Assembly: GCA_043764315.1 (NCBI GenBank)
Contig: JAYUKQ010000071.1
Coordinates: 1 to 50,503, forward strand
Reading direction: 5' to 3'
Length of the DNA: 50,503 bases
Source of the DNA: a bacterium
GTDB lineage: Bacteria; Patescibacteriota; JACMRA01
Positions 1-50,503 of the stretch are shown in pieces (positions within the stretch are counted from its first letter, which is position 1; each line of letters begins with the position of its first letter). The position numbers and the translations under genes are program-made. A model generated the notes under the pieces. That model was not told the DNA's origin. It saw nothing but the letters and a program-made list of their open reading frames with translations, and made no database searches.

Positions 1-18
1 GATGTAAGATCAAATGTC

Positions 19-1128
19 ATGACTTGGGGCAACCGAGCAAATTCAAATTTTTCTTCTAATCCAGCTTTCAGTACCAACACCCCAAAGCAAAATTCTAACC
101 CAAATCAACCACGCAAAGAAAGTGTAAAGCCAAACTTTCAACTTCAAAACACTAATAGATTCGAAATGATTCCAACTTCCAATCAAGAACTAGAATCAAT
201 GACACCCAACAAACCAACTTCAAAAAACTTATCAAATAATAACAATAGTCAAAGTGTAAACAATTCAAATAATAGCACTCCAAATAATAGCACAAATACC
301 GATATTTTCAACGCAGGTTTAGCAGTTAACAACCAAAGTTTATATTCTTTACCAGACAGTTTTGACTCGGCGGCTAAGATAAGACAATTCTTAAGAGATA
401 AAAATTCTTTTTTGGCTAACTATAAAGTCAATATTAGTTTTGAGTCTGATGACGACATTTTTGATCGAAATCCCAATCTTAGGTCTCAAGTTGGACAAAG
501 TGTAGATTTTGCCGAAATGGTATGGAGGTTAGCTAGAACTCAACTCGGTAACAACTGCACCAAATCCGGAACATGTATCAATAATAGTCAAAAACCTATT
601 AACCCAGCCTTTATTCTTGCAATGATACAACGTGAATCCGGTTTAATTTATGGACCAAACGCTAGACTCAATCCTAACTCCACCGAAGCCAAATTTTTAT
701 TGGATAGAACTACTGGTTTTTTATGCACTGAAACTACAGACAAATCCAAAAGTTGCTGGGATCAAAACCCCGACTGGAAGTATTATAAAGGTTTATTTCG
801 TCAAACATTTTATATGGTTCGTAATTTGAGCCTCAACACTAATCACTGTCAAAATGATGGAGTTAACATGTATGGCAAAACCTACAAAGTTGGAGCAACT
901 GTAACTCATACTAACCAGACATTTATTCTTGAAAATGGTGTGACTTGTGCTTTGTACATTTATACTCCACACACCTTTGCCCAAAAATCGCTATTCAAAA
1001 TAATGAATTATCTGGACGCGAACACAGGTTCTTACAAAACCCAAAACCCAAACAACAACTCAACAAACTCAACAAACACAACAAACAGTACTAATAACAG
1101 TAGATTCAAACTAGTTCCAGCTAATTAA
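19..1128 (+). CDS. hypothetical Asn/Ser/Thr-rich secreted-type protein, possible lysozyme-like (transglycosylase) core; may be 5'-partial
   Basis: 369-aa ORF whose frame is open to the window start. Both termini are low-complexity N/S/T/P. The central segment AFILAMIQRESGLIYG resembles the Glu-Ser catalytic region of SLT/lysozyme-like folds (weak, by eye). Confidence 0.55.
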   Translation: MTWGNRANSNFSSNPAFSTNTPKQNSNPNQPRKESVKPNFQLQNTNRFEMIPTSNQELESMTPNKPTSKNLSNNNNSQSVNNSNNSTPNNSTNTDIFNAGLAVNNQSLYSLPDSFDSAAKIRQFLRDKNSFLANYKVNISFESDDDIFDRNPNLRSQVGQSVDFAEMVWRLARTQLGNNCTKSGTCINNSQKPINPAFILAMIQRESGLIYGPNARLNPNSTEAKFLLDRTTGFLCTETTDKSKSCWDQNPDWKYYKGLFRQTFYMVRNLSLNTNHCQNDGVNMYGKTYKVGATVTHTNQTFILENGVTCALYIYTPHTFAQKSLFKIMNYLDANTGSYKTQNPNNNSTNSTNTTNSTNNSRFKLVPAN

Positions 1129-1263
1129 ATTATACTTTATATTGACCATCAAAAAAATTTATCCTGAATTTATTTCAATATCTAAAAATTCAAATATTAT
1201 TTTTATTGAAATAGAAGTTGTGTCAAAATTATCTACCCAAGACAAAGTGATATTTTTTATCAC

Positions 1264-1288
1264 AAAAAAACTTCCCTATTAAAGGAAG
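1264..1288 (-). terminator. rho-independent terminator downstream of tRNA-Cys
   Basis: The minus strand reads CTTCC-TTTAATAG-GGAAG followed by TTTTTTT, 19 nt after the tRNA 3' end. The stem is only 5 bp. Confidence 0.4.
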
Positions 1289-1306
1289 TGTATGTATTAG
1301 CATTAT

Positions 1307-1380
1307 TGGAGGCATCTAGCGGAGTCGAACCGCTCTGGAAGGTTTTGCAGACCTCTGCCTAACCGATCGGCCAAGACGCC
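1307..1380 (-). tRNA. tRNA-Cys (anticodon GCA)
   Basis: The reverse complement folds as a cloverleaf. Acceptor is GGCGTCT/AGATGCC, the anticodon loop CTGCAAA gives GCA, the T-arm is GGTTCGACTCC, the discriminator is U and CCA is encoded. Confidence 0.9.
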
Positions 1381-1509
1381 CAAATATTTAGTTTTCTAAT
1401 TTATTGTATCTAATTTATGTGTTAAATAACTCACATAATCTTAACAACCATATTTGACAATGTCAAGTTTCTAAATCAATTTTTTGATATTTAACCTCTT
1501 AATTTTATC

Positions 1510-2073
1510 ATGAAATCAATCACCAACTTATCAAATGAGCAAAAAATAACCTTAGTTAGTGTTTTATTCAGTTTTATATTTTTATGGCTTATGGGCGCCA
1601 ATGAATTCAAAAATAATTACCTTAATTACTCCACTGCCCTATCTTTTGCAGGATCATTATTATTTTTAAAAACTTTTTTATTCACAACACTTCAATCTGA
1701 AACTCACTTAAAAACTAAGAATTGGTTCAGCTTTGGTCTAGATATTCTACTTTGTTACTCACAAATCTATCTCCTAATGCAAGGTGTTAGGTATCTCAAT
1801 CAAAGTAGCGATCCATTTAATACACTTTGGTTTTTCTTGGTTTCGTCAGTTATTTTTTTTGCACAAGTTTATATTACCAAACAGATCAAATTGTTTACAA
1901 CTTTGATAATCGAAATTGCCCTCTTTGCCGTTTTAACTCTAACGTTACATTTGATTAACATATATACACCTGAAACGCAAATTTACCTTTTAGTACAAGT
2001 TGCAGTTGCATATACTGGATTAGCCTTTTCTTTTTATAGTTACTTTACAATGCTCAAAAAAACAATAGAATAA
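1510..2073 (+). CDS. hypothetical polytopic membrane protein
   Basis: 187-aa ORF with about 5-6 hydrophobic helices. No recognisable motif. Confidence 0.6.
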   Translation: MKSITNLSNEQKITLVSVLFSFIFLWLMGANEFKNNYLNYSTALSFAGSLLFLKTFLFTTLQSETHLKTKNWFSFGLDILLCYSQIYLLMQGVRYLNQSSDPFNTLWFFLVSSVIFFAQVYITKQIKLFTTLIIEIALFAVLTLTLHLINIYTPETQIYLLVQVAVAYTGLAFSFYSYFTMLKKTIE

Positions 2074-2313
2074 AAGAATTTTTAGAAAAATTAACATTGC
2101 CAAAAACTTCTAAAGAGTACACGAATTACATCTCAAATACTTAACTCTTAACTAGTTATCCCAGTAATTAGACAATATCCCAAATCAAATCATCTATTTT
2201 TGTTTATCTATGTTTAGGCATAATACTATATAAAAATGTTTGTTTCCGAGTTATTGTTAATCAAAAACAAATCATAATTGACAAGATAACCAATCCAAAC
2301 TTGGCTTTAACCT

Positions 2314-2817
2314 ATGAAATCAATAATTTATTTGGGCGGAGGTTGCTTTTGGTGCCTAGAAGCTGTCTTTCAGAGAATCCAAGGTGTAACGAGTGTTGTA
2401 TCTGGTTACATCGGCGGAACAATAGAGAATCCAACTTACGAACAGATTTGCCAAGGAGATACTGGTCACGCTGAAGTTATTAAGATTGACTTTGACACAG
2501 ATACAATTAGTCTTGACAAAATCCTAGAGATTTTCTGGTCGGTGCATAATCCGACAACACTCAATAGACAAGGCAATGATATGGGAACTCAATACCGATC
2601 GGGAATTTATTACATAGACCAATTGCAATTACCTATAATCCAACAAAATATACAAAAGGAACAACTCAACTGGTCAGATCCAATTGTCACTGAAGTGGAA
2701 CTAGCCAAGACTTTTTACGAAGCTGAAAAATATCATCAAGATTATTACAATCAACATTCTTGGCAACCCTATTGTCAATTAGTTATTAGACCAAAGTTAG
2801 ACAAAGTCAGGAAATAA
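2314..2817 (+). CDS. msrA: peptide-methionine (S)-S-oxide reductase MsrA
   Basis: N-terminal GGGCFWCLEAVF catalytic motif, plus the HNPTTLNRQGND.GTQYRS and KYHQDYY motifs typical of MsrA. Confidence 0.95.
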   Translation: MKSIIYLGGGCFWCLEAVFQRIQGVTSVVSGYIGGTIENPTYEQICQGDTGHAEVIKIDFDTDTISLDKILEIFWSVHNPTTLNRQGNDMGTQYRSGIYYIDQLQLPIIQQNIQKEQLNWSDPIVTEVELAKTFYEAEKYHQDYYNQHSWQPYCQLVIRPKLDKVRK

Positions 2818-3019
2818 ATTAATATAGCTCTTTTAAATTAATTATGTTATAACTTTCAACTTTTACAAAATAACTTTTTGATAGATTAAAACTATTAAAG
2901 TATAGTATATTTAGAATCAAAATTAGAACTGTAAACTGCAAATATAAATACAAGTTTTTTGTTGAGAGAGATAACTTCCATTGACAATCAGATGTATATT
3001 TGGTTCAATAAATATCATT

Positions 3020-3376
3020 ATGTCTAAAGCTAAAGTTCTCAACGCAGCATCATTTGAAGAAATGAAAAACCAATCAGGTTACTATCTAATTGATCTTTGG
3101 GCAGAATGGTGCCCACCATGCAAAGCGATGTCGCCAGTAATTGATTCACTTTCACAGGATGCTGATTTGAATTCAATTACATTTTTTAAGTGTGATGTAG
3201 ATGATCAAACGGAAATTGCCGATTTTTTTTCTGTAAGTTCAATTCCAACCTTTCTTCTCATCAAGTCCAAAGGTGATGGAAGTCTCAATCTAACAACTGA
3301 CATTATCAAAAAAATAGTTGGTACCAAATCACCATTTGACTTCAAAATTGCTCTAAAGTCAGCCATCAACCAATAA
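3020..3376 (+). CDS. trxA: thioredoxin
   Basis: WAEWCPPCKAM active site (a WCxxC variant) and SIPTFLL cis-Pro region. The ORF-track start at 2981 is TTG and overlaps a TTGACA box, so ATG at 3020 is preferred. Confidence 0.88.
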   Translation: MSKAKVLNAASFEEMKNQSGYYLIDLWAEWCPPCKAMSPVIDSLSQDADLNSITFFKCDVDDQTEIADFFSVSSIPTFLLIKSKGDGSLNLTTDIIKKIVGTKSPFDFKIALKSAINQ

Positions 3377-3429
3377 TCAATCAATAAACACAACCCTCAA
3401 AAAGGGCTTTTTTATTTTATCAAAATTTT

Positions 3430-3684
3430 ATGTACTGTAGTTTTGGAATTTTTAATTATATCTTTGGTTTTATAAGTATATTACTCATTATAACCTTGAT
3501 TTTGATTGGTCTCAATTTGACTCATCGAGGTTTTCAAAAAAAACTACTAAAACCAGTTTTGATACCTTTTTTTGTTATTCTTGTATTTTGTTCTGTCAAC
3601 GTTGTATCTTCAAGCCAAAAGCTAATTGATAGGATTGAGCCGACATTTTGCCTCAAAGTAAGAGATATTTATATTAAAAAGTAA
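3430..3684 (+). CDS. hypothetical small membrane protein
   Basis: 84-aa ORF with two hydrophobic helices. There is no homology signal, so coding status is uncertain. Confidence 0.35.
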   Translation: MYCSFGIFNYIFGFISILLIITLILIGLNLTHRGFQKKLLKPVLIPFFVILVFCSVNVVSSSQKLIDRIEPTFCLKVRDIYIKK

Positions 3685-3686
3685 AC

Positions 3687-4328
3687 TTAAGGATGTAAGT
3701 TGAGCTGCATACAAAAATTCCACAAATCAGTTTGCTCTTTGAGAATTTGTTCTTGTGATAAATACTTATTCAGCCTTAAAAAACCATGAAAGCCCCACTC
3801 ACAACCTATAATTCTATCAATACCAAACAGTTCTTTTAGTTCCAAAATATCACTTACGGTATCAGTGAAGTAATAACAATCGGTAGGTTTGACACCCCAA
3901 GAATCACAAACCAAATTAACCTTACACTCTTTACTACTACTAGTTTCAAAACCATAAATAAATTCAAACATGGAAGACTTAGAACCCAAAATATCTTTAA
4001 TGTAATAACTAAAACCAGAAGAAACTATAGCCAATTTGTAATTTTTGGTGTTGTTAATGTCAGTAATTTGTTGAACGAAGCCCTCAAATAAACTCGGTTT
4101 AGCTTGTATCAATTTGTCACATAGGTGTTTCAAAAAATACCAATCTTTTTCCTTTTGTTCAGGACTTTTTTCCAAAGATAAAACAGGTTTACTAAAATAA
4201 TTCAAAAATTGTCTTTTGACTTCATCCAAGTCAGTGGTTCCATAAATTAATGATTCAGCGATAATTTTGATGCAAGGTTCAAGACTATCACAAATAACAC
4301 CATCAAAATCGAATATAAAGTAGTTCAT
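3687..4328 (-). CDS. HAD-superfamily hydrolase (phosphatase-like)
   Basis: HAD motif I FIFDFDGVICDS at the N-terminus, motif II (AIVSSG) and a C-terminal acidic motif region. Confidence 0.8.
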   Translation of the reverse strand: MNYFIFDFDGVICDSLEPCIKIIAESLIYGTTDLDEVKRQFLNYFSKPVLSLEKSPEQKEKDWYFLKHLCDKLIQAKPSLFEGFVQQITDINNTKNYKLAIVSSGFSYYIKDILGSKSSMFEFIYGFETSSSKECKVNLVCDSWGVKPTDCYYFTDTVSDILELKELFGIDRIIGCEWGFHGFLRLNKYLSQEQILKEQTDLWNFCMQLNLHP

Positions 4329-4356
4329 TTTTAATATTTTAATAATTTTTTTTAGT

Positions 4357-4379
4357 AAAAAACCTTCTTTAAAAGAAAG
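4357..4379 (-). terminator. rho-independent terminator after the 4416..5600 gene
   Basis: The minus strand reads CTTTCTT-TTA-AAGAAGG (7-bp stem with one G-U pair) followed by TTTTTT, about 37 nt past the stop codon. Confidence 0.45.
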
Positions 4380-4415
4380 TTGAGTTTGTGTTAAGTTTTA
4401 TGTTGTAATCTATTA

Positions 4416-5600
4416 TTAGTCAGCTGTAATTGGTGGTGGTGCAATACTATCTTCAGAAACCTTAGTACTAATATTAGTACCTGCAGGTATTCCACAGTTT
4501 TTTGATATGTAACCTTTTTCTAGATCATCGGTCGTTGCTCCAACTCTTGTCAGAGTGTCTTTTGTGTTTTGATGAAGTGGGTTTGAATTAGCTTGACTAG
4601 CAATTTCTCCAAGCCTAAACGTATCCATCTTAGTTGTAGTAACTGCATTTGAATCATAACAGTTAGCAACTTCAGAACCATCTGAAAACGTATCGCTATC
4701 ACTATCTTTTGCCTTTGGATTAGAAAAATAAACTTTGACTTCGTCACCGTCGCTCAATCCATCACTATCAGTGTCAGCTTGGTTTGGGTTAGTTCCATAA
4801 ATGTATTCTTCTAAGTTGGATAATCCATCGTTCTCTGGATCGGCTTTTTCGGAACATATACTAAGAATTTTGCAAGATCCGTCAGCTGTTACAGCTCCAG
4901 CTGTAGTTTTAAAATTTTCCTGAACCCAAATTTTTGGTAATTTAGTAGCTCCAGAATTAACAATTGACTTGCCAGCTGGTGTGGATGGATCTGGCGTATT
5001 TTTGACTACTCCATTTTTTGTAGATTTGGTAGTTGAGCTAGATTTTGTTGTAATGTCAGATTTTTCTGTTTTAGTTTCTGAAGAAGTATTAGAAGATACT
5101 ACAGCAATTTTGGTCTGATTATTGGTTATAGCTGGTTTTGAATTTTGTGAATTAATAATGTATAGTGCAACACTAGCCACAAGCAAAATTACCATTAATC
5201 CAATCAATCCAAAGATTAATATTTTTTTGGTGTTACTTTTTGGATGATCGACAACCTCTTCTTCAAACTCCTCTAATGGTTGATTATTTGGCGTGTAGTT
5301 GTAACCATTAACTTGATTGTTAAAATCGGAATTTTCTCCAGAATAAGGAGTGTAGTCAGATATATTGGAAGGATTAATAGGAGCTACACTTTGATTAAAA
5401 TTATTTGCTGTGGGATATTGATTAATTGTCGTATCAAAAGATTGTTGTGGGTTAAAATCTGATAAAGATGGATTGTATTGATTAGCAACAGGTTGTGATT
5501 CAAAATTAGGATTGTAATTAGGATTGTAATTAGGATCAAAATTGACTGGTAAATTAGGGTTGGTTACAGGTTGAGGGTTAAATTGGTTATTATCCGCCAT
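4416..5600 (-). CDS. membrane-anchored surface protein with thrombospondin type-3-like Ca-binding repeats
   Basis: N/P/Q/Y-rich N-terminus, one TM helix (ILIFGLIGLMVILLVASVALYII) and an S/T-rich linker. These are followed by DPENDGLSNLEEY and DTDSDGLSDGDE / DSDSDTFSDGSE acidic repeats. Confidence 0.7.
   Translation of the reverse strand: MADNNQFNPQPVTNPNLPVNFDPNYNPNYNPNFESQPVANQYNPSLSDFNPQQSFDTTINQYPTANNFNQSVAPINPSNISDYTPYSGENSDFNNQVNGYNYTPNNQPLEEFEEEVVDHPKSNTKKILIFGLIGLMVILLVASVALYIINSQNSKPAITNNQTKIAVVSSNTSSETKTEKSDITTKSSSTTKSTKNGVVKNTPDPSTPAGKSIVNSGATKLPKIWVQENFKTTAGAVTADGSCKILSICSEKADPENDGLSNLEEYIYGTNPNQADTDSDGLSDGDEVKVYFSNPKAKDSDSDTFSDGSEVANCYDSNAVTTTKMDTFRLGEIASQANSNPLHQNTKDTLTRVGATTDDLEKGYISKNCGIPAGTNISTKVSEDSIAPPPITAD
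5506..5536. repeat. 12-bp tandem repeat (about 2.6 copies) encoding NPNY repeats
   Basis: ttaggattgtaa occurs twice in tandem, then ttaggat. It lies inside the 4416..5600 CDS and encodes NYNPNYNPNF. Confidence 0.7.
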
Positions 5601-5622
5601 AAATAGTTAAGTTAATAATGAT

Positions 5623-5651
5623 ATTTTAATTTAGTTTTTCGTACTTGTCAA
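5623..5651 (-). promoter_or_regulatory. sigma70-type promoter for the 4416..5600 gene
   Basis: The minus strand reads TTGACA-17 nt-TAAAAT, placing the start site about 15 nt upstream of ATG 5600. Confidence 0.5.
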
Positions 5652-5683
5652 AATGTTTATTTAGCTATAAACTATTGCTAACG

Positions 5684-6373
5684 ATGGCTATTAACCTAAA
5701 AAATCCTACTCCAAATAAAAATAAAAATGTTGCCTCTAGTCTAAATTTTTTGCAAATTGCAGAGATTAGAGATAGTGTTTTAGTTTTGCGTGAATCTCAA
5801 ATTAGGTGTATTTTAGCAGTATCTTCAACCAACTTTGCCCTAAAAAGCCAACAAGAACAAGAAATGATCATTGGTACGTTTCAAGGTATACTTAATTCCA
5901 TAGATTTTCCCATCCAAATTGTAATTCAAAACAGACGAGTCAACCTTGATAATTATATTGAAAAACTAAAAAACCTTCAAGACACCCAAACTAATGATTT
6001 GCTTAGAGTTAAAATGCAAGAATACATTGAGTATATTCAAAATATAATTAAAGAAGCTAACATTATGGAAAAAAACTTTTACATTGTAGCTGGATATGAT
6101 CCAATTTCAATCAAAGAAGGTATTTTTGGGAGTTTTTTGAGATCACTTAATCCTGCACGAATAGTCAAACAAAAACAAGAAGATTTTTTGAAGAACCGCA
6201 AAATGATCATGACAAGAGTTGATGAAATTGCCTCCAAAATGGGAGGTTTAGATCTCAAAGTTTCACTTTTAAATACAGAGCAACTAATAGCTTTGATGTA
6301 CAACTGTTACAATCCAGACACAACTGACTCTATTCGATTAAGAGATATTTCTAGTATTGATGTGGAAATTTAA
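5684..6373 (+). CDS. stand-alone protein resembling the N-terminal (non-ATPase) domain of Gram-positive-type VirB4/TraE/TcpF T4SS ATPases
   Basis: The pattern IAEIRDSVLVLRESQIRCILAVSSTNFALKSQQEQEMIIGTFQGILNSIDFPIQIVIQ...NFYIV matches my recollection of VirB4-family N-domains. There is no Walker A/B. ATG 5684 is preferred over TTG 5645, which overlaps the divergent promoter. Confidence 0.5.
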   Translation: MAINLKNPTPNKNKNVASSLNFLQIAEIRDSVLVLRESQIRCILAVSSTNFALKSQQEQEMIIGTFQGILNSIDFPIQIVIQNRRVNLDNYIEKLKNLQDTQTNDLLRVKMQEYIEYIQNIIKEANIMEKNFYIVAGYDPISIKEGIFGSFLRSLNPARIVKQKQEDFLKNRKMIMTRVDEIASKMGGLDLKVSLLNTEQLIALMYNCYNPDTTDSIRLRDISSIDVEI

Positions 6374-6389
6374 CAGCTGATCTAGAAAT

Positions 6390-7304
6390 TCATTTGGTAC
6401 TTTCTATTCTTGTCCAAAGATTATCTTTTTTAGATACACCATCTAGCCAAATTAGAATCCAGAGATATAGTCGAAGTGGAAATAATATCAAGCTATAAAT
6501 TAATTCAAGTGGACTTTTGGCATATTTGAAAGGAAAAAGAAAGAAGGATAATTCGCTCCACAAACTTCTAGTTTTACCAGCATAAAACAATTTTGGAAAA
6601 TCTTTTTTTAATTCACGATAACCTCCAGCTGATCGTCTTTTTTGGTTTATCCAGTCAGTCAAATTACTAGGATATTTGATTTTTACCGTAGCTCGTGGTT
6701 GGTAACCTATTTGATAACCCTGCTCTATAATCTGACAGCTAAATTGAGCATCGTCGATTAATGTGTTAAAAGGCAAGTCTTTAAGTAATTTTTTTTGGTA
6801 AGCAACCAAATAACCACTAACAAAATAAGATTCACCTAGTTTATACACTTCATTACGTTTGGTATGAGCTGCATCAGCCAGAAGGTGACCAATATATCCC
6901 CAAAAATTACTCTTAGAGTCATTAGAAACTGGTCTACCAGAAATTGCTCCTAAACCACTTATTTCATTTGAGTCAATTGTCTTGATTAAGTTATCAATAG
7001 AATTAGCGTCCAAAAAAACATCTCCATCAGTACATATTACCCAATCAGCGTTGATCTGACTTAAAGCTAAATTCAGAGCTGATGGTTTACCCTGACCCAG
7101 ATCAGTTAAAATAATAAAATTACTTAATTGATTCCACTTAATAGCTGAATTTTGAGCAACTTGTTTAGTTTCATAATCTGGAGCTGAAAGATAAACTGTC
7201 ATACACTGATTAAAATTATTATTTTTTGGGTCGAATATTGAATCAAGTAATTTGGCTACAGTTGGCTCTTTATAAGCTGTTATCAATATTGCTATGCTAG
7301 ACAT
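6390..7304 (-). CDS. family 2 glycosyltransferase
   Basis: The N-terminal ILITAYKEP motif, the DGD (DxD) motif in CTDGDVFLD and C-terminal TM helices are typical of GT2 enzymes. Confidence 0.85.
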   Translation of the reverse strand: MSSIAILITAYKEPTVAKLLDSIFDPKNNNFNQCMTVYLSAPDYETKQVAQNSAIKWNQLSNFIILTDLGQGKPSALNLALSQINADWVICTDGDVFLDANSIDNLIKTIDSNEISGLGAISGRPVSNDSKSNFWGYIGHLLADAAHTKRNEVYKLGESYFVSGYLVAYQKKLLKDLPFNTLIDDAQFSCQIIEQGYQIGYQPRATVKIKYPSNLTDWINQKRRSAGGYRELKKDFPKLFYAGKTRSLWSELSFFLFPFKYAKSPLELIYSLILFPLRLYLWILIWLDGVSKKDNLWTRIESTK

Positions 7305-7348
7305 TTTAGGTTATTGTAGATTTGGAAAAGTTTTTTTAAGTAAATTAA

Positions 7349-7777
7349 TTATTGATTAATAATCAAAGCGTAGTGACCAGTAGCTACAAAATCTGCTCCA
7401 AGTGACATTGCTTTTTGATAGAATATGCCAAACTTAATATTACCATTACACATAACATCAGGATTAGGTGTGCGACCACAATTATATTCATCAATCATGT
7501 ACTTTACGACTTTTTGATAATATTCTTCTTGAAAATCCCAAATTTCAAAGGGTATTTTGAGCTTATTAGCAACAATAGCAGCGTCTTGGATATCATCCTC
7601 CCAAGAACAATCATACAGATCAACTGATAGTTTCATTCGATTGATTTGATCCATTGACCAACATTTCATAAAAACACCAATAAGATCGTAATTATTTTTC
7701 TTCAAACTAGCGGCTGCGACCGATGAATCAACTCCACCAGATAACATTACATAAACTTTTGATTGTGAGTTAGACAT
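7349..7777 (-). CDS. mnmA: truncated tRNA 2-thiouridine synthase MnmA (N-terminal PP-loop fragment only; probable pseudogene)
   Basis: SGGVDSSV PP-loop, GRTPNPDVMCN and ATGHYA motifs align with about the first 135 residues of MnmA (full length about 360 aa). The ORF then ends LIINQ-TAA, 45 nt from the next gene. Confidence 0.8.
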   Translation of the reverse strand: MSNSQSKVYVMLSGGVDSSVAAASLKKNNYDLIGVFMKCWSMDQINRMKLSVDLYDCSWEDDIQDAAIVANKLKIPFEIWDFQEEYYQKVVKYMIDEYNCGRTPNPDVMCNGNIKFGIFYQKAMSLGADFVATGHYALIINQ

Positions 7778-7974
7778 AATTTTGATTAAAAATACTAATA
7801 TTTATACTAATATTACTTTCTTTTTTTACAAAACAATTTTTTGATAAGTGACTAATCCTTATTATTAAGCTATCTTCGAGCCAAAGTTTGGTCAAGGTTC
7901 ACATATGCTTGGATATATACTAACTGTTGTGTATAAATTATTTTATAACAAGTTATCAGTTGGAAAAATATTCT

Positions 7975-8000
7975 AAAAAAAATAACTCCAAAATGGAGTT
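7975..8000 (-). terminator. rho-independent terminator after the RRM-protein gene
   Basis: The minus strand reads AACTCCA-TTT-TGGAGTT (7-bp perfect stem), then A and TTTTTTTT, 24 nt past the stop codon. Confidence 0.6.
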
Positions 8001-8023
8001 TAAGAATTCTAATTAATTAATAA

Positions 8024-8341
8024 CTATTCTTCTTCTTTTGCTTTTGCTAAGCTGGTTGAGAGTTTAATACCACCTTCAAAGTCAACGTTAGCACAGTGTT
8101 CTAATACAGCGTGAGCTGCCTCCTCATCTTCCATTTCTACAAAACAGAAATTTTTGTAAACAACACCTTCTTTTTCTTTATCTCGAATAAAGATGATAGC
8201 TTCTTCATCAACTCCAGTTCTTGGATTGTTAATAATTTTGATTTTACCATATTGTGAGAATAAGTTGATAAGCATTGTTTTTCTGTCTTCTAAAGATAGG
8301 TAGTTACGAAACCCGTGAACAAATAGTTTACTGTTAGACAT
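8024..8341 (-). CDS. RNA-recognition-motif (RRM)-like RNA-binding protein
   Basis: 105 aa. KLFVHGF is RNP2-like and NFCFVEM is RNP1-like, with spacing and length typical of single-RRM bacterial proteins. Confidence 0.55.
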   Translation of the reverse strand: MSNSKLFVHGFRNYLSLEDRKTMLINLFSQYGKIKIINNPRTGVDEEAIIFIRDKEKEGVVYKNFCFVEMEDEEAAHAVLEHCANVDFEGGIKLSTSLAKAKEEE

Positions 8342-8712
8342 ATAAAGGATTATTTTTTAATAAAGTCAATTAAGAGTATTATTATTATTATAGTATTAGA
8401 AGTTAATACATCTATTATGATAAATAATATTTTATTTTATGGCAAGTATTAGTCAAATTTTGTATATATTTATATCATTTATGCTTATATATTAAAAATA
8501 TATTGTAATTTATGAGTGGTTTATATTAAAATATTTGTTATTTTGGGTGTTCACAAATCAATCTAAACATCTCATACAAAATTTGACAAGTGATTAAAAA
8601 TCTTACCTTAATATGCGGTAGGTTAAACTTTGTTTTGTATACAGATAAAAATACACCACACCAAAAATTGTTTTTAAAGCAATAATTACATTATTATTAA
8701 AATAACCTTAAA

Positions 8713-9138
8713 ATGAACCAACAATTAGACGATCAAGCCATCTTAAACTCAATACCAGATAGTCAAAAAGAACAAGAATACCTAGAAGTTGGAGTGAGAC
8801 CTTGGGGAGTGTATTACGTATTAGAAAATAAACCTAACTATAAAGTCAAAAAAATTGTCGTTAACACGAATCAAAGATTATCTTTACAAAGTCACAAACA
8901 CCGATCTGAACACTGGGTCGTAGTCTCTGGAACAGCAACGGTTGAAATACGCAAAGAAGAAAATCCAAAAAATTGGACTTTTGATCTAATGCCAAACGAA
9001 TCTTGCTATATTCAAGCTACCAAATTGCATAGACTAGCAAATTATGGCAAAGTGCCTCTTGTTATAGTAGAAATACAAGTTGGAGAATACACAGGAGAAG
9101 ATGATATCGAGAGGTATGAAGATGATTACAACAGGTAA
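8713..9138 (+). CDS. cupin-type mannose-6-phosphate isomerase domain protein (ManC C-terminal-like)
   Basis: RPWGVYYVL...YKVKKIVVNTNQRLSLQSHKHRSEHWVVVSGTA matches the type II PMI cupin signature. Confidence 0.8.
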   Translation: MNQQLDDQAILNSIPDSQKEQEYLEVGVRPWGVYYVLENKPNYKVKKIVVNTNQRLSLQSHKHRSEHWVVVSGTATVEIRKEENPKNWTFDLMPNESCYIQATKLHRLANYGKVPLVIVEIQVGEYTGEDDIERYEDDYNR

Positions 9139-9155
9139 TGATAATTTAAAAGTTA

Positions 9156-11564
9156 TCAGTATTTTTTACGTATAACAAAATAGTAATACGAACCACCACC
9201 GACAATACCAATTCCCAATAAAGCCATGTAAAGTCTAAAGTCTAAAAATATATTTGTGCTGGCTACAATGTCAGAGTCTGTTTTGAATAATGTTAAACTA
9301 CTATTTTTTGATAACTTGGGTTTGTTGTCAGCTAAAGCTACTTTTGAATCAGTATCATCGGAAGTTGTATTAAGTGGTGTATTCTTACTTGAAGAGGACA
9401 TTGTATTGTCACTATCTATAGAAGATTTGGTGGTGGAACTAATAGATTTAATCGAAGATGATTGGATTTCTACATCTTTACTTTTAGTTTCAGTTAATAT
9501 ACTTTTTACAGAACTTGCAGAGTTAATTTCAGAACCAAAAATAGATGAATTGTTCAACTTAGTATCATTTGCAATTAATCGTGTATTAGAAATTGCAGAA
9601 CGAATCGGTGTAGGTTTGTCTTGGATAAATTTGTTAATGTTGCGTCTACTTTGATCGACCAAAAAGGCAATACTATCAGATTGAGTAGCGTTTGGAACTA
9701 CATTAGAGTTAAATGTCAAGGTTGTAATACTTGGAGCAATTTGAGGAGGAGTTGGAAGAGGGGTTTGAGGTGTTAGAGATGAAAGTGGAACTTGACTAGA
9801 AGACGTTGCTACTTGTCCATATGTAAGTGTATTTATACCTAGTAGTTGACTATTATTTGAAGCGATAGAACTAGAGATTAAACTAGAGTAGGAGTTGGAA
9901 GAGGAACTTGAACTAATATTTGATTTTGAACTAGAACTGCTGGAAATTAAAGACGAACTAGAGGTTGAACTAGAGCTGCTGCTTGAAGTTAAACTTGAAG
10001 TTAAACTAGAAGATGAGGAGGAGCTGGAAGAAGAGCTGGAACTACTACTGCTTGAACTTGAAAATGAACTACTGCTTGAGTTTGAACTAGAACTGCTGGA
10101 ACTGGAAGAGGAGGAGTTTTGATTAACACTAATTGGATTAGTTGGGTTATTTTGATTCCATGCAATTACCATCTGTTGAAAATTACGAGGAACTTGCGAC
10201 ACAAAATAAGTTACACCATCAAAAGAATAAGCTACCTGAAAATTTTGCAAAGAGGAAAAGTTCGTTGGATCTATTACCATATCACTACAATCAATAACTC
10301 CGTTATTCAAAGGACAACCACTGTGATCCGATGCAAGTTTGTAATCCCCCAATGTCTGGATATCAACTATTTGTGAATATATAGTATTATTTAGATTAGT
10401 ATTATTAGGTTGAGTGGTGTTAAGATTACACTTTATTACAACATCTGAATTAGGTTTTTTGATTACAGCACAAGATTCTGATTGTAAATTAGTTAAATTA
10501 AGTTCATTAGTTTGATATATAAATGGAAAATTAGTTGGTTTGACAGTATAACCAGAAGCACCACCAAAAAGATTTAGAATTTTTTGAACTTGTTTTCTAT
10601 TAACCATTCCCAAAATTGGCATCCCAGTATCGTTCATTATAGAGGTAATACTTGATTTGACTTGACCTTTGTTCTGATCGCTGGTACAACCTGTACCTAC
10701 AGTATAATTAGTTTGTAGATTACTAGAAGGAGTCAAACTGTACCCATTTAGGTTACGATAATTCAACACTTCAGAATAAAATGGATCCAACTGACCAATA
10801 GAATCACCCCACCATCTTGTTGCCATTGATTGATTAATAGCACAATTACTTTTCACCATAGTGACATATTTACTGTTAGGTTCTACATATTCATCACCAA
10901 GAGCAAAAGCAGCGTGTAATAATTCGTGAGTCAAGATTTGTGGCGCATTGGGTCTTAGCGAGCCGTTAGCTTCTAACCAGTAAAATTGCTGAACAGAACC
11001 AGATTCATAGTATTTTGGATTTTTAGTATCAAAATTTTCAATAATTACAGCTGGATAAGCATACGATCTAAGACCTGGATTGTCGCGTACATCCAAAAAA
11101 ATTGGAACTGGATATTGCAAATAAAATGGATTAACTTGAGTTATTTGACTCATAAAACTAGATCTGTCTGCTCTAGAAATTGAATCTTGATAATACCAAA
11201 CATTAAACTTTTGCTTGTTAGTTTTGAATGGTTCTGTGGCAAAAAGTCCATAATATCCTGCAACTGGAAGACCATCTTCTTGTAATATATCTCTTAGTAA
11301 AGATAATCTATCTATATTCGTTGGCGTATTAGCCGAAAAAGCAAACACCAAATTGATTCTATCTGCGGTTCGTGAATTAAGTTGACTAGAATACAACGGT
11401 TGCAATTTGTTAGAATCTATTGTATAGGAAGAAACCCAAATACCTTTGAAAGCAAAGGGAACTAGTAAACTAGCCAAAACTAGCCAAATTTTTATGTGCA
11501 AACTAAAGTGAAATGTGATTAACTGCTTCCAATCTGTTTTTTTGGAATTTAATCTAAAGAGCAT
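9156..11564 (-). CDS. surface-anchored putative zinc metallopeptidase (M64/IgA-peptidase-like HExxH..GDEY) with long poly-Ser tract
   Basis: N-terminal signal/anchor, then THELLHAAFALGDEY (HExxH followed by a GDEY-type third ligand region, as in family M64). This is followed by an approximately 80-residue Ser run, an S/T-rich tail and a C-terminal TM helix plus RKKY. Confidence 0.6.
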   Translation of the reverse strand: MLFRLNSKKTDWKQLITFHFSLHIKIWLVLASLLVPFAFKGIWVSSYTIDSNKLQPLYSSQLNSRTADRINLVFAFSANTPTNIDRLSLLRDILQEDGLPVAGYYGLFATEPFKTNKQKFNVWYYQDSISRADRSSFMSQITQVNPFYLQYPVPIFLDVRDNPGLRSYAYPAVIIENFDTKNPKYYESGSVQQFYWLEANGSLRPNAPQILTHELLHAAFALGDEYVEPNSKYVTMVKSNCAINQSMATRWWGDSIGQLDPFYSEVLNYRNLNGYSLTPSSNLQTNYTVGTGCTSDQNKGQVKSSITSIMNDTGMPILGMVNRKQVQKILNLFGGASGYTVKPTNFPFIYQTNELNLTNLQSESCAVIKKPNSDVVIKCNLNTTQPNNTNLNNTIYSQIVDIQTLGDYKLASDHSGCPLNNGVIDCSDMVIDPTNFSSLQNFQVAYSFDGVTYFVSQVPRNFQQMVIAWNQNNPTNPISVNQNSSSSSSSSSSSNSSSSSFSSSSSSSSSSSSSSSSSSSLTSSLTSSSSSSSTSSSSLISSSSSSKSNISSSSSSNSYSSLISSSIASNNSQLLGINTLTYGQVATSSSQVPLSSLTPQTPLPTPPQIAPSITTLTFNSNVVPNATQSDSIAFLVDQSRRNINKFIQDKPTPIRSAISNTRLIANDTKLNNSSIFGSEINSASSVKSILTETKSKDVEIQSSSIKSISSTTKSSIDSDNTMSSSSKNTPLNTTSDDTDSKVALADNKPKLSKNSSLTLFKTDSDIVASTNIFLDFRLYMALLGIGIVGGGSYYYFVIRKKY
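9862..10115. repeat. low-complexity Ser-codon tract (degenerate AGC/TCN repeats)
   Basis: About 250 bp of imperfect gaa/cta/gag/ctg triplet iterations on the plus strand encode poly-Ser on the minus strand. The tract also creates the spurious antisense Glu/Leu ORF 9895..10122. Confidence 0.8.
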
Positions 11565-11695
11565 AGCTGTATTTTTGTATTTGTATTTTTAATTTTTGTA
11601 TGTAAACTATTATACAACACCTTACTTTTTTTGTCCAAAAATAAAACCCTCAAGATTAATTGAGAGTGATTGAATTATGAGAATCCAATACAATA

Positions 11696-12325
11696 CTAAA
11701 GATAAGAGTAGATTTTGACTTTTTGACCTTGATTACGATAACTCTCTAAAGTTTCGTACAAGTAATTAGAATGAGCTATTCGCATGTTACTACAACCATG
11801 ACTTCCACCAGCTGTTAATTCGGCATTACCGTAGAATTCTGAACTGTATCTCCAAGGTGCACCATGAAAACCAAAAGCATTTCTTCCTGTGTATTCACCA
11901 TAGTCGCCTGTAGAAGTATCGGTCATGTACGGCATCCAGTTAGGAGTCAAAAGATCTTTATAACCAGCTTCTGGCCAACTAAGCTTGATAGACCTACGCA
12001 TCAAGGCATAATCAAAAGTGAATTGACCAACTGGAGTATAGAATGATCTTTGTTCAGCTCTTCCATTAACCTTGTTTTGTACTGTATGAATACCAGCTTT
12101 AGCAGTTATAATGGGGAAAACTGTATCAACTTGGCAACCAACAAGAAGCAAAGCTTGGGTCAAAGGTTTTTCTCGGCTGATTTGATATACTAAAGTTGGA
12201 TATGTTTTGGATAGTTCGCAAGCTTGGGTAGGAACGGTGTATGATTCCGCTCTAGTTGCCAAATTACTATTAAAAATAAAAGTAAGGTTTAGTGTGACTA
12301 AGATTAATTTGGTTACTAGGTTCAT
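11696..12325 (-). CDS. L,D-transpeptidase (YkuD family)
   Basis: Signal peptide. GFHGAPW ... GGSHGCSNMRIAHSNYLY matches the YkuD catalytic H..(S/T)HGC.R motif. Confidence 0.8.
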   Translation of the reverse strand: MNLVTKLILVTLNLTFIFNSNLATRAESYTVPTQACELSKTYPTLVYQISREKPLTQALLLVGCQVDTVFPIITAKAGIHTVQNKVNGRAEQRSFYTPVGQFTFDYALMRRSIKLSWPEAGYKDLLTPNWMPYMTDTSTGDYGEYTGRNAFGFHGAPWRYSSEFYGNAELTAGGSHGCSNMRIAHSNYLYETLESYRNQGQKVKIYSYL

Positions 12326-12367
12326 GGGTATTAAAATGTCTAAGGATTTGTATATAAAACTATCTTG

Positions 12368-12396
12368 AGTATAATATTTTTTTTACTGCTTGTCAA
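12368..12396 (-). promoter_or_regulatory. sigma70-type promoter for the L,D-transpeptidase gene
   Basis: The minus strand reads TTGACA-17 nt-TATACT. Confidence 0.5.
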
Positions 12397-12417
12397 AGGT
12401 TTTTTGGAGCTAGCAAA

Positions 12418-12999
12418 TTAACTATTTAAAATCTTGTCTACAATTCCATACTTAACAGATTCATCAGCTGTAAGCCAATTATCTCTATCCATGTCTTTGG
12501 CAATTTTTTTGATATCTTGACCAGTTCTTTCAGCCATAAATTTGTGAATTTTGTCTTTGGTGTGAAGGATGTGTTTGGCACGTATTTCAATATCACTAGC
12601 CATTCCACTTGCACCACCACTTGGTTGATGAATCATAACTTCTGCATTGGGTAGAATATACCTTTTACCTTTAGTGCCAGCTGCCAGAGCCATAGAACCA
12701 CAGCTAGCTGCCATTCCAATACAGATTGTAGACACGTCGCATTTGATCAAATTCATTGTATCGACAATAGACCACATAGAGTGAACCACACCTCCAGGAG
12801 AATTAATATACATTGTGATATCTTTGGTGGAATCTTCAGATTGCAAGTACAGAAGTTGAGCTACAATGGAAGCTGCCATATCATCATTAAAATCATCTGT
12901 TAACATAATTATTCTTTCATCTAATAGTCTAGAAAATAAATCCATTGATCTTTCTCCTTCAAAGGATCTTTTAATTACCATTGGTACTAAATTGGGCAT
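12418..12999 (-). CDS. clpP: ATP-dependent Clp protease proteolytic subunit
   Basis: The alignment by eye begins at [26 protein letters not shown]. Catalytic Ser context GMAASCGS and His context MIHQP are present. ATG 12999 is preferred over TTG 13095, and a TTGACA box lies 35 nt upstream of 12999. Confidence 0.93.
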
Positions 13000-13158
13000 A
13001 ATTAGAGGTTTGGATAAGGTAAGTTTTTTGTCAATATTTTGAGGGAGTAATACTTTTATTCTATTGTCTTGTGTTTGTGTGTAAAATTCGACCAAAAAAA
13101 TAAAATCGAACTTAGGATAATTAATCTTAATTTTTCGATTTGTTATTGTTAGTAATTG

Positions 13159-13244
13159 TGGCGGAAGCGGTAGGATTCGAACCCACGGACCGTTAAGTCG
13201 TTTGTTTTCAAGACAAATGCACTAGACCACTATGCGACGCTTCC
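13159..13244 (-). tRNA. tRNA-Ser (anticodon TGA)
   Basis: Acceptor GGAAGCG/CGCTTCC, anticodon loop CTTGAAA (UGA), long variable arm (class II), T-loop GGTTCGAATCC and encoded CCA. Confidence 0.9.
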
Positions 13245-13339
13245 AACTGTTACATGCAATTATATGCAAACAATTCTAATTGTTATAAAGAACAACTCTC
13301 TTGTCAAGTAAAAGCAAATTACAAACTGACCAAAAATGT

Positions 13340-14149
13340 CTATTTTAATCTGATACTATCAGCAGCAAGGTAATTCACAGAGTAACGTACATCAAGTGAT
13401 TTGGCAGTTCTGTTTTTGGATTTGGGGTAACGAATTTTGACTTCTCTGTTTTCATTAGGTAGAAAACCACTAATTTTGTAGTCTTGAGCGCCGATTATAC
13501 TATCTTGACCGTCTCGTATTAACATCACCAAATCAACATTTTTAATAAAATATCTAGTGGTGTTTTTGATTGTTGTCTTTAGGTTCAAATTATCTTTATC
13601 AGCATTTTCTATATTCTGTTCTCTAACTTCCAATTCTACGGGTTTGAGCAATTCATTAGCGGCGGAATTGTACTCAACTGGATTGGTATCTTCCAATTTT
13701 TGAATTGACATAGAAACAGCATTAGCGTCTCTTGTATAGACTGAAATATATTTGGCTTCACCTGGCAAAAGATAAGTCGATTTGACTTCGTCACTAATAG
13801 CTTCTCCCTGCTGATTGATAAGTTGTAACTTGTAAACAAAAGGATCGTAACCAATTATGCGGTTTTGACGATTGTCCAAAAAAGAATAAACCAATCTTCT
13901 ACCATCAGCCAAATCAACGAACTCGGAACTTTGTAAGTTAACTTGTTGTTCAGAAAACTGTTTTGAGTTAAGTATATTTTTTGAGTCAAAGCGGTTACTC
14001 CAGCCAAGGTTGTAAAACCACCATTTGGAAATTTGATTACCAAGTAAATACACAGGAAAAGCCAAAACAACCGAAACACCTAGAACTATCAAAACCCATT
14101 TTCTAACTCCACTTTGCAAATCTAGTGCAATATCTTCTACTCGTGACAT
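13340..14149 (-). CDS. hypothetical membrane-anchored protein
   Basis: 269-aa ORF with one N-terminal TM helix (WVLIVLGVSVVLAFPVYLLG). No recognisable domain. Confidence 0.6.
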   Translation of the reverse strand: MSRVEDIALDLQSGVRKWVLIVLGVSVVLAFPVYLLGNQISKWWFYNLGWSNRFDSKNILNSKQFSEQQVNLQSSEFVDLADGRRLVYSFLDNRQNRIIGYDPFVYKLQLINQQGEAISDEVKSTYLLPGEAKYISVYTRDANAVSMSIQKLEDTNPVEYNSAANELLKPVELEVREQNIENADKDNLNLKTTIKNTTRYFIKNVDLVMLIRDGQDSIIGAQDYKISGFLPNENREVKIRYPKSKNRTAKSLDVRYSVNYLAADSIRLK

Positions 14150-14170
14150 ATTGTTGGTGTATAATTAATT

Positions 14171-15310
14171 TTATTTTTTTACAAAGCTTGAACCAGCTTC
14201 TGTTACAGTTATGCTGTGAGGCATGGATTCTATGAACCCAGCTGAAGTAATTTGGACATATTTAGCTTTGGCTTGAAACTCACTGATAGTCTTACCTCCA
14301 ATGTAATAACAACTTGATTTTAGAGCGCCGCTAATTTGGTGCAAAAAATTTACTACATCACCTTTGTAACCAACTAATGCTTCCACACCTTCCGACACTA
14401 ATTTGGCAGATTCGATACCCGATTGACCGTAGCGAGCAGCCGAGCCTTCGCTCATAGCTTTAGCACTTCCCATACCTCGATAAACTTTGTACTGTTTGTT
14501 ATCTACTTCTTTGATATCTCCAGGTGATTGTTCGTATCCAGCTAGAAGTGAACCAAGCATAACAGCATCAGCTCCAAATGCAATAGCTTTTGCCATATCT
14601 CCAAGTTGCTTAATTCCACCATCAGCAATTAGAGTTATTTTTTTGCCAGATTGAATAATACCTTCTTTAACCAAAGCAATTGCCGTTAATTGTGGAACTC
14701 CCATTCCAGTAACTATGCGAGTTGTACAAATACTTCCAGGACCCATTCCAACCCGAAGAACGTCAGCTCCAACTTCTATAAGTGCCAAAGCAGCTTCTGT
14801 AGTTGTAATATTACCAGCCATAATTGAAACGTTTGGTGTCCACGCTTTGATTGATTTGATTGCGTCAAGAACAAACTGAACATGACCATGTGCCGTGTCA
14901 ACCACCAACAGATCAACACCTGCATTAACCAAACCCCTAACCCTTTCTTCAAAATCAGTTCCTACACCAACTGCTCCAGCTACAAGTAACCTACCTTGTG
15001 AGTCAGTAGCGGATCTATCATTAGTAATAGCTAGTTTGGTTTGTTTGACCATTTCTATTTGTTGACTAACTGACATAGATCTATGTATAACACCTAAACC
15101 GCCATTTTGGGCTAAAGTAATAGCCATTTGAGCAGTGGTAACTGAATCCATTGGGCTTGATAGAACTGGTAGTTTTAGTTTTAGGGTTGGAGTTAGTTCT
15201 ACAGACAGATCAACTTCTTCCCTCCAAAAATTAGAAAACCCAGGTAAAAGTAAAATATCATCAAAAGTAAGACCTAGTGTACCGCAGTTTTTTTGTTCCA
15301 ATAAAGACAT
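14171..15310 (-). CDS. guaB: IMP dehydrogenase lacking the CBS (Bateman) subdomain
   Basis: [12 protein letters not shown], the [11 protein letters not shown] catalytic Cys loop, [10 protein letters not shown] and [11 protein letters not shown] motifs are present. At 379 aa, a short linker replaces the CBS pair. Confidence 0.9.
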
Positions 15311-15432
15311 AGTGTTTCAAAAGTCGCAGACAAAAAATGGTATGTCAAGTGTACATAAACCAAATATAAACTAAAACTAAAAGTGTTTTGGATTTACAAC
15401 GGAGCCTATCTATGTTATACTAAGTCAATACT

Positions 15433-16884
15433 ATGATACCCAAAAAACAAAAGATAAACTGGGGGAAAAACTACTTTAGATTCGAAAGCTTACTCCTGAT
15501 TGCTAACATTTTTTGTATTGTGTTTTTTTGTTGGCAAATGTTTAGTCCCATTTGGTTTGGTGGTAATTGGAATCTATTAACCTTATTTTTGAGTTTATTT
15601 TGGGCAATAGGTGGGCAATTCATGATTGGAGTCGAAACCAGAGGAATGCTTGATGATGCCATGGCTAGTAAAGCTGTGAGTTTTTTTTATAGACAACCGA
15701 TTAACAAATATACTTTTTTGAAGCTAACGGTGCCAAAAGAATCTTCCTATAGTCTGGATAATCTAAAAGAATTTTTTTATTACATACATTCAGCTCAACA
15801 GTTTAGTGATTTTAGTAGTGAAAAAAGATTAAACTACGGAATTGGTAGTTATGAAGCTTGCTTTGACATTGTAATAACTCAATACGATGTAGAAGTCTAT
15901 ATGGCATTTTCTACACTCAATATTAACTATCACCAAAAAAGTTTTGAGTATTATCTAAAAGATATTAAATATGAATTAAGTGACAATCCTTACCAATCAC
16001 TACCAAAAAACTGGTACGACAAAGATGGTGCAGGCGGATACGAATGTTTGGCTGGTATGGCTCTTGGTTACACTATGAGTAATATGTATCATTCAGCCCA
16101 AATCGATTTGGAACAGGATTCTAACTTCCCAATTGACAACATGATTGAACAAATTCAAAAACAACTACAAAGTCAAACAGTTTACTTACAATATGTTTTT
16201 AACTTCGAAAATAGTCGATTACACGACTCAATCAGACCATCGATCAAAAAATTAAGACAAAGTATATATGACAGATTCTCTCTTAAGTTGATCAAACCAA
16301 ATAACAACAAAGAAGTTCTTGAAATACTTTTGCCAGAAATAGAGAAAAAACGCCTCGGTAGTATGGAAAAACGCATCAAAGAAAGTAGTGAACTTATATC
16401 TTCAACCATCAAAGTAATGGCACTATGCACAGCTAAAGAATATTCTGAAACTGAAAAAATCCTTGAAAAAGCACTAAAAGGCAATCATCGCAAAACTAGA
16501 AAAGAAGAAAATGAAATAGAGATTATATATTACACAGCTACTAACCAGAGATATTTTAATCTTTCACAAAAGCCCTCACCTTTTAGTATTCCTTACATGA
16601 ATAGTCTATACTATTTTCCACCAAGATGGCTAGAACCATTTGTTTCTAATCTGTACGATAATATTTTTTATTATAACGAAAATCGCTGGAGGCGGCAAGT
16701 AATATATAGAAGAATTCTAAGTAGGTCAGGTCAGTCTCCATGGCAAAACAAAAATACTATATTAGATCTTAACACTCTGGTAAGCGTTTTTCAAATTCCC
16801 AAAACTGGCACTCGAAATGAGTTAAAAAAAGGAAGTCTACACGACTTAAATTTACTAAGAGATATAGAAGCAGTTCAAGAATAA
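15433..16884 (+). CDS. membrane protein, paralog A, resembling the N-terminal non-ATPase module of CPR T4SS coupling-protein/DUF87-type ATPases
   Basis: Two N-terminal TM helices, then FLKLTVPKESS, EACFDIVITQYDVEVYMAF, YLQYVF and a terminal ILDLNTLVSVFQIP. There is no Walker A. It is clearly paralogous to the next ORF. Confidence 0.6.
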   Translation: MIPKKQKINWGKNYFRFESLLLIANIFCIVFFCWQMFSPIWFGGNWNLLTLFLSLFWAIGGQFMIGVETRGMLDDAMASKAVSFFYRQPINKYTFLKLTVPKESSYSLDNLKEFFYYIHSAQQFSDFSSEKRLNYGIGSYEACFDIVITQYDVEVYMAFSTLNINYHQKSFEYYLKDIKYELSDNPYQSLPKNWYDKDGAGGYECLAGMALGYTMSNMYHSAQIDLEQDSNFPIDNMIEQIQKQLQSQTVYLQYVFNFENSRLHDSIRPSIKKLRQSIYDRFSLKLIKPNNNKEVLEILLPEIEKKRLGSMEKRIKESSELISSTIKVMALCTAKEYSETEKILEKALKGNHRKTRKEENEIEIIYYTATNQRYFNLSQKPSPFSIPYMNSLYYFPPRWLEPFVSNLYDNIFYYNENRWRRQVIYRRILSRSGQSPWQNKNTILDLNTLVSVFQIPKTGTRNELKKGSLHDLNLLRDIEAVQE

Positions 16885-16894
16885 TCACTCCAAA

Positions 16895-18259
16895 ATGTCA
16901 AAATTCAACCCTTATCGATACTACCTAAACAAGGAAAAAATATCTTGGAAAAAAGCTTTTTGGACGATAGTTGTAGTTTTGAGTGTTGCTTTTTTGTTTT
17001 GGATTTTGGGTGTAACTTGGTTATATCAATTCCAGTTTGGTAATATGTGGCAAAAGCTTGTATGGAATTTAGTTCTAATTTGGGTAGTTGGTGGAGTATA
17101 TTTTGTGCTAGTCAAATACACCGAACAGTGGGACGAATCACTTATAGATATACAAAATGGCAAATACTTCACTTCCAAATTTCACACTCGTGAGACTTAT
17201 CAGTTAATTATCCCTGAAGATCAATCCAAACCAATTAATTACAGCGAGTTTTTTATATCGCTTAGTCACTCACTAAAAACTGTGAACGCAACCAAAGAAA
17301 ATGATTTTAATATAGGCAAAAAACCATTATCACTGTTCTTTGACTTCATCGCTGAAAATCGTAAACTCAAAATTTATGTAACAGCTTCAGGCTCCAAAAT
17401 CCGCGGTATAACAGATGCTATGACTAGACATTGTCCAGATATAAGATTAGAAAGAGTTCCTGATCCTCTTAAGTATCTAAAAGATGATTTTAAAGCTGGA
17501 AAGTTAGACTTGGATAATATAGCTGGTTTTGCACTTACTCTGAATCAATCTAATATGTTTCCATTTGGGCTAATTGAAGATGCTGCACATGAACAAGAGT
17601 CAATTAAGACACTTCTACAAGGTATTATTGATTCCAGTGCCAACAAAATGATCACACTGCAATATGGTTTTTTGTTTAGTGATGGTCATCCTCAAGACAA
17701 ATACCAAAAAGAATTTGATGAATATATGTCCAGTTTAACGGAGCAATACAACGCAAAATTTGAAAATAAAAGTAAAAGTGTAAAAAGATTATTCCCCGAA
17801 TCCAAAATCAATGACTACAATGGAGTGTACAAACGACTGAATAGTATTTGGTTCATGGCAGCTATGAGAACTATATGTTATGACACTTCAGGCGCAGACA
17901 ATCAACAAAGAATGGAGAGCATGTTTACATCATTTTTGAGAAATCCCAAATCACCTCTGGATATTAATTATCTAACCTCAACTAGACAAACTTACTATAA
18001 GTTCACTAAAGACAGTAGGCACCCAGAAGCTGACGAAATATACGACAATCTTGTTTTTCCACCTGAAGGTGTTTTGGAAACTTGGATAGCTCCAATGTAT
18101 GAAAAATATTATTATCCACAAGAAAGTAGACTGCGAAAAGGAACAATGCTTAGATCAATCTACCTTCGTAATCCAATGCAACCTTGGCATCCCAAATTCA
18201 CTTGGATGGACACTAATGTTATTAAGTGCTATTTTTGTCTCCAAGATAAATTCAAATAA
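16895..18259 (+). CDS. membrane protein, paralog B of the preceding gene
   Basis: Same architecture (2 TM helices plus a soluble domain). C-terminal conserved blocks are shared with paralog A: FPP..LE...Y..YY..E.R.R......R....PW. No nucleotide-binding motif. Confidence 0.6.
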   Translation: MSKFNPYRYYLNKEKISWKKAFWTIVVVLSVAFLFWILGVTWLYQFQFGNMWQKLVWNLVLIWVVGGVYFVLVKYTEQWDESLIDIQNGKYFTSKFHTRETYQLIIPEDQSKPINYSEFFISLSHSLKTVNATKENDFNIGKKPLSLFFDFIAENRKLKIYVTASGSKIRGITDAMTRHCPDIRLERVPDPLKYLKDDFKAGKLDLDNIAGFALTLNQSNMFPFGLIEDAAHEQESIKTLLQGIIDSSANKMITLQYGFLFSDGHPQDKYQKEFDEYMSSLTEQYNAKFENKSKSVKRLFPESKINDYNGVYKRLNSIWFMAAMRTICYDTSGADNQQRMESMFTSFLRNPKSPLDINYLTSTRQTYYKFTKDSRHPEADEIYDNLVFPPEGVLETWIAPMYEKYYYPQESRLRKGTMLRSIYLRNPMQPWHPKFTWMDTNVIKCYFCLQDKFK

Positions 18260-18281
18260 ATCCACTTGGGGAAAGTTATTG

Positions 18282-18821
18282 TTATCGCTTAGGAATATCC
18301 AGAATCTCGAAAGAATCTAAGACTTCACCTTGTTCGCCATATTTGACTTGGTATTTGCCTTTGGCTAGATTCTTGACCTCGCAACCAATCATAAAGTCTG
18401 ACTCTGCCTTGGGGTTATTAGGAATACCTCTAGCTTTGATTATAATTTGGTTATCTTTGAGCTGACAGTCTAATTCTTGAATTTTAATGGATTTTATTGA
18501 ATTTGCACTGTGGTATGCAAATGGGTTTTTTGACATATAAGGTTCAATAACTTTCAAATCTAGGTTATTGTTCAATATACCACCCAAAACTACTACATTT
18601 ATTTTATTTTCATAATAGTTATTAACTAAATTAACTTTTGTTTTGAAACTACTAAAATTACTTTTGTCCAAAGATAAACGGTATTGGTTCAAGTTATTTT
18701 GATAATTACTATAGTTAAATGAATTGATAAGATTAAATATATATAGCGACACTCCTATAGCTAACAAAATTACAATAACTGTAAAGCTTACAATGATAAT
18801 TTTAATTTTACCACTGAGCAT
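18282..18821 (-). CDS. hypothetical N-terminally anchored protein (overlaps the upstream gene by 14 nt)
   Basis: 179-aa ORF with one TM helix (IIIVSFTVIVILLAIGVSLYIF). It is translationally coupled to the ricin-lectin gene. Confidence 0.6.
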   Translation of the reverse strand: MLSGKIKIIIVSFTVIVILLAIGVSLYIFNLINSFNYSNYQNNLNQYRLSLDKSNFSSFKTKVNLVNNYYENKINVVVLGGILNNNLDLKVIEPYMSKNPFAYHSANSIKSIKIQELDCQLKDNQIIIKARGIPNNPKAESDFMIGCEVKNLAKGKYQVKYGEQGEVLDSFEILDIPKR

Positions 18822-20052
18822 ATGAATTATTCATTTGATTGTAAAGCTCGGTTGGTAGCGGGACAATTCCCCACCATTTGTAATTCAGACCAACTCCATC
18901 GTATTTTTTCCACAGATCTACAGCGTAGTTGGTACAGTTAGCAAAAGCTAAATCGTAACTTCCACCGTCGTTAAGGTCTCTTCCTACAGTAGCGTTTACA
19001 AAAAATCTAGCCATTACAGTTATTGAGTAATATGACCAATATGGTATAAACCACCACCAATAGCCACCATTTTGCATATCATATGTTAATTGTTGAATTA
19101 AGTTGTTTTCATTAGTATAATATGGAATTGCAAAACCCGCACCTCTGATATCATTAGCTTGAGATTGATTAATGTTTTTGATTTTAAAAGCCGCTCGATT
19201 TTGCTGTTTATAATTCCAATTATTATACGGTTGATTGTGAAGATCGTTAGCCCACGTTTGGTCTGGATTACTATAGTAAGTTGGTTGATTCCATCCATTT
19301 ATCAAATTAACCTCAATAGATCCCATGTTTTGACCATAAGATTGAACTTGTTGAATACATCTATCAGCTAAAGCATTCCAAGCATAATTAAGACTATAAC
19401 ATCGATCATCCTGACCAGACCAGAATCCATAAGTTGAATTTTCAGATACATGATTCCAGTCATCCATTTTTTGAATAGCTACCCAAGAATGACCAACATC
19501 GCTGGTGTCACCACCGTAAGGAAAACCTCTTTCAACGAATAGCTTCATCTCATAGCTTCCAGCTCGAAATTGTTTTGTCCACGCATTACAATTGAATAGA
19601 AGTAAACTTTCTCCAGCATTGCCAGTATAAGTATCAATGCACCAATAAGTATTATCTTTAAGTCTAATCCTACCTTCTGTATCATACACCCATTTTTGAG
19701 CTGAAGATCCGTTACAAGTCCAGAGTTTGATTGGTTGAAAATTAGTTCTATTATTACCATACAGATCAACACACTTACCTCCTACAACGATAACACCATC
19801 TGTGTTTAAATAAAATTTTTGATTCCAATTGTTGTTCCAATTGTTGTTTTTGTACCAGATACCAATATTTGCTCCATCGTTAGTATTCCATCCCCGCAAA
19901 TCTATGGTTGTATTGCGGTGTTCACGCATATTAACATAATTAATATTAACACAAACATTAGACCAAGAGTTACAAATTTTTGAAAAATAGCGATAATTGA
20001 AATGAGGAGTAAGATTCTTCATAAAATGAAACATTACAAACAAAAAAGACAT
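18808..20052 (-). CDS. ricin-type beta-trefoil lectin fused to a putative His/Cys (permuted papain-like) hydrolase domain
   Basis: Three QxW/QxF repeats (NQKFYL, AQKWVY, TKQFRA) within about 130 aa are typical of ricin B lectins. The C-terminal domain has VGHSWVAI ... FANCTNYAVDLW, reminiscent of LRAT/NlpC-P60 permuted H...NC motifs (speculative). Confidence 0.6.
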   Translation of the reverse strand: MSFLFVMFHFMKNLTPHFNYRYFSKICNSWSNVCVNINYVNMREHRNTTIDLRGWNTNDGANIGIWYKNNNWNNNWNQKFYLNTDGVIVVGGKCVDLYGNNRTNFQPIKLWTCNGSSAQKWVYDTEGRIRLKDNTYWCIDTYTGNAGESLLLFNCNAWTKQFRAGSYEMKLFVERGFPYGGDTSDVGHSWVAIQKMDDWNHVSENSTYGFWSGQDDRCYSLNYAWNALADRCIQQVQSYGQNMGSIEVNLINGWNQPTYYSNPDQTWANDLHNQPYNNWNYKQQNRAAFKIKNINQSQANDIRGAGFAIPYYTNENNLIQQLTYDMQNGGYWWWFIPYWSYYSITVMARFFVNATVGRDLNDGGSYDLAFANCTNYAVDLWKKYDGVGLNYKWWGIVPLPTELYNQMNNSYAQW

Positions 20053-20162
20053 AAAAAGATAGATTTTATATCAATTGCAACTCTTATGTCACTGGCTGTT
20101 ATTGTCAATTTTGTCTGTTCTGTAGCAAATAAAAAAATTCTATATTTCAAGGATTAGTATTA

Positions 20163-20852
20163 TTATTGATTCCCAATATTGTACTTAGGTAAAGTATAAA
20201 AACCACGTGATTCAATTGGTGTGTGTCTATAGATTTCCTCACCTAAAATCTGATCTTTGAGAATTGGACCACAGGCTCTAGCATCTTGACTTCCAGCTCT
20301 ATTATCTCCCATAAAGTAATACGAATTAGCTCCTAATACTTTTTCGACAGTTTCAGAATCGTTTGGTATATTAGCTTTTTTGTAAGATCTAACACTCGGC
20401 TTGAGATAAGCTGACTCTTCAAGTTTGATGCCAGGATAAGGATATTGCTCGTTGATTATATACACAAAACCATCTTTAATTCTAACAGTTTCGCCAGGAA
20501 GACCAATTATTCTTTTGATATATAGTGTTTTGTCTACACGGCAGGCAGAGGGAGCAATAAGCACAACCACTTGACCTCTTTTGTAGGCACTAAATTTAGG
20601 GCTGAACTTGTTGATATAAATCTTATCCATCTGTCCATTGCGACTAAAATTGTAATTAGGCCACATTGATTCTCCATCAATGCCAATTAAGTCTACCACA
20701 CTCGTTCTAAAGAAAACAAAAACTATAGCAATAGTTACAAAAGTTTTGAGAAAATAGAATACATAATCTTTGATATCTTGCCAAAAATTAGGCTCCAAGT
20801 AGTCCTTAATTTCTTTTTTACCAGCGATTGATTGATAACGAATATGTTTCAT
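20163..20852 (-). CDS. lepB: signal peptidase I
   Basis: TM anchor, GESMWPNY (catalytic Ser box), YIKRIIGLPGE (Lys box) and GDNRAGSQDAR box. Confidence 0.9.
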   Translation of the reverse strand: MKHIRYQSIAGKKEIKDYLEPNFWQDIKDYVFYFLKTFVTIAIVFVFFRTSVVDLIGIDGESMWPNYNFSRNGQMDKIYINKFSPKFSAYKRGQVVVLIAPSACRVDKTLYIKRIIGLPGETVRIKDGFVYIINEQYPYPGIKLEESAYLKPSVRSYKKANIPNDSETVEKVLGANSYYFMGDNRAGSQDARACGPILKDQILGEEIYRHTPIESRGFYTLPKYNIGNQ

Positions 20853-20860
20853 TGCGATTC

Positions 20861-22297
20861 CTATTTAGGATAATTTTGACGGATAGAATTGAGATAATTA
20901 GAAACTTCTGGATTCAAAGTTAGATCTTGTTCTATTTTTTCTACAGCATGGATAACTGTGCTATGACTTTTGCCAAAAACTGAACCAATAGCTTTATAGT
21001 TGTAATTCAAATCTTTGTACAGAACATACATTGTAAGCTGTCTAGCTAAAGCAATTTTCTTCTCACGATTTTTGCCCAAGATCCTCTCACTGTCAACACA
21101 CAAAGCAACTCCAACCAAATCTATAACTTGACGAGGGCTAGTAACCCTAGGTTTAAAATCTATTTTGATCAAACTTGTTAGACTGAATCCTTGCAAAATT
21201 TGACTTAATTCAAGCTCATTAAGAACACTGTTGGGAAGTAGTTGTTGTCTTGCTTGTATACGGTTCAAAACTCCTTCAATGTCACGATAATTAGTATCTA
21301 CCTGACGAGCCACTAACTCAATTTGAAGGTTTGTGAGTTTTAGGCTCATGGTTCTTACTTTGAATTGAATAACTGCTAATCTATCTTCCATGTCTGGCTT
21401 CGACAAATCAATTACAATACCCCATTCGAATCTAGAAATCAAACGACTTTCCATTCCACCAAGATTTTTTGGATGTTTATCTGAAGAAACCACTATTTGT
21501 TTGTTATGCTGATGTAATATATTAAAAATATGAAAAAAGGCCTCTTGAGTGCCTTCCTTACCTGCGATAAAATGAATATCATCAACTAGTAGGAGATCAA
21601 CCGATCTGTAAAATTCATTAAATTCTTTCATTTTTCTGCCTGTTACTGATTCTATGTAGTGATTTACAAAAGTTTCCGAAGTAATATACTTAATATTGAA
21701 GTTGGGATGTAATTCCAAAGTTTTTTGACCTATAGCTTGTAAAGTATGAGTTTTACCCAGTCCAGTTCCACTGTACAAGAAAACAGGATTATATTGAGTA
21801 CCAGGTTTTTCAGAGATTATCTTAGCAACACATGTAGCTAATTCGTTACTACGATTACAAACCAAAGTATCAAAAGTATATTTGGGATTCAGATTGTTAA
21901 GGTTGGACTTAAGTAATTTGATTGGAGATGGAATAGACCTTGGTTCAATGCCGACAATATCTGATTGAAATTCAATAGCTTGATTCTGATTAACTAATGT
22001 TAGTTTTGGCTTGATCTGACCAACTCTTGGTGTGTTGTTATTAGTTGTATCCACAACAAATTCTATAGATTGAACCTTTGGATAATATTTGTTAATAATT
22101 CCCAGTAGTTGATTTTTGTATTTGTCTTCAATATATTTTTGAGCAAATTTGGAGAATGTGGAAATGGTAATCGTAGTTCCAGTATTTTTGGTTGAAACAA
22201 AGCACAGTCTTGAAAACCAAGCGTTGAAGTGTGTAGTGGGAATTGAAGTTTCCAAACTATTAAGCACTAGATTCCAGTATTCTCGTTGAGCTTGCAT
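20861..22297 (-). CDS. dnaA: chromosomal replication initiator protein DnaA
   Basis: Walker A GTGLGKTHTLQAIG, Walker B/sensor LLVDDIHFIAGKEGTQEAFFHIFN, and C-terminal DNA-binding helix FGKSHSTVIHAVEKI. Confidence 0.95.
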   Translation of the reverse strand: MQAQREYWNLVLNSLETSIPTTHFNAWFSRLCFVSTKNTGTTITISTFSKFAQKYIEDKYKNQLLGIINKYYPKVQSIEFVVDTTNNNTPRVGQIKPKLTLVNQNQAIEFQSDIVGIEPRSIPSPIKLLKSNLNNLNPKYTFDTLVCNRSNELATCVAKIISEKPGTQYNPVFLYSGTGLGKTHTLQAIGQKTLELHPNFNIKYITSETFVNHYIESVTGRKMKEFNEFYRSVDLLLVDDIHFIAGKEGTQEAFFHIFNILHQHNKQIVVSSDKHPKNLGGMESRLISRFEWGIVIDLSKPDMEDRLAVIQFKVRTMSLKLTNLQIELVARQVDTNYRDIEGVLNRIQARQQLLPNSVLNELELSQILQGFSLTSLIKIDFKPRVTSPRQVIDLVGVALCVDSERILGKNREKKIALARQLTMYVLYKDLNYNYKAIGSVFGKSHSTVIHAVEKIEQDLTLNPEVSNYLNSIRQNYPK

Positions 22298-22698
22298 TTG
22301 ATTAAAAAATAGTTACAAACAAAAGACCCTTTGTCAAACAACAATATGTAGTAATGTTACAGCTTACTACACACTTTATATAGTGTTTTTTCTCAAAAAA
22401 ATAAGTTAATTTTTAACCCAAAAACTGTTGATTTAGACCTAAGCAAAGCCTACCGTGACACATACCTCTGTTCAACTAACCAAAACTAGATATAGATTAA
22501 AATATCGCTTTAAATAAAAAAAATATTACAGCCAAACACGTATCAATTTTTACAACCCAAAAAATTAAACCTCTTAATTGTCATCTTAAATAAAACAAAA
22601 AATCATCCGTGTTTGGAGGTGTAGATTTTAAACCTTTGTATAATTTGATGGAGTTTTGAGTCTACATAAGTCTTTCGTATTTTTTTTACAATCCCAAT

Positions 22699-23742
22699 CT
22701 AACTCAAAAATTGATAACCTCTAAAATCAATAACTTTACCCGTAGAAAGGCATATTTTGGATACCTCAAGAAGTGAATTATTACCACACTCCAACAAAAC
22801 TAACTGTTTTTTAGAATCTTTTAAAACTAACCAGTTATCGTGTTTTTGAATGCTAAACTCTTCTTTTTTAAAGTCATTTTTGACTACTCTACACTCCAAT
22901 ATCTTAACTTCACAACCAAAATATTGATCCGCAAAACTTGTCCCTGGAAAATCAATTAAAGCTCTGTAATGCCTAAAAATATCACTAGCTTGTAGGATTT
23001 TAGGATTAATTAATTTGTATTCTTTATCGAATTTGTTACAATCAGTAGCCAAAGAATTATTCTGATTAAAACCGAGATTAAGTAATTTGCAAGCAATAGC
23101 AATTGCCCAGGTGCGTTGACCAAATAGACCAAAATAATTAATCAAATTATTAAAGTTATCACTATCGACAACCGCTTTAGATATTTGCCAATAAACCCTA
23201 CCTTCATCCATTTTTTTGGTCATATCAATCCAAGACAAACCTACTTGGTTATCACCTACTAACAAAGATGACTGAAGTGGAGTTGCCCCACGATATTTGG
23301 GTAACAAACTGGGATGCCAGTTCAAACATCCTAAATTTGGTTTGTTTAAAGCTCGAGATCCTACAAACTGACCATAACTAGCTGTTAACAACAAATCCAC
23401 TTCATCTAATTGATTGGTTAATTCTTTATTCAAATTGTGTGGAGTCCAAGTTGGGATGGAATTTTTTTTGGCGAAATTAGCAATTGGATTAACTATAATT
23501 TTTTTTCGATACTCTCTATCGGGCTGACTAACAACTGTTTGCAAATTAATTGGAGTGGAGCAATCTTGCCGCAAACCCATAATTAATTCTTCAAAATTAT
23601 CTGGCAAAGTAGACTTCCAATCTATATCCAATTCATCTAATTGTAATTTTAGAACTTGCCAAAAAGGCTTATTTTGAGAGTCGCGAATTGATTCAAGAAT
23701 AGGTAATGTAAAATCTGAAGAGGAAAAAAAAGCTATATTCAT
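22699..23742 (-). CDS. fmt: methionyl-tRNA formyltransferase (with about 45-aa N-domain insertion)
   Basis: NWHPSLLPKYRGATPLQSSLL and VSQPDR motifs. At 347 aa, it carries extra residues between the first beta-alpha unit and the QPDR motif. Confidence 0.88.
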   Translation of the reverse strand: MNIAFFSSSDFTLPILESIRDSQNKPFWQVLKLQLDELDIDWKSTLPDNFEELIMGLRQDCSTPINLQTVVSQPDREYRKKIIVNPIANFAKKNSIPTWTPHNLNKELTNQLDEVDLLLTASYGQFVGSRALNKPNLGCLNWHPSLLPKYRGATPLQSSLLVGDNQVGLSWIDMTKKMDEGRVYWQISKAVVDSDNFNNLINYFGLFGQRTWAIAIACKLLNLGFNQNNSLATDCNKFDKEYKLINPKILQASDIFRHYRALIDFPGTSFADQYFGCEVKILECRVVKNDFKKEEFSIQKHDNWLVLKDSKKQLVLLECGNNSLLEVSKICLSTGKVIDFRGYQFLS

Positions 23743-23897
23743 AACTTAAATTAAATACCAAAAAGTATCCATTGTCTACATTTTTTAAACTCTCTCTTAA
23801 TAAATAAAGTCAAAACTTTGGATTTGAGATGATTACAAATCCATTAATCTTTTGAATTGTCTATTAATCCACACAGTGACTATCTGTAGTGTAATAC

Positions 23898-24278
23898 CTA
23901 AACATAAACTACTACACGACCTTCAAGGTCACCGTCATAGACAATTTCAGACAAACCCCAAAATCCAGTTTTGACATAAACCTTACCTCGACCTCGACGA
24001 TGCTCAAAGTGAATTTCTCCTCTATCATTAGTAAAATACCAACCAGTCTCTCGTCGAAAACCTCGAAACACCACGTCAACAGCAGCGAACTTGACAGGTT
24101 TATCTTTGTACTTATCGACAACTTGTACTGTGAACATAACTACAGTGTAAGTATTGTAATAGTTTTTGGTCAATTTTAATGAACTAAAAAATACCAAACA
24201 AAAAGTAAAACCCCAAAATAAATACTGACTTAAAAGTAATATTACTGTATGACCGCAAATATATTTTGTATAATTCAA
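23898..24278 (-). CDS. hypothetical small protein
   Basis: ORF-track start is TTG; the first ATG, at 24137, would give 79 aa. The C-terminal region is beta-rich (VVFRGFRRETGWYFTNDRGEIHF). No family recognised. Confidence 0.45.
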   Translation of the reverse strand: MNYTKYICGHTVILLLSQYLFWGFTFCLVFFSSLKLTKNYYNTYTVVMFTVQVVDKYKDKPVKFAAVDVVFRGFRRETGWYFTNDRGEIHFEHRRGRGKVYVKTGFWGLSEIVYDGDLEGRVVVYV

Positions 24279-24401
24279 GAACTAGAATAATCTTTTGACC
24301 AAATTATAATTTTGTAAATACACAAATCCACCAAAAAAACCCACAATGGGATTTTAAGTATTTTGTTGATAAAAGTGTTTGGAATTATTTTTGAAATAGC
24401 C

Positions 24402-25073
24402 CTAAAAATAGCCTTTAGTAAGATCAAAATCTTCAGACGAGCTTTCGGGTGTCTCATTATAAATAATCCTACGACCGTCGTTAATTTTGGAAGATGTTCT
24501 AGAAGAACTAGAAACAACGTTAATAAAAGCTCCCCAAGTAGGTGTACCAGATTTTGGAATATAAATAGCGACTTCATCGCCAATCTTCAAATCAAGGTTT
24601 TTCATAGCGTATGTTGCAGAAGCTTTGAGTATTTTGACTGGAGCTGGGTAGCCGTTAACAGTTACAGCATAATTATTATCATCTATAATGAATCTACCAA
24701 TTACTCTTTCACGCAGAACTGGTAAAGTTAACTTATAAACCTCTTTTGGCTCACCTCCATTGTCACGGGTAAGAACCCATTTGAGGCGATCACCAACAAC
24801 CAATTGTGACTTGGAAGCATAATTCTGTGGAACTGGATAGATCTGGGCATTATCCCCTATCATATTTTCGCCATCAAAGTAACCTTCTTGAAATTCTTCT
24901 CCAATATCCAAGCTGAATTTGCCAGTTGAAGAGTAGTTAACCGATGGGCTTGCAGTAGTTTTTGCAGAACCAAAATCTAAATTAGAAGTTGAGTTAAGCA
25001 TTGACTTGATGTTACGGATATTAGTTTCGCAGATCTCAAGTAAATTGAGAATAGTTTCTGTTTTTTTGTTCAT
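24402..25073 (-). CDS. conserved hypothetical protein (CPR-type EGYFDG..M.G....YPVP.NYASKS.LV.GD family)
   Basis: 223 aa. QEGYFDGENMIGDNAQIYPVPQNYASKSQLVVGDRLKW and ILKASATYAMK blocks match a family I recall as widespread in Patescibacteria, with unknown function. Confidence 0.6.
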   Translation of the reverse strand: MNKKTETILNLLEICETNIRNIKSMLNSTSNLDFGSAKTTASPSVNYSSTGKFSLDIGEEFQEGYFDGENMIGDNAQIYPVPQNYASKSQLVVGDRLKWVLTRDNGGEPKEVYKLTLPVLRERVIGRFIIDDNNYAVTVNGYPAPVKILKASATYAMKNLDLKIGDEVAIYIPKSGTPTWGAFINVVSSSSRTSSKINDGRRIIYNETPESSSEDFDLTKGYF

Positions 25074-25360
25074 AATTTCGGTATTAAATGTATAAAATTG
25101 TATTTGTAATGTTTTATTATCTAAAAAAATAAATAGACTTAAAGATATTAAATTTTACCTTTAGTGTAATTAATTTTTTTGTTTAAATGTTCTTTTCATT
25201 ATATATGATAATAATGATTATTAATTGAATATCTAACTTTTTAGTTTTTTTTGATTAAGTTTGAGGAATTATTTTTTTGTTCATTTTTATCTTATACAAA
25301 CTAGTATTAGTAAACTTGCTTTAAACAAAATTGTCAAAAGTTATAATTTCAAAAGTTAGA

Positions 25361-25750
25361 TTAATATTTTTTGATGAATCCAGCGGAATCTTTGGCAAAT
25401 TCTTCACTTGCAAAGCATATTTCTGGTTTTATCTTTTCGTAGTTTTTGTGAGTTGGTGTATAATAGTAATTAGTTTGCGAATTGAATTTTCCTTTAATTT
25501 TATAATCTTTGTCACACCTTGGCTCTTGATTGGGTTTGATCCATTGAACTCCAACAACTTCTTTAGCCACAATGCTTATCTGAACACTGGATTGACTTGT
25601 TGAGGACTGACCGCTAATTGACTTAAGTGAATTCGAGTTAATTGAACCTTGGCTAGTTTTGTAACCAAAATAATAGCCTGAACCGAGTGATACAGTTACA
25701 ACAAAAACGTTCGCCAAGATTTGATTTAGATTAGCAAAGTTCCAATTCAT
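25361..25750 (-). CDS. membrane-anchored protein with C-terminal sunset-like motif
   Basis: N-terminal TM helix and Ser-rich linker. C-terminal CDKDYKIKGKFNSQTNYYYTPTHKNYEKIKPEICFASEEFAKDSAGFIK resembles the IKGNI..YH.PG..Y......CF..E.EA..AGFR sunset-domain pattern. Confidence 0.5.
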   Translation of the reverse strand: MNWNFANLNQILANVFVVTVSLGSGYYFGYKTSQGSINSNSLKSISGQSSTSQSSVQISIVAKEVVGVQWIKPNQEPRCDKDYKIKGKFNSQTNYYYTPTHKNYEKIKPEICFASEEFAKDSAGFIKKY

Positions 25751-25926
25751 AGCTTATTTATTCAAGATTACGAGATTATTCTTGTCAATAGATAATTCTT
25801 GTTAGTGAAGAAACTGGACAAGCAAGACTAAAAAAAGTTCGTAGAGATTAAACCAACTACAGATGGTCAAACTAATTGGCAATTTATGGCAGATTTTATT
25901 AAGGGTTAACTTTATAGTCCAAGCAT

Positions 25927-26322
25927 TTAGACCAAATCAAATTTTACTTTTTCACAAATCTCCTTGCACTTCTGACAATCTAATTGTATTTGCTCTTTGA
26001 GAGATTCCAATGAATCAAACTTAACAACTGGACGGACGAATTCTAGTAATTTAACATCTACAATTTGACTATATATATCTTGATCAAAATCCAAAATATG
26101 CGACTCCAGTACCACAGTATCAAAATTGTAAGTCAACGCTTTGCCATAATAAGTGGCAGAATCATACCACTGGTTACCGACTTTAACTTTGGCTGCGTAG
26201 ATTCCAAGTTCAATCTGACTAATTGGATACAATGAATAATCAACATCAATATTAGCTGTTGGAAAACCTATTTTGCGACCATCTTGTCGACCTCTTATAA
26301 CTTTACCTTGGATAGTAATCAT
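25927..26322 (-). CDS. monofunctional riboflavin kinase (RibF C-terminal-domain type)
   Basis: GKVIRGRQDGRKIGFPTANI and LESHILDFDQDIY..I.V.LLEFVRP motifs. At 131 aa there is no FAD-synthetase domain. Confidence 0.85.
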   Translation of the reverse strand: MITIQGKVIRGRQDGRKIGFPTANIDVDYSLYPISQIELGIYAAKVKVGNQWYDSATYYGKALTYNFDTVVLESHILDFDQDIYSQIVDVKLLEFVRPVVKFDSLESLKEQIQLDCQKCKEICEKVKFDLV

Positions 26323-27104
26323 ATTCGATAATTCAATACATTTTGTTCAAAACCTAATTTTTTAATTTGCTTTTCAAAGTCTAGTTCGTTTCCTGTAGTC
26401 AAAAGTTTAATTTGTTCAAAATGATATTTAGTTCTATTGGAATCATATTCACTGTGTTTGTCGATATAAGTAAGAATCTTGTCAGCAATATAATCAGCTG
26501 GATCTATAATCTGACTATTTGCAAAGATAGTTGAAATCAAGTCTATAACCCAGCTATAGTGAGTACACGCCAAAAGTACATAATCAAAATCTAGTTGAGG
26601 CAAATTTTTGAGTATCTTCTCACAGCTATTGTAGTCACTTTTTTCAATTGCCATTGCCAAATAATCAGCTGATAAGTCAAAAGATTCAAATCCAAGTTTT
26701 TTTAGCTCTGATTGATAAAAATTAGATTTTAAAGTTGCAGGTGTAGCTAGTATACCTATTCTTGAACCAACGAGAGCAGAAGATTGAACTAATTCCAAAA
26801 TAGGTTTGGAAATTCCCAAAACTTGTTTGTGCTGACAGGCGAAATGAGTTGGCAAAAATTCAGATTGCAAATATCTAACAGTGTTAACTGAAGCTGTGTT
26901 ACACACTTGAACTACAAGATTATGAGTTAATAAAACTTTTGAACTAACATCTTGAAGCCTGTTTTTGATTTCAAATTGAGATTTGGAACCTAATGGTAAA
27001 AAAGCATTATCAGCCAAATAGGTGAAAGCCAAATTGGGTCTTTTTTGAATTAATCGCGAAGCAACGCTCAAACCACCGACACCAGAATCATACAAACAAA
27101 GCAT
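26319..27104 (-). CDS. murI: glutamate racemase
   Basis: YDSGVGGLSV N-terminus, VCNTAS and LACTHYS catalytic Cys motifs. It overlaps the riboflavin kinase gene by 4 nt. Confidence 0.9.
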   Translation of the reverse strand: MLCLYDSGVGGLSVASRLIQKRPNLAFTYLADNAFLPLGSKSQFEIKNRLQDVSSKVLLTHNLVVQVCNTASVNTVRYLQSEFLPTHFACQHKQVLGISKPILELVQSSALVGSRIGILATPATLKSNFYQSELKKLGFESFDLSADYLAMAIEKSDYNSCEKILKNLPQLDFDYVLLACTHYSWVIDLISTIFANSQIIDPADYIADKILTYIDKHSEYDSNRTKYHFEQIKLLTTGNELDFEKQIKKLGFEQNVLNYRI

Positions 27105-27106
27105 TT

Positions 27107-27493
27107 TTAGAAATTAATAAAGTTTAAAATTGTATTAATCACAGCTTGCAAACCTTGTCGTCTAGTAAGTGAGAGGTGTTGATCCAATTCAAACTCTTTT
27201 AGCCACGAGGAATTAATTTGATTTATTTCAACTTTAGATTTGGATTCATATACCAAAACAACCAAAGCCAAAAGCCCCTGCACTAATCTTGAATCAGCTT
27301 CAGTCTGAATATGCAGCAAATCATTTTGCCAAGTTAGAATTAACCAAACCCGTGACTGACAACCAGTAACGCTATTACGATTAACTTTCAAATTATCTTT
27401 TAATAGAGGCAATTTTTGACCTAACTCAAGAATAAATTCATATTTTTCTGACCAATTTTCTAACCTTTTAAGATATTGCAAATCTTGATTCAT
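27107..27493 (-). CDS. sufE: SufE-family cysteine desulfuration protein
   Basis: VTGCQSRVWL active-site motif and about 128 aa length are typical of SufE/CsdE. Confidence 0.85.
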   Translation of the reverse strand: MNQDLQYLKRLENWSEKYEFILELGQKLPLLKDNLKVNRNSVTGCQSRVWLILTWQNDLLHIQTEADSRLVQGLLALVVLVYESKSKVEINQINSSWLKEFELDQHLSLTRRQGLQAVINTILNFINF

Positions 27494-27517
27494 AGCCTAA
27501 ATTCAGCTTTGAATTAA

Positions 27518-28156
27518 CTATTTTGTCAATCTTGATTCCAAAAAATTCAAACTACCTGGAATAATGTTAAAAATCACTGGAGCAAAAAGTAAAATAAAAC
27601 TAGCATTTAAATTCCAAAAAGAAGCAACAAACGAAACTACTGCAGCGACAATTGGCAAGAGAATGCGAATTCTAATCTTTTTCATAGTTAATTTATCAAC
27701 TTCGTGTGTATCAATTTCCTTGGAAATATGAGCATAATGGTACATACTATACATACACAAGCCAATCATGACTATAGATGCAGCATAAAGCTGAATTGCA
27801 CCTTGATTATAGCGATATTCACCAAGAAGATGAGACATGAAAGGTAATAAACTAACTAACATCAAAAACAAGACGTTAATCTCCATAAGCATACGATTGA
27901 TATTCTTAGTAAAAATATGAAATAAATTGTGGTGTCCGATCCAATACATCGCTAAAATAGCAAAAGTAATAGAATAAGAAAAAAAAACTGGGGTAAGTTT
28001 GATTATCTCGGAGAATAATTTTTCTGAATTATTAAGAGCTTCAGGTGACAGCTTAGGTATTTTGAATTCGAGAACTAATATGGTCATAATGATGGCAAAG
28101 ACACCATCTGATAAAGTTTCAATTCTATTTTTATTCATATTTTTATTAGTATTCAT
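27518..28156 (-). CDS. TMEM175-family (DUF1211) potassium channel
   Basis: RIETLSDGVFAIIMTILVLE signature (RxxxFSD-like) at helix 1, with six predicted TM helices. Confidence 0.8.
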   Translation of the reverse strand: MNTNKNMNKNRIETLSDGVFAIIMTILVLEFKIPKLSPEALNNSEKLFSEIIKLTPVFFSYSITFAILAMYWIGHHNLFHIFTKNINRMLMEINVLFLMLVSLLPFMSHLLGEYRYNQGAIQLYAASIVMIGLCMYSMYHYAHISKEIDTHEVDKLTMKKIRIRILLPIVAAVVSFVASFWNLNASFILLFAPVIFNIIPGSLNFLESRLTK

Positions 28157-28177
28157 ATTTATTCAACAATTATTTAA

Positions 28178-28206
28178 AGTATAGTTTACAGTTCGCTATT
28201 GGTCAA
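28178..28206 (-). promoter_or_regulatory. sigma70-type promoter for the TMEM175-sufE-murI-riboflavin kinase gene string
   Basis: The minus strand reads TTGACC-17 nt-TATACT, with the -35 box starting 50 nt upstream of ATG 28156. Confidence 0.45.
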
Positions 28207-28272
28207 AAAATAATTAGCCAACAAAAAAATAACCCTAAAAAGAATTATTATAATTTTATTTATGCAAAATGA

Positions 28273-28536
28273 TTAAGCTTGAACTTTGGCAACCATCGCT
28301 GCGAGTCTGGATTTGCGGCGGTTAGCTTTGTTCCTATGAATTACATTAGTCTTAACTGCTTTGTCCAAATTGGAAAAAACTTTGGAAAGAGTGGTTTGGT
28401 AAGCTGTAGGATTAGTAGCTAAACATTTGCGTAATTCTTTGAGGGAATTTTTGATTTTCCACTTTCTAGCAGTATTGATTTCTTTTCGACGAAGTGAAAC
28501 TCTCATTGCTTTTTTGGCAGCTGCGGTATTTGGCAT
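28273..28536 (-). CDS. rpsT: 30S ribosomal protein S20
   Basis: 87 aa, basic and helical. The MPNTAAAKKAMRVSLRRKEINTARK N-terminus is typical of bS20. Confidence 0.9.
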   Translation of the reverse strand: MPNTAAAKKAMRVSLRRKEINTARKWKIKNSLKELRKCLATNPTAYQTTLSKVFSNLDKAVKTNVIHRNKANRRKSRLAAMVAKVQA

Positions 28537-28641
28537 ATTGTTATTAGATTCAATAAAAAAATACTGTAAATTCAGTACTTAGATTAAAAATTAGATTAGA
28601 GAAGGGATGAATTAATTCAAATTATTTTCAAAATGTAAATT

Positions 28642-28715
28642 TGGAGCGGGTACGGGGAATCGAACCCCGATCTCAACCATGGCAAGGTCGTATTCTACCA
28701 CTAAATTATACCCGC
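28642..28715 (-). tRNA. tRNA-Gly (anticodon GCC)
   Basis: Acceptor GCGGGTA/TACCCGC, anticodon loop TTGCCAT, T-loop GGTTCGATTCC and encoded CCA. Confidence 0.9.
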
Positions 28716-28864
28716 TTGTAAATCAATTGATTTTTAATCAACTTAATGAGTAAAACAACTATTTCAAAACTTGTCAAGCTAATAATGCCACCAATATAAC
28801 TGTTTTAGTTCAATACTCAAGTTCCAAAAGAACAAAATTAAAAACTTAAGTTAAAAAATTAAAA

Positions 28865-30412
28865 TTAGAACTTCCAATACCTAAATTTATTTTCTGATTT
28901 GATCTGTCTATACCTTGGATTCTGCCAAATACAAACAAAAGAGTTCAAAAGCAATCGAAAGACAACCTGATAAGCTAAGAGACCAAATAAGCAATAAAAT
29001 ATAATCTTATAAAATAACGATAATTGCCAATTAGAAATCAAAATAAAACTATGCTGTATCAATGTGTTAGCAACGTTTAAGGTAAACAAGGCAAACCAAC
29101 TTACAAGGCTAAAGAATAAATTAACTAAAGTGTAAATGCTATTACGACCAACAATGAAATTATAGAGTTGTGGTTTGGGTTGAAAAATAAAAAGTAAAAC
29201 AACAGGAGCAAAAACTAATAACCACAATTGCCAATACATAGATACCAAAAGAAAAATAGGAATAGAAAACCAGCACATGACACTAATTAATGACCATAAT
29301 CCTAACTTGGCTTGATTCCAAATTTTTATAAATATAGCTAAGAAAGTTATAAAAAATGCGAAGAAAGAAATTAAGAGAAAATTAAAATCCAAATAAGCAA
29401 TATTAGGTAACCACTGACTTAGCAGTTGGTTTAATGGCAATATAGACGTAGGATTAGAGAATTCTACTAGTTGAAAGTTCTTAAGAATTTGCCAAGCCCC
29501 GTGATTAGGAATTGGCTGACTGTTGATTTGTCCTAGAATTAAACCAAAGATTACACTTGCCAAGCCGGAATATAATAATTGACTTCTAGCAACCAACCAT
29601 ACTAATTTTGGTTTTGGCAAAAAATTAATAATCAAAGCGAATATAACTATGACAACTCCTGCCAATATATCACTAAAAATATAACCAACTAAAACTGACC
29701 ACAAAATACCAAACAAATTCAATCCAATTATCGATTTAACTTCAGGAATATAGTATTCTTGCAACAAAACTTTCAAACTAGATTTGGAATTATCCCAAGT
29801 TACAATTGGCTGTAACCAGCTATGAACCTGCCAATTAATTTGCATTTCTTGGAGTATTGACTCGAATAATAAAAGTTGATTGGATGAGACTGATATTAAG
29901 GCAAATATATTTTTGGAATTTGGTTTTAGAACAAAAAAATTAGATTGCAATTGCAAGACTTTTTGCTTGATTTGAAACTGGGTGTATAGAGCTTTTATTT
30001 CTCGCAGAATATTCAATTTACCTTTTTGCAAAATCCCCTTATACTCCAATTGTTTGTTTGTAAACTTGCTGGATTTGTTTAATTTGAATGCAATTTCGAT
30101 TAATTCTTCAGGTGAATAATGACTTAAAGCTTGTTGTAATTTGCCACTTTCTTGACTTTGTTGCCAACTAAATTGATTGTCGAATCTATGAATTATCTTT
30201 GATAATACTTCTGTAATGTGAGTCAGATTTGGTTTGGTTTCATCATTATCAGGCTGAAAAGAAATTACGCTTTGCCATTTTCCACCGAGTAATTTGGGAT
30301 TCAAAAACTCAAAGTCAACACCTAATTCTATACTCCGACTTAAAAAAGAAGTAATAAAATACTGATCTGGGTCAGTTAAGTGAATTAAAATTGCTGGGTT
30401 ACGACTAATCAT
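28865..30412 (-). CDS. hypothetical polytopic membrane protein with about 220-aa cytoplasmic N-domain
   Basis: 515 aa. Soluble coiled-coil-containing N-terminal region followed by about 8 hydrophobic helices. No confident family. Confidence 0.6.
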   Translation of the reverse strand: MISRNPAILIHLTDPDQYFITSFLSRSIELGVDFEFLNPKLLGGKWQSVISFQPDNDETKPNLTHITEVLSKIIHRFDNQFSWQQSQESGKLQQALSHYSPEELIEIAFKLNKSSKFTNKQLEYKGILQKGKLNILREIKALYTQFQIKQKVLQLQSNFFVLKPNSKNIFALISVSSNQLLLFESILQEMQINWQVHSWLQPIVTWDNSKSSLKVLLQEYYIPEVKSIIGLNLFGILWSVLVGYIFSDILAGVVIVIFALIINFLPKPKLVWLVARSQLLYSGLASVIFGLILGQINSQPIPNHGAWQILKNFQLVEFSNPTSILPLNQLLSQWLPNIAYLDFNFLLISFFAFFITFLAIFIKIWNQAKLGLWSLISVMCWFSIPIFLLVSMYWQLWLLVFAPVVLLFIFQPKPQLYNFIVGRNSIYTLVNLFFSLVSWFALFTLNVANTLIQHSFILISNWQLSLFYKIIFYCLFGLLAYQVVFRLLLNSFVCIWQNPRYRQIKSENKFRYWKF

Positions 30413-30650
30413 TATGTAAAATCGATTTAATTTCTTGTTGAGTAAGGTTAACTTCTAAATTTGGATCAAAAGGTAAAAAAAGTTGAGATTTTTCTTGTAA
30501 TTGTAATGTTTCTTTAAGACTCTCCTCCAAAAGTAATTTGTCTTTTTCATAATTATCAACTTCATTTTGTATCTTAGATTGAATTAATTGTATTTCAGCT
30601 TCCAAATTCTTAATCTGTTCTTGCAATTGTTGGATTGAAAATTGTAACAT
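30405..30650 (-). CDS. hypothetical coiled-coil protein
   Basis: 81 aa with heptad-like Q/E/L composition. It overlaps the downstream membrane-protein gene by 8 nt, suggesting co-translation. Confidence 0.45.
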   Translation of the reverse strand: MLQFSIQQLQEQIKNLEAEIQLIQSKIQNEVDNYEKDKLLLEESLKETLQLQEKSQLFLPFDPNLEVNLTQQEIKSILHND

Positions 30651-30981
30651 AAGAAAATAATTTTGATTTAAAATATCTACTTTAACATGAAATTAACTAA
30701 AACATTTTTGCTATAGGCTTCACAATATATAGAAAACTGTAGTATTAAAACTTATTTTGGAATTAAAAATCAATCTTTTTGTAGTAAAGTAATTTTCATT
30801 TTTTATAAAACAACTTTTCAATAAGTAATAAAATATTATTTCAAAACTTTTTTAGAGTGAAAGTTAATCAAAGTTAGTGCAGTTGTGTATACAGAAAATG
30901 TAATTTGGAAACAGTATCCACCAACCACGTTCTAAAAAATAATTTTAGTATTGTAAGAATTATAAAATCTTTGAACTGATT

Positions 30982-31329
30982 CTAAAACCTCATTGGGTTT
31001 TTTAAATTTGGTTTACCTGTTCCAATATTCCAATTCGATCTGTAAAATTCAGAATTACCTCCTATATATTCACCTTTCATAAAAATTTGCGGTTTAGTAG
31101 GAAAATCTTGATCTCCATCTGGCTGCCAACCAAATTGCGTACAAAGATTGTGAAGTTGTTGATTGCTAAAATCGTAATTCACGCTATAAATAGAATATTC
31201 TGAAATGACTTTGGAATCAACCAATTGGTCAAAAAGTCTATATGAAGCACTGCAAAAAGGACAATTAGGCTTTACCAAAATAACGTATTGAGTGCTAATA
31301 ATGTGTTTTAATTCTTGATCTGTAACCAT
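30982..31329 (-). CDS. glutaredoxin-like protein
   Basis: KPNCPFCSAS (CPxC) active site and PQIFMKGEYIGGNSEF, typical of the glutaredoxin fold. Confidence 0.75.
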   Translation of the reverse strand: MVTDQELKHIISTQYVILVKPNCPFCSASYRLFDQLVDSKVISEYSIYSVNYDFSNQQLHNLCTQFGWQPDGDQDFPTKPQIFMKGEYIGGNSEFYRSNWNIGTGKPNLKNPMRF

Positions 31330-31442
31330 AATATTAATTTAGTTTAGGTAATAAAAAAGATAATAAAAGTTTGTTAAAGTTATTATTTTGAATTTAGTCA
31401 ATTGTATATGAATTGTAAGTTTTGAGATGAATACCAAATTTA

Positions 31443-32519
31443 CTAAGAATCTAGTACATCTTGGAGTTGTTTTAATTTGGCTGGACTCAAACTAGGCATT
31501 CTAACTTTTAGAGTAATGAATTGATCACCTTTAATTTTGGGATTTCCAAGTTTTGGCATACCTTTCTCTTTAACTCTTAATTTGGCATCTGGAGTTGTGG
31601 ATGCGGGAATTGTAACTTCTATCTCACCATAAACAGTCTGTACATCAGCTTTTTTACCAAGTAATAAATCCAAGTAATCAATCTCCAAAACAGAATTAAT
31701 ATCTAATCCGTCACGAGTCAAATGTTTGTGCTTTTTGAGTTCTATGGAAAGAAACAAATCTCCCGCTTCTGAACCTTGATAACCTGCTTGACCTTTGGCT
31801 TTGACTCTAATTCTCTGACCCACATCGATTCCAGCTGGAATATCAACTTCAATCGTTTCCACTTCTTGGGTAAAACCAGCACCTTTACAATTGGTACATT
31901 TGGTCTCAAAAATCTTACCTCTTCCAGAACAATTAGTACATTCCATTTCTTGTTGCATCACACCAAAAATTGTATTGAATCTTTGATAAACTTTACCCTT
32001 ACCGTTGCAAACTGGACAATCTTTAGTCTTAGACTTTGGTTCAAAACCCAAACCTTTGCAGTGTTTGCAGATTGTGTTGTGTTTTAGGTCAAACTTTTTG
32101 GCAACTCCAAGTGCAATTTCCTCCAAAGTTAATTCAATGCTCATTTCTATATCAATTCCCTTAGATCGGCTACGACTAGATGGTTGTTGACGATTACCTG
32201 CAAAACCACCGCCAAAAAAACCATTCATAATATCGTCTAGATTAATATCCATTCCACCAAAATCAAAATCTCCAAAACCTTGAGGGCCTCCACTTGAATT
32301 GTTCTGACCAGCATCACCAAATCTATCATAATTAGATCTTTTTTGTGGATCAGAAAGTGTTTCGTAGGCATTGTTAATTTCTTTGAATTTGGACTCAAAT
32401 TCTTTATTGCCGTGATTTTTGTCAGGATGATATTGGTGTGCTAATTTGCGATAAGCTTTTTTGATTTCATCTGGAGTTGCTGAATTTGTAACTCCTAAAA
32501 CGTCGTAATATTTGGACAC
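31443..32519 (-). CDS. dnaJ: molecular chaperone DnaJ
   Basis: J-domain (YYDVLGV, HPDKN), G/F-rich linker and four CxxCxGxG zinc-finger repeats. GTG start. Confidence 0.95.
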
Positions 32520-32953
32520 AGATTGAATTATATTGAGGTTATAATAAATGGAATATTTAGAGAATATACGGAATAATAAGAAAATAATTTTTGTGATAAA
32601 TAATTATCTTTATTCTGATAAAAAGTAAACATAAACTAGTATTCAAGGCTAATTTAGGTTAGCAATCTTGTCAATCTTTTGCCAAAAGTAGAGCTGGTTA
32701 TGTTCATTTGAGTATTTATCAAAATTGTCATCTTGTATTTATTTATATGTAATTCAAACGTATACTTTACATTTTGAGTATAGAGTATTGTTGATAATAT
32801 TGTTTAAAAAGTTGGTTCATTCTAAATCGTATTTCTTCTATCTCAAAATATAGACAATACTTTGGGAATTAAACCCTATAGTATACAAAATTGAGTAAAA
32901 TATAAATTTGTTAAAGATGGTTTTTTTTTATTAAAAAAGATTTATCTATTCTT

Positions 32954-33973
32954 TTATCCATTTTGAAGAATATCCCTAATTGCAGCAGCAGTCTCAAAGT
33001 CTAAGCTATCAATAGCTAATTGTAACTTAGATTGCAATTCAGATTTGGATAAATTTAATTCAACTAGCTCTGATTCCTTGAGTTGTTTGAGCTGGTCAAA
33101 ATTGTCATATGTTTGCTGACCCCTTTGAGTTACTTGAGTCTCATTACTTCTACCAGAGCGATTAAGTTGTTTGCTGCCTCGACCATTTTTGAATCTATTT
33201 TCAACTGTAATTGAGGCAAAAGGATCGTTGTCTGATTTGTCTAGTTCCTTAAAGCCATCGTGAGTCAACACAGCTCCAGCTTTGCCGTAATTCTCGTCGT
33301 TTTGAATATCAGCTCTGACGTCATCGGCAATTGTTTGAATCCCACGAGTCGTACTTGTAGGTGTTATTCCATGAGTCAAATTATAAGCAGCTTGTATTTC
33401 TCTACGCCTATTGGTCTCATCAATTGCTTCTCTCATAGAATCCGTGATTTTGTCAGCATACATAATAACTTGACCTTGATGGTGACGAGCAGCTCGACCT
33501 ATAGTTTGGACTAGTGCCGATCTCGATCTCAAAAAACCTTCTTTATCAGCGTCAAAAATAGCCACAAGTGAAACTTCAGGAAGATCCAAACCTTCTCTCA
33601 AGAGATTGATTCCAATCAAAATATCGTATTTTCCACGACGCAAATCAGCAAGAATATCTAATCTATCAAGTGTTTCTACATCAGAGTGAATATAAGCCGA
33701 CTTGAGGTTTAACTGTTTGAAATACAAATCTAATTCTTCAGCAAATTTTTTGGTTAAAGTTGTGATTAGTACACGTTGATTCAAAAGAGTTCTTTGCCTA
33801 ACTTCTTCCAGAATATCTTCAACTTGGTTATCCACTGGTTTGAGTAATATTTCAGGATCAAGTAATCCAGTTGGTCTAATTATAGCTTCTACAATAAGAA
33901 TCTCTCGATCTTGAGGCTTGCCAAAATTAGCTTGAGATTTGGTTAACTTTTTGGGTTTTTTGGTGACAGGCAT
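32954..33973 (-). CDS. uvrB: excinuclease ABC subunit B, C-terminal half only (N-terminally truncated)
   Basis: Homology begins at [12 protein letters not shown] and runs through helicase domain 3 ([43 protein letters not shown]) to the C-terminal UVR motif (FETAAAIRD). The first roughly 400 residues of UvrB, including Walker A, are absent. Confidence 0.85.
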
Positions 33974-34096
33974 TATGCTTTTTAGTGTTGATCACAAAGA
34001 TTCTTTTGGTCAAATATTAGTTCAATGCTAATTATAATTTAAAGAGAATCGAATAATCTTAAGATTATGAAAGTAAAAAACCTCATAATTGGGTTG

Positions 34097-34531
34097 TTAT
34101 AAAGATTTAGCTGATTGCCTAAGATTAAACAGTTCAGTTTCACTGAGGTTTGGAATTTGCCTTTTGACTAGATATAAACCATTTACTTCATCAACTAATT
34201 CAAAATTATAATCTTTAATCAGCAAGTTAGCAAAACCTTTATTGGTAAATGAAACTATAACCTTAGATTTACAATCTTCTTCAATTTGTTTCCAATCTTG
34301 AGCGAATCTTCTCTTGTTAATATCTTTTTGTTCTTGGGAGAGTTGCCTTCCGTCGTATATACGGTGTTGATCTAATCTAGCCGGTTCAAAATGCAATTCT
34401 ACAAAATATCGTAGTTCAATTCCACCACCTTTAACCCAACTATAATTTCTTAAATCAATAAAATTAATCCAACTACCATTATCATAAAATTTGTCTTCAG
34501 TTTGTTCACATATTTCGAATTTTTTACTCAT
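34097..34531 (-). CDS. hypothetical protein
   Basis: 144-aa ORF with no recognisable motif. Confidence 0.5.
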   Translation of the reverse strand: MSKKFEICEQTEDKFYDNGSWINFIDLRNYSWVKGGGIELRYFVELHFEPARLDQHRIYDGRQLSQEQKDINKRRFAQDWKQIEEDCKSKVIVSFTNKGFANLLIKDYNFELVDEVNGLYLVKRQIPNLSETELFNLRQSAKSL

Positions 34532-34561
34532 ATATAGTTATCATGGTTTATTTGAATTATA

Positions 34562-36103
34562 TTACCTACTAGCACTACAGTTGAATTGAGGGAGAGTGTT
34601 ATCACCGTTAGTATCTGGCATAAAACCACCAACTTCATATTCTTGGTTGGGTTGAATTACCCTATTCCACTCTGCTACTGGTAACAATCTAACAGTCTTA
34701 CCAATATTTTGGACTTGAAAATTCCAAGCATTAGAAAGTTTTTGATTCGGATTAAAACTAAAGTCTGTATTCCAATTCGTAATTGGATCGTTAGATTTAT
34801 TTTTGACGATAAGTTTGGCTGTGTAACCTAGTGTCCAAACAGATTCACGTTTTAAGGTAAATTCTACTGAATTATGGTTACATACAGAATTGGAATCACT
34901 TAGGCTAGCGCTTTTTGAGAATCCTCCACTATTAATAACAATTTTGGATTGAGATGAAATAGTATTGGAAGATGATTTGGGGATATTTTTGGAAGATACA
35001 GTTTCGGAAGAAGAACTAGATGTTACTGAACTAGAATTACGAGAGGAAACTTGAGAGGGAGATTTACTTGAGAGAGAACTACTTGAGGAAGAACTACTTG
35101 AGGAAGACTTTGGGGTAAATGAAGAAGGTTTGGTGTAATTATCTGGAACCGGATTGTCCGAATAATAGTCTACTGCCCGAGTGAGGGATTCGATGTCTGT
35201 AGGTGGTTGAATAACTGCAACAACTCCGTCATTCCAACGATCTTGCACTAGATTCTTTTTTTGCCAGTCATAATTATAATTGAGATAATCACCTCCAGCA
35301 CCGTGAGAATCGTTAAGAATTAGTTTTTTACCTGTCATTTGACTTATTGCTGAATAAGTTTTGCCGTCTATACCAGCATACACTGAACCATCTCCAGTTG
35401 GTGAGAATCTTTTGCCTACAAGTCCAGCGTAATCAAAATTTCTCATTCCAGCCGACCAATTTTTTAGATCGTCATTCCACGGTGAAACATCAAGAACCAA
35501 AGAGGCATTAGGCAAAATTTGACGAATTGTATCTGTCCAAGAATTCATCGCTCTGCTAGCTTCATCAAAGCTAATTCCACCTTTGTATTGGGAATCATAA
35601 CTGTATTGATAAAAATCTGGTTCAATATGAAGTACAATTGGTTTGTTGGTTCCAAAAGTATTTTTTATTCCAAGGGCATATTGTCTATATTGCTGGGCAA
35701 CTTTTTGGTAATTAGATCTAAGATAGTTAGCACCATTGCGACATAATGTTTTGTCTGGGCTAGCTCCAACATTACAATCTTGCAAACCCCAATCTTGTCT
35801 TGCTGATCCAGCTGCGATGTACATATTTACGTAAGGAACTTTGTAGGAGTTTTGAGATTCGTTGAATTTTTCCAAAAAATCGTAGACTACCTCTTGATTA
35901 CCTGGCATCAACCAAGGACCAGAAACTAGGGGAATATTGTTGTTGATATCATGTTGTTCAACGGATACACCAAATGTAAATTTATTAAAGATAGCTGCTT
36001 TGGATGCACTCGGTGTAAGGGACGAATACAGAAAGAATGACGATAATGAAATTGACACTAAAACTAAAAAAGCTAATGTGGTAAGAAGTATATTTTTTTT
36101 CAT
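34562..36103 (-). CDS. secreted putative glycoside hydrolase with Ser-rich linker and C-terminal CBM2 carbohydrate-binding module
   Basis: Signal peptide. The catalytic-type domain has LQDCNVGAS and VLHIEPDF, weakly reminiscent of the GH6 signatures. This is followed by a poly-Ser linker. The C-terminal Cys-to-Cys module (C..VW.LGYTAKL.V.N.S...I.NW...F.F......NAWN......WN..I.P...VGGF...C) fits CBM2. Confidence 0.6.
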   Translation of the reverse strand: MKKNILLTTLAFLVLVSISLSSFFLYSSLTPSASKAAIFNKFTFGVSVEQHDINNNIPLVSGPWLMPGNQEVVYDFLEKFNESQNSYKVPYVNMYIAAGSARQDWGLQDCNVGASPDKTLCRNGANYLRSNYQKVAQQYRQYALGIKNTFGTNKPIVLHIEPDFYQYSYDSQYKGGISFDEASRAMNSWTDTIRQILPNASLVLDVSPWNDDLKNWSAGMRNFDYAGLVGKRFSPTGDGSVYAGIDGKTYSAISQMTGKKLILNDSHGAGGDYLNYNYDWQKKNLVQDRWNDGVVAVIQPPTDIESLTRAVDYYSDNPVPDNYTKPSSFTPKSSSSSSSSSSSLSSKSPSQVSSRNSSSVTSSSSSETVSSKNIPKSSSNTISSQSKIVINSGGFSKSASLSDSNSVCNHNSVEFTLKRESVWTLGYTAKLIVKNKSNDPITNWNTDFSFNPNQKLSNAWNFQVQNIGKTVRLLPVAEWNRVIQPNQEYEVGGFMPDTNGDNTLPQFNCSASR

Positions 36104-36247
36104 AAATCAGTTTTTATTTGTAAAAAAATGAATATTGCTACTATATATTGGCTTAAAAAAAAGGATTAGTCAATATATGCTCCAAATCAATTTTTAATTG
36201 ACAAGATATGTCGAGTTTTTAAACATTGTATAGTTAAAGTATGTTTT

Positions 36248-38230
36248 ATGCTCTGCAAAACCTTTTACCTATCATATTTTTTGGTTATAGCACTAAGTCT
36301 CAATCTGCAAGTTTCAGCTGAATCTAATTTGGAATCAGTAACTCCTTGGATTAGTCAAATAAACTATGCCACTAATAGCAAAACAGCCAATTGTCAGGAC
36401 TGCAATGGATATAACAAATGGGTAGAAATCTATAATCCAAGTTCAACAGCTTTGGATTTGACAGGGTATAAGACATCAACAGGACTTATAAACAATCAAT
36501 CAATCAAAGGTTTGATCATTCCCGCAGGTGGAGTTGGCTACCTAGATTCTAATCTAAACAAACAAAATAATCTTAATGTAGATAACAAAACCAAAGCAAC
36601 AGTGGGCGGAGTAGGTGCAGCAAATACAAAATACAAAATAGCTCTAATAGACCCAAATGGTAAAGTTGTCTCAAGTCGAGAGGGTCGAATTGATCAAAAC
36701 CTAGATAGTCTAGCTTCAGTGATTTTTTGTAGTAAAGAAGACTCTGGTCAACTTTCTCAAACTAACTATCAAACTCTTTCTAACGGAACCCAGCTTAAAG
36801 CCAGCTTAAATCAAACACCAACTCAAAAAAAAGAATGTAAGCAAGAAACAACTTTACCTAATCCAATCGTGATAGTTACAAAACCTACTCCGATTAATAA
36901 CATAAGAATCGACAATCAAGTTCAACTTAGAGTGGATAAAGAAGCTGTTAAAGAATTTGCTAACAAACCGATTCAAGAAATAGCCAACGTAAAAGTTATT
37001 GATACAAAACCTGCGTTGCAAACAGAAGTAAAACCAAATACGATTGATACAAAATTAGGATTACAAACTAATCCACAACCTCAATTAACCAATGAAATAG
37101 TTGTTAAAACAATAGCTACAACTAAACCAGAAAATATTTCGGACAAAAAACTAGAAACAAAACCAGATGTAGATTTGTTTGAACAAGTTAATTTGCAACC
37201 AGCGGAACCTGAAATTAAAAAAAGTGTAGAAGCTGAAGCTAGAAGTGAAATTAAACCAGTTCAAATATCACAGTCAAAAGATTCTGAAACTATCACTACA
37301 AAAACCAAAGAAGTAGAAACTGTAGAGTTATCTCAACCAGTAATTTTGACTAGTGCTCAAGTTAATCAACCAAAATTATCAGCAGAAGTTATTACTGAAA
37401 AAAATTCCAAAATAAGCGAATCAAAAACAACAGACCACACAGCAGCAGCAAAATCTCTAGCAGCTCAAGCTTTGACTCAACAAGTTAACGATACCAAAAT
37501 TAACACTAACAATTCTAACCAGCCAATCATAGAAACAAATATCCAAAAAACTGAAACCAAAAACTTACCACTGACTCAAACAGCAACTCAAAATCAAACC
37601 CAATCAATTCCAAACATAAAAATTGATCTGAATAATAATCTCAACAGTCAGATTGCAGAAATGCAAATTCCAAATATCCAAAAGATTCAACTAACAACTC
37701 AACCCAAAAAAGTAGAACTAAAAATAGAATCACAAAAGCAAGTCCAGTCTGAAATCAAGCCAGAAATCAAATCCGAACTAAAACCAGCCGAAGATTGGAT
37801 TCAGTTGTTGGAAGACTATATCAAACCAGTGGAAAAAGTAGAAATTCAAAAAACACCTCAAATAAACAAAATTTTGGAGATTAAAAAACTTACTCCAATT
37901 ACATCTACAAATAATCAACCAACTCCAAAAATAGAACTAAACAACAACATACCTCAAATTAACTCAATCAAAACAGAAACACTAGTCGAGCCAACTTTTG
38001 ATTATGCAAAAGAAATCGCGACTCTCAAAACTCCACAAAAAATAACCACAAATACTACAGTTGCATCTGAAGAAATACCAAAAGAACAAAGTAAATTCTT
38101 ACCAATTCAAACTAACCTAGGAATATTAAGTCTATTAACTATTTTGGCTTATCTTATGAATCAATTTCAACGTTTTAGGTTAGGTACAGTGGTTAATTTA
38201 TCCAAATCAATGACAACCTCAAAAAAATGA
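36248..38230 (+). CDS. surface protein with N-terminal lamin-tail domain (LTD), long repetitive low-complexity region and C-terminal TM anchor
   Basis: Signal peptide. WISQINYA...WVEIYNPSSTALDLTGYK fits the LTD pattern. It is followed by about 450 aa of K/Q/T/P/E-rich repeats (IDTKPALQT / IDTKLGLQT) and a C-terminal hydrophobic helix. Confidence 0.65.
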   Translation: MLCKTFYLSYFLVIALSLNLQVSAESNLESVTPWISQINYATNSKTANCQDCNGYNKWVEIYNPSSTALDLTGYKTSTGLINNQSIKGLIIPAGGVGYLDSNLNKQNNLNVDNKTKATVGGVGAANTKYKIALIDPNGKVVSSREGRIDQNLDSLASVIFCSKEDSGQLSQTNYQTLSNGTQLKASLNQTPTQKKECKQETTLPNPIVIVTKPTPINNIRIDNQVQLRVDKEAVKEFANKPIQEIANVKVIDTKPALQTEVKPNTIDTKLGLQTNPQPQLTNEIVVKTIATTKPENISDKKLETKPDVDLFEQVNLQPAEPEIKKSVEAEARSEIKPVQISQSKDSETITTKTKEVETVELSQPVILTSAQVNQPKLSAEVITEKNSKISESKTTDHTAAAKSLAAQALTQQVNDTKINTNNSNQPIIETNIQKTETKNLPLTQTATQNQTQSIPNIKIDLNNNLNSQIAEMQIPNIQKIQLTTQPKKVELKIESQKQVQSEIKPEIKSELKPAEDWIQLLEDYIKPVEKVEIQKTPQINKILEIKKLTPITSTNNQPTPKIELNNNIPQINSIKTETLVEPTFDYAKEIATLKTPQKITTNTTVASEEIPKEQSKFLPIQTNLGILSLLTILAYLMNQFQRFRLGTVVNLSKSMTTSKK

Positions 38231-38260
38231 TAATTGAAGTTAAACCAGGTTAAAGTTTTA

Positions 38261-39520
38261 TTATCTAAGTTTTTTAATGGCTAATTGGAGTTTGTCTACA
38301 AAAAAATCAATATCTTCTCTTGTATTATAAGGAGCTAGCGAAACCCTCCAAGTCGAAAAAATATCCAAATGCTGGTGAAGTAAACCTGTACAATGTTGTC
38401 CGCTGCGAATAGCAATTCCATCAAAATCTAATTCCATACACAGATCCAAACTGTTAACATTATCTACATAACAAGTAAAAAGTGGAATTCTATCATTAAG
38501 ATCAAAATTAAGATCAGACGTTCCAAGGATTGTAAGATCAGCTACACCCAAAAGCTTGAAATACAAATATTGTTTTAGATCGGATTCTATCTTTTGAATT
38601 TGAAGTATATTGGCAGTAAACCAATTCAATGCACAATCCAGACCAACTATAGAAGCAAAATTAGACGTTCCAGCCTCGAACCTCCACGGAGTTGGCTTAT
38701 AACTATTACTTTCTAGTTCCACCTGATTAACCATTTCTCCGCCAACCTGATCATTGTTAAGCTGACCAAACAAATCATACTTACCGTACAAAACCCCTAC
38801 ACCAGTTGGAGCGTATATCTTGTGACCAGAAAAACAATAAAAATCAACATTTAACTCTTTTGTATCCACTTCGAGGTGAGAAATAGCTTGAGTTCCATCC
38901 ACTATTACCATTGATTGATAGTTGTGGCACATTTGAGCAATCACATTAATTGGATTAACCATGCCCAAAACATTAGAAACATGATTAATACAAACCAAAT
39001 TAACTTCAGCAATATTTTTCTTTAATTTAAGCTCAAGATCTTCCAAATCAACTCGACCACTTTGGTTAATTCCTACATATTCCAACTTACAACCAATCAA
39101 AGTTGCCAATCTCTGCCAAGGTAGAATATTAGAATGGTGTTCTGCCACAGAAATAATAATTTTACTATCTACAGTCAACCTCAAACTCGAATTAGTATCC
39201 AAAAAATTAAATAAAAAAGAATTAGCCAAAAGATTCAAAGAATTGGTTGATCCAGCTGTAAAAACAATTTCGTCATTCCTGCAACCCAAAAAATCAGCCA
39301 CAGTCTGGCGAGCCTTTTCTATATCCAAAGAACATTGGTTAGCCAAAAAGTGAACACCGTGATTGGAAGCATTTTTTTGGGAATAAAAATTAGTTTGTGA
39401 ATCTATAACCACTTGAGGTTTTTGAGTTGTAGCAGCAGAATCAAGATATACCAAAGGCTTTGCATTAATCTCTCGGTCAAAAATAGGAAATTGCTGGCGA
39501 AGGTTACTGTAAAGGTTCAT
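38261..39520 (-). CDS. sufS: cysteine desulfurase (SufS/Csd class II aminotransferase)
   Basis: FPIFD...VYLDSAATTQKP, SGHKIYAPTGVGVLYG (PLP-Lys) and RSGQHC (catalytic Cys) motifs. ATG 39520 is preferred over TTG 39529. Confidence 0.9.
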   Translation of the reverse strand: MNLYSNLRQQFPIFDREINAKPLVYLDSAATTQKPQVVIDSQTNFYSQKNASNHGVHFLANQCSLDIEKARQTVADFLGCRNDEIVFTAGSTNSLNLLANSFLFNFLDTNSSLRLTVDSKIIISVAEHHSNILPWQRLATLIGCKLEYVGINQSGRVDLEDLELKLKKNIAEVNLVCINHVSNVLGMVNPINVIAQMCHNYQSMVIVDGTQAISHLEVDTKELNVDFYCFSGHKIYAPTGVGVLYGKYDLFGQLNNDQVGGEMVNQVELESNSYKPTPWRFEAGTSNFASIVGLDCALNWFTANILQIQKIESDLKQYLYFKLLGVADLTILGTSDLNFDLNDRIPLFTCYVDNVNSLDLCMELDFDGIAIRSGQHCTGLLHQHLDIFSTWRVSLAPYNTREDIDFFVDKLQLAIKKLR

Positions 39521-39586
39521 ATCAACCAATCTTGAAGGATAAATTTTGTTTTGACAAAGGCTATATTTTGTTTAAGACTTACTATT

Positions 39587-40765
39587 ATGTCTACATTTAG
39601 TATTTCAAAGAATCAAATTCAACCAAAAATTTCTCTCTGTAATCAAATTTGCTCCAAAAAAGATCCAGTTGAAGTCTATACTCACGTTAAAGTTGAGATA
39701 CAGTCAGGGATTTTGTTTTTGTCAGCTCTTAATTCAAGCCTTTTTTATCAAACTTCTTTGACACTTCAGACTTCCACTTCAGATTGTGTTTTTGCAATCA
39801 AAACTGATATGCTAAGTAGTGCAATTGATCTAATTGACGCCGATGATATGAATTTTCAATTTGATGAAGCCAAACAAACCCTTATTATCAAAGGCAAAAA
39901 AGCCAAGCACACATTAAGAACCAATAATAATCTTAGTAACGATTTTGTAAGTCCCAATCCTAGTGAAGAAGCCAAGCAAGCTGAACTTAATATCAACTGT
40001 GATCAACTAAAAGTAGCAGTTCAAGCCGCAATGATTTCTGTTGGTAATCCCAAAAATACCTACCAACCAGAGTTTTGTAATGTGTGTTTTTCGACTAATA
40101 ATCAAGCTAATAATTTGGCAGTGGTTTCTACAGATAGATTCAGAATCACGCGAGTTGTACCAGAATTTACCAGTTTAACTTTTAACAAATCCAATAGTAA
40201 CTATAAGGAAGGTCAAATGAATTTTTTGTTACCTCCAAAGAGTCTAAAACTAGCCTTGAGTGCAATTGAAGATAATACAGAAGCCAAAATTGAATTTGAA
40301 AATGATTTTGTATGGATCAAATCTGGTTCAACTACTTTAACTCTAAGTTATGGACAAGGTAATTTTCCTGATTATAATCGTATTATTCCCGAGTCTTTCT
40401 CATGTAATTTTTTGATTCAACCCAAAGAGTTTGTTTCAGCTCTAAGGCAAGTATCATTAATTGGCAACTTAGACACCATCAACAAGAAGGTTAAGATGCA
40501 AGTTAATCCCAACAACATGGAAATCAAACTAGTTTCAGACAGTACCAACGGAGAATCCAGCGAAGCCATCGTTAATCTTGTTGGCTACAATGGAATTATG
40601 GAAAATTGGGATCAGTCATTTAACGCTGGTTATCTCATTGACTACTTAAGCGCTACTAATCATGAGGAAATAATGTGGGAAGCTAACCCAGGTAAACCTT
40701 CAATCCTCTCTCCAAAAGATCACAAAAACTATGAGTTATACTTGGTTTCTGGACTAAAGTCATAG
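39587..40765 (+). CDS. dnaN: DNA polymerase III beta sliding clamp
   Basis: Three-domain length. STDRFRITRV (the D.hRL motif), FPDYNRIIP and a C-terminal LVSGLK-type end. ATG 39587 is preferred over TTG 39551, which is itself a TTGACA box. Confidence 0.88.
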   Translation: MSTFSISKNQIQPKISLCNQICSKKDPVEVYTHVKVEIQSGILFLSALNSSLFYQTSLTLQTSTSDCVFAIKTDMLSSAIDLIDADDMNFQFDEAKQTLIIKGKKAKHTLRTNNNLSNDFVSPNPSEEAKQAELNINCDQLKVAVQAAMISVGNPKNTYQPEFCNVCFSTNNQANNLAVVSTDRFRITRVVPEFTSLTFNKSNSNYKEGQMNFLLPPKSLKLALSAIEDNTEAKIEFENDFVWIKSGSTTLTLSYGQGNFPDYNRIIPESFSCNFLIQPKEFVSALRQVSLIGNLDTINKKVKMQVNPNNMEIKLVSDSTNGESSEAIVNLVGYNGIMENWDQSFNAGYLIDYLSATNHEEIMWEANPGKPSILSPKDHKNYELYLVSGLKS

Positions 40766-40792
40766 TAAATTAAAATACAAACTAACCTCAAC

Positions 40793-41419
40793 ATGGAAAC
40801 AAAAACCACTTGGCAAAAACAACTATTCAAATCAAATCAATTACTTCACTGGTTAGAAATTCCATTAGTTTATATATCCTTAGTTTGGTTCGTGTATTTT
40901 GGAATAACTCTAGAAAACATTTGTATTACAGGAGTTTGTCGATCTCACCCACTAATTCAAGGTAACCTGTACAATACTGCAATTGCTTATATAATACCAG
41001 TCTTGGCTTCTGTAGGGATACTTAGATTAGCCATTAACTATAGCATAACTAGTAGTGACAATCGCAAGAGTCAATCATTTTATTTGGGTTTACTTTTTTT
41101 GGTAGCAAGTTATATTAATTTGGCTATTTTTTCTAAAGAGTTTATTTTTTTCAATAATAAAAATGAGGTTCAAGTAGATTCAATTTATCTATTGTACGAA
41201 CTTGGGTTTTTGTCATTGGCTTCAATAATATTACTTAGAGACAAAAAAGTTTGGGATCTTTTGACTTTTTTCGGTAAAATACGATTGTTCTATTATCTAT
41301 TTGCAGTCGTTATTATGATAATCAATTTGAATTTGGGTGTGTTAATATTTTTTATTTTGACACCAGTTATGTTGTACATAGATAGATTCAAAGATGCACA
41401 CACTAGCTGGGATAATTAA
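40793..41419 (+). CDS. hypothetical polytopic membrane protein
   Basis: 208 aa with about 6 hydrophobic helices. Confidence 0.6.
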   Translation: METKTTWQKQLFKSNQLLHWLEIPLVYISLVWFVYFGITLENICITGVCRSHPLIQGNLYNTAIAYIIPVLASVGILRLAINYSITSSDNRKSQSFYLGLLFLVASYINLAIFSKEFIFFNNKNEVQVDSIYLLYELGFLSLASIILLRDKKVWDLLTFFGKIRLFYYLFAVVIMIINLNLGVLIFFILTPVMLYIDRFKDAHTSWDN

Positions 41420-41447
41420 TATTTCAAAAAATAATACTTCAAAAAAC

Positions 41448-41849
41448 TTACCTACAAAAACTAGTAGTATCAACTTTTTTGGTATCACTTTGAGTGGTTA
41501 GGCAATTAATCCATTTTTGCCAAATATCAACACTTGAATCAAATTTGTCTTGATTCACTAGCTGACCTTGATCAAAAGCAGTAAAGTCCATTACTTCTTC
41601 TCCATTTTGGCGATAATTAGATTTCTTGATAATTTTATCTTTGTATAAATCTAAAGATTCGTATGTATTTTGATTTTTTAAACTAGTGACATGTTGTTGC
41701 AAATTTTCTGCGTAGACTTTAAGCTTGAGACTGGTTTTTTGAATCTTAAAATTCTCCAGCGCATAAAAACAATTAAACAAAACTAAAAGAACTATAAAGG
41801 CGTGTAATGTGAATTGAAAATTAGATTTCAACCATAACTTTTGGTACAT
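41448..41849 (-). CDS. hypothetical single-pass protein, possibly FtsB/DivIC-like septum formation initiator
   Basis: TM helix followed by a coiled-coil (LKVYAENLQQHVTSLKNQN) and a ..NYRQNGEEV segment, as in the DivIC family. ATG 41849 is preferred, with a TTGACA box 39 nt upstream. Confidence 0.4.
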   Translation of the reverse strand: MYQKLWLKSNFQFTLHAFIVLLVLFNCFYALENFKIQKTSLKLKVYAENLQQHVTSLKNQNTYESLDLYKDKIIKKSNYRQNGEEVMDFTAFDQGQLVNQDKFDSSVDIWQKWINCLTTQSDTKKVDTTSFCR

Positions 41850-41949
41850 ATATACTTCATATTGCTTTTTAATTAAGTATCTTGTCAAATTAAATTTGTC
41901 GCTAAAAATTATTGACAATCATATTTTTCTCCTTCAGCATGTACATAGT

Positions 41950-42390
41950 ATGTCTAAAATATTTATTGCTTATTCTAGTATCGGTGGTAATACCGAACTG
42001 ACAGTTCAAAAACTTGTAGAACTAATCAAAGATAGATCTGAAGTCACTTTGAAAAGAGTTGATATTGCAAATGCGGAGGATATAAATAACGCTGACTGTG
42101 TGGTTTTGGCAAGTCCAACTTACGGACAAGGTAGTTTAGAAGTTCATTTTGAAACTTACCTCAAACTAATCAAAAGCTTGATTAAAGACAAAAAATTTGC
42201 AGTTATTGGGCTCGGTGACAGTAAATACTATCCAGAGTACCTAACTGAATCAGGTGTAATACTTGAAGAATTCATCAAACAAAATGGTGGACACATAGTT
42301 CAACCAGCTCTTAGAATCGGTATGCCGCCAATCAAATTCATCGACAAATTAGTTCCAAGATGGGCTGAAAACCTGCTAACAAAAATATAA
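41950..42390 (+). CDS. flavodoxin
   Basis: The MSKIFIAYSSIGGNTE FMN-phosphate loop, SPTYGQG and IGLGDSKYYPEY motifs. Confidence 0.85.
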   Translation: MSKIFIAYSSIGGNTELTVQKLVELIKDRSEVTLKRVDIANAEDINNADCVVLASPTYGQGSLEVHFETYLKLIKSLIKDKKFAVIGLGDSKYYPEYLTESGVILEEFIKQNGGHIVQPALRIGMPPIKFIDKLVPRWAENLLTKI

Positions 42391-42391
42391 C

Positions 42392-43054
42392 ATGGAAAAC
42401 ATATCTCAACCAAAACAGCCACTACCCAGATCCAAAACAAGTAATCTTAATACTAAAAAAAAACCCGCTCCAAAAGCTGTAGAAAAAGAAGTTATAACCC
42501 AAACTGTTTCAAACCTTCCAATTAAAAAGTTAAATAATTACGCATTTATCGATTGTCAAAATCTATGGACTAACAAAGACAAATCATGGCACCTCGATTG
42601 GTCAAAATTCAGAACTTATTTACTTAATGATTGCCAAGTACAAAGAGCCTATCTATTCATAGGTTTTGTCAGCGGTTATCAAAAAATGTATCAACAGATG
42701 CAAGAGGCTGGATTCATACTCATATTCAAACCAATCCAAGAAAATAACGGACGAATTAGCTGTAACATTGATACCGAAATGGTTCTACAAACAATGATTC
42801 AATATAATAATTTTGATAAAGGTGTGATTATATCTGGCGATGGAGACTTTACTTGCTTAGTTGATCATCTACGAATTCATGACAAACTAGAAATGCTTAT
42901 TTTGCCAGATCACAGCTATTCATTATCTCTCGAAAAATGCTCTCGAGAAAGACACGTTTTTATATCTGAACTCAAAAACCGAATTAGTAAAGATAATATT
43001 TCACCAACGAGTCATGAAGATCTTAGCTTAATGCCAATGATAATTTCTGAATAG
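42392..43054 (+). CDS. NYN-domain (LabA-like) putative RNase
   Basis: YAFIDCQNLW (first acidic motif) and IISGDGDFTCLVDHL (GDGD motif), after a basic low-complexity N-terminus. Confidence 0.8.
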   Translation: MENISQPKQPLPRSKTSNLNTKKKPAPKAVEKEVITQTVSNLPIKKLNNYAFIDCQNLWTNKDKSWHLDWSKFRTYLLNDCQVQRAYLFIGFVSGYQKMYQQMQEAGFILIFKPIQENNGRISCNIDTEMVLQTMIQYNNFDKGVIISGDGDFTCLVDHLRIHDKLEMLILPDHSYSLSLEKCSRERHVFISELKNRISKDNISPTSHEDLSLMPMIISE

Positions 43055-43127
43055 TAAAATTCCCAAACAAACAACACTAAAATTTTAACTCTTGACATTT
43101 AACCTTATTTAACCTCTCTTTTGTATT

Positions 43128-44027
43128 ATGTCTAATCTAAACAATCTACTATCTAAAGCTGATAATTATCTCAAATTTGAATCCAAAAATAAACACACCT
43201 GGTGCAGCGGTTGTGGTAACTACGGTATTATTGCCGCTATGAAAAGAGCCTTGACCCTACAAGATCTACAACCTCACCAAGTCCAAATGTGTTACGATGT
43301 TGGTTGTAATGGTAATGAATCTGACAAGTTCAACGCTAATACAATTCATGGCTTACACGGTCGTGTACTACCACTAGCTACAGGTTGCCACTTAGCCAAT
43401 CCAAAACTCAAAGTGATTGCTCAAGCTGGTGATGGTTCAACACTATCTGAAGGGATTAATCATTTGGTTCATGCTGTAAGATGTAATTACAATTTTACTT
43501 TTGTACTTCACAATAACTCTATCTACGGCTTAACTATAGGACAAGCCTCTTCTACCACCAGAGAAAAACAAAAAGCCCCAGGAACACCCAACGAAACAGT
43601 AATTCCAACATTGAATATTTTGGATTTTATTTTGTCTTTGAAGCCAACTTTTGTGGCACGATCTTTTTCTAGTAATGTCGATCATCTGTCAGAAATGATC
43701 CAAGCTGGACTTAATCATGAAGGTTTTTCGTTCATTGAAGTTATGCAAGCTTGTCCGACTTTTAACAAAGCTACACCACAAGAATGGTACTGGGACAAAT
43801 TACTTGACGTTGCAACCCTTCCCGACTATGACAAGACCGACATCTGGCAAGCTCGCCGAATTGTTCAAAACACTGAAGATGAACTAGCTGTTGGAATTAT
43901 CTACCACAGCCCACGACCAACCTTTGAATCACTCCAGACCAATCGCCAAAGTTACACAACAACCTTAGTTGAAGAAACCAAAGAATTTGACATAAGCCCA
44001 CTTCTAAAGCAATTCCAGTTAGCCTAA
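43128..44027 (+). CDS. 2-oxoacid:ferredoxin oxidoreductase beta (TPP-binding) subunit
   Basis: WCSGCGNYGI Cys motif, the GDGS...NN..YGLT TPP-binding motif, and FIEV.QACPTFN. Confidence 0.85.
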   Translation: MSNLNNLLSKADNYLKFESKNKHTWCSGCGNYGIIAAMKRALTLQDLQPHQVQMCYDVGCNGNESDKFNANTIHGLHGRVLPLATGCHLANPKLKVIAQAGDGSTLSEGINHLVHAVRCNYNFTFVLHNNSIYGLTIGQASSTTREKQKAPGTPNETVIPTLNILDFILSLKPTFVARSFSSNVDHLSEMIQAGLNHEGFSFIEVMQACPTFNKATPQEWYWDKLLDVATLPDYDKTDIWQARRIVQNTEDELAVGIIYHSPRPTFESLQTNRQSYTTTLVEETKEFDISPLLKQFQLA

Positions 44028-44186
44028 AAAAAGTAAGGTAAAACAGAGAAATTAAAGAATTAAAAATTACCTTAGAAAACTAGGGTTTATTTTTTTGGTT
44101 AAGAATTGTTATTTCTTCCATAGTCTGGAATGTAAATTAGTTTTGAACTGTCATTAGTAAAATGGATATAGGTACAAATTCAAAAT

Positions 44187-45041
44187 CTATCTCAATCCTT
44201 GCAGTTTAATCAAATTCCAAAAGAGACACAAAACCGTCAGTGGACCGACTCCTCCAGGACTTGGACAGAGATAAACAGATTCATCCAAATTCTCAATATC
44301 CACATCACCAACTAAAACTCCATTACTATTACTAGTTGCAACGTCAATTACAATACAATTTGTTTTGAGCCAATTGCTTGTAACTAACTTTGGAACACCT
44401 GCACCGCTAAGTACAATGTCAGCCAACTTAACTAATTCAGCTGGATTTGGAGTTTCTTTGTTGATAGTCAAAATAGTTGCTCCTCGATCAAGTAAATAAC
44501 GAATCAAAGGTTTACCAACCAACACTCCCTGCCCGATTACAGCCACTTTGAAACCACTCAAATCTAGCTGATAATTCAAAATTAACTCAACAGAACTCAA
44601 ATCATCTTTGAGCAAATTCTTATCTTTCATCATCAGCTTTAGAACTAGATCCACAGCTTGTACTGTCGGTGGCAAAAATCCTTCCTGCCAAAGCTTTTCA
44701 AGCTGATCACCAAGCATATCTACATCACACTTATACGGTACACTTCTCATCATTGACCAAAAATTATCGGGAATTGGCAGTTGAAAAATCAAACCTTGAT
44801 TGGAGTCAAAAATAGTATTCAAACTAAGCTTAGGCAAAATAAACTCTTCTTCAAAGTGCAAATGATTAACTTCCAAACCAAGATTCAAACCAATTTTTTT
44901 CTTCAAGTTAACGTAACGAGTGGAAGATAGATTATTACCAATTTGGACAATGTTTAGCACTGGTAACTTTGATAATTTGGGAATCTCACTTTGTAAAAAA
45001 GCTAGCAATTCAGTTTTTAATTTTTGATTCTGGAATAACAT
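44187..45041 (-). CDS. folD: bifunctional methylenetetrahydrofolate dehydrogenase/cyclohydrolase
   Basis: VQIGNNLSSTRYVNLKKK, the VIGQGVLVGKP Rossmann motif and PSPGGVGPLTV motif. Confidence 0.9.
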   Translation of the reverse strand: MLFQNQKLKTELLAFLQSEIPKLSKLPVLNIVQIGNNLSSTRYVNLKKKIGLNLGLEVNHLHFEEEFILPKLSLNTIFDSNQGLIFQLPIPDNFWSMMRSVPYKCDVDMLGDQLEKLWQEGFLPPTVQAVDLVLKLMMKDKNLLKDDLSSVELILNYQLDLSGFKVAVIGQGVLVGKPLIRYLLDRGATILTINKETPNPAELVKLADIVLSGAGVPKLVTSNWLKTNCIVIDVATSNSNGVLVGDVDIENLDESVYLCPSPGGVGPLTVLCLFWNLIKLQGLR

Positions 45042-45051
45042 ACACGATTCA

Positions 45052-48045
45052 TTATATTTTTGATTTTAGCTTTTTATCCACCATTTTGTCCATTACTCGT
45101 AGTAGATATTCTTGAAAATCGATATTCTCGGAATAATTATTCAGTAGCTGCATGTGCGATTCCACACCCGAATACATTTTTTCATCCAAAAGCTTTTTGA
45201 AAGTTAATTTGCGGTTGTGTTTGTCAGCATCTTGCAAAGATTCTTTTTTGGTAGGGTCGCTCGCTATTTCATTGGTGATATTGAGTAAAATCTGCTTGAC
45301 TTTGTCTTCGTCGCTAAAATCAGTCCCAAATCTAGTGTTAAAATCACTCACAATATTTGCTAGTATATCTTTTTCACTTTCAGATTTTTGCCCTGTAGAA
45401 GAGCTTGGAACTGGATTGAGTTCGTCTGATTCTGATAGGCTAATACGAGCGTTAGAGGTGATCTTTTGGTTGCGATACGAGTCAAAATCCACTGACTCTA
45501 GAACATCTTGACTAAGAGTGTCTTCCTTGGTTCCTTCTCCAATAACCTTCTTACTCAACACTTTCAAGAATTGGTGTAATTCCTCAAAAATTGGCTCGTC
45601 AAAAGTGATAATTTGGGATATAAAAGCATAAAACTTGGTGAATAACTTGGCTTTGTTTTTGAATTCGTCGATTTGATCGAGTGGGAGTTTTTTGAGATTT
45701 TCAACAACTGTGTCCATCAAAGCGTGCAATTTTTGTGTTTCTATTCCACTTAATAAGTCTGTTGCAAACTTATGTACCACTAACTCTGTATAGACTCCAA
45801 AATTATCCAGTTGATCCTTGAGATCGTGTAGCCTATTGGGATCGCTTCCAGCTGATAAAACAGTGGTTTGATAGTATGGTTCAAAAGCAGTTTTGATATC
45901 ATCCTCGGTGTTGTAGAAATCTAATACAAAGGTACTTTCTTTGTCCTTGTGAACACGATTGAGCCTTGACAAGGTCTGAACTGCACCCACACCTCCTAGC
46001 TTTTTGTCTACATACATAGTCTGCAAAAGTGGCTGGTCAAAACCTGTCTGATACTTGTTAGCACAGACCAAAAACTGATAATTACCACTCTCAAATTGAT
46101 CAGGAATTTTGGAGGAAGAGAATTGGTTGAGCTTGGATTCGTTCCAGTCCGTTCCGTCTAAACTAACATCCCCACTAAAAGCCGTGATCACATGTAACGG
46201 ATAGTCATTTTCTCGAATGATTTTATTAAAGGCAAAATGGTATTTGACCGCGTTAAGGCGACTGCCACAGACAACCATAGCTTTGGCCCGTCCACCCACC
46301 AGACCCTTGAGATAGACCTGGGAGTAAAAATGACTAAGCATCGTTTGGGCTTTGGTCTCGATAGTGTGACTATTACTCTCCACGAATTTTTTCATCTGAC
46401 TGTTGGCTTTTTTTTTGTCGTATTGGGTGTCATTATTATCCACCACACTTAAGGCATAGTAACTATTGTAAGTAGTGTAATTACTAAGTACATCCAAGAT
46501 AAAACCTTCCTCAATAGCTTGTTTCATCGTATAACTGTCAAAAGCCACAAACTTCCCGTCATCTATTCTTGTGCCAAAAAGCTCCAAGGTTTTGTTCTTG
46601 GGGGTAGCCGTAAAAGCAAAGTAACTAGCATTGGCAAGCATCCTACGACTCTGCAAGGTTTCCAAAACTAATTCTTCGGTGGTGATTTCATCTTCAAACA
46701 ACTCCCCATCCAAAAGCTCGGATTTGATTGTCCTATTCATCTTGGAGATAGTTTCACCGCTGGTGCTAGAATGAGCTTCGTCAATAATTATTGCAAACTT
46801 TTTGGAACCAAGCTCAGTTTTAATACCTTGTTTTTCAAGTTCTTCTATGATATCAATTACTACTGGGAATTTTTGGATGGTGGTGATAATGATTCGTTTA
46901 CCATCTTCCAGAGCTTGTTTGAGCTGCTTGCTACCGTCGGTGATAGTTTCTACCAGTCCATTAGTATGTTCAAATCCCATAATATTATCCCTCAATTGTC
47001 GATCCAAAACCTGTCGATCTGTAATGATCAGAACACTATCAAAAATGTTAGTAGCTCCATCATCTAGGAACAATTTGGCGAGTTGATGTGCCAACCAAGC
47101 GATACTGTTGCTCTTGCCAGAACCTGCACTGTGTTGAATCAAAAACTTTTGTCCTGTGCCTTTGGTTTTGGATTCTAGTAGCAACTTATTGACGACTTGA
47201 AGTTGATGATAACGTGGGAATATCAACTTACGAACAACTTTATCTTTTTTGGTCTCAACTAACAATTGTACAAAATCACTTATCAACTTACTCAAACTTT
47301 GCTTGGTCAAAATTTCTTTCCATAGATAATCTGTCCTGATACCATCGACTGTCGGTGGATTACCCGCTCCACCATTATGACCTTTGTTAAACGGCAAAAA
47401 CCAAGTCTTGTCATCCTCTAGCCGTGTAGTCATATACACCTGCTCGGTATCTACTGCAAAATGTACCAAACACCTCTCAAACTTAAACAGCTCTTCACGG
47501 CTGCTGCGATCGTGCTTGTATTGATTAATTGCATCTTTGACATTTTGCCCTGTGAGTAGATTCTTGAGTTCTAGCGTTGCGATAGGAAGTCCGTTAACCA
47601 AGATTACCATATCCAGTGAGTTCTTGTGCTTGTCACTATAATACACCTGCCGAGCTACTACAAAACTATTACAATTCCACAATTTTTCTAACTCTGGATT
47701 AAAATTACTATTGGGTACAAAATACATTATGCGAAGACTACAATTACGATCTTTGACACCTTTGCGAAGGACATGCAAAACTCCTTTTTCTCGAATTTCT
47801 TTTTGGAGTCGTTCCAAGAATCGCTTTTGATAATCGCTACCATAATTAGCTTTTAACTTCTCCATTTCTAGTTGTTGGCTGGATTCCAAGAACTCAAACA
47901 GTGCCACGGTATCAATAACCTCTTTGCGGTCGTAATGCCCAGAATGCTCTCCAGAGTAGTACTTTTGGTCAAAGCCATTGTTATCAGTTAGGTAATTGGT
48001 GATTAGCTCCTCAAAGCCGATTTCGCGAGTGTTAGTTGTTGGCAT
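45052..48045 (-). CDS. hsdR: Type I restriction enzyme R subunit (HsdR)
   Basis: N-terminal PD-(D/E)xK region (DMVILVNGLPIATLELKN), SF2 motor motifs QHSAGSGKSN (Walker A), IIIDEAHSS (DEAH) and QTLSRLNR, over 997 aa. Confidence 0.95.
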   Translation of the reverse strand: MPTTNTREIGFEELITNYLTDNNGFDQKYYSGEHSGHYDRKEVIDTVALFEFLESSQQLEMEKLKANYGSDYQKRFLERLQKEIREKGVLHVLRKGVKDRNCSLRIMYFVPNSNFNPELEKLWNCNSFVVARQVYYSDKHKNSLDMVILVNGLPIATLELKNLLTGQNVKDAINQYKHDRSSREELFKFERCLVHFAVDTEQVYMTTRLEDDKTWFLPFNKGHNGGAGNPPTVDGIRTDYLWKEILTKQSLSKLISDFVQLLVETKKDKVVRKLIFPRYHQLQVVNKLLLESKTKGTGQKFLIQHSAGSGKSNSIAWLAHQLAKLFLDDGATNIFDSVLIITDRQVLDRQLRDNIMGFEHTNGLVETITDGSKQLKQALEDGKRIIITTIQKFPVVIDIIEELEKQGIKTELGSKKFAIIIDEAHSSTSGETISKMNRTIKSELLDGELFEDEITTEELVLETLQSRRMLANASYFAFTATPKNKTLELFGTRIDDGKFVAFDSYTMKQAIEEGFILDVLSNYTTYNSYYALSVVDNNDTQYDKKKANSQMKKFVESNSHTIETKAQTMLSHFYSQVYLKGLVGGRAKAMVVCGSRLNAVKYHFAFNKIIRENDYPLHVITAFSGDVSLDGTDWNESKLNQFSSSKIPDQFESGNYQFLVCANKYQTGFDQPLLQTMYVDKKLGGVGAVQTLSRLNRVHKDKESTFVLDFYNTEDDIKTAFEPYYQTTVLSAGSDPNRLHDLKDQLDNFGVYTELVVHKFATDLLSGIETQKLHALMDTVVENLKKLPLDQIDEFKNKAKLFTKFYAFISQIITFDEPIFEELHQFLKVLSKKVIGEGTKEDTLSQDVLESVDFDSYRNQKITSNARISLSESDELNPVPSSSTGQKSESEKDILANIVSDFNTRFGTDFSDEDKVKQILLNITNEIASDPTKKESLQDADKHNRKLTFKKLLDEKMYSGVESHMQLLNNYSENIDFQEYLLRVMDKMVDKKLKSKI

Positions 48046-48064
48046 AAATTGTAGATATATAAAA

Positions 48065-49171
48065 TTAATTTGTTGTTATGGGTTTAATTTGATTATTCCC
48101 CTCGTGAGGGGTGGCAGCAAAGCTGACGGGGTGTTCTTTTTTGGATTTCAAATGATTATACAAATTCCCCATAACAATATCCATTGCTTTTTTAATCTCA
48201 ATATCACTATAATGCAAAACCTCCAAACCGTGACCAATCAAATATTCTTCTCGCTTTACATCATATTCACCTTTGAAGTTGTGACTCTCACCATCGATCT
48301 CAACCACAATTCCAAGCTCAGGACAGAAGAAATCTACAATATAATTACCAATTATTTTTTGCCTCTCAAAATCCAGTCCTAATAGTTGTTTGTTTTTAAT
48401 TTTATTCCAAAACAGTACTTCTGATAATACTCCTGCCTTTCTATGCTCTTTAGCATTTTCTTTGAGTTTTGGATTATATGGAAGGTTTTGATGTTTGGAA
48501 TATTTAGCTTTGGTTGGAATGCCAAACACCCCGTCAGTCTGCGACTGCCACCCCTCAAGAGGGGAATTCTCTTCAATATCTTTCTCGGCAAAGGGATTTT
48601 CGTCGTTGATTAATTCAATTCCCATATCATCTCGAAAATCAAAGGTAACTCGTTGTTTGAGATCCTCACCAACCTCCAAAGTCCTTTCAAAGTTGTTTTG
48701 GGCTAGGAGACTATTTTGGTATAAGCCTCGCTTGATTTGGTCTGTGAGATCGTATTTTGACCAGCCGTTACTAATTGATTTTTTGATGTAGAATTCAGCC
48801 TCAAGCGGGTCTTTGCACTTGTCCAAAATTATTTTATTATTACTCCAGCTAATTTGGGCTACCAGTGGATGCCCGATTGTATTGTTGCAATAAGTCTCAT
48901 AAAACTGTCGCATATATTTGATTTCCCTAAATGAAAAACCGCCAACTCCAGCAAACTCTACTTGCAAATCTTTGGATAGATTCTCAACAACTTTGGAACC
49001 CCAATTGGCATTTGTGGCTTTCTCACTGATAATTTTACCAAGATCCCAAGCCATCATCACTTTCTCGCTACTAAAGGCCTTGAGCACATTGTATTGAGCT
49101 TGTTTGACCCTAAGGACTAAGGCATCGAGTGTTGATTTGTATTCTTGTGGTATTAGATTAGACATATTCAT
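48065..49171 (-). CDS. fusion protein: DUF1016 (YhcG) N-terminal domain + DUF559 (Vsr-like) endonuclease domain, joined and terminated by repeat-encoded peptides
   Basis: The first roughly 200 residues carry WGSKVVENLSKDL, GFSFREIKYMRQFY, AQISWSNN, FYIKKSISNGWS and so match DUF1016_N. Later residues SEVLFWNKIKNKQLLGLDFERQKIIGNYIVDFFCPELGIVVEIDGESH...REEYL..HGLEVLHY match DUF559. The usual DUF1016 C-terminal nuclease core is absent. Confidence 0.8.
   Translation of the reverse strand: MNMSNLIPQEYKSTLDALVLRVKQAQYNVLKAFSSEKVMMAWDLGKIISEKATNANWGSKVVENLSKDLQVEFAGVGGFSFREIKYMRQFYETYCNNTIGHPLVAQISWSNNKIILDKCKDPLEAEFYIKKSISNGWSKYDLTDQIKRGLYQNSLLAQNNFERTLEVGEDLKQRVTFDFRDDMGIELINDENPFAEKDIEENSPLEGWQSQTDGVFGIPTKAKYSKHQNLPYNPKLKENAKEHRKAGVLSEVLFWNKIKNKQLLGLDFERQKIIGNYIVDFFCPELGIVVEIDGESHNFKGEYDVKREEYLIGHGLEVLHYSDIEIKKAMDIVMGNLYNHLKSKKEHPVSFAATPHEGNNQIKPITTN
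48095..48133 (-). repeat. GC-rich palindromic repeat, copy A (inverted relative to B-D)
   Basis: attcccctcgtgaggggtggcagcaaagctgacggggtg. Its reverse complement matches copy B except for the 5- versus 7-nt internal spacer and one loop base. It encodes HPVSFAATPHEGN at the C-terminus of the fusion protein. Confidence 0.9.
48527..48567 (+). repeat. GC-rich palindromic repeat, copy B
   Basis: caccccgtcagtctgcgactgccacccctcaagaggggaat. It encodes SPLEGWQSQTDGV at the DUF1016_N/DUF559 junction. Confidence 0.9.
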
Positions 49172-49692
49172 TTAATATCGTTAGTGCGTAAGTTTTCTAG
49201 AAAGCTGCCTTCGTAGTACAGATACTGAAGACAGTTGACGTAGGTACTTACTTTAAAGCCTTTTTGTGTCAATCCAACGATAAGCGAAGTTGCTTGGTTG
49301 ACAGATCCAACGTTCGTAAAAATCATTTTATCATTGTAGAAAACATCGCAACAACAACTTTTAGTTTTACTTTTTTTGGACTTTCCAATGCACAAATCTT
49401 CCTTAATTTTTATCAAATACTCTGAATAGTTTAATTCGTATCCACCTCTTGAGAATTGTAAAACTGAGTTAGCTCTTATGGTAAAGTAGTCTCCACCACT
49501 TTCTTCTAGCTTAGGTTTTATTTTAGAGTTAAAATCAATAGGTTTGTCTATTTGATGTACACTCAAAAAACTCTCTGGATCAATTTGATTTACAGAAATT
49601 ATCTGAAAGGGAGCAATTTGGTATAGTTCAAGCTCAGGATAAGTATAGAATTTGTCTCCTATTTTTATAATTTGTATCGGTTGTGTAGACAT
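49168..49692 (-). CDS. hypothetical protein (ORFan within the Type I R-M locus)
   Basis: 174-aa ORF. Its TGA stop overlaps the ATG of the downstream fusion gene (ATGA), and it starts 14 nt after the hsdS stop. No motif recognised, apart from a Cys cluster SCCCD. Confidence 0.6.
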   Translation of the reverse strand: MSTQPIQIIKIGDKFYTYPELELYQIAPFQIISVNQIDPESFLSVHQIDKPIDFNSKIKPKLEESGGDYFTIRANSVLQFSRGGYELNYSEYLIKIKEDLCIGKSKKSKTKSCCCDVFYNDKMIFTNVGSVNQATSLIVGLTQKGFKVSTYVNCLQYLYYEGSFLENLRTNDIK

Positions 49693-49706
49693 ATTTTGTT
49701 AGTGAT

Positions 49707-50503
49707 TTAGATTAGTATCTTCCCAGTAACGGCATTGTAAATCAGAGACTTTTTGTACTCCAAGATCAACTCAATCTCACGCTGAATCTTGCCGATTGTG
49801 TCATCAATAATAGCATTTTGGGTATCTAGGTAAGCTACGATTTGTTGTTGAGTTGATAAACTAGGTATTAAAATTTTAAATTCCCCTATAACTTGCAAAT
49901 TCAAACCATCTCGTAATCCATCTCCAGCAATTCCTCTAAGTTCTCTGTATGCAGAATCAAGTAAAAAATATAGGTATTTATTATTTAATAAGTTATTTGG
50001 TTTTATTACACCTAATGATTGATTGCAAGTTGTTTTTATGTTCACAAGTGCAACAGTGCCTTTGGTTTTTCCCTGCCCAGCCAAAGCAATTACCAACGAA
50101 CCAGATTCTATCCACTTTGCAGAAGAATTATTTAAACCTAACTCGGTTATATGATCTGTTGCGTAATTAATTATACCTTGATTTACTTCACCAGAGGCTA
50201 GCCAAGGAATTGTTCCATTTGTCCAGTATTCAGGCTTATCCTTTGATGGTGTACCCCCAGAATAAATATTTGAAAATCTTTTGAGATATGTGCAAACCCA
50301 ATCGCTGGGAATATCGCCGAGCCACTCTACTCCAGAGGGTTTTAATACCCCGTCAGCTCCGCTGCCACCCCTTTGGAAATACCCCGTCAGTCTACGACTG
50401 CCACCCCTTTGGAAAAGGGGAATGGTAGTTTTGCCAGTGACGGCGTTGTAGATCAGAGACTTTTTTTGTTCCTGTAGAAGGCTGATAATCTTGGTTTTGT
50501 CCG
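49707..50503 (-). CDS. hsdS: Type I restriction enzyme S subunit (HsdS), 5'-partial: central conserved region, repeat insertion, TRD2, C-terminal conserved region
   Basis: The frame is open from the window end. It reads DKTKIISLLQEQKKSLIYNAVTGKTTI, then repeat-encoded PLFQRGGSRRLTGYFQRGGSGADGVL, then LKPSGVEWLGDIPSDW (TRD start), and ends in LILEYKKSLIYNAVTGKILI. The ORF-track start at 50096 is an internal TTG. Confidence 0.85.
   Translation of the reverse strand, partial: DKTKIISLLQEQKKSLIYNAVTGKTTIPLFQRGGSRRLTGYFQRGGSGADGVLKPSGVEWLGDIPSDWVCTYLKRFSNIYSGGTPSKDKPEYWTNGTIPWLASGEVNQGIINYATDHITELGLNNSSAKWIESGSLVIALAGQGKTKGTVALVNIKTTCNQSLGVIKPNNLLNNKYLYFLLDSAYRELRGIAGDGLRDGLNLQVIGEFKILIPSLSTQQQIVAYLDTQNAIIDDTIGKIQREIELILEYKKSLIYNAVTGKILI
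50346..50379 (+). repeat. GC-rich palindromic repeat, copy C (lacks the closing AGGGG arm)
   Basis: taccccgtcagctccgctgccacccctttggaaa, directly abutting copy D. Confidence 0.85.
50380..50423 (+). repeat. GC-rich palindromic repeat, copy D
   Basis: taccccgtcagtctacgactgccacccctttggaaaaggggaat. It has the same ACCCCGTCAG-N7-CTGCCACCCCT-loop-AGGGGAAT architecture as copy B. Confidence 0.9.

Follow-up and report, generated by a model that had tools for sequence, protein, structure and literature searches.

The tandem genes A and B are most plausibly the membrane-anchor halves of a split motor resembling type IV coupling proteins, with the soluble ATPase encoded on contig C44 of the same genome as the most likely partner; the probability of this reading is put at about 0.6. 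The initial annotation had offered two options, a separately encoded motor or a motor-less derivative with a new role at the membrane. The former is better supported, both by the TM-less paralogous motor on C44 and by the closest kin of the family, which are the membrane halves of split motors. As the matching motor is most likely encoded by a gene of its own in another part of the genome, the locus would show a known, though uncharacterised, machine in a new arrangement, with the unlinking and amplification of the anchor as the new part.

Gene organisation and encoded proteins

Within the window, that is, the whole 50,503-nt stretch of DNA analysed, A and B had been described as two adjacent reading frames, 10 nt apart, each with two N-terminal TM helices and a soluble domain. 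This description is borne out by the coordinates (Table 1), by a BLASTP comparison of A with B (E = 2e-30, 22% identity over 450 collinear residues) and by a hydropathy scan, which finds exactly two hydrophobic segments in each protein, both N-terminal. The C-terminal blocks of the two proteins can likewise be aligned with each other, as had been claimed, and A and B are, judged by sequence comparison, real tandem paralogs. The cytoplasmic domain comprises about 400 aa in both, and A is predicted to adopt an N-in/C-in topology on the basis of the positive-inside rule, since its N-terminus carries five Lys/Arg residues and the loop is uncharged.

Neither protein contains a Walker A or Walker B motif, in agreement with the reported lack of a P-loop, and Pfam and NCBIfam scans of both returned nothing significant. 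The motifs named in the initial annotation are all present in A (LKLTVPKE, FDIVITQYDVEVYMA, LQY and LDLNTLVSVFQIP), whereas the last one is degenerate in B (MDTNVIKCYFCLQ, no Pro), which stops 6–8 residues further on. The promoter-like site ends 11 nt before the ATG of gene A, so that the predicted mRNA would be nearly leaderless. Neighbouring genes in the window encode IMPDH, ClpP, YkuD, a ricin-lectin protein, LepB and DnaA; no relaxase or mating-pair-formation genes are found among them, nor is there any conjugation context around the pair.

Table 1. Coordinates of the tandem locus and its features within the window.
Feature	Position	Strand	Length	Description and basis
Gene A	15433..16884	+	483 aa	Stand-alone membrane-anchored N-module: two-TM hairpin, alpha/beta cytoplasmic domain, ~30-aa tail
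Gene B	16895..18259	+	454 aa	Tandem paralog, architecture as in A; starts 10 nt after A
TM hairpin of A	15472..15633	+		Residues 14-41 and 48-67 (hydropathy scan); AF2 helices 10-37 and 45-87
TM hairpin of B	16949..17125	+		Residues 19-46 and 54-77 (hydropathy scan); AF2 helices 19-45 and 51-93
Terminal motif LDLNTLVSVFQIP of A	16762..16800	+		hhalign and hmmsearch alignments
Promoter-like site	15393..15421	+		TTTACA, 17 nt, TG-TATACT; consensus scan, 10/12 matches, extended -10 TG; pattern match only

Integrity of the two genes

A reading of A and B as truncated or frameshifted ATPase genes, as decaying pseudogenes or as an assembly artefact might draw on a fourth paralog on contig C68, which is broken by a frameshift and by in-frame TGA and TAA codons and whose syntenic copy in genome G003 is also broken. 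For A and B themselves, several lines of evidence refute such a reading and leave it a negligible probability. The continuation of a frameshifted ATPase domain downstream, named in the initial annotation as a finding that would overturn it, is not seen: tblastn detects no ATPase-like coding remnant in any frame of the window (best match E = 0.57). Measured against the close relative L080, A has a dN/dS of 0.084 and B one of 0.081, similar to the 0.106 of the neighbouring IMPDH gene, and both genes are under purifying selection (dN/dS ~0.08). Furthermore, the tandem pair recurs with identical stop positions in independent assemblies, namely L080 (76% and 72% identity) and genome G004, which argues against an assembly artefact. 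When 1.84e9 representative proteins were searched exhaustively with the family profile, 67 relatives were recovered, every one of stand-alone length (67/67, all ≤669 aa) and, apart from one chance match, devoid of a P-loop. Confident folds were also predicted for both proteins. On this sequence evidence, A and B are stand-alone genes rather than truncations.

Predicted fold

The AF2 models of A (pLDDT 87.2, pTM 0.85) and B (pLDDT 91.3, pTM 0.88) both find their best PDB matches in the R388 TrwK/VirB4 structures (7O42/7O43/8RTD), with E 2e-3 for A and E 4.8e-5, top six ranks, for B. The match reaches probabilities of 0.98–1.00 but TM-scores (TMq) of only 0.27–0.30. The fold likeness may concern the N-terminal domain of VirB4, which TrsD/TraC-like proteins are said to resemble (PMC12102498). 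At the level of sequence profiles no such relation is seen: hhalign comparisons of A2 with pGO1 TrsD (probability 0.3%), with the genome's own VirB4-like protein (0.2%) and with the window's own TrsD/TraC-like gene (5645-6373) all fall at 0.1–0.3%, a PDB sequence search with the family profile gave no match, and A and B do not adjoin virB4. Among viral structures, the top matches of the models are fused Bacillus phage proteins of 825–913 aa (E 1.6e-11).

Homology to fused N-module/ATPase proteins

The homology that the initial annotation had put forward, to the N-terminal part of T4SS/DUF87-type ATPases, is real. The second-iteration family profile matches residues 31-314 of the genome's own ATPase on contig C119 (E 5e-17; hhalign 97.9%), a TM/N-module/VirD4-TraD-like protein of 856 aa whose N-terminal ~350 residues it covers, and hhalign relates A2 to residues 43-355 of P0083 (98.8%, E 1.3e-16), an 885-aa protein with PF26449 and TrwB/TraG-D T4CP domains. 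Both alignments stop at the FHxP motif (LxxLxxxFHxP), shortly ahead of the ATPase and ~70 residues ahead of Walker A, and LDLNTLVSVFQIP in A corresponds to the LNIEELASVFHLP / LNVEETNTLWHLP found at this place in the fused proteins. A search with a 68-sequence alignment, covering at most 8000 candidates, retrieved mostly close relatives, with two fused PF26449 proteins among the matches listed.

By profile homology and by the preceding N-terminal TM hairpin, A and B fit a PF26449-type N-module, after which no P-loop ATPase follows in the same polypeptide. With the fused TM/PF26449/VirD4-TraD-like ATPases (P0083, the C119 protein and those of Bacillus phages, e.g., phage G Gp156) they share the TM hairpin, the collinear N-module and the FHxP-type end, supported by hhalign probabilities of 98–99% and, for phage G Gp156, by foldseek (E 1.6e-11); the P-loop ATPase, together with its ~70-aa linker, is missing from A and B altogether. 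In addition, the conserved C-terminal helix block (FPPxWLEP...YYxxExRxR...PW) is longer in A and B, whereas the fused proteins of clade 2, one of the two clades described below, have it in shortened form.

Candidate motors and clade assignment

The search of the genome for a stand-alone ATPase that the initial annotation had proposed yielded a TM-less TrwB/TraG-D-type protein of 444 aa (TrwB_AAD_bind/TraG-D_C) on C44, a contig other than that of A and B. The ATPase tree has two clades, separated with 100% support. In it, this protein belongs to clade 1, together with motors that other lineages have in fused or split-adjacent form, and the fused paralog on C119 belongs to clade 2. Like the partner motors, which carry TrwB_AAD_bind, T4SS-DNA_transf and TraG-D_C domains, the anchors recall type IV coupling proteins (TrwB of R388, VirD4, TraD/TraG), for which a two-TM N-terminal anchor is typical. 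Classical coupling proteins, in contrast, have no ~350-aa N-module between anchor and ATPase and sit with relaxase or T4SS genes, whereas A and B have neither an NTPase domain nor a conjugation context.

Since a narrow A1 profile did not separate clade-1 from clade-2 N-modules (all <15 bits), a class-wide profile was built solely from the class's stand-alone genes. Scored with it, split-adjacent clade-1 halves reach 99–106 bits. Fused modules of clade 1 have a median of 59 bits, clade-2 modules one of 40 bits, and those clade-2 modules that come from the class itself one of 19 bits. The AU test did not reject placement of the family with clade 1 (p = 0.57), and the N-module tree, owing to long branches, did not separate the possible attachments to clades 1 and 2; it is solely the AU test and the profile scores that would favour attachment to clade 1.

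The best-scoring relatives come from other Patescibacteria (G039, G032, G037), where they form the membrane halves of split, coupling-protein-like motors; they measure 394–446 aa, share the length class and end point of the A/B family and belong with the clade-1 motor. These halves lie 15–99 nt upstream of their own motors; the anchors of the class studied here, in contrast, are located amid housekeeping genes (IMPDH/ClpP for A and B, infC/prfB in other genera). Among 15 genomes sampled from other families, clade 1 is fused in 11 and split-adjacent in three, and one gave no match. The 941-aa protein of G031 is an example of a fused clade-1 orthologue.

Distribution, unlinking and duplication of the anchor

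A stand-alone anchor gene is present in all genomes of the class (27/27), and in all 27 it is unlinked from the motor and from every other ATPase gene. The only closed genome (G021) has its single anchor gene 360 kb from the motor, and neither adjacency nor any other direct link ties A and B to the C44 motor, no ATPase being encoded in the 50-kb window. Copy numbers of anchor and motor do not track each other across genomes, which speaks against docking. Duplication of the anchor has occurred independently on at least four or five occasions. In this genus it forms three lineages, namely A, B and the copy on contig C19, alongside the decayed fourth copy on C68; recoding of the latter was rejected, given that its in-frame stops include TAA besides TGA.

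This pattern lends itself to a second reading, in which A and B are motor-independent derivatives that, after fission, took on a membrane role of their own (e.g., as scaffold or regulator) without any coupling-type ATPase. The complete unlinking, the recurrent lineage-specific duplications, the divergence of paralogs within one genus (~28% identical, compared with 66–69% for the motor) and the loss of the terminal Pro-containing motif in B are all consistent with it, as is G009, where an intact tandem anchor pair accompanies a clade-1 motor seen only as a heavily stop-ridden fragment, a case that is not conclusive because that genome is 84% complete. Nevertheless, every other anchor-bearing genome shows a TM-less clade-1 motor that itself lacks membrane attachment, the family's closest relatives are encoded next to their motors, and A and the C19 copy retain both the FHxP-type motif and the C-terminal block, which in fused proteins lead into the ATPase, so that motor independence appears rather unlikely.

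Another ATPase of the FtsK/HerA superfamily might serve as partner instead, whether through mixed rings with the C119 protein, through FtsK or through the VirB4-like protein. The C19 paralog, the third of the genus, follows ftsK on the same strand at a distance of 198 nt and is near ftsK in G001 too, the fold of A and B resembles VirB4, and the family is homologous to the clade-2 N-module as well. A link to ftsK was considered, but most genera have the gene in single copy and flanked by infC and prfB rather than adjoining ftsK or virB4; moreover, FtsK, like the C119 and VirB4-like proteins, already has an N-terminal region of its own, and the class's own clade-2 modules receive the lowest profile scores. 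A partner of this kind is accordingly considered decidedly improbable.

Proposed mechanism and implications

Patescibacteria possess two ancient paralogous motors of this kind, of which clade 2 remains a single polypeptide in this class and clade 1 persists only as the soluble, TM-less ATPase. Under the favoured reading of A and B as anchor halves of a split motor, the ancestral clade-1 N-module would have become a separate gene, lost its linkage to the motor and subsequently been duplicated. Each anchor would combine the two-TM hairpin with a cytoplasmic domain of VirB4-like fold; A and B, co-transcribed and seated in the membrane, would dock a soluble hexameric ATPase via these domains, either as a mixed platform or as alternative anchors, and thereby re-create in trans the arrangement seen in cis in the fused paralog. 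The homology, the modelled fold and topology, the phyletic pattern and the purifying selection are results of the analysis; that A and B dock the C44 motor, with which stoichiometry and for which cargo, is what we infer here.

A further proposal is that the multiplied anchors are exchangeable adaptors, comparable to specificity subunits: A, B and the ftsK-linked copy would each bring one and the same soluble coupling-type motor to a different site, partner or cargo. Such a role is something of a long shot; if true, repeated anchor duplication and fast divergence would be the route by which these bacteria diversify the machine. In a stronger version, hinted at by G009, some anchors may now act without any motor.

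For one of these ATPases, anchor and motor appear across an entire class as independent, unlinked genes, and it is the anchor that duplicates and diverges. Annotation pipelines will list such anchors as 'hypothetical membrane proteins' and their motors as 'orphan soluble VirD4'. With its halves cleanly separated by nature, the machine lends itself to interaction and reconstitution experiments, and the anchor paralogs provide a handle on what the motor is coupled to.

Relation to type IV secretion and lifestyle

Each genome of Patescibacteria encodes about two coupling-protein-like ATPases, mostly far from virB4 and without known function, and Tn-seq has found a T4CP homologue to be non-essential for epibiotic growth (PMC12102498). 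The tie to T4SS and the epibiotic lifestyle drawn in the initial annotation is therefore loose, although the coupling-protein-like character of the motors stands. Among cultivable relatives, Southlakia epibionticum has the ATPase in split or fused form. The DNA studied here comes from an ultra-small (Patescibacteria-type) bacterium.

Stand-alone membrane proteins A and B

Genes A and B, separated by 10 nt, encode collinear paralogs (22% identity over 450 residues, BLASTP E 2e-30), each with a pair of hydrophobic segments at its very N-terminus and approximately 400 soluble residues thereafter, and a motif search of both proteins found no Walker A or Walker B motif. The initial annotation, which had described tandem paralogs with two N-terminal TM helices, a large soluble domain and no P-loop, was accurate in these respects; every motif it quoted for A occurs there, and the terminal one is degenerate in B. 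Because the N-terminus of A is rich in Lys/Arg and the inter-helix loop carries no charge, the positive-inside rule would place the large domain of A in the cytoplasm. The ATG of A follows 11 nt after a promoter-like site that includes an extended -10, and since no terminator-like site was found between the two genes, their co-transcription appears plausible from the sequence. Both genes lie among housekeeping genes (IMPDH, ClpP, YkuD transpeptidase, ricin-lectin protein, LepB, DnaA).

Coordinates of genes A and B, their paralogs and other genes discussed
Feature	Sequence	Position	Strand	Remark
Gene A	window	15433-16884	+	ORF, 483 aa; same strand as B
Gene B	window	16895-18259	+	ORF, 454 aa; same strand as A
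229-242-aa protein	window	5645-6373	+	orthologue at related locus L080 carries PF26593 'TraC-like'
142-aa ORF	window	7349-7777	-	match only to N-terminal HUP domain of MnmA (tRNA_Me_trans, positions 2-130 of 202)
802-aa protein	window	9156-11564	-	weak Peptidase_M64 match
414-aa ricin-type lectin protein	window	18808-20052	-	
Third intact paralog (521 aa) and ftsK	window's genome (G000), contig C19 (L031)	930-2495 and 2694-5072	both -	paralog 198 nt downstream of ftsK
Fourth paralog	G000, contig C68 (L032)	1766-3247	+	frameshift, in-frame TGA and TAA codons
477-aa membrane protein	G000, contig C44 (L029)	2706-4139	-	neighbour of C44 motor, divergently transcribed
118-aa acidic protein	G000, contig C44 (L029)	5652-6008	+	downstream of C44 motor
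283-aa Lys/Glu-rich protein	G000, contig C44 (L029)	6019-6870	+	downstream of C44 motor
Fused clade-2 ATPase	genome G009, contig C2 (L093)	1983-4430	-	

Readings of A and B as products of truncation, frameshift or pseudogene formation are rejected on the lengths of the relatives, the conservation of the closest related locus and an empty search of the window. Close homologues are few and span 383-483 aa throughout, A-type and B-type proteins occurring together on the same contigs, and a 13-sequence profile run against 1.84 billion representative proteins recovered 67 relatives of at most 669 aa, the longer of which carry an Asn/Gln-rich tail after the terminal motif instead of an ATPase. L080, the closest relative, is syntenic with the window across the A/B pair and the IMPDH-ClpP-YkuD block upstream of it, and dN/dS is low (0.084 for A, 0.081 for B, neighbouring genes being similar), these values being approximate, with dS saturated. 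Furthermore, tblastn with three ATPase domains as queries found no ATPase-like sequence in the window, which speaks against a frameshifted ATPase continuing downstream.

Relationship to coupling-type ATPases

Three proteins of the genome give DUF87-type matches: an 856-aa protein on contig C119 (TM region, ~400 aa without a Pfam match, VirD4/TraD-like P-loop), an 852-aa VirB4-like protein on C39 and, on C44, a 444-aa TM-less TrwB/TraG-D-type ATPase, the kind of separate motor for which a genome search had been proposed. The second-iteration A/B family profile matches residues 31-314 of the C119 protein (E 5e-17), covering soluble motifs as well as the TM region. Kinship to the N-terminal part of CPR T4SS/DUF87 ATPases, as proposed initially, is borne out by hhalign of the 68-sequence family alignment against the C119 protein (97.9%) and against P0083 (98.8%, E 1.3e-16), a fused protein of 885 aa whose annotation lists PF26449, TrwB_AAD_bind, T4SS-DNA_transf and TraG-D_C. 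Both alignments end at an LxxxELxxxFHLP motif ~70 residues N-terminal of Walker A, so that A and B do stop where the ATPase linker begins. The fused family is catalogued solely as a Pfam DUF, PF26449, and a full-text literature search on PF26449 and DUF8128 found no paper.

On the structural level, AlphaFold2 models of A (pLDDT 87.2, pTM 0.85) and B (pLDDT 91.3, pTM 0.88) each comprise a helical hairpin, an alpha/beta domain and a long C-terminal helix. The best PDB matches of both are R388 TrwK/VirB4 chains (E 2e-3 for A; 4.8e-5, ranks 1-6, for B), with low TM-scores of 0.27-0.30 and no aligned TrwK region given, and among viral models, fused proteins of 825-913 aa from Bacillus phages G and JL score best (E ~1e-11, TMq 0.43-0.45). 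Sequence comparisons related A and B neither to pGO1 TrsD or the genome's VirB4-like protein nor to any PDB sequence.

Candidate motor and proposed docking

In the ATPase tree, Patescibacteria motors form two clades (support 100%). Clade 2, which includes C119, is fused in every sampled genome; clade 1, which includes C44, is fused in 11 genomes of other families, forms two adjacent genes in genomes G039, G032 and G037 (gaps 15-99 nt), and is TM-less and alone in the window's class. A profile made solely from the class's stand-alone genes scored 99-106 bits against the three split-adjacent membrane halves, with medians of 59 bits for clade-1 fused modules, 40 for clade-2 modules of other families and 19 for the class's own clade-2 modules. 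The N-module tree unites the stand-alone genes in a single long-branched clade (100%) with no settled attachment point; forcing them with clade 1 gave a slightly better likelihood and was not rejected (AU p = 0.57). The simplest history is fission of a clade-1 gene, followed by loss of linkage in the class ancestor.

We propose that A and B would sit in the membrane and that their cytoplasmic domains would dock the soluble C44 hexamer, which would reconstitute in trans the cis arrangement of C119. This is favoured by a TM-less, otherwise anchorless motor in 26 of the 27 genomes bearing a stand-alone N-module (anchor), by the orthology-like relation to adjacent membrane halves elsewhere, and by the conserved C-terminal block, which in fused proteins runs on into the ATPase. 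Counted against it are the complete absence of linkage, the failure of the N-module tree to place the family, mismatched anchor and motor copy numbers, and G009, an 84% complete genome with a tandem anchor pair and only a stop-ridden clade-1 fragment.

The tie to T4SS and epibiotic lifestyle drawn in the initial annotation is not established, given that most of the 5,713 T4CP homologues in 2,918 Patescibacteria genomes lie far from virB4, and that epibiotic growth of S. epibionticum is possible without its T4CP homologue, which may be exapted (PMC12102498).

Distribution, duplication and decay

The class comprises 27 species genomes in two families, and all 27 carry an anchor gene. As a single copy it adjoins infC in several genera, in some with prfB on its other side; anchor and clade-1 motor are 360 kb apart in G021, a closed genome. 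Independent duplications occurred in G019, G009 (tandem), G014, G003 and the window's genus, where three lineages (A-type, B-type and a third type, on C19) are present; some genomes have duplicated TM-less motors as well, and motor copy numbers disagree with those of the anchors. New here are the loss of anchor-motor linkage across the class and the repeated duplication and decay that anchors have undergone. A fragment of the C19 lineage in G001 is likewise near ftsK, in a different orientation. The C68 pseudogene may predate the split between its species and G003, since an anchor copy at a partly syntenic locus there (C74) is also full of stops.

Other genes near A/B or the motor

The 229-242-aa window protein has no match in the Pfam copy searched and no sequence relation to A or B, and it aligns weakly and collinearly with pGO1 TrsD (residues 38-108 versus 40-111, BLASTP E 0.006); judged by sequence, it is probably the TrsD-like (VirB4-N-terminal-like) T4SS component of PMC12102498. 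Its gene is unlinked from the VirB4-like gene on C39. The three neighbours of the C44 motor lack Pfam matches and are possible motor partners or substrates, the 283-aa protein being probably coiled-coil. The fused ATPase of G009 shares 63% identity and groups with that of G028, from a different family, rather than with its own class, which suggests horizontal transfer or bin contamination. The short form of the 142-aa ORF is conserved and not an assembly break, as its L080 orthologue is similarly short (148 aa). The 802-aa and 414-aa proteins flanking the A/B region are large and probably secreted.

Follow-up and report, generated by a model that had tools for sequence, protein, structure and literature searches.

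An orphan gene and a yhcG gene probably cut by a mobile DUF559 hairpin cassette within a type I restriction-modification operon of the Patescibacteriota

Embedded genes in type I systems and the operon at this locus

Genes embedded in type I restriction-modification (R-M) systems frequently have a role in defence (bioRxiv 10.1101/2024.01.29.577857). Described cargo includes the prr locus with PrrC, and DUF1016, RhuM and Fic genes situated between the core genes (PMC9881135; bioRxiv 10.1101/2024.01.29.577857; PMC2610378). YhcG/DUF1016, which is clade 98 of PMC3424549, is documented as an R-M-embedded gene (PMC9881135; PMC3424549; bioRxiv 10.1101/2024.01.29.577857), and clade 58 of PMC3424549 groups the DUF559 fold with Vsr (1CW0) and the homing endonuclease I-Bth0305I (3R3P). 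Type I operons are being mined for anti-phage genes through "guilt by embedding", and the present locus exposes two traps in this approach: a seemingly new DUF1016_N-DUF559 nuclease architecture that is probably the damage left by a selfish cassette, and a tightly coupled neighbour that may be an orphan without evolutionary partnership. Rickettsia palindromic elements and REP/RAYT-type repeats are short, GC-rich palindromes that spread within a genome and are sometimes read in frame in proteins.

In this study, the window of 50,503 nucleotides, which is an entire contig, was found to end inside a type I R-M operon (Table 1). Like type I operons with embedded genes, this one has co-stranded core hsd genes, short gaps and foreign genes between hsdS and hsdR; it differs in that one cargo gene has no relatives, the other was cut by a cassette, and an extra DUF559 gene lies between hsdM and hsdS. 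The gene order and spacing given by an earlier sequence-only reading were reproduced exactly from the ORF positions: 14 nt between hsdS and the 174-aa ORF without relatives (ORFan), a 4-nt ATGA shared by the ORFan and the chimeric gene, 19 nt before hsdR and 10 nt before folD. Its family assignments also agreed with HMM searches of Pfam, PADLOC and NCBIfam. Moreover, hsdM, which had been placed beyond the window, was located there on another contig of this genome (C46) and on a 99.95%-identical metagenome scaffold of 72 kb (L001). These give, in order, a P-type ATPase gene, hsdM of 588 aa, a free-standing DUF559 gene of 184 aa, hsdS of 495 aa and the window genes, so that the full operon reads hsdM, DUF559, hsdS, ORFan, DUF1016_N::DUF559, hsdR, folD. 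The operon was completed from this second contig and three independent metagenome assemblies, and because four independent assemblies agree, the arrangement is not an assembly chimera. It is real but mostly ordinary.

Table 1. Positions of the operon genes and of the cassette and hairpin features in the window
Feature	Position	Strand	Description or basis
hsdS	49707-50501	minus	Methylase_S; open at window end; 3' 264 codons
ORFan, 174 aa	49168-49692	minus	no family match
DUF1016_N+DUF559 gene, 368 aa	48065-49171	minus	Pfam
hsdR, 997 aa	45052-48045	minus	Pfam, PADLOC
folD, housekeeping gene	44187-45041	minus	Pfam THF_DHG_CYH_C E=1e-34
yhcG stub, aa 1-201	48569..49171	minus	DUF1016_N + first ~24 residues of YhcG_C PD-(D/E)XK domain
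DUF559 hairpin cassette, 474 bp (aa 202-359)	48095..48568	minus	inverted hairpin ends + Vsr-like nuclease
Cassette 5' double-hairpin end	48525-48568	minus	sequence
Cassette inverted 3' end	48095-48133	minus	sequence
Tail NQIKPITTN* (9 codons + stop)	48065..48094	minus	after cassette; unrelated to YhcG
Two tandem solo GC-rich double-hairpin repeats (PLFQRGGSRRLTGYFQRGGSGADGV)	50344..50420	minus	in frame inside hsdS

The core genes carried the hallmarks of a type I system. HsdM matched N6_Mtase (Pfam, E=4e-62) and HsdM_N (E=2e-19; L001 6130-7896), and its methylase motif FILTNPPYG (NPPY) is present in the C46 translation. The hsdS fragment in the window, consisting of the second target recognition domain (TRD2) and the distal conserved region, matched Methylase_S (Pfam, E=6e-23) and Specificity_I (PADLOC, E=2e-55), and the complete HsdS of 495 aa (L001 8499-9986) has two Methylase_S stretches, that is, two TRDs; alignment attributed its surplus length over the 465-aa ortholog to in-frame hairpin repeats. 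HsdR, a PD-(D/E)XK nuclease joined to an SF2 helicase, contains HSDR_N, SWI2_SNF2, ResIII and T1R_D3 (Pfam) and matched REase_I (PADLOC, E=7e-42), and both its nuclease motif (ELK at 159) and its helicase motifs (DEAH at 422, TATP at 479, QTGFD at 666) look intact; its TIGR00348 score of 218 bits falls below the cut-off of 284 and therefore places it in a diverged subfamily. Gene content and spacing thus upheld the description of a tightly packed type I operon. Only 2 of 25 family genomes have an hsdR orthologue, the 4 genomes of the same genus have none, and GC3 is 0.40 in hsdM, yhcG and hsdR vs 0.26-0.31 in the flanking genes. The hsdM-hsdS-hsdR operon is apparently intact and was apparently acquired horizontally. 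HsdM and HsdS are predicted to methylate a bipartite site, and HsdR would translocate on and cut unmodified DNA. The layout is compatible with a single transcription unit; consensus scans gave promoter-like and terminator-like sites not in excess of shuffled sequence, and a promoter-like hexamer pair within the final 50 nt of hsdR (L001 14601-14642) is a consensus match only.

The hsdS-hsdR interval had been proposed as a hotspot for accessory genes, and comparison of operons bore this out. In both orthologous operons (hsdR 62-67% identical) a Fic gene occupies the interval, so the slot between hsdS and hsdR holds variable cargo. In one of these (G015/L035), the only ortholog with the hsdM end assembled, hsdM directly abuts hsdS; in the other (G018), the contig ends inside hsdS. 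The suggestion that DUF1016/YhcG is R-M-linked cargo was likewise supported, both by the published accounts cited above and by a match to PADLOC PDC-S02. No PrrC-like or Rlo-like (RloC-type) protein was found at the locus, and searches of Pfam, PADLOC and NCBIfam matched neither cargo protein to an ATPase or HEPN-like family. In this lineage, the slot holds the orphan gene and a yhcG (DUF1016, PDC-S02) passenger nuclease gene.

A truncated yhcG joined to a DUF559 hairpin cassette

The chimeric protein contains DUF1016_N (PF17761; Pfam, E=5e-38, aa 21-152) and a full-length DUF559 domain (PF04480; E=2e-25, aa 235-341, profile positions 2-108 of 109). The PADLOC PDC-S02 profiles matched aa 1-201/202 only, corresponding to profile positions 1-200 of about 350. 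The stub is 76-81% identical to full-length YhcG of two other genomes (G013 and G003) up to the residues KDIE and divergent beyond. In intact YhcG relatives, which have 347-352 aa, YhcG_C lies at 177-321; the break in this yhcG therefore falls about 24 residues into the YhcG_C domain, precisely at the start of the 474-bp cassette. No match to YhcG_C (PF06250) was obtained in the chimera, where the catalytic core is missing, and no YhcG_C remnant was found elsewhere in the genome, 27% of which is unassembled. The protein thus resembles the YhcG/DUF1016 family (PF17761 + PF06250; PDC-S02) in its N-terminal 201 residues and its location in an R-M operon but, with its PD-(D/E)XK C-domain gone save for this fragment, is a remnant of the family rather than a functional member. 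Among the best 120 of 398 matches in a collection of 5.8 billion proteins, it was the sole instance of the PF17761+PF04480 architecture. The sequence-only reading had taken it for a nuclease fusion; the architecture is not recurrent, and the fusion appears to be a one-off produced by a cassette cutting yhcG inside its nuclease domain.

The boundaries of the cassette are marked by inverted GC-rich hairpin ends at which homology stops. A 74%-identical copy was found in a Bro-N::DUF559 gene (L037) of an unrelated R-M locus, and the similarity between the two cassettes begins and ends exactly at the hairpin ends; the Bro-N::DUF559 frame also stops 7 codons (STKVHKV) past its cassette. The cassette interior showed dN/dS of 0.09 and dS of 1.9 relative to this copy, and the ends share 95-98% identity, a figure that includes third codon positions. 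In dozens of matches, DUF559 is flanked by the same end peptides. The same cassette family is an in-frame passenger in LeuRS, ThrRS, CysRS, iPGM and hsdS, and relatives have LeuRS, ThrRS and iPGM proteins in which the host sequence continues past the cassette. The host gene does not resume here: the frame stops after 9 codons and the rest of yhcG is missing. Cassettes also follow N-terminal stubs of other R-M cargo families: four diverged proteins have RhuM broken off at position 54 of its 252-position profile, and two have a cut Bro-N. Neither a cut site nor a target duplication was found, nor was an allele of this yhcG with an empty site, and no intron or intein features were detected in the cassette.

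The DUF559 domain retains the catalytic block VDFFC...VEIDGESH and matched PDB 3HRL (E=4e-11, 90 residues aligned, including VDF...VE.DG..H). It resembles other members of the DUF559/Vsr-like fold (PF04480; 3HRL) in being full-length and under purifying selection; it differs in that the 474-bp unit carrying it is bounded by inverted double hairpins, lacks its own start codon and is read within the host frame. To our knowledge, no activity has been reported for this DUF559 clade, and no published description of a DUF559 hairpin cassette was found. The DUF559 part is a selected, probably still active nuclease that would serve the cassette and not the R-M system.

Taken together, these features are probably best explained by a type I operon that holds an orphan gene and a yhcG cut by a mobile DUF559 hairpin cassette. 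The 474-bp cassette would have entered yhcG or recombined with it, and the remainder of the YhcG PD-(D/E)XK domain would have been lost past the break, either by insertion followed by deletion or by recombination between hairpins. The 368-aa frame would then be a by-product in which a Pro/Gly linker encoded by the hairpin joins the YhcG N-domain to DUF559, and the YhcG nuclease activity would be gone. The locus would thus represent a dated natural case in which a DUF559 hairpin cassette destroyed a non-essential defence gene instead of riding in frame as a harmless passenger.

Competing readings of the chimera and the orphan gene

The chimera could instead be a functional domain swap: the YhcG N-domain would do the sensing or DNA binding, DUF559 would be the effector, and the product would still work as an R-M-embedded defence nuclease, perhaps regulated by the ORFan. 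We regard this as unlikely, although several observations speak for it. The 368-codon frame is intact and keeps the DUF559 catalytic block, and dN on the N-domain branch is not elevated (0.063 vs 0.072 and 0.113 in relatives), so the N-domain may still be under selection or the break may be recent; the intact frame and unraised dN likewise count against viewing the chimera as a by-product. Analogous RhuM/Bro-N stub-plus-cassette proteins recur with conserved breakpoints, and such chimeras might be kept because they work. The ATGA overlap of the ORFan and the chimera, of a kind frequent in real partner genes, is a further point for a swap and against a by-product. In addition, DUF559 is under strong purifying selection, but that estimate comes from comparison with a copy in another host gene. 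No other protein among the matches considered above has this architecture, and the break lies inside YhcG_C and not at a domain boundary, leaving an orphan fragment. Furthermore, the occurrence of the cassette family as an in-frame passenger in unrelated genes means that fusion alone is uninformative on function. A wider version, in which cassettes of this clade preferentially colonise R-M loci as swappable effectors and convert cut YhcG, RhuM and Bro-N into working chimeric defence nucleases, with the ORFan as a possible lineage-specific regulator, is less probable still.

The sequence-only reading had further suggested a dedicated auxiliary defence module of two genes, the ORFan and the nuclease fusion, linked to the R-M system. 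Their tight coupling in a known cargo slot, the status of YhcG as a PADLOC defence candidate and the often defensive nature of genes embedded in type I systems (bioRxiv 10.1101/2024.01.29.577857) favour a module. The proposal was not borne out, however, because the ORFan had no homologue in any database searched, the very outcome that had been named as refuting it: nothing beyond itself turned up among 1.84 billion representative proteins and 25 family genomes, and no significant family match was obtained in Pfam, PADLOC or NCBIfam (best PHROGs hit E=0.085, non-significant). The suggested check of conserved neighbourhood gave no support either. The ORFan is absent beside the closest YhcG genes, whose neighbours are unrelated; YhcG relatives of 75-81% identity occur without it in five other R-M or defence contexts, and co-occurrence of ORFan and chimera in other genomes, as expected of a toxin-antitoxin or effector-regulator pair, was not seen. 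At one such locus, an ORF of the same length, 174 aa, encodes an unrelated membrane protein. Composition also differs, with GC3 of 0.30 in the ORFan vs 0.40 in yhcG, which argues for separate origins. A two-gene module is accordingly the least probable of the readings and close to refutation.

Whether the ORFan is a gene at all may be asked, since it has neither homologues nor a family. Its AF2 model (pLDDT 33) shows no confident fold, and the sequence upstream has no obvious Shine-Dalgarno motif; an open frame arisen by accident, or a decayed remnant left in the spacer by cargo turnover, would account for these features. Such an origin is improbable, as only 0.03 open frames of at least 174 codons are expected by chance per 50 kb of composition-matched random sequence. 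Moreover, the ORFan scores 0.27 bits/codon in frame, equal to the neighbouring real genes, with the other two frames at or below 0, its stop codon overlaps the next start codon, as real genes typically do, and the opposite strand holds no competing gene. Judged by its codons, the ORFan looks like a real gene, probably translated by coupling.

Hairpin repeats across the operon

Under the preferred explanation of a cassette-cut yhcG, the same repeat family would have struck this operon repeatedly, giving rise to the second DUF559 gene between hsdM and hsdS and to five solo hairpins. The two cassettes and five solo hairpins amount to 7/9 of the hairpin cores of the genome, and this operon also has two of the three DUF559 copies in the genome; the remaining one belongs to the genome's other type I locus. 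The cassette clade nearest to the one in yhcG is found mostly in R-M genes; if this bias is true, R-M islands may carry DUF559 cassettes between genomes. The repeats share with Rickettsia palindromic elements and REP/RAYT repeats their GC-rich palindromic nature and, in HsdS, their in-frame reading. Unlike those elements, they bound a PD-(D/E)XK-type nuclease unit instead of a tyrosine (HUH) transposase and, in this genome, cluster in a single operon and are not scattered. The variable stem covaries, being perfectly complementary in 24/25 copies at other loci, which have 10 different stems. Three of the five solo hairpins are read in frame in hsdS, where the tandem pair sits between the central conserved helix and TRD2, and hairpin or cassette insertions occur at the same junction in the hsdS ortholog and in many hsdS::DUF559 proteins.

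Organization and origin of the type I operon

In the present analysis, the minus-strand gene order and spacing proposed from the sequence alone, namely hsdS, a 174-aa ORFan, a DUF1016N-DUF559 fusion, hsdR and folD, matched the ORF coordinates and gaps (table), and the family assignments made in that reading were upheld by profile searches (Pfam, PADLOC and NCBIfam). The partial hsdS gave a Methylase_S match, the 368-aa ORF matched DUF1016_N (aa 21-152) and DUF559 (aa 235-341), and hsdR matched HSDR_N, SWI2_SNF2, ResIII and T1R_D3. The window is one entire contig of a genome of 1.15 Mb (73% complete, approximately 34% GC), and hsdM, which had been expected beyond the window, was located on another contig of this genome, C46, and was contiguous with the operon in L001, a 72-kb metagenome scaffold 99.95% identical to the window. 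The full order in L001 was P-type ATPase, hsdM (588 aa), a free-standing DUF559 gene (184 aa), hsdS (495 aa), the ORFan, the 368-aa ORF, hsdR and folD. This arrangement was identical in four independent assemblies, and the sole discrepancy was a run of 100 N in another metagenome assembly, L002.

Coordinates of the features of the operon and of the loci compared with it
Feature	Position	Strand	Remark
hsdS, open at window end	window 49707-50501	minus	14 nt to next gene
ORFan, 174 aa	window 49168-49692	minus	ATGA overlap with next gene
368-aa ORF	window 48065-49171	minus	19 nt to next gene
hsdR	window 45052-48045	minus	10 nt to next gene
folD	window 44187-45041	minus	
folD start, after hsdR	window 45042-45100; L001 14601-14651		
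DUF559 cassette	window 48095-48568		
Two cassette ends			flanking DUF559 of the 368-aa ORF
Two inverted hairpin copies			behind the hsdM-hsdS DUF559 gene (L001)
One in-frame hairpin			near the HsdS N-terminus (L001)
Two tandem in-frame hairpins	window 50344-50420		central conserved region/TRD2 junction of hsdS
Inverted 88-bp hairpin pair	L001 8378-8463; C46 ~4125-4210		
Inverted 88-bp hairpin pair	L001 9269-9354; window 50338-50423		
N-terminus of hsdM-hsdS DUF559 protein	L001 7910-8040; C46 ~3655-3790		
Leader before TRD2 in hsdS	window ~50320-50345		
Two hairpin cores outside the operon	C99 2391-2414 and 2558-2581		intergenic
Second type I locus	C37 ~12800-17440; L036 3826-8442		
Type I operon with intact YhcG	L050 7001-13460		

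The type I R-M system looks intact from its encoded motifs: HsdM carries HsdM_N and N6_Mtase domains with an NPPY motif, HsdS contains two Methylase_S stretches, and HsdR retains the ELK nuclease motif and the helicase motifs DEAH, TATP and QTGFD. Orthologues of hsdR (62-67% identity) were limited to 2 of 25 family genomes, the four same-genus genomes had none, and GC3 was approximately 0.40 in hsdM, the yhcG part and hsdR versus 0.26-0.31 in the flanking ATPase and folD genes. Because the distribution is patchy and GC3 differs from that of the flanks, the evidence points to horizontal acquisition of the operon. An empty site was sought through folD synteny in the four same-genus genomes, in which no synteny was kept. 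The locus is a real type I R-M operon whose cargo slot is variable, and it is probably functional.

Promoter and terminator scans of the operon gave matches not above chance. Two promoter-like hexamer pairs, TGGACA-18-TAAAAT and TGGATA-18-TATAAT, were seen in the final 50 nt of hsdR, and the expression of the housekeeping gene folD may now depend either on read-through from the R-M operon or on these pairs. Moreover, CTGACGGGGT in the 3' end of hsdM was considered as a partial hairpin and rejected, since it is conserved in the ortholog and is native hsdM coding sequence.

The yhcG gene and the DUF559 hairpin cassette

The PADLOC PDC-S02 (YhcG) profiles matched only residues 1-201/202 of the 368-aa product, corresponding to positions 1-200 of profiles approximately 350 long. 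Relatives from the same family have a complete, ordinary YhcG (347 aa and 352 aa), sharing 81% and 76% identity, respectively, with residues 2-203 of the product, and all similarity ends after 'KDIE'. Since the YhcG_C PD-(D/E)XK domain spans residues 177-321 in these relatives, the break falls approximately 24 residues into the nuclease domain, whose catalytic core was lost; no YhcG_C remnant was found anywhere in the assembled genome. When the sequence upstream of hsdR was compared with the orthologous operons to locate the deletion endpoint, nothing was alignable. For the YhcG stub, dS was saturated and dN branch lengths alone were usable.

A GC-rich repeat starts exactly at the yhcG break (CCCCT-loop-AGGGG, TGGC-stem-loop-stem-GAC, GGGGT) and recurs in inverted orientation at the 3' end of DUF559. 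The closest relative of the DUF559 part (74% identical) makes up the C-terminus of P0019, a Bro-N protein whose gene is flanked by the R gene and the M-S genes in an unrelated R-M locus. DNA similarity with the P0019 gene begins at AATTCCCCTC... and stops at ...GAGGGGAAT, with unrelated flanks, and these limits therefore define a discrete 474-bp unit (aa 202-359). The interior of this cassette showed a dN of 0.165 and a dS of 1.88 relative to the P0019 copy (ratio 0.09), and the two ends were 98% and 95% identical, with third codon positions 100% and 85% identical. The low interior ratio and the conserved ends thus indicate that the DUF559 protein is under purifying selection and that constraint on the ends acts at the nucleic-acid level. 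In 24 of 25 repeat copies from other loci the variable stem was perfectly complementary, with 10 different stem sequences, and a search of Rfam with the repeat returned no matching RNA family.

A database search with the 368-aa product recovered 398 proteins (E ≤ 1e-10), and Pfam domains were listed for the best 120. Among these 120 of 398, PF17761 and PF04480 were combined in the window's own product only, and every listed YhcG-side match was PF17761+PF06250. The ORF that had been read as a DUF1016N-DUF559 fusion is not a designed nuclease fusion; it is instead yhcG truncated by a mobile cassette. Related genomes have cassettes of this kind read in frame within LeuRS, ThrRS, CysRS, another class I synthetase, phosphoglycerate mutase (two cassettes in one gene), a type ISP enzyme and hsdS. 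The loci at which DUF559 and hairpin-encoded linkers are read through in essential genes were L015, L017, L019, L020, L021 and L022 (genomes G001, G002, G003, G012 and G017), and beyond the insert the host protein sequence continues. Because the cassette is read through in unrelated genes, fusion to DUF559 says nothing on functional partnership.

It is nevertheless conceivable, albeit improbable, that chimeras of stub and cassette can be functional, and the weight given to this alternative comes mainly from the recurrence of cassette-truncated R-M cargo genes. Among the best 120 of 398 matches, the listed DUF559-side proteins with a second Pfam domain were R-M subunits in 20 of 30 cases, RhuM or Bro-N proteins in six and housekeeping enzymes in two, a count biased by the length filter. 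The RhuM::DUF559 proteins (P0030, P0033, P0044 and P0101) kept positions 1-54 of the 252-position RhuM profile (1-70 in one), and the Bro-N::DUF559 proteins (P0019 and P0036) share a breakpoint, the Bro-N domain ending at 'QTRKQE'. In these diverged proteins the hairpin cassette directly follows the stub and is itself followed by a stop. Truncation of R-M cargo genes by the cassette is a recurring outcome, and the RhuM and Bro-N stubs represent either long-lived chimeras or preferred cassette insertion points in such genes.

The ORFan and the cargo slot between hsdS and hsdR

The proposal that the hsdS-hsdR interval is a variable accessory slot was borne out by the orthologous operons and by the literature. 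A Fic/DOC gene lies between hsdS and hsdR in both orthologous operons, those of the related genomes G015 (L035) and G018 (L034); hsdM directly abuts hsdS in G015, the only ortholog with the hsdM end assembled, and the G018 contig ends within hsdS. Previous studies have documented that DUF1016 genes are enriched beside R-M genes, with one example between type I core genes (PMC9881135), and that embedded genes are frequent in type I R-M systems, to which PrrC is almost confined (bioRxiv 10.1101/2024.01.29.577857). The slot exists and its content varies between operons; here it contains an orphan gene and a yhcG decapitated by a DUF559 hairpin cassette.

Searches for ORFan homologues returned only the ORFan itself from a 5.8-billion-protein collection (word-indexed search) and from 1.84 billion representatives (exhaustive phmmer), and none from a six-frame search of 25 family genomes; weak matches at L028 and L029 were examined and dismissed. 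No family was found in Pfam at E up to 10, PADLOC, NCBIfam or a PDB sequence search, and the single PHROGs match was non-significant (E=0.085). A single-sequence AlphaFold model was uninformative (pLDDT 33). Open frames of this length are expected 0.03 times per window in composition-matched random sequence, and the in-frame codon score of 0.27 bits per codon resembled those of hsdS, the yhcG stub and hsdR, with the other two frames at or below 0. Thus, the ORFan looks like a gene despite the absent homologues. Its GC3 was 0.30 versus 0.40 for yhcG.

The sequence-only reading had further grouped the ORFan and the fusion as a possible R-M-linked auxiliary defence module, to be checked by conserved neighbourhood with DUF1016. 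This proposal was not sustained, as the ORFan has no homologues, an outcome which that reading had itself named as refuting it, and none of the five other contexts of the closest YhcG genes contains an ORFan-related neighbour. These YhcG genes adjoin an N6_N4 methylase, adjoin an Mrr-like gene, lie between an EcoRI-type methylase and GmrSD (two loci), or lie between hsdM and hsdS of another type I operon. In the type I operon at L050, an intact YhcG (79% identical) is located between hsdM and hsdS, and two small unannotated ORFs, of 92 aa and 174 aa, occupy the hsdS-hsdR interval. The latter was considered as an ORFan counterpart and rejected as an unrelated predicted membrane protein.

Hairpin repeats in and around hsdS

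Hairpin cores occur at seven places between hsdM and hsdR in L001, and the remainder of the assembled genome contains two further cores only, both on contig C99; the operon is a hot spot for this repeat family. The C99 cores are identical to each other, stand 167 bp apart without a DUF559 in the vicinity, and have a different, compensated stem (GGCGACGAAGTCGAC). The two type I loci of the genome account for all three of its DUF559 copies: two belong to the present operon, and contig C37 has the third, in an hsdS-hsdR interval. Identity between the two in the operon is only 53%, so this pair is not a recent duplication. In the C37 locus, the DUF559 gene (203 aa, before an hsdR of 1102 aa) has another hairpin family on its flanks, translated 'RPLNKGY(I/S)(G/D)SDKK', which is also in frame within that hsdS.

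In hsdS, hairpins or cassettes are repeatedly found where the central conserved region meets TRD2. Hairpin-like peptides occupy this junction in the G015 ortholog and a whole cassette in the related genome G019, and Methylase_S and DUF559 were combined in at least ten database proteins among the matches listed. Moreover, two 88-bp tandem hairpin pairs, 92% identical and inverted, bracket the hsdS start codon and TRD1, and they could allow inversion of the 5' half of hsdS. The pairs had the same orientation in all four assemblies. 'DUF559 domain-containing protein' has been reported among annotations enriched in predicted programmed-inversion targets (PMC9881135). The N-terminus of the hsdM-hsdS DUF559 protein, which reads '...EPDGVFKPSGLEW...', consists of a hairpin tail and, after it, the 'KPSG(V/L)EW' leader also found ahead of TRD2 in hsdS; this likeness suggests that hairpin copies recombined in the past and thereby relocated part of hsdS.

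What the first reader, a model, noticed from the sequence alone, without database searches (positions are those of the whole stretch)
50346..50423. Two tandem copies of the same palindromic element inserted in-frame in hsdS at the central conserved region/TRD2 junction
Seen directly: copies C and D share the ACCCCGTCAG-N5/7-CTGCCACCCCT core with copies A and B, 1.8 kb away. They are read through as PLFQRGGSRRLTGY-FQRGGSGADGVL, between ...SLIYNAVTGKTTI (the end of the HsdS central conserved helix) and KPSGVEWLGDIPSDW (the start of the second target-recognition domain). The element is translated in different reading frames in different copies: GGSRRLTG in D, GGSGADGV in C, GWQSQTDG in B and, on the opposite strand, PVSFAATP in A. 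This tolerance is typical of selfish elements that survive inside genes. In Type I enzymes the length of the central spacer region sets the distance between half-sites (established for the TAEL repeats of EcoR124I/II). A roughly 26-residue insertion here could therefore alter specificity or inactivate the S subunit.
Basis: partly seen in the sequence, partly recalled or inferred. Interest (0 to 1): 0.65.

Follow-up and report, generated by a model that had tools for sequence, protein, structure and literature searches.

The report
Triplex-type palindromic repeats read through in hsdS
Two copies of a small, widely travelled DNA repeat (two hairpins plus a mirror-image G/C tract, normally found on both sides of DUF559 nuclease genes) sit in-frame in the flexible linker of a restriction-enzyme specificity gene, where they most likely add a harmless floppy loop and do not change what the enzyme recognises.

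Summary
CCCCGTCAG-N5/7-CTGCCACCCCT occurs four times in the window (0 expected). Copies C and D lie head-to-tail and are read through in hsdS as IPLFQRGGSRRLTGYFQRGGSGADGVL.

The repeat is not a local oddity. The same ~46-nt two-hairpin element occurs in more than 15 phyla, and both hairpins covary. In 66 of 70 metagenomic DUF559 loci, a copy lies within 200 nt of the gene in the expected inverted orientation. The window's A and B flank a DUF559 domain in the same way.

Its 5' flank covaries with hairpin 2 as a mirror repeat, giving only G.G-C, T.A-T and A.A-T triads. This is the design of the known BoxC/PIT/TM intrastrand-triplex repeats, here with an extra hairpin in the second loop.

None of 120 HsdS homologues has the insert. 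It lies after the central helix, and AlphaFold predicts it disordered (pLDDT <50). S-subunit halves work even when unjoined, so a change of spacer length is unlikely.

A third copy precedes TRD1 just outside the window. Insertion therefore cannot be told apart from duplication of an element-led half-gene.

The finding itself is a new variant of a known kind. The DUF559 link appears to be undescribed.

The parts
50344..50377 (+). Element copy C. It has the head AATACCCC, hairpin 1 (CAGC-TCC-GCTG) and the 5' arm of hairpin 2 (CCCCTTT). The 3' arm is missing because copy D starts here. Translated on the minus strand as FQRGGSGADGV(L).
   Evidence: Exact pattern hit at 50348-50372, sequence, translation. 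The covariance model does not report it as a full copy.
50378..50423 (+). Element copy D, complete. It has the head AATACCCC, hairpin 1 (CAGTC-TAC-GACTG), CCA, hairpin 2 (CCCCTTT-GGA-AAAGGGG) and the tail AAT. Translated on the minus strand as IPLFQRGGSRRLTGY.
   Evidence: Model R1 hit at 50376-50423, 65.6 bits, E=3e-17. The DNA fold shows both hairpins. Translation.
49707..50503 (-). 3' part of hsdS: end of the central conserved helix, the 27-aa element-derived linker, TRD2 and the distal conserved helix. The gene runs off the window. The full gene is 495 aa on the source contig L121 (8499-9986).
   Evidence: Pfam Methylase_S, E=5.7e-23. Alignment with 21 homologues. Source contigs. PDB 1YF2 alignment starting at LGDIPSDW. 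AlphaFold model.
48523..48567 (+). Element copy B, complete. It lies immediately upstream (in gene orientation) of the DUF559 domain, with its head facing the domain. Translated as SPLEGWQSQTDGVF.
   Evidence: R1 hit, 58.7 bits; exact pattern; ORF translation.
48095..48137 (-). Element copy A, complete, immediately downstream of the DUF559 domain and inverted relative to B. Translated as EHPVSFAATPHEGN at the C-terminus of the 368-aa ORF.
   Evidence: R1 hit, 46.0 bits. Inverted-repeat pairs I2 and I7. ORF translation.
48161..48484 (-). DUF559 (Vsr-like PD-(D/E)XK fold) nuclease domain between B and A. The conserved D...ExDG..H residues are intact.
   Evidence: Pfam DUF559, E=1.6e-25. NCBIfam PRK09767. 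PDB 3HRL, E=8.8e-12. Invariant columns in alignment A4.
48065..49171 (-). 368-aa ORF consisting of DUF1016_N followed by the cassette [B]-DUF559-[A]. The cassette takes the place of the usual C-terminal nuclease domain of DUF1016.
   Evidence: Pfam, ORF list.
45052..48045 (-). hsdR, 997 aa and intact. It is part of the same Type I R-M operon that the elements invaded.
   Evidence: Pfam HSDR_N, ResIII, SWI2_SNF2 and T1R_D3-like.

Best explanation
C and D are two head-to-tail units of a ~46-nt dispersed DNA repeat. The repeat reads x-y-A-CCCC / hairpin 1 (variable, closed by G-C) / A-CCCC-T-p-q / loop / q'-p'-A-GGGG / AAT.

On the complementary strand, which is the hsdS coding strand here, it reads C-stem, loop, G-stem 1, hairpin 1, G-stem 2. 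G-stem 2 is the mirror image of G-stem 1. This is the architecture of the known BoxC/PIT/TM purine-motif intrastrand-triplex repeats, with an extra hairpin placed in the second loop.

Complete copies of this family normally flank DUF559 nuclease genes as inverted pairs, much as REPs flank RAYT genes. This CPR (Patescibacteria) genome carries two such DUF559 cassettes inside one Type I R-M operon. Solo copies occur only in that operon: seven copies in 3.2 kb of the source contig and none in the other ~48 kb of the window.

Shown: the copies in hsdS lie in the linker between the central helix and TRD2, keep the frame, and are translated as a 27-residue segment predicted to be disordered.

Inferred:
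- The loop is tolerated, and the S subunit keeps its bipartite specificity and spacer.
- The copies arrived by local spread from, or together with, the DUF559 cassettes.
- The DUF559 nuclease recognises the folded single-stranded element and is what propagates or maintains it.

Not resolved: whether C/D were inserted into an intact hsdS, or were inherited when an element-led half-gene was duplicated.
For: Repeat identity and non-randomness.

These include Acidobacteriota, Planctomycetota, Cyanobacteriota, Bacteroidota, Chlorobiota, Pseudomonadota, Bacillota, Cloacimonadota, Patescibacteria, Deinococcota and others.

Hairpins are selected:
- Hairpin 1 pair 18-26 is CG65/GC51/AU10/UA8.
- In an independent set aligned by the covariance model, pair 18-50 is GC46/CG26/UA19/AU12 and pair 64-77 is CG123/UA14. 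Of all cells, 94.8% pair, and 0 of 500 shuffles reach this.

DUF559 link:
- Starting from elements: all DUF559 hits in 843 kb of element-bearing loci lie 30-183 nt from an element.
- Starting from DUF559: in 80 metagenomic DUF559 loci the model gives 405 hits. They fall mainly as a minus-strand copy just upstream and a plus-strand copy just downstream.
- A strict detector finds at least one canonical-orientation copy in 66 of 70 assessable loci and both in 40. Density is 5.4 per kb near the gene against 0.15 per kb farther away.

Mirror/triplex rule:
- Flank position y is C with a C-G pair (98 cases) or T with a T-A pair (13).
- In the independent set, 135/137 (y) and 127/131 (x) are canonical purine-motif triads, and no shuffle reaches this.
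- Distant DUF559 genes (33-40% identity) in Azospirillum, Sphingomonas, Deinococcus, Pseudanabaena, Neisseria and Synechocystis carry a C-tract hairpin. In five of these six it has a perfect mirror flank 2-3 nt away, 8/8 to 12/12 positions; in Synechocystis the match is 6/7.
- This design forms a stable triplex in vitro by CD and NMR (Holder 2015, PMC4666352).

HsdS:
- 0 of 120 homologues have the peptide. The AVT-to-WLG linker has a median of 15 aa in homologues against 50 here.
- AlphaFold gives pLDDT 88.5 and pTM 0.84, with helix residues 2-21 and TRD2 above 90 and the insert below 50.
- The hsdM, hsdS and hsdR ORFs are intact.
- The halves of an S subunit need not be joined (PMC3874165).
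Against: No close hsdS allele without the insert exists in the databases searched; the best hit is 46-55% identical. An empty site was therefore not seen.

No target-site duplication, empty/filled pair or other direct trace of transposition was found for any copy.

The DUF559-element link is a strong association, but no activity of DUF559 on such DNA is known.

The mirror-rule covariation rests on four haplotypes (CC, CT, AC, AT). Part of it could therefore be common descent.

Holder et al. could not detect the E. coli triplex in vivo by DMS footprinting.

AlphaFold disorder does not prove function. No methylome is available to show that this S subunit works.

With the element removed, the linker would be about 6 residues shorter than in homologues. 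The event was therefore not a clean insertion.
Confidence: 0.7

Rival explanations
1. Module duplication rather than insertion. The ancestral gene was a half-size hsdS (one TRD plus one helix) with an element in its 5' end. Tandem duplication and fusion of two such element-led half-genes produced the present full-length hsdS. The element at the junction would then be the former 5' leader of the second half, and D an extra tandem unit.
For: A third copy, G, sits at the equivalent place before TRD1, in the same orientation and frame (IPLFQRGGSEADGVL; L121 8577-8622).

G and C differ by about one base. Each is followed by TGGCTCGGCGATATTCCCAGCGA(C/T)TGGG, 28/29 identical.

The 'central' helix ends AVTGKTT-I, like the C-terminal end AVTGKILI*, not like the AVT(K/R)GLxPxV of homologues. 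The last ~45 nt are about 88% identical.

A decayed element followed by KPSGLEW codons also precedes DUF559#1.

S halves can work as separate chains.
Against: Gene conversion between the two halves of one hsdS would give the same local identities, and homologues also have internally repeated N-terminal and TRD2-start motifs. No half-size relative of this hsdS was found. This rival does not change what the element is.
Confidence: 0.35
2. One reading: the ~27-residue insertion changes the distance or angle between the two TRDs, as the TAEL repeats do, or inactivates the S subunit.
For: The insert adds about 21 residues net to a linker that is about 10 residues in homologues. No experimental data exist for this protein.
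Against: TAEL repeats act by lengthening the D1 helix. This insert lies after the helix and is predicted disordered, with confident flanking domains. Unjoined halves and circular permutants of S subunits are active. The frame is kept through three element copies while hsdM and hsdR stay intact. This argues for continued selection on the gene.
Confidence: 0.12
3. Variation device. The direct, in-frame repeats G and C/D, together with a triplex-prone coding strand, promote slippage or recombination. This would delete TRD1 plus the central helix in-frame and give a half-size S subunit with a palindromic specificity, or would otherwise destabilise hsdS as a switch.
For: G and C/D are direct repeats in the same frame flanking TRD1 and the central helix. 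TM-type repeats are linked to local genomic instability in E. coli (PMC4666352). Truncated S subunits give new palindromic specificities. The L122 scaffold has a gap exactly over the TRD1 core.
Against: All three assemblies show the same arrangement at C/D and G. No deletion junction was seen and no recombinase is in the locus. The L122 gap is a run of N, not a variant.
Confidence: 0.08
4. The segment is an assembly artefact or a conserved native HsdS peptide.
For: None beyond its repetitive nature.
Against: The sequence is identical in independent assemblies from three samples made with different assemblers. It is absent from 120 homologues.
Confidence: 0.02

Closest known systems
BoxC / PIT / TM(ECO) intrastrand-triplex repeats (Hoyne et al. 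2000; Holder et al. 2015, PMC4666352)
   Same: Both are G/C-rich dispersed repeats built as C-stem, loop, G-stem, loop and a mirror-image G-stem. The only triads are G.G-C, T.A-T and A.A-T (purine motif). Copies occur singly and as inverted pairs and are found in many bacterial phyla. The distant DUF559 flanks found here match the published pattern CCCTCNCCC-N3-6-GGGNGAGGG-N3-GGGNGAGGG closely.
   Different: The window's family has 7 triads, not 9. Its second loop is a structured 13-25-nt hairpin instead of 3 nt, so the published searches (loops of at most 6 or 10 nt) would miss it. TM(ECO) was reported as always intergenic and with no associated mobility gene. Here copies are translated inside genes, and the family flanks DUF559 genes.
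REP/REPIN elements with their RAYT transposase ('REPtron')
   Same: Short hairpin repeats occur in many solo copies and in inverted pairs, and inverted copies flank a single nuclease-type gene. Stems covary while the flanking motifs are conserved.
   Different: The flanked gene is a DUF559 / Vsr-like PD-(D/E)XK-fold protein, not an HUH tyrosine transposase. There is no GTAG tag. The element carries a mirror-repeat (triplex) feature. Its sequence is conserved across phyla, whereas REPs are lineage-specific.
Rickettsia palindromic elements and other intragenic REPs (Ogata et al. 2000; Di Nocera et al. 2013, PMC3733652)
   Same: Palindromic repeats are inserted in-frame in functional genes, often as dimers encoding 20-30 residues, and are often open in several frames. 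N-terminal and internal positions both occur.
   Different: The sequence family differs. RPE-4/6 and other CGTC-tagged REPs have 8-9-bp stems and an unpaired CGTC tag. Here CGTC is part of the base of hairpin 1 (G11-C57 closing pair). The host is a CPR bacterium, and the element is not lineage-restricted.
TAEL repeat-number variation in EcoR124I/II HsdS
   Same: Both are length changes in the central part of a Type I S subunit.
   Different: TAEL repeats lie within the coiled-coil helix and shift the TRDs by about one base pair per repeat. This insert lies outside the helix, in a linker.

Membership tests
BoxC/PIT/TM intrastrand-triplex repeat | A Watson-Crick hairpin made of a C-rich and a G-rich stem | tested here: met
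   Hairpin 2 (CCCCTpq / q'p'AGGGG) is present in 117 of 141 exact-core copies. 99% of its cells pair in the independent alignment. It is predicted in the window copies.
BoxC/PIT/TM intrastrand-triplex repeat | A second G-rich stem that mirrors the first, giving only G.G-C, T.A-T or A.A-T triads | tested here: met
   135/137 and 127/131 canonical triads at the two variable positions, with shuffles never reaching this. For window copy D, GGGGTAT lies against AAAGGGG and all 7 triads are canonical (sequence).
BoxC/PIT/TM intrastrand-triplex repeat | Short loops (1-6 nt in ITxF, 0-10 nt in Hoyne) and a 9-nt stem of the form CCCTCNCCC | tested here: not met
   The second loop is T plus a 13-25-nt hairpin plus A/AC, and the stem is 7 nt. 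Distant DUF559 flanks do have 2-3-nt linkers and 8-12-nt stems.
BoxC/PIT/TM intrastrand-triplex repeat | Triplex formation by the isolated strand (CD, NMR) | not testable with these tools
   Only shown for TM(ECO) oligonucleotides in PMC4666352.
CGTC-tagged REP (Di Nocera 2013) | An unpaired terminal CGTC tag, an 8-9-bp stem starting with A-T pairs and a CCA tail | tested here: not met
   CCA follows hairpin 1 in 148 of 150 copies. However, G of the 'tag' pairs with C57 (134/136), position 12 pairs with position 56 in 73/136, the tag reads GTC/GCC/GGN, and stems are 4-7 bp. Family description.
REP/REPIN-RAYT system | A RAYT (IS200/IS605-like HUH) gene flanked by the repeats, and a GTAG tag | tested here: not met
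   There is no such gene in the window or in the 20.5-kb source locus. The flanked gene is DUF559.
MITE | Terminal inverted repeats with target-site duplication, derived from an IS | tested here: inconclusive
   No direct repeat was seen at the outer ends of the A/B cassette or of C/D (sequence). There are no IS-type transposases nearby. No empty site was available.
Type I R-M specificity subunit (HsdS) | TRD - conserved helix - TRD - conserved helix architecture, with hsdM and hsdR in the locus | tested here: met
   Pfam Methylase_S; full 495-aa ORF with two TRDs; PDB 1YF2 and 7BST matches; hsdM and hsdR present.
Phase-variable (shufflon-type) hsdS locus | Extra inverted hsdS copies plus a site-specific recombinase | tested here: not met
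   No recombinase and no second hsdS in the 20.5 kb around the gene. Only a short hsdS-like remnant (KPSGLEW) lies upstream of DUF559#1.

The most novel reading that the evidence does not exclude
DUF559 (Vsr-like) nucleases are the missing cognate enzymes of the BoxC/PIT/TM class of intrastrand-triplex repeats. The gene plus its inverted, triplex-forming flanks would form a REPtron-like selfish unit that has spread across more than 15 bacterial phyla. Solo repeats, including the translated ones in this hsdS, would be its non-autonomous offspring, and the folded single-stranded triplex would be what the nuclease recognises. The 2015 survey of these motifs explicitly found no associated mobility function. 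I found no paper linking DUF559 to them.
Probability: 0.4. Interest if true: 0.8.

Novelty: new variant of a known kind. Interest (0 to 1): 0.6.

Why it matters
For this genome, the practical message is that the hsdS gene is probably functional despite three repeat-derived segments. The insert should not be annotated as a disruption.

More broadly, BoxC/PIT/TM triplex repeats have been known since the 1990s. They were shown to fold in vitro and were linked to genome instability, but had no known origin, function or partner protein. DUF559 is a large family of unknown function.

The association found here is near-obligate, orientation-specific and seen across phyla. It gives both orphans a testable partner, and it suggests a REP/RAYT-like system built on a different nuclease fold and a triple-helical DNA signal.

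It also shows that such repeats can live inside coding sequence, and that published triplex searches miss variants whose loop is itself a hairpin.

Tried and rejected
- Rfam scan of 47900-50503 at E<=10: only sub-threshold chance hits. 'drum' scored 20.7 bits against a 43-bit cut-off, overlapping B. The element is not a curated RNA family.
- CGTC-REP membership: an attractive lead from PMC3733652, but the tag is paired and the stems are short. The Azospirillum, Neisseria and Sphingomonas DUF559 flanks also bear no resemblance to the CGTC-1/dRS3-type repeat as I recall it (CGTC-ATTCCC...GGGAAT-CCA). The paper's Figure 2 consensus was not available to me.
- My first strict regex for elements around DUF559 found few. 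It was tied to the GTCAG...CTGCC variant of hairpin 1. Reading the flanks and using a generalised detector fixed this.
- The L122 'deletion' in hsdS is a scaffold gap of Ns, not a variant.
- Search for an insert-free allele: no HsdS above 55% identity exists in the protein collection. A relative with 85% identical DnaA exists (P0122), but its hsdS region could not be reached and no close HsdS was found.
- Top-strand pyrimidine-motif triplex: rejected as the main reading. It needs C+ protonation and cannot accommodate the invariant A opposite the T-A pair. The bottom-strand purine motif fits all classes.
- G-quadruplex: there are only two or three G4 tracts per element or strand.
- Literature searches for DUF559 with repeats, for Vsr with REP, and for the element sequence itself returned nothing relevant.
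- No target-site duplications were evident at element ends by inspection.
Full report
**1. The observation**

The region was read directly. The pattern CCCCGTCAG-N3-9-CTGCCACCCCT matches exactly four times in 50.5 kb. A is at 48107-48131 on the minus strand, B at 48529-48555, C at 50348-50372 and D at 50382-50408 on the plus strand. No match occurred in 100 dinucleotide-preserving shuffles. Each half-motif, allowing one mismatch, is found only at these four places.

On the minus strand the hsdS frame is open through both copies. It reads ...LLQEQKKSLIYNAVTGKTT IPLFQRGGSRRLTGY FQRGGSGADGVL KPSGVEWLGDIPSDW.... The peptides quoted for A and B are in the 368-aa ORF 48065-49171.

Three details need correcting. 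The translated insert is 27 codons (50343-50423). C is a truncated unit whose second hairpin lacks its 3' arm, because D begins there. C and D share a frame up to the hairpin-1 loop and differ after it only because that loop is 5 versus 7 nt.

**2. The wider locus**

The 174-aa ORF next to hsdS was used to recover the source contigs, which come from three metagenome assemblies (L121-L123). In gene orientation the operon reads:
- hsdM
- DUF559#1 (184 aa)
- hsdS (495 aa, intact)
- ORF174
- DUF1016_N fused to DUF559#2
- hsdR

L121 holds seven exact copies within 3.2 kb:
- a tandem pair E-F after DUF559#1;
- G inside the N-terminal extension of HsdS (IPLFQRGGSEADGVL, just before the start of TRD1);
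- D-C at the central-helix/TRD2 junction;
- B and A around DUF559#2.

There are also decayed remnants at the end of hsdM and in front of DUF559#1. A covariance model of the element finds no copy in the other ~48 kb of the window or in the rest of L121.

The identical arrangement in independent assemblies rules out an artefact. The apparent difference in L122 is a run of N. By DnaA similarity the host is a member of the Patescibacteria/CPR. GC content is about 32%, with the hsdR region somewhat higher.

**3. What the element is**

The hits come from more than 15 phyla. Aligning them shows a conserved design: (A)ACCA-CCCC, then G-[hairpin 1]-C, then A-CCCC-T-CC-loop-GG-A-GGGG-AAT.

Hairpin 1 has a variable sequence but keeps pairing. 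Its pair 18-26 reads CG65/GC51/AU10/UA8. Hairpin 2 is intact in 117 of 141 copies, with covarying extension pairs. No Rfam family matches.

I built a covariance model (R1) from 32 length-matched copies.

**4. Link to DUF559**

In the element-bearing genome loci, every DUF559 hit in 843 kb lies 30-183 nt from an element.

For the reverse test, I searched metagenome contigs with an alignment of these DUF559 domains and kept 80 loci (52-72% identity). R1 gives 405 hits in these 256 kb. The typical picture is a minus-strand copy ending a few tens of nucleotides upstream of the gene and a plus-strand copy starting just downstream. Further tandem copies are common.

A strict sequence detector gave these counts:

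| Measure | Result |
|---|---|
| Loci assessable on both sides | 70 |
| At least one copy in canonical orientation | 66 |
| Both copies in canonical orientation | 40 |
| Element density within 200 nt of the gene | 5.4 per kb |
| Element density farther away | 0.15 per kb |

Reading the flanks shows that GTCAG...CTGCC is only one of many hairpin-1 variants. The window's A and B flank DUF559#2 in exactly this geometry.

This parallels REPs flanking RAYT genes, but the protein is a Vsr-like PD-(D/E)XK-fold domain. The nearest structure is 3HRL, and the clan includes Vsr and a homing endonuclease (PMC3424549).

**5. The mirror rule**

The two bases 5' of A-CCCC covary with the two pairs of hairpin 2 next to CCCCT/AGGGG. 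C goes with C-G. T or A goes with T-A.
- In the exact-core set: C with C-G in 98 cases and T with T-A in 13, with three exceptions.
- In the independent model-aligned set: 135/137 and 127/131 conform. All four haplotypes (CC, CT, AC, AT) are present, and no shuffle reaches the observed value.

Read on the complementary strand, this is a G-stem (GGGG-T-y'-x') that mirrors the G-arm of hairpin 2. It gives only G.G-C, T.A-T and A.A-T triads, which is the antiparallel purine motif.

Distant DUF559 genes (33-40% identity) on replicons of Azospirillum, Sphingomonas, Deinococcus, Pseudanabaena, Neisseria and Synechocystis are flanked by different sequences with the same logic. Each has a C-tract hairpin. 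In five of the six it has a perfect mirror pyrimidine tract 2-3 nt away, matching at 8/8 to 12/12 positions with shuffles reaching this in at most 0.5% of trials; the Synechocystis flank matches at 6/7 (2.5%).

This is the published BoxC/PIT/TM motif, CCCTCNCCC-N3-6-GGGNGAGGG-N3-GGGNGAGGG. It folds into a stable intrastrand triplex by CD and NMR, occurs thousands of times in bacteria, and is associated with local instability. Its authors found no associated mobility function (PMC4666352).

The window's family is therefore a variant of that class in which the second loop has become a hairpin. The triplex itself is inferred here, not shown. The covariation rests on few haplotypes, and the E. coli motif was not detected as a triplex in vivo.

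**6. Consequence for HsdS**

The best homologues are only 46-55% identical. None of 21 aligned or 120 scanned homologues has the insert or any element-derived peptide. The helix-to-TRD2 linker has a median of 15 residues by one measure, against 50 here.

TRD2 aligns to 1YF2 from LGDIPSDW onward. An AlphaFold model of the window fragment (pLDDT 88.5, pTM 0.84) has a confident central helix (residues 2-21), a confident TRD2 and a confident distal helix. Residues 32-49 of the insert score below 50.

The TAEL repeats that set the spacer in EcoR124I/II lie inside the D1 helix. N- and C-terminal halves of EcoDXXI HsdS restore wild-type specificity when co-expressed, and S subunits tolerate circular permutation (PMC3874165).

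The most likely effect is therefore a tolerated flexible loop. The preserved frame through three copies, with hsdM and hsdR intact, fits continued selection. The element's consensus is open in five of six frames and the C+D dimer in three of six. About a fifth of copies elsewhere lie in long open frames, although some of those ORFs may be spurious. Intragenic REPs are a known phenomenon (PMC3733652).

**7. History of the copies**

G and C are nearly identical, and each is followed by a 29-nt stretch that is 28/29 identical. The central helix ends like the C-terminal one (AVTGK..I), with about 88% identity over the last 45 nt. The gene thus looks like two element-led half modules.

Duplication and fusion of such a module, or insertion followed by gene conversion, would both give this picture, and I cannot separate them. 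Without the element the linker would be about six residues shorter than usual, so the event was not a clean insertion.

The DUF559#2 cassette replaces the C-terminal domain of a DUF1016 gene. DUF559#1 is preceded by hsdS-like codons (KPSGLEW). Together these show repeated element-associated rearrangement in this operon.

**8. Verdict**

The selfish-repeat reading is right in kind. The proposed effect on specificity is unlikely.

As an in-frame repeat insertion it is a new variant of a known kind: intragenic REP/RPE-like, and BoxC/PIT/TM-like in design. The more interesting result is the orientation-specific, cross-phylum coupling of triplex-type repeats to DUF559 genes. I did not find this described in the searchable literature. 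It remains an association until tested biochemically.

Noticed in passing
window 48065-49171 (-): The 368-aa ORF is DUF1016_N fused to a DUF559 domain bracketed by elements B and A. The cassette stands where the C-terminal PD-(D/E)XK domain of DUF1016 normally is. There is no in-frame ATG between B and the DUF559 core, so this DUF559 is expressed only as a fusion, if at all.
   Followed up: partly
L121 7910-8464 (just beyond the window end, between hsdM and hsdS): A second DUF559 gene (184 aa, 58% identical to the first) is followed by a tandem element pair E-F with the same truncated-plus-complete structure as C-D. It is preceded by a decayed element plus codons KPSGLEW that resemble the start of an HsdS TRD.
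   Followed up: partly
L121 8577-8622 (hsdS N-terminus, outside the window): A third in-frame element copy, G, lies in a ~40-residue N-terminal extension of HsdS that homologues lack. No canonical start codon lies between it and TRD1, so it is probably translated.
   Followed up: partly
L122 versus L121 8687-9122: In one of the three assemblies the scaffold has a 100-N gap, with 336 nt missing, exactly over the variable core of TRD1. This could reflect strain heterogeneity of TRD1 in that sample.
   Followed up: no
window 49168-49692 (-): A 174-aa ORF between hsdS and the DUF1016 gene has no Pfam or NCBIfam match and contains a Cys cluster (CCCD). It is conserved in all source contigs as part of the R-M operon.
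   Followed up: no
window 49720-49761 and 50431-50472: The DNA encoding the ends of the distal and central conserved helices is 83% identical over 42 nt, and about 88% over the last 45 nt. The central helix ends like a C-terminus (AVTGK..I) rather than like the AVT(K/R)GL of homologues.
   Followed up: yes
L135, L156, L162 (metagenomic DUF559 loci): Within one DUF559 unit, the upstream and downstream elements can carry different flank/stem haplotypes (CT|TC upstream, AC|CT downstream). Each still obeys the mirror rule.
   Followed up: partly
L175 2357-2648; also L134, L168, L183, L150: Downstream of some DUF559 genes the element forms arrays of up to seven complete units with a 42-49-nt period. 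Tandem copies like C-D are therefore typical of the family.
   Followed up: no
L204-L217 (IMG/VR viral contigs): The exact core pattern also occurs in 14 viral contigs. This may bear on how the element moves between phyla.
   Followed up: no
L225 (E. coli ycjD region): The E. coli DUF559 gene ycjD has only a decayed hairpin remnant downstream (CACCCTCTCCCTGAAAGAGCGAGGGGG) and no intact TM(ECO) copy within 300 nt, although E. coli K-12 carries 23 TM(ECO) copies elsewhere.
   Followed up: partly
window 46001-48000: The hsdR region has a higher GC content (0.396) than the rest of the window (about 0.30-0.36). This is consistent with the R-M operon being horizontally acquired.
   Followed up: no
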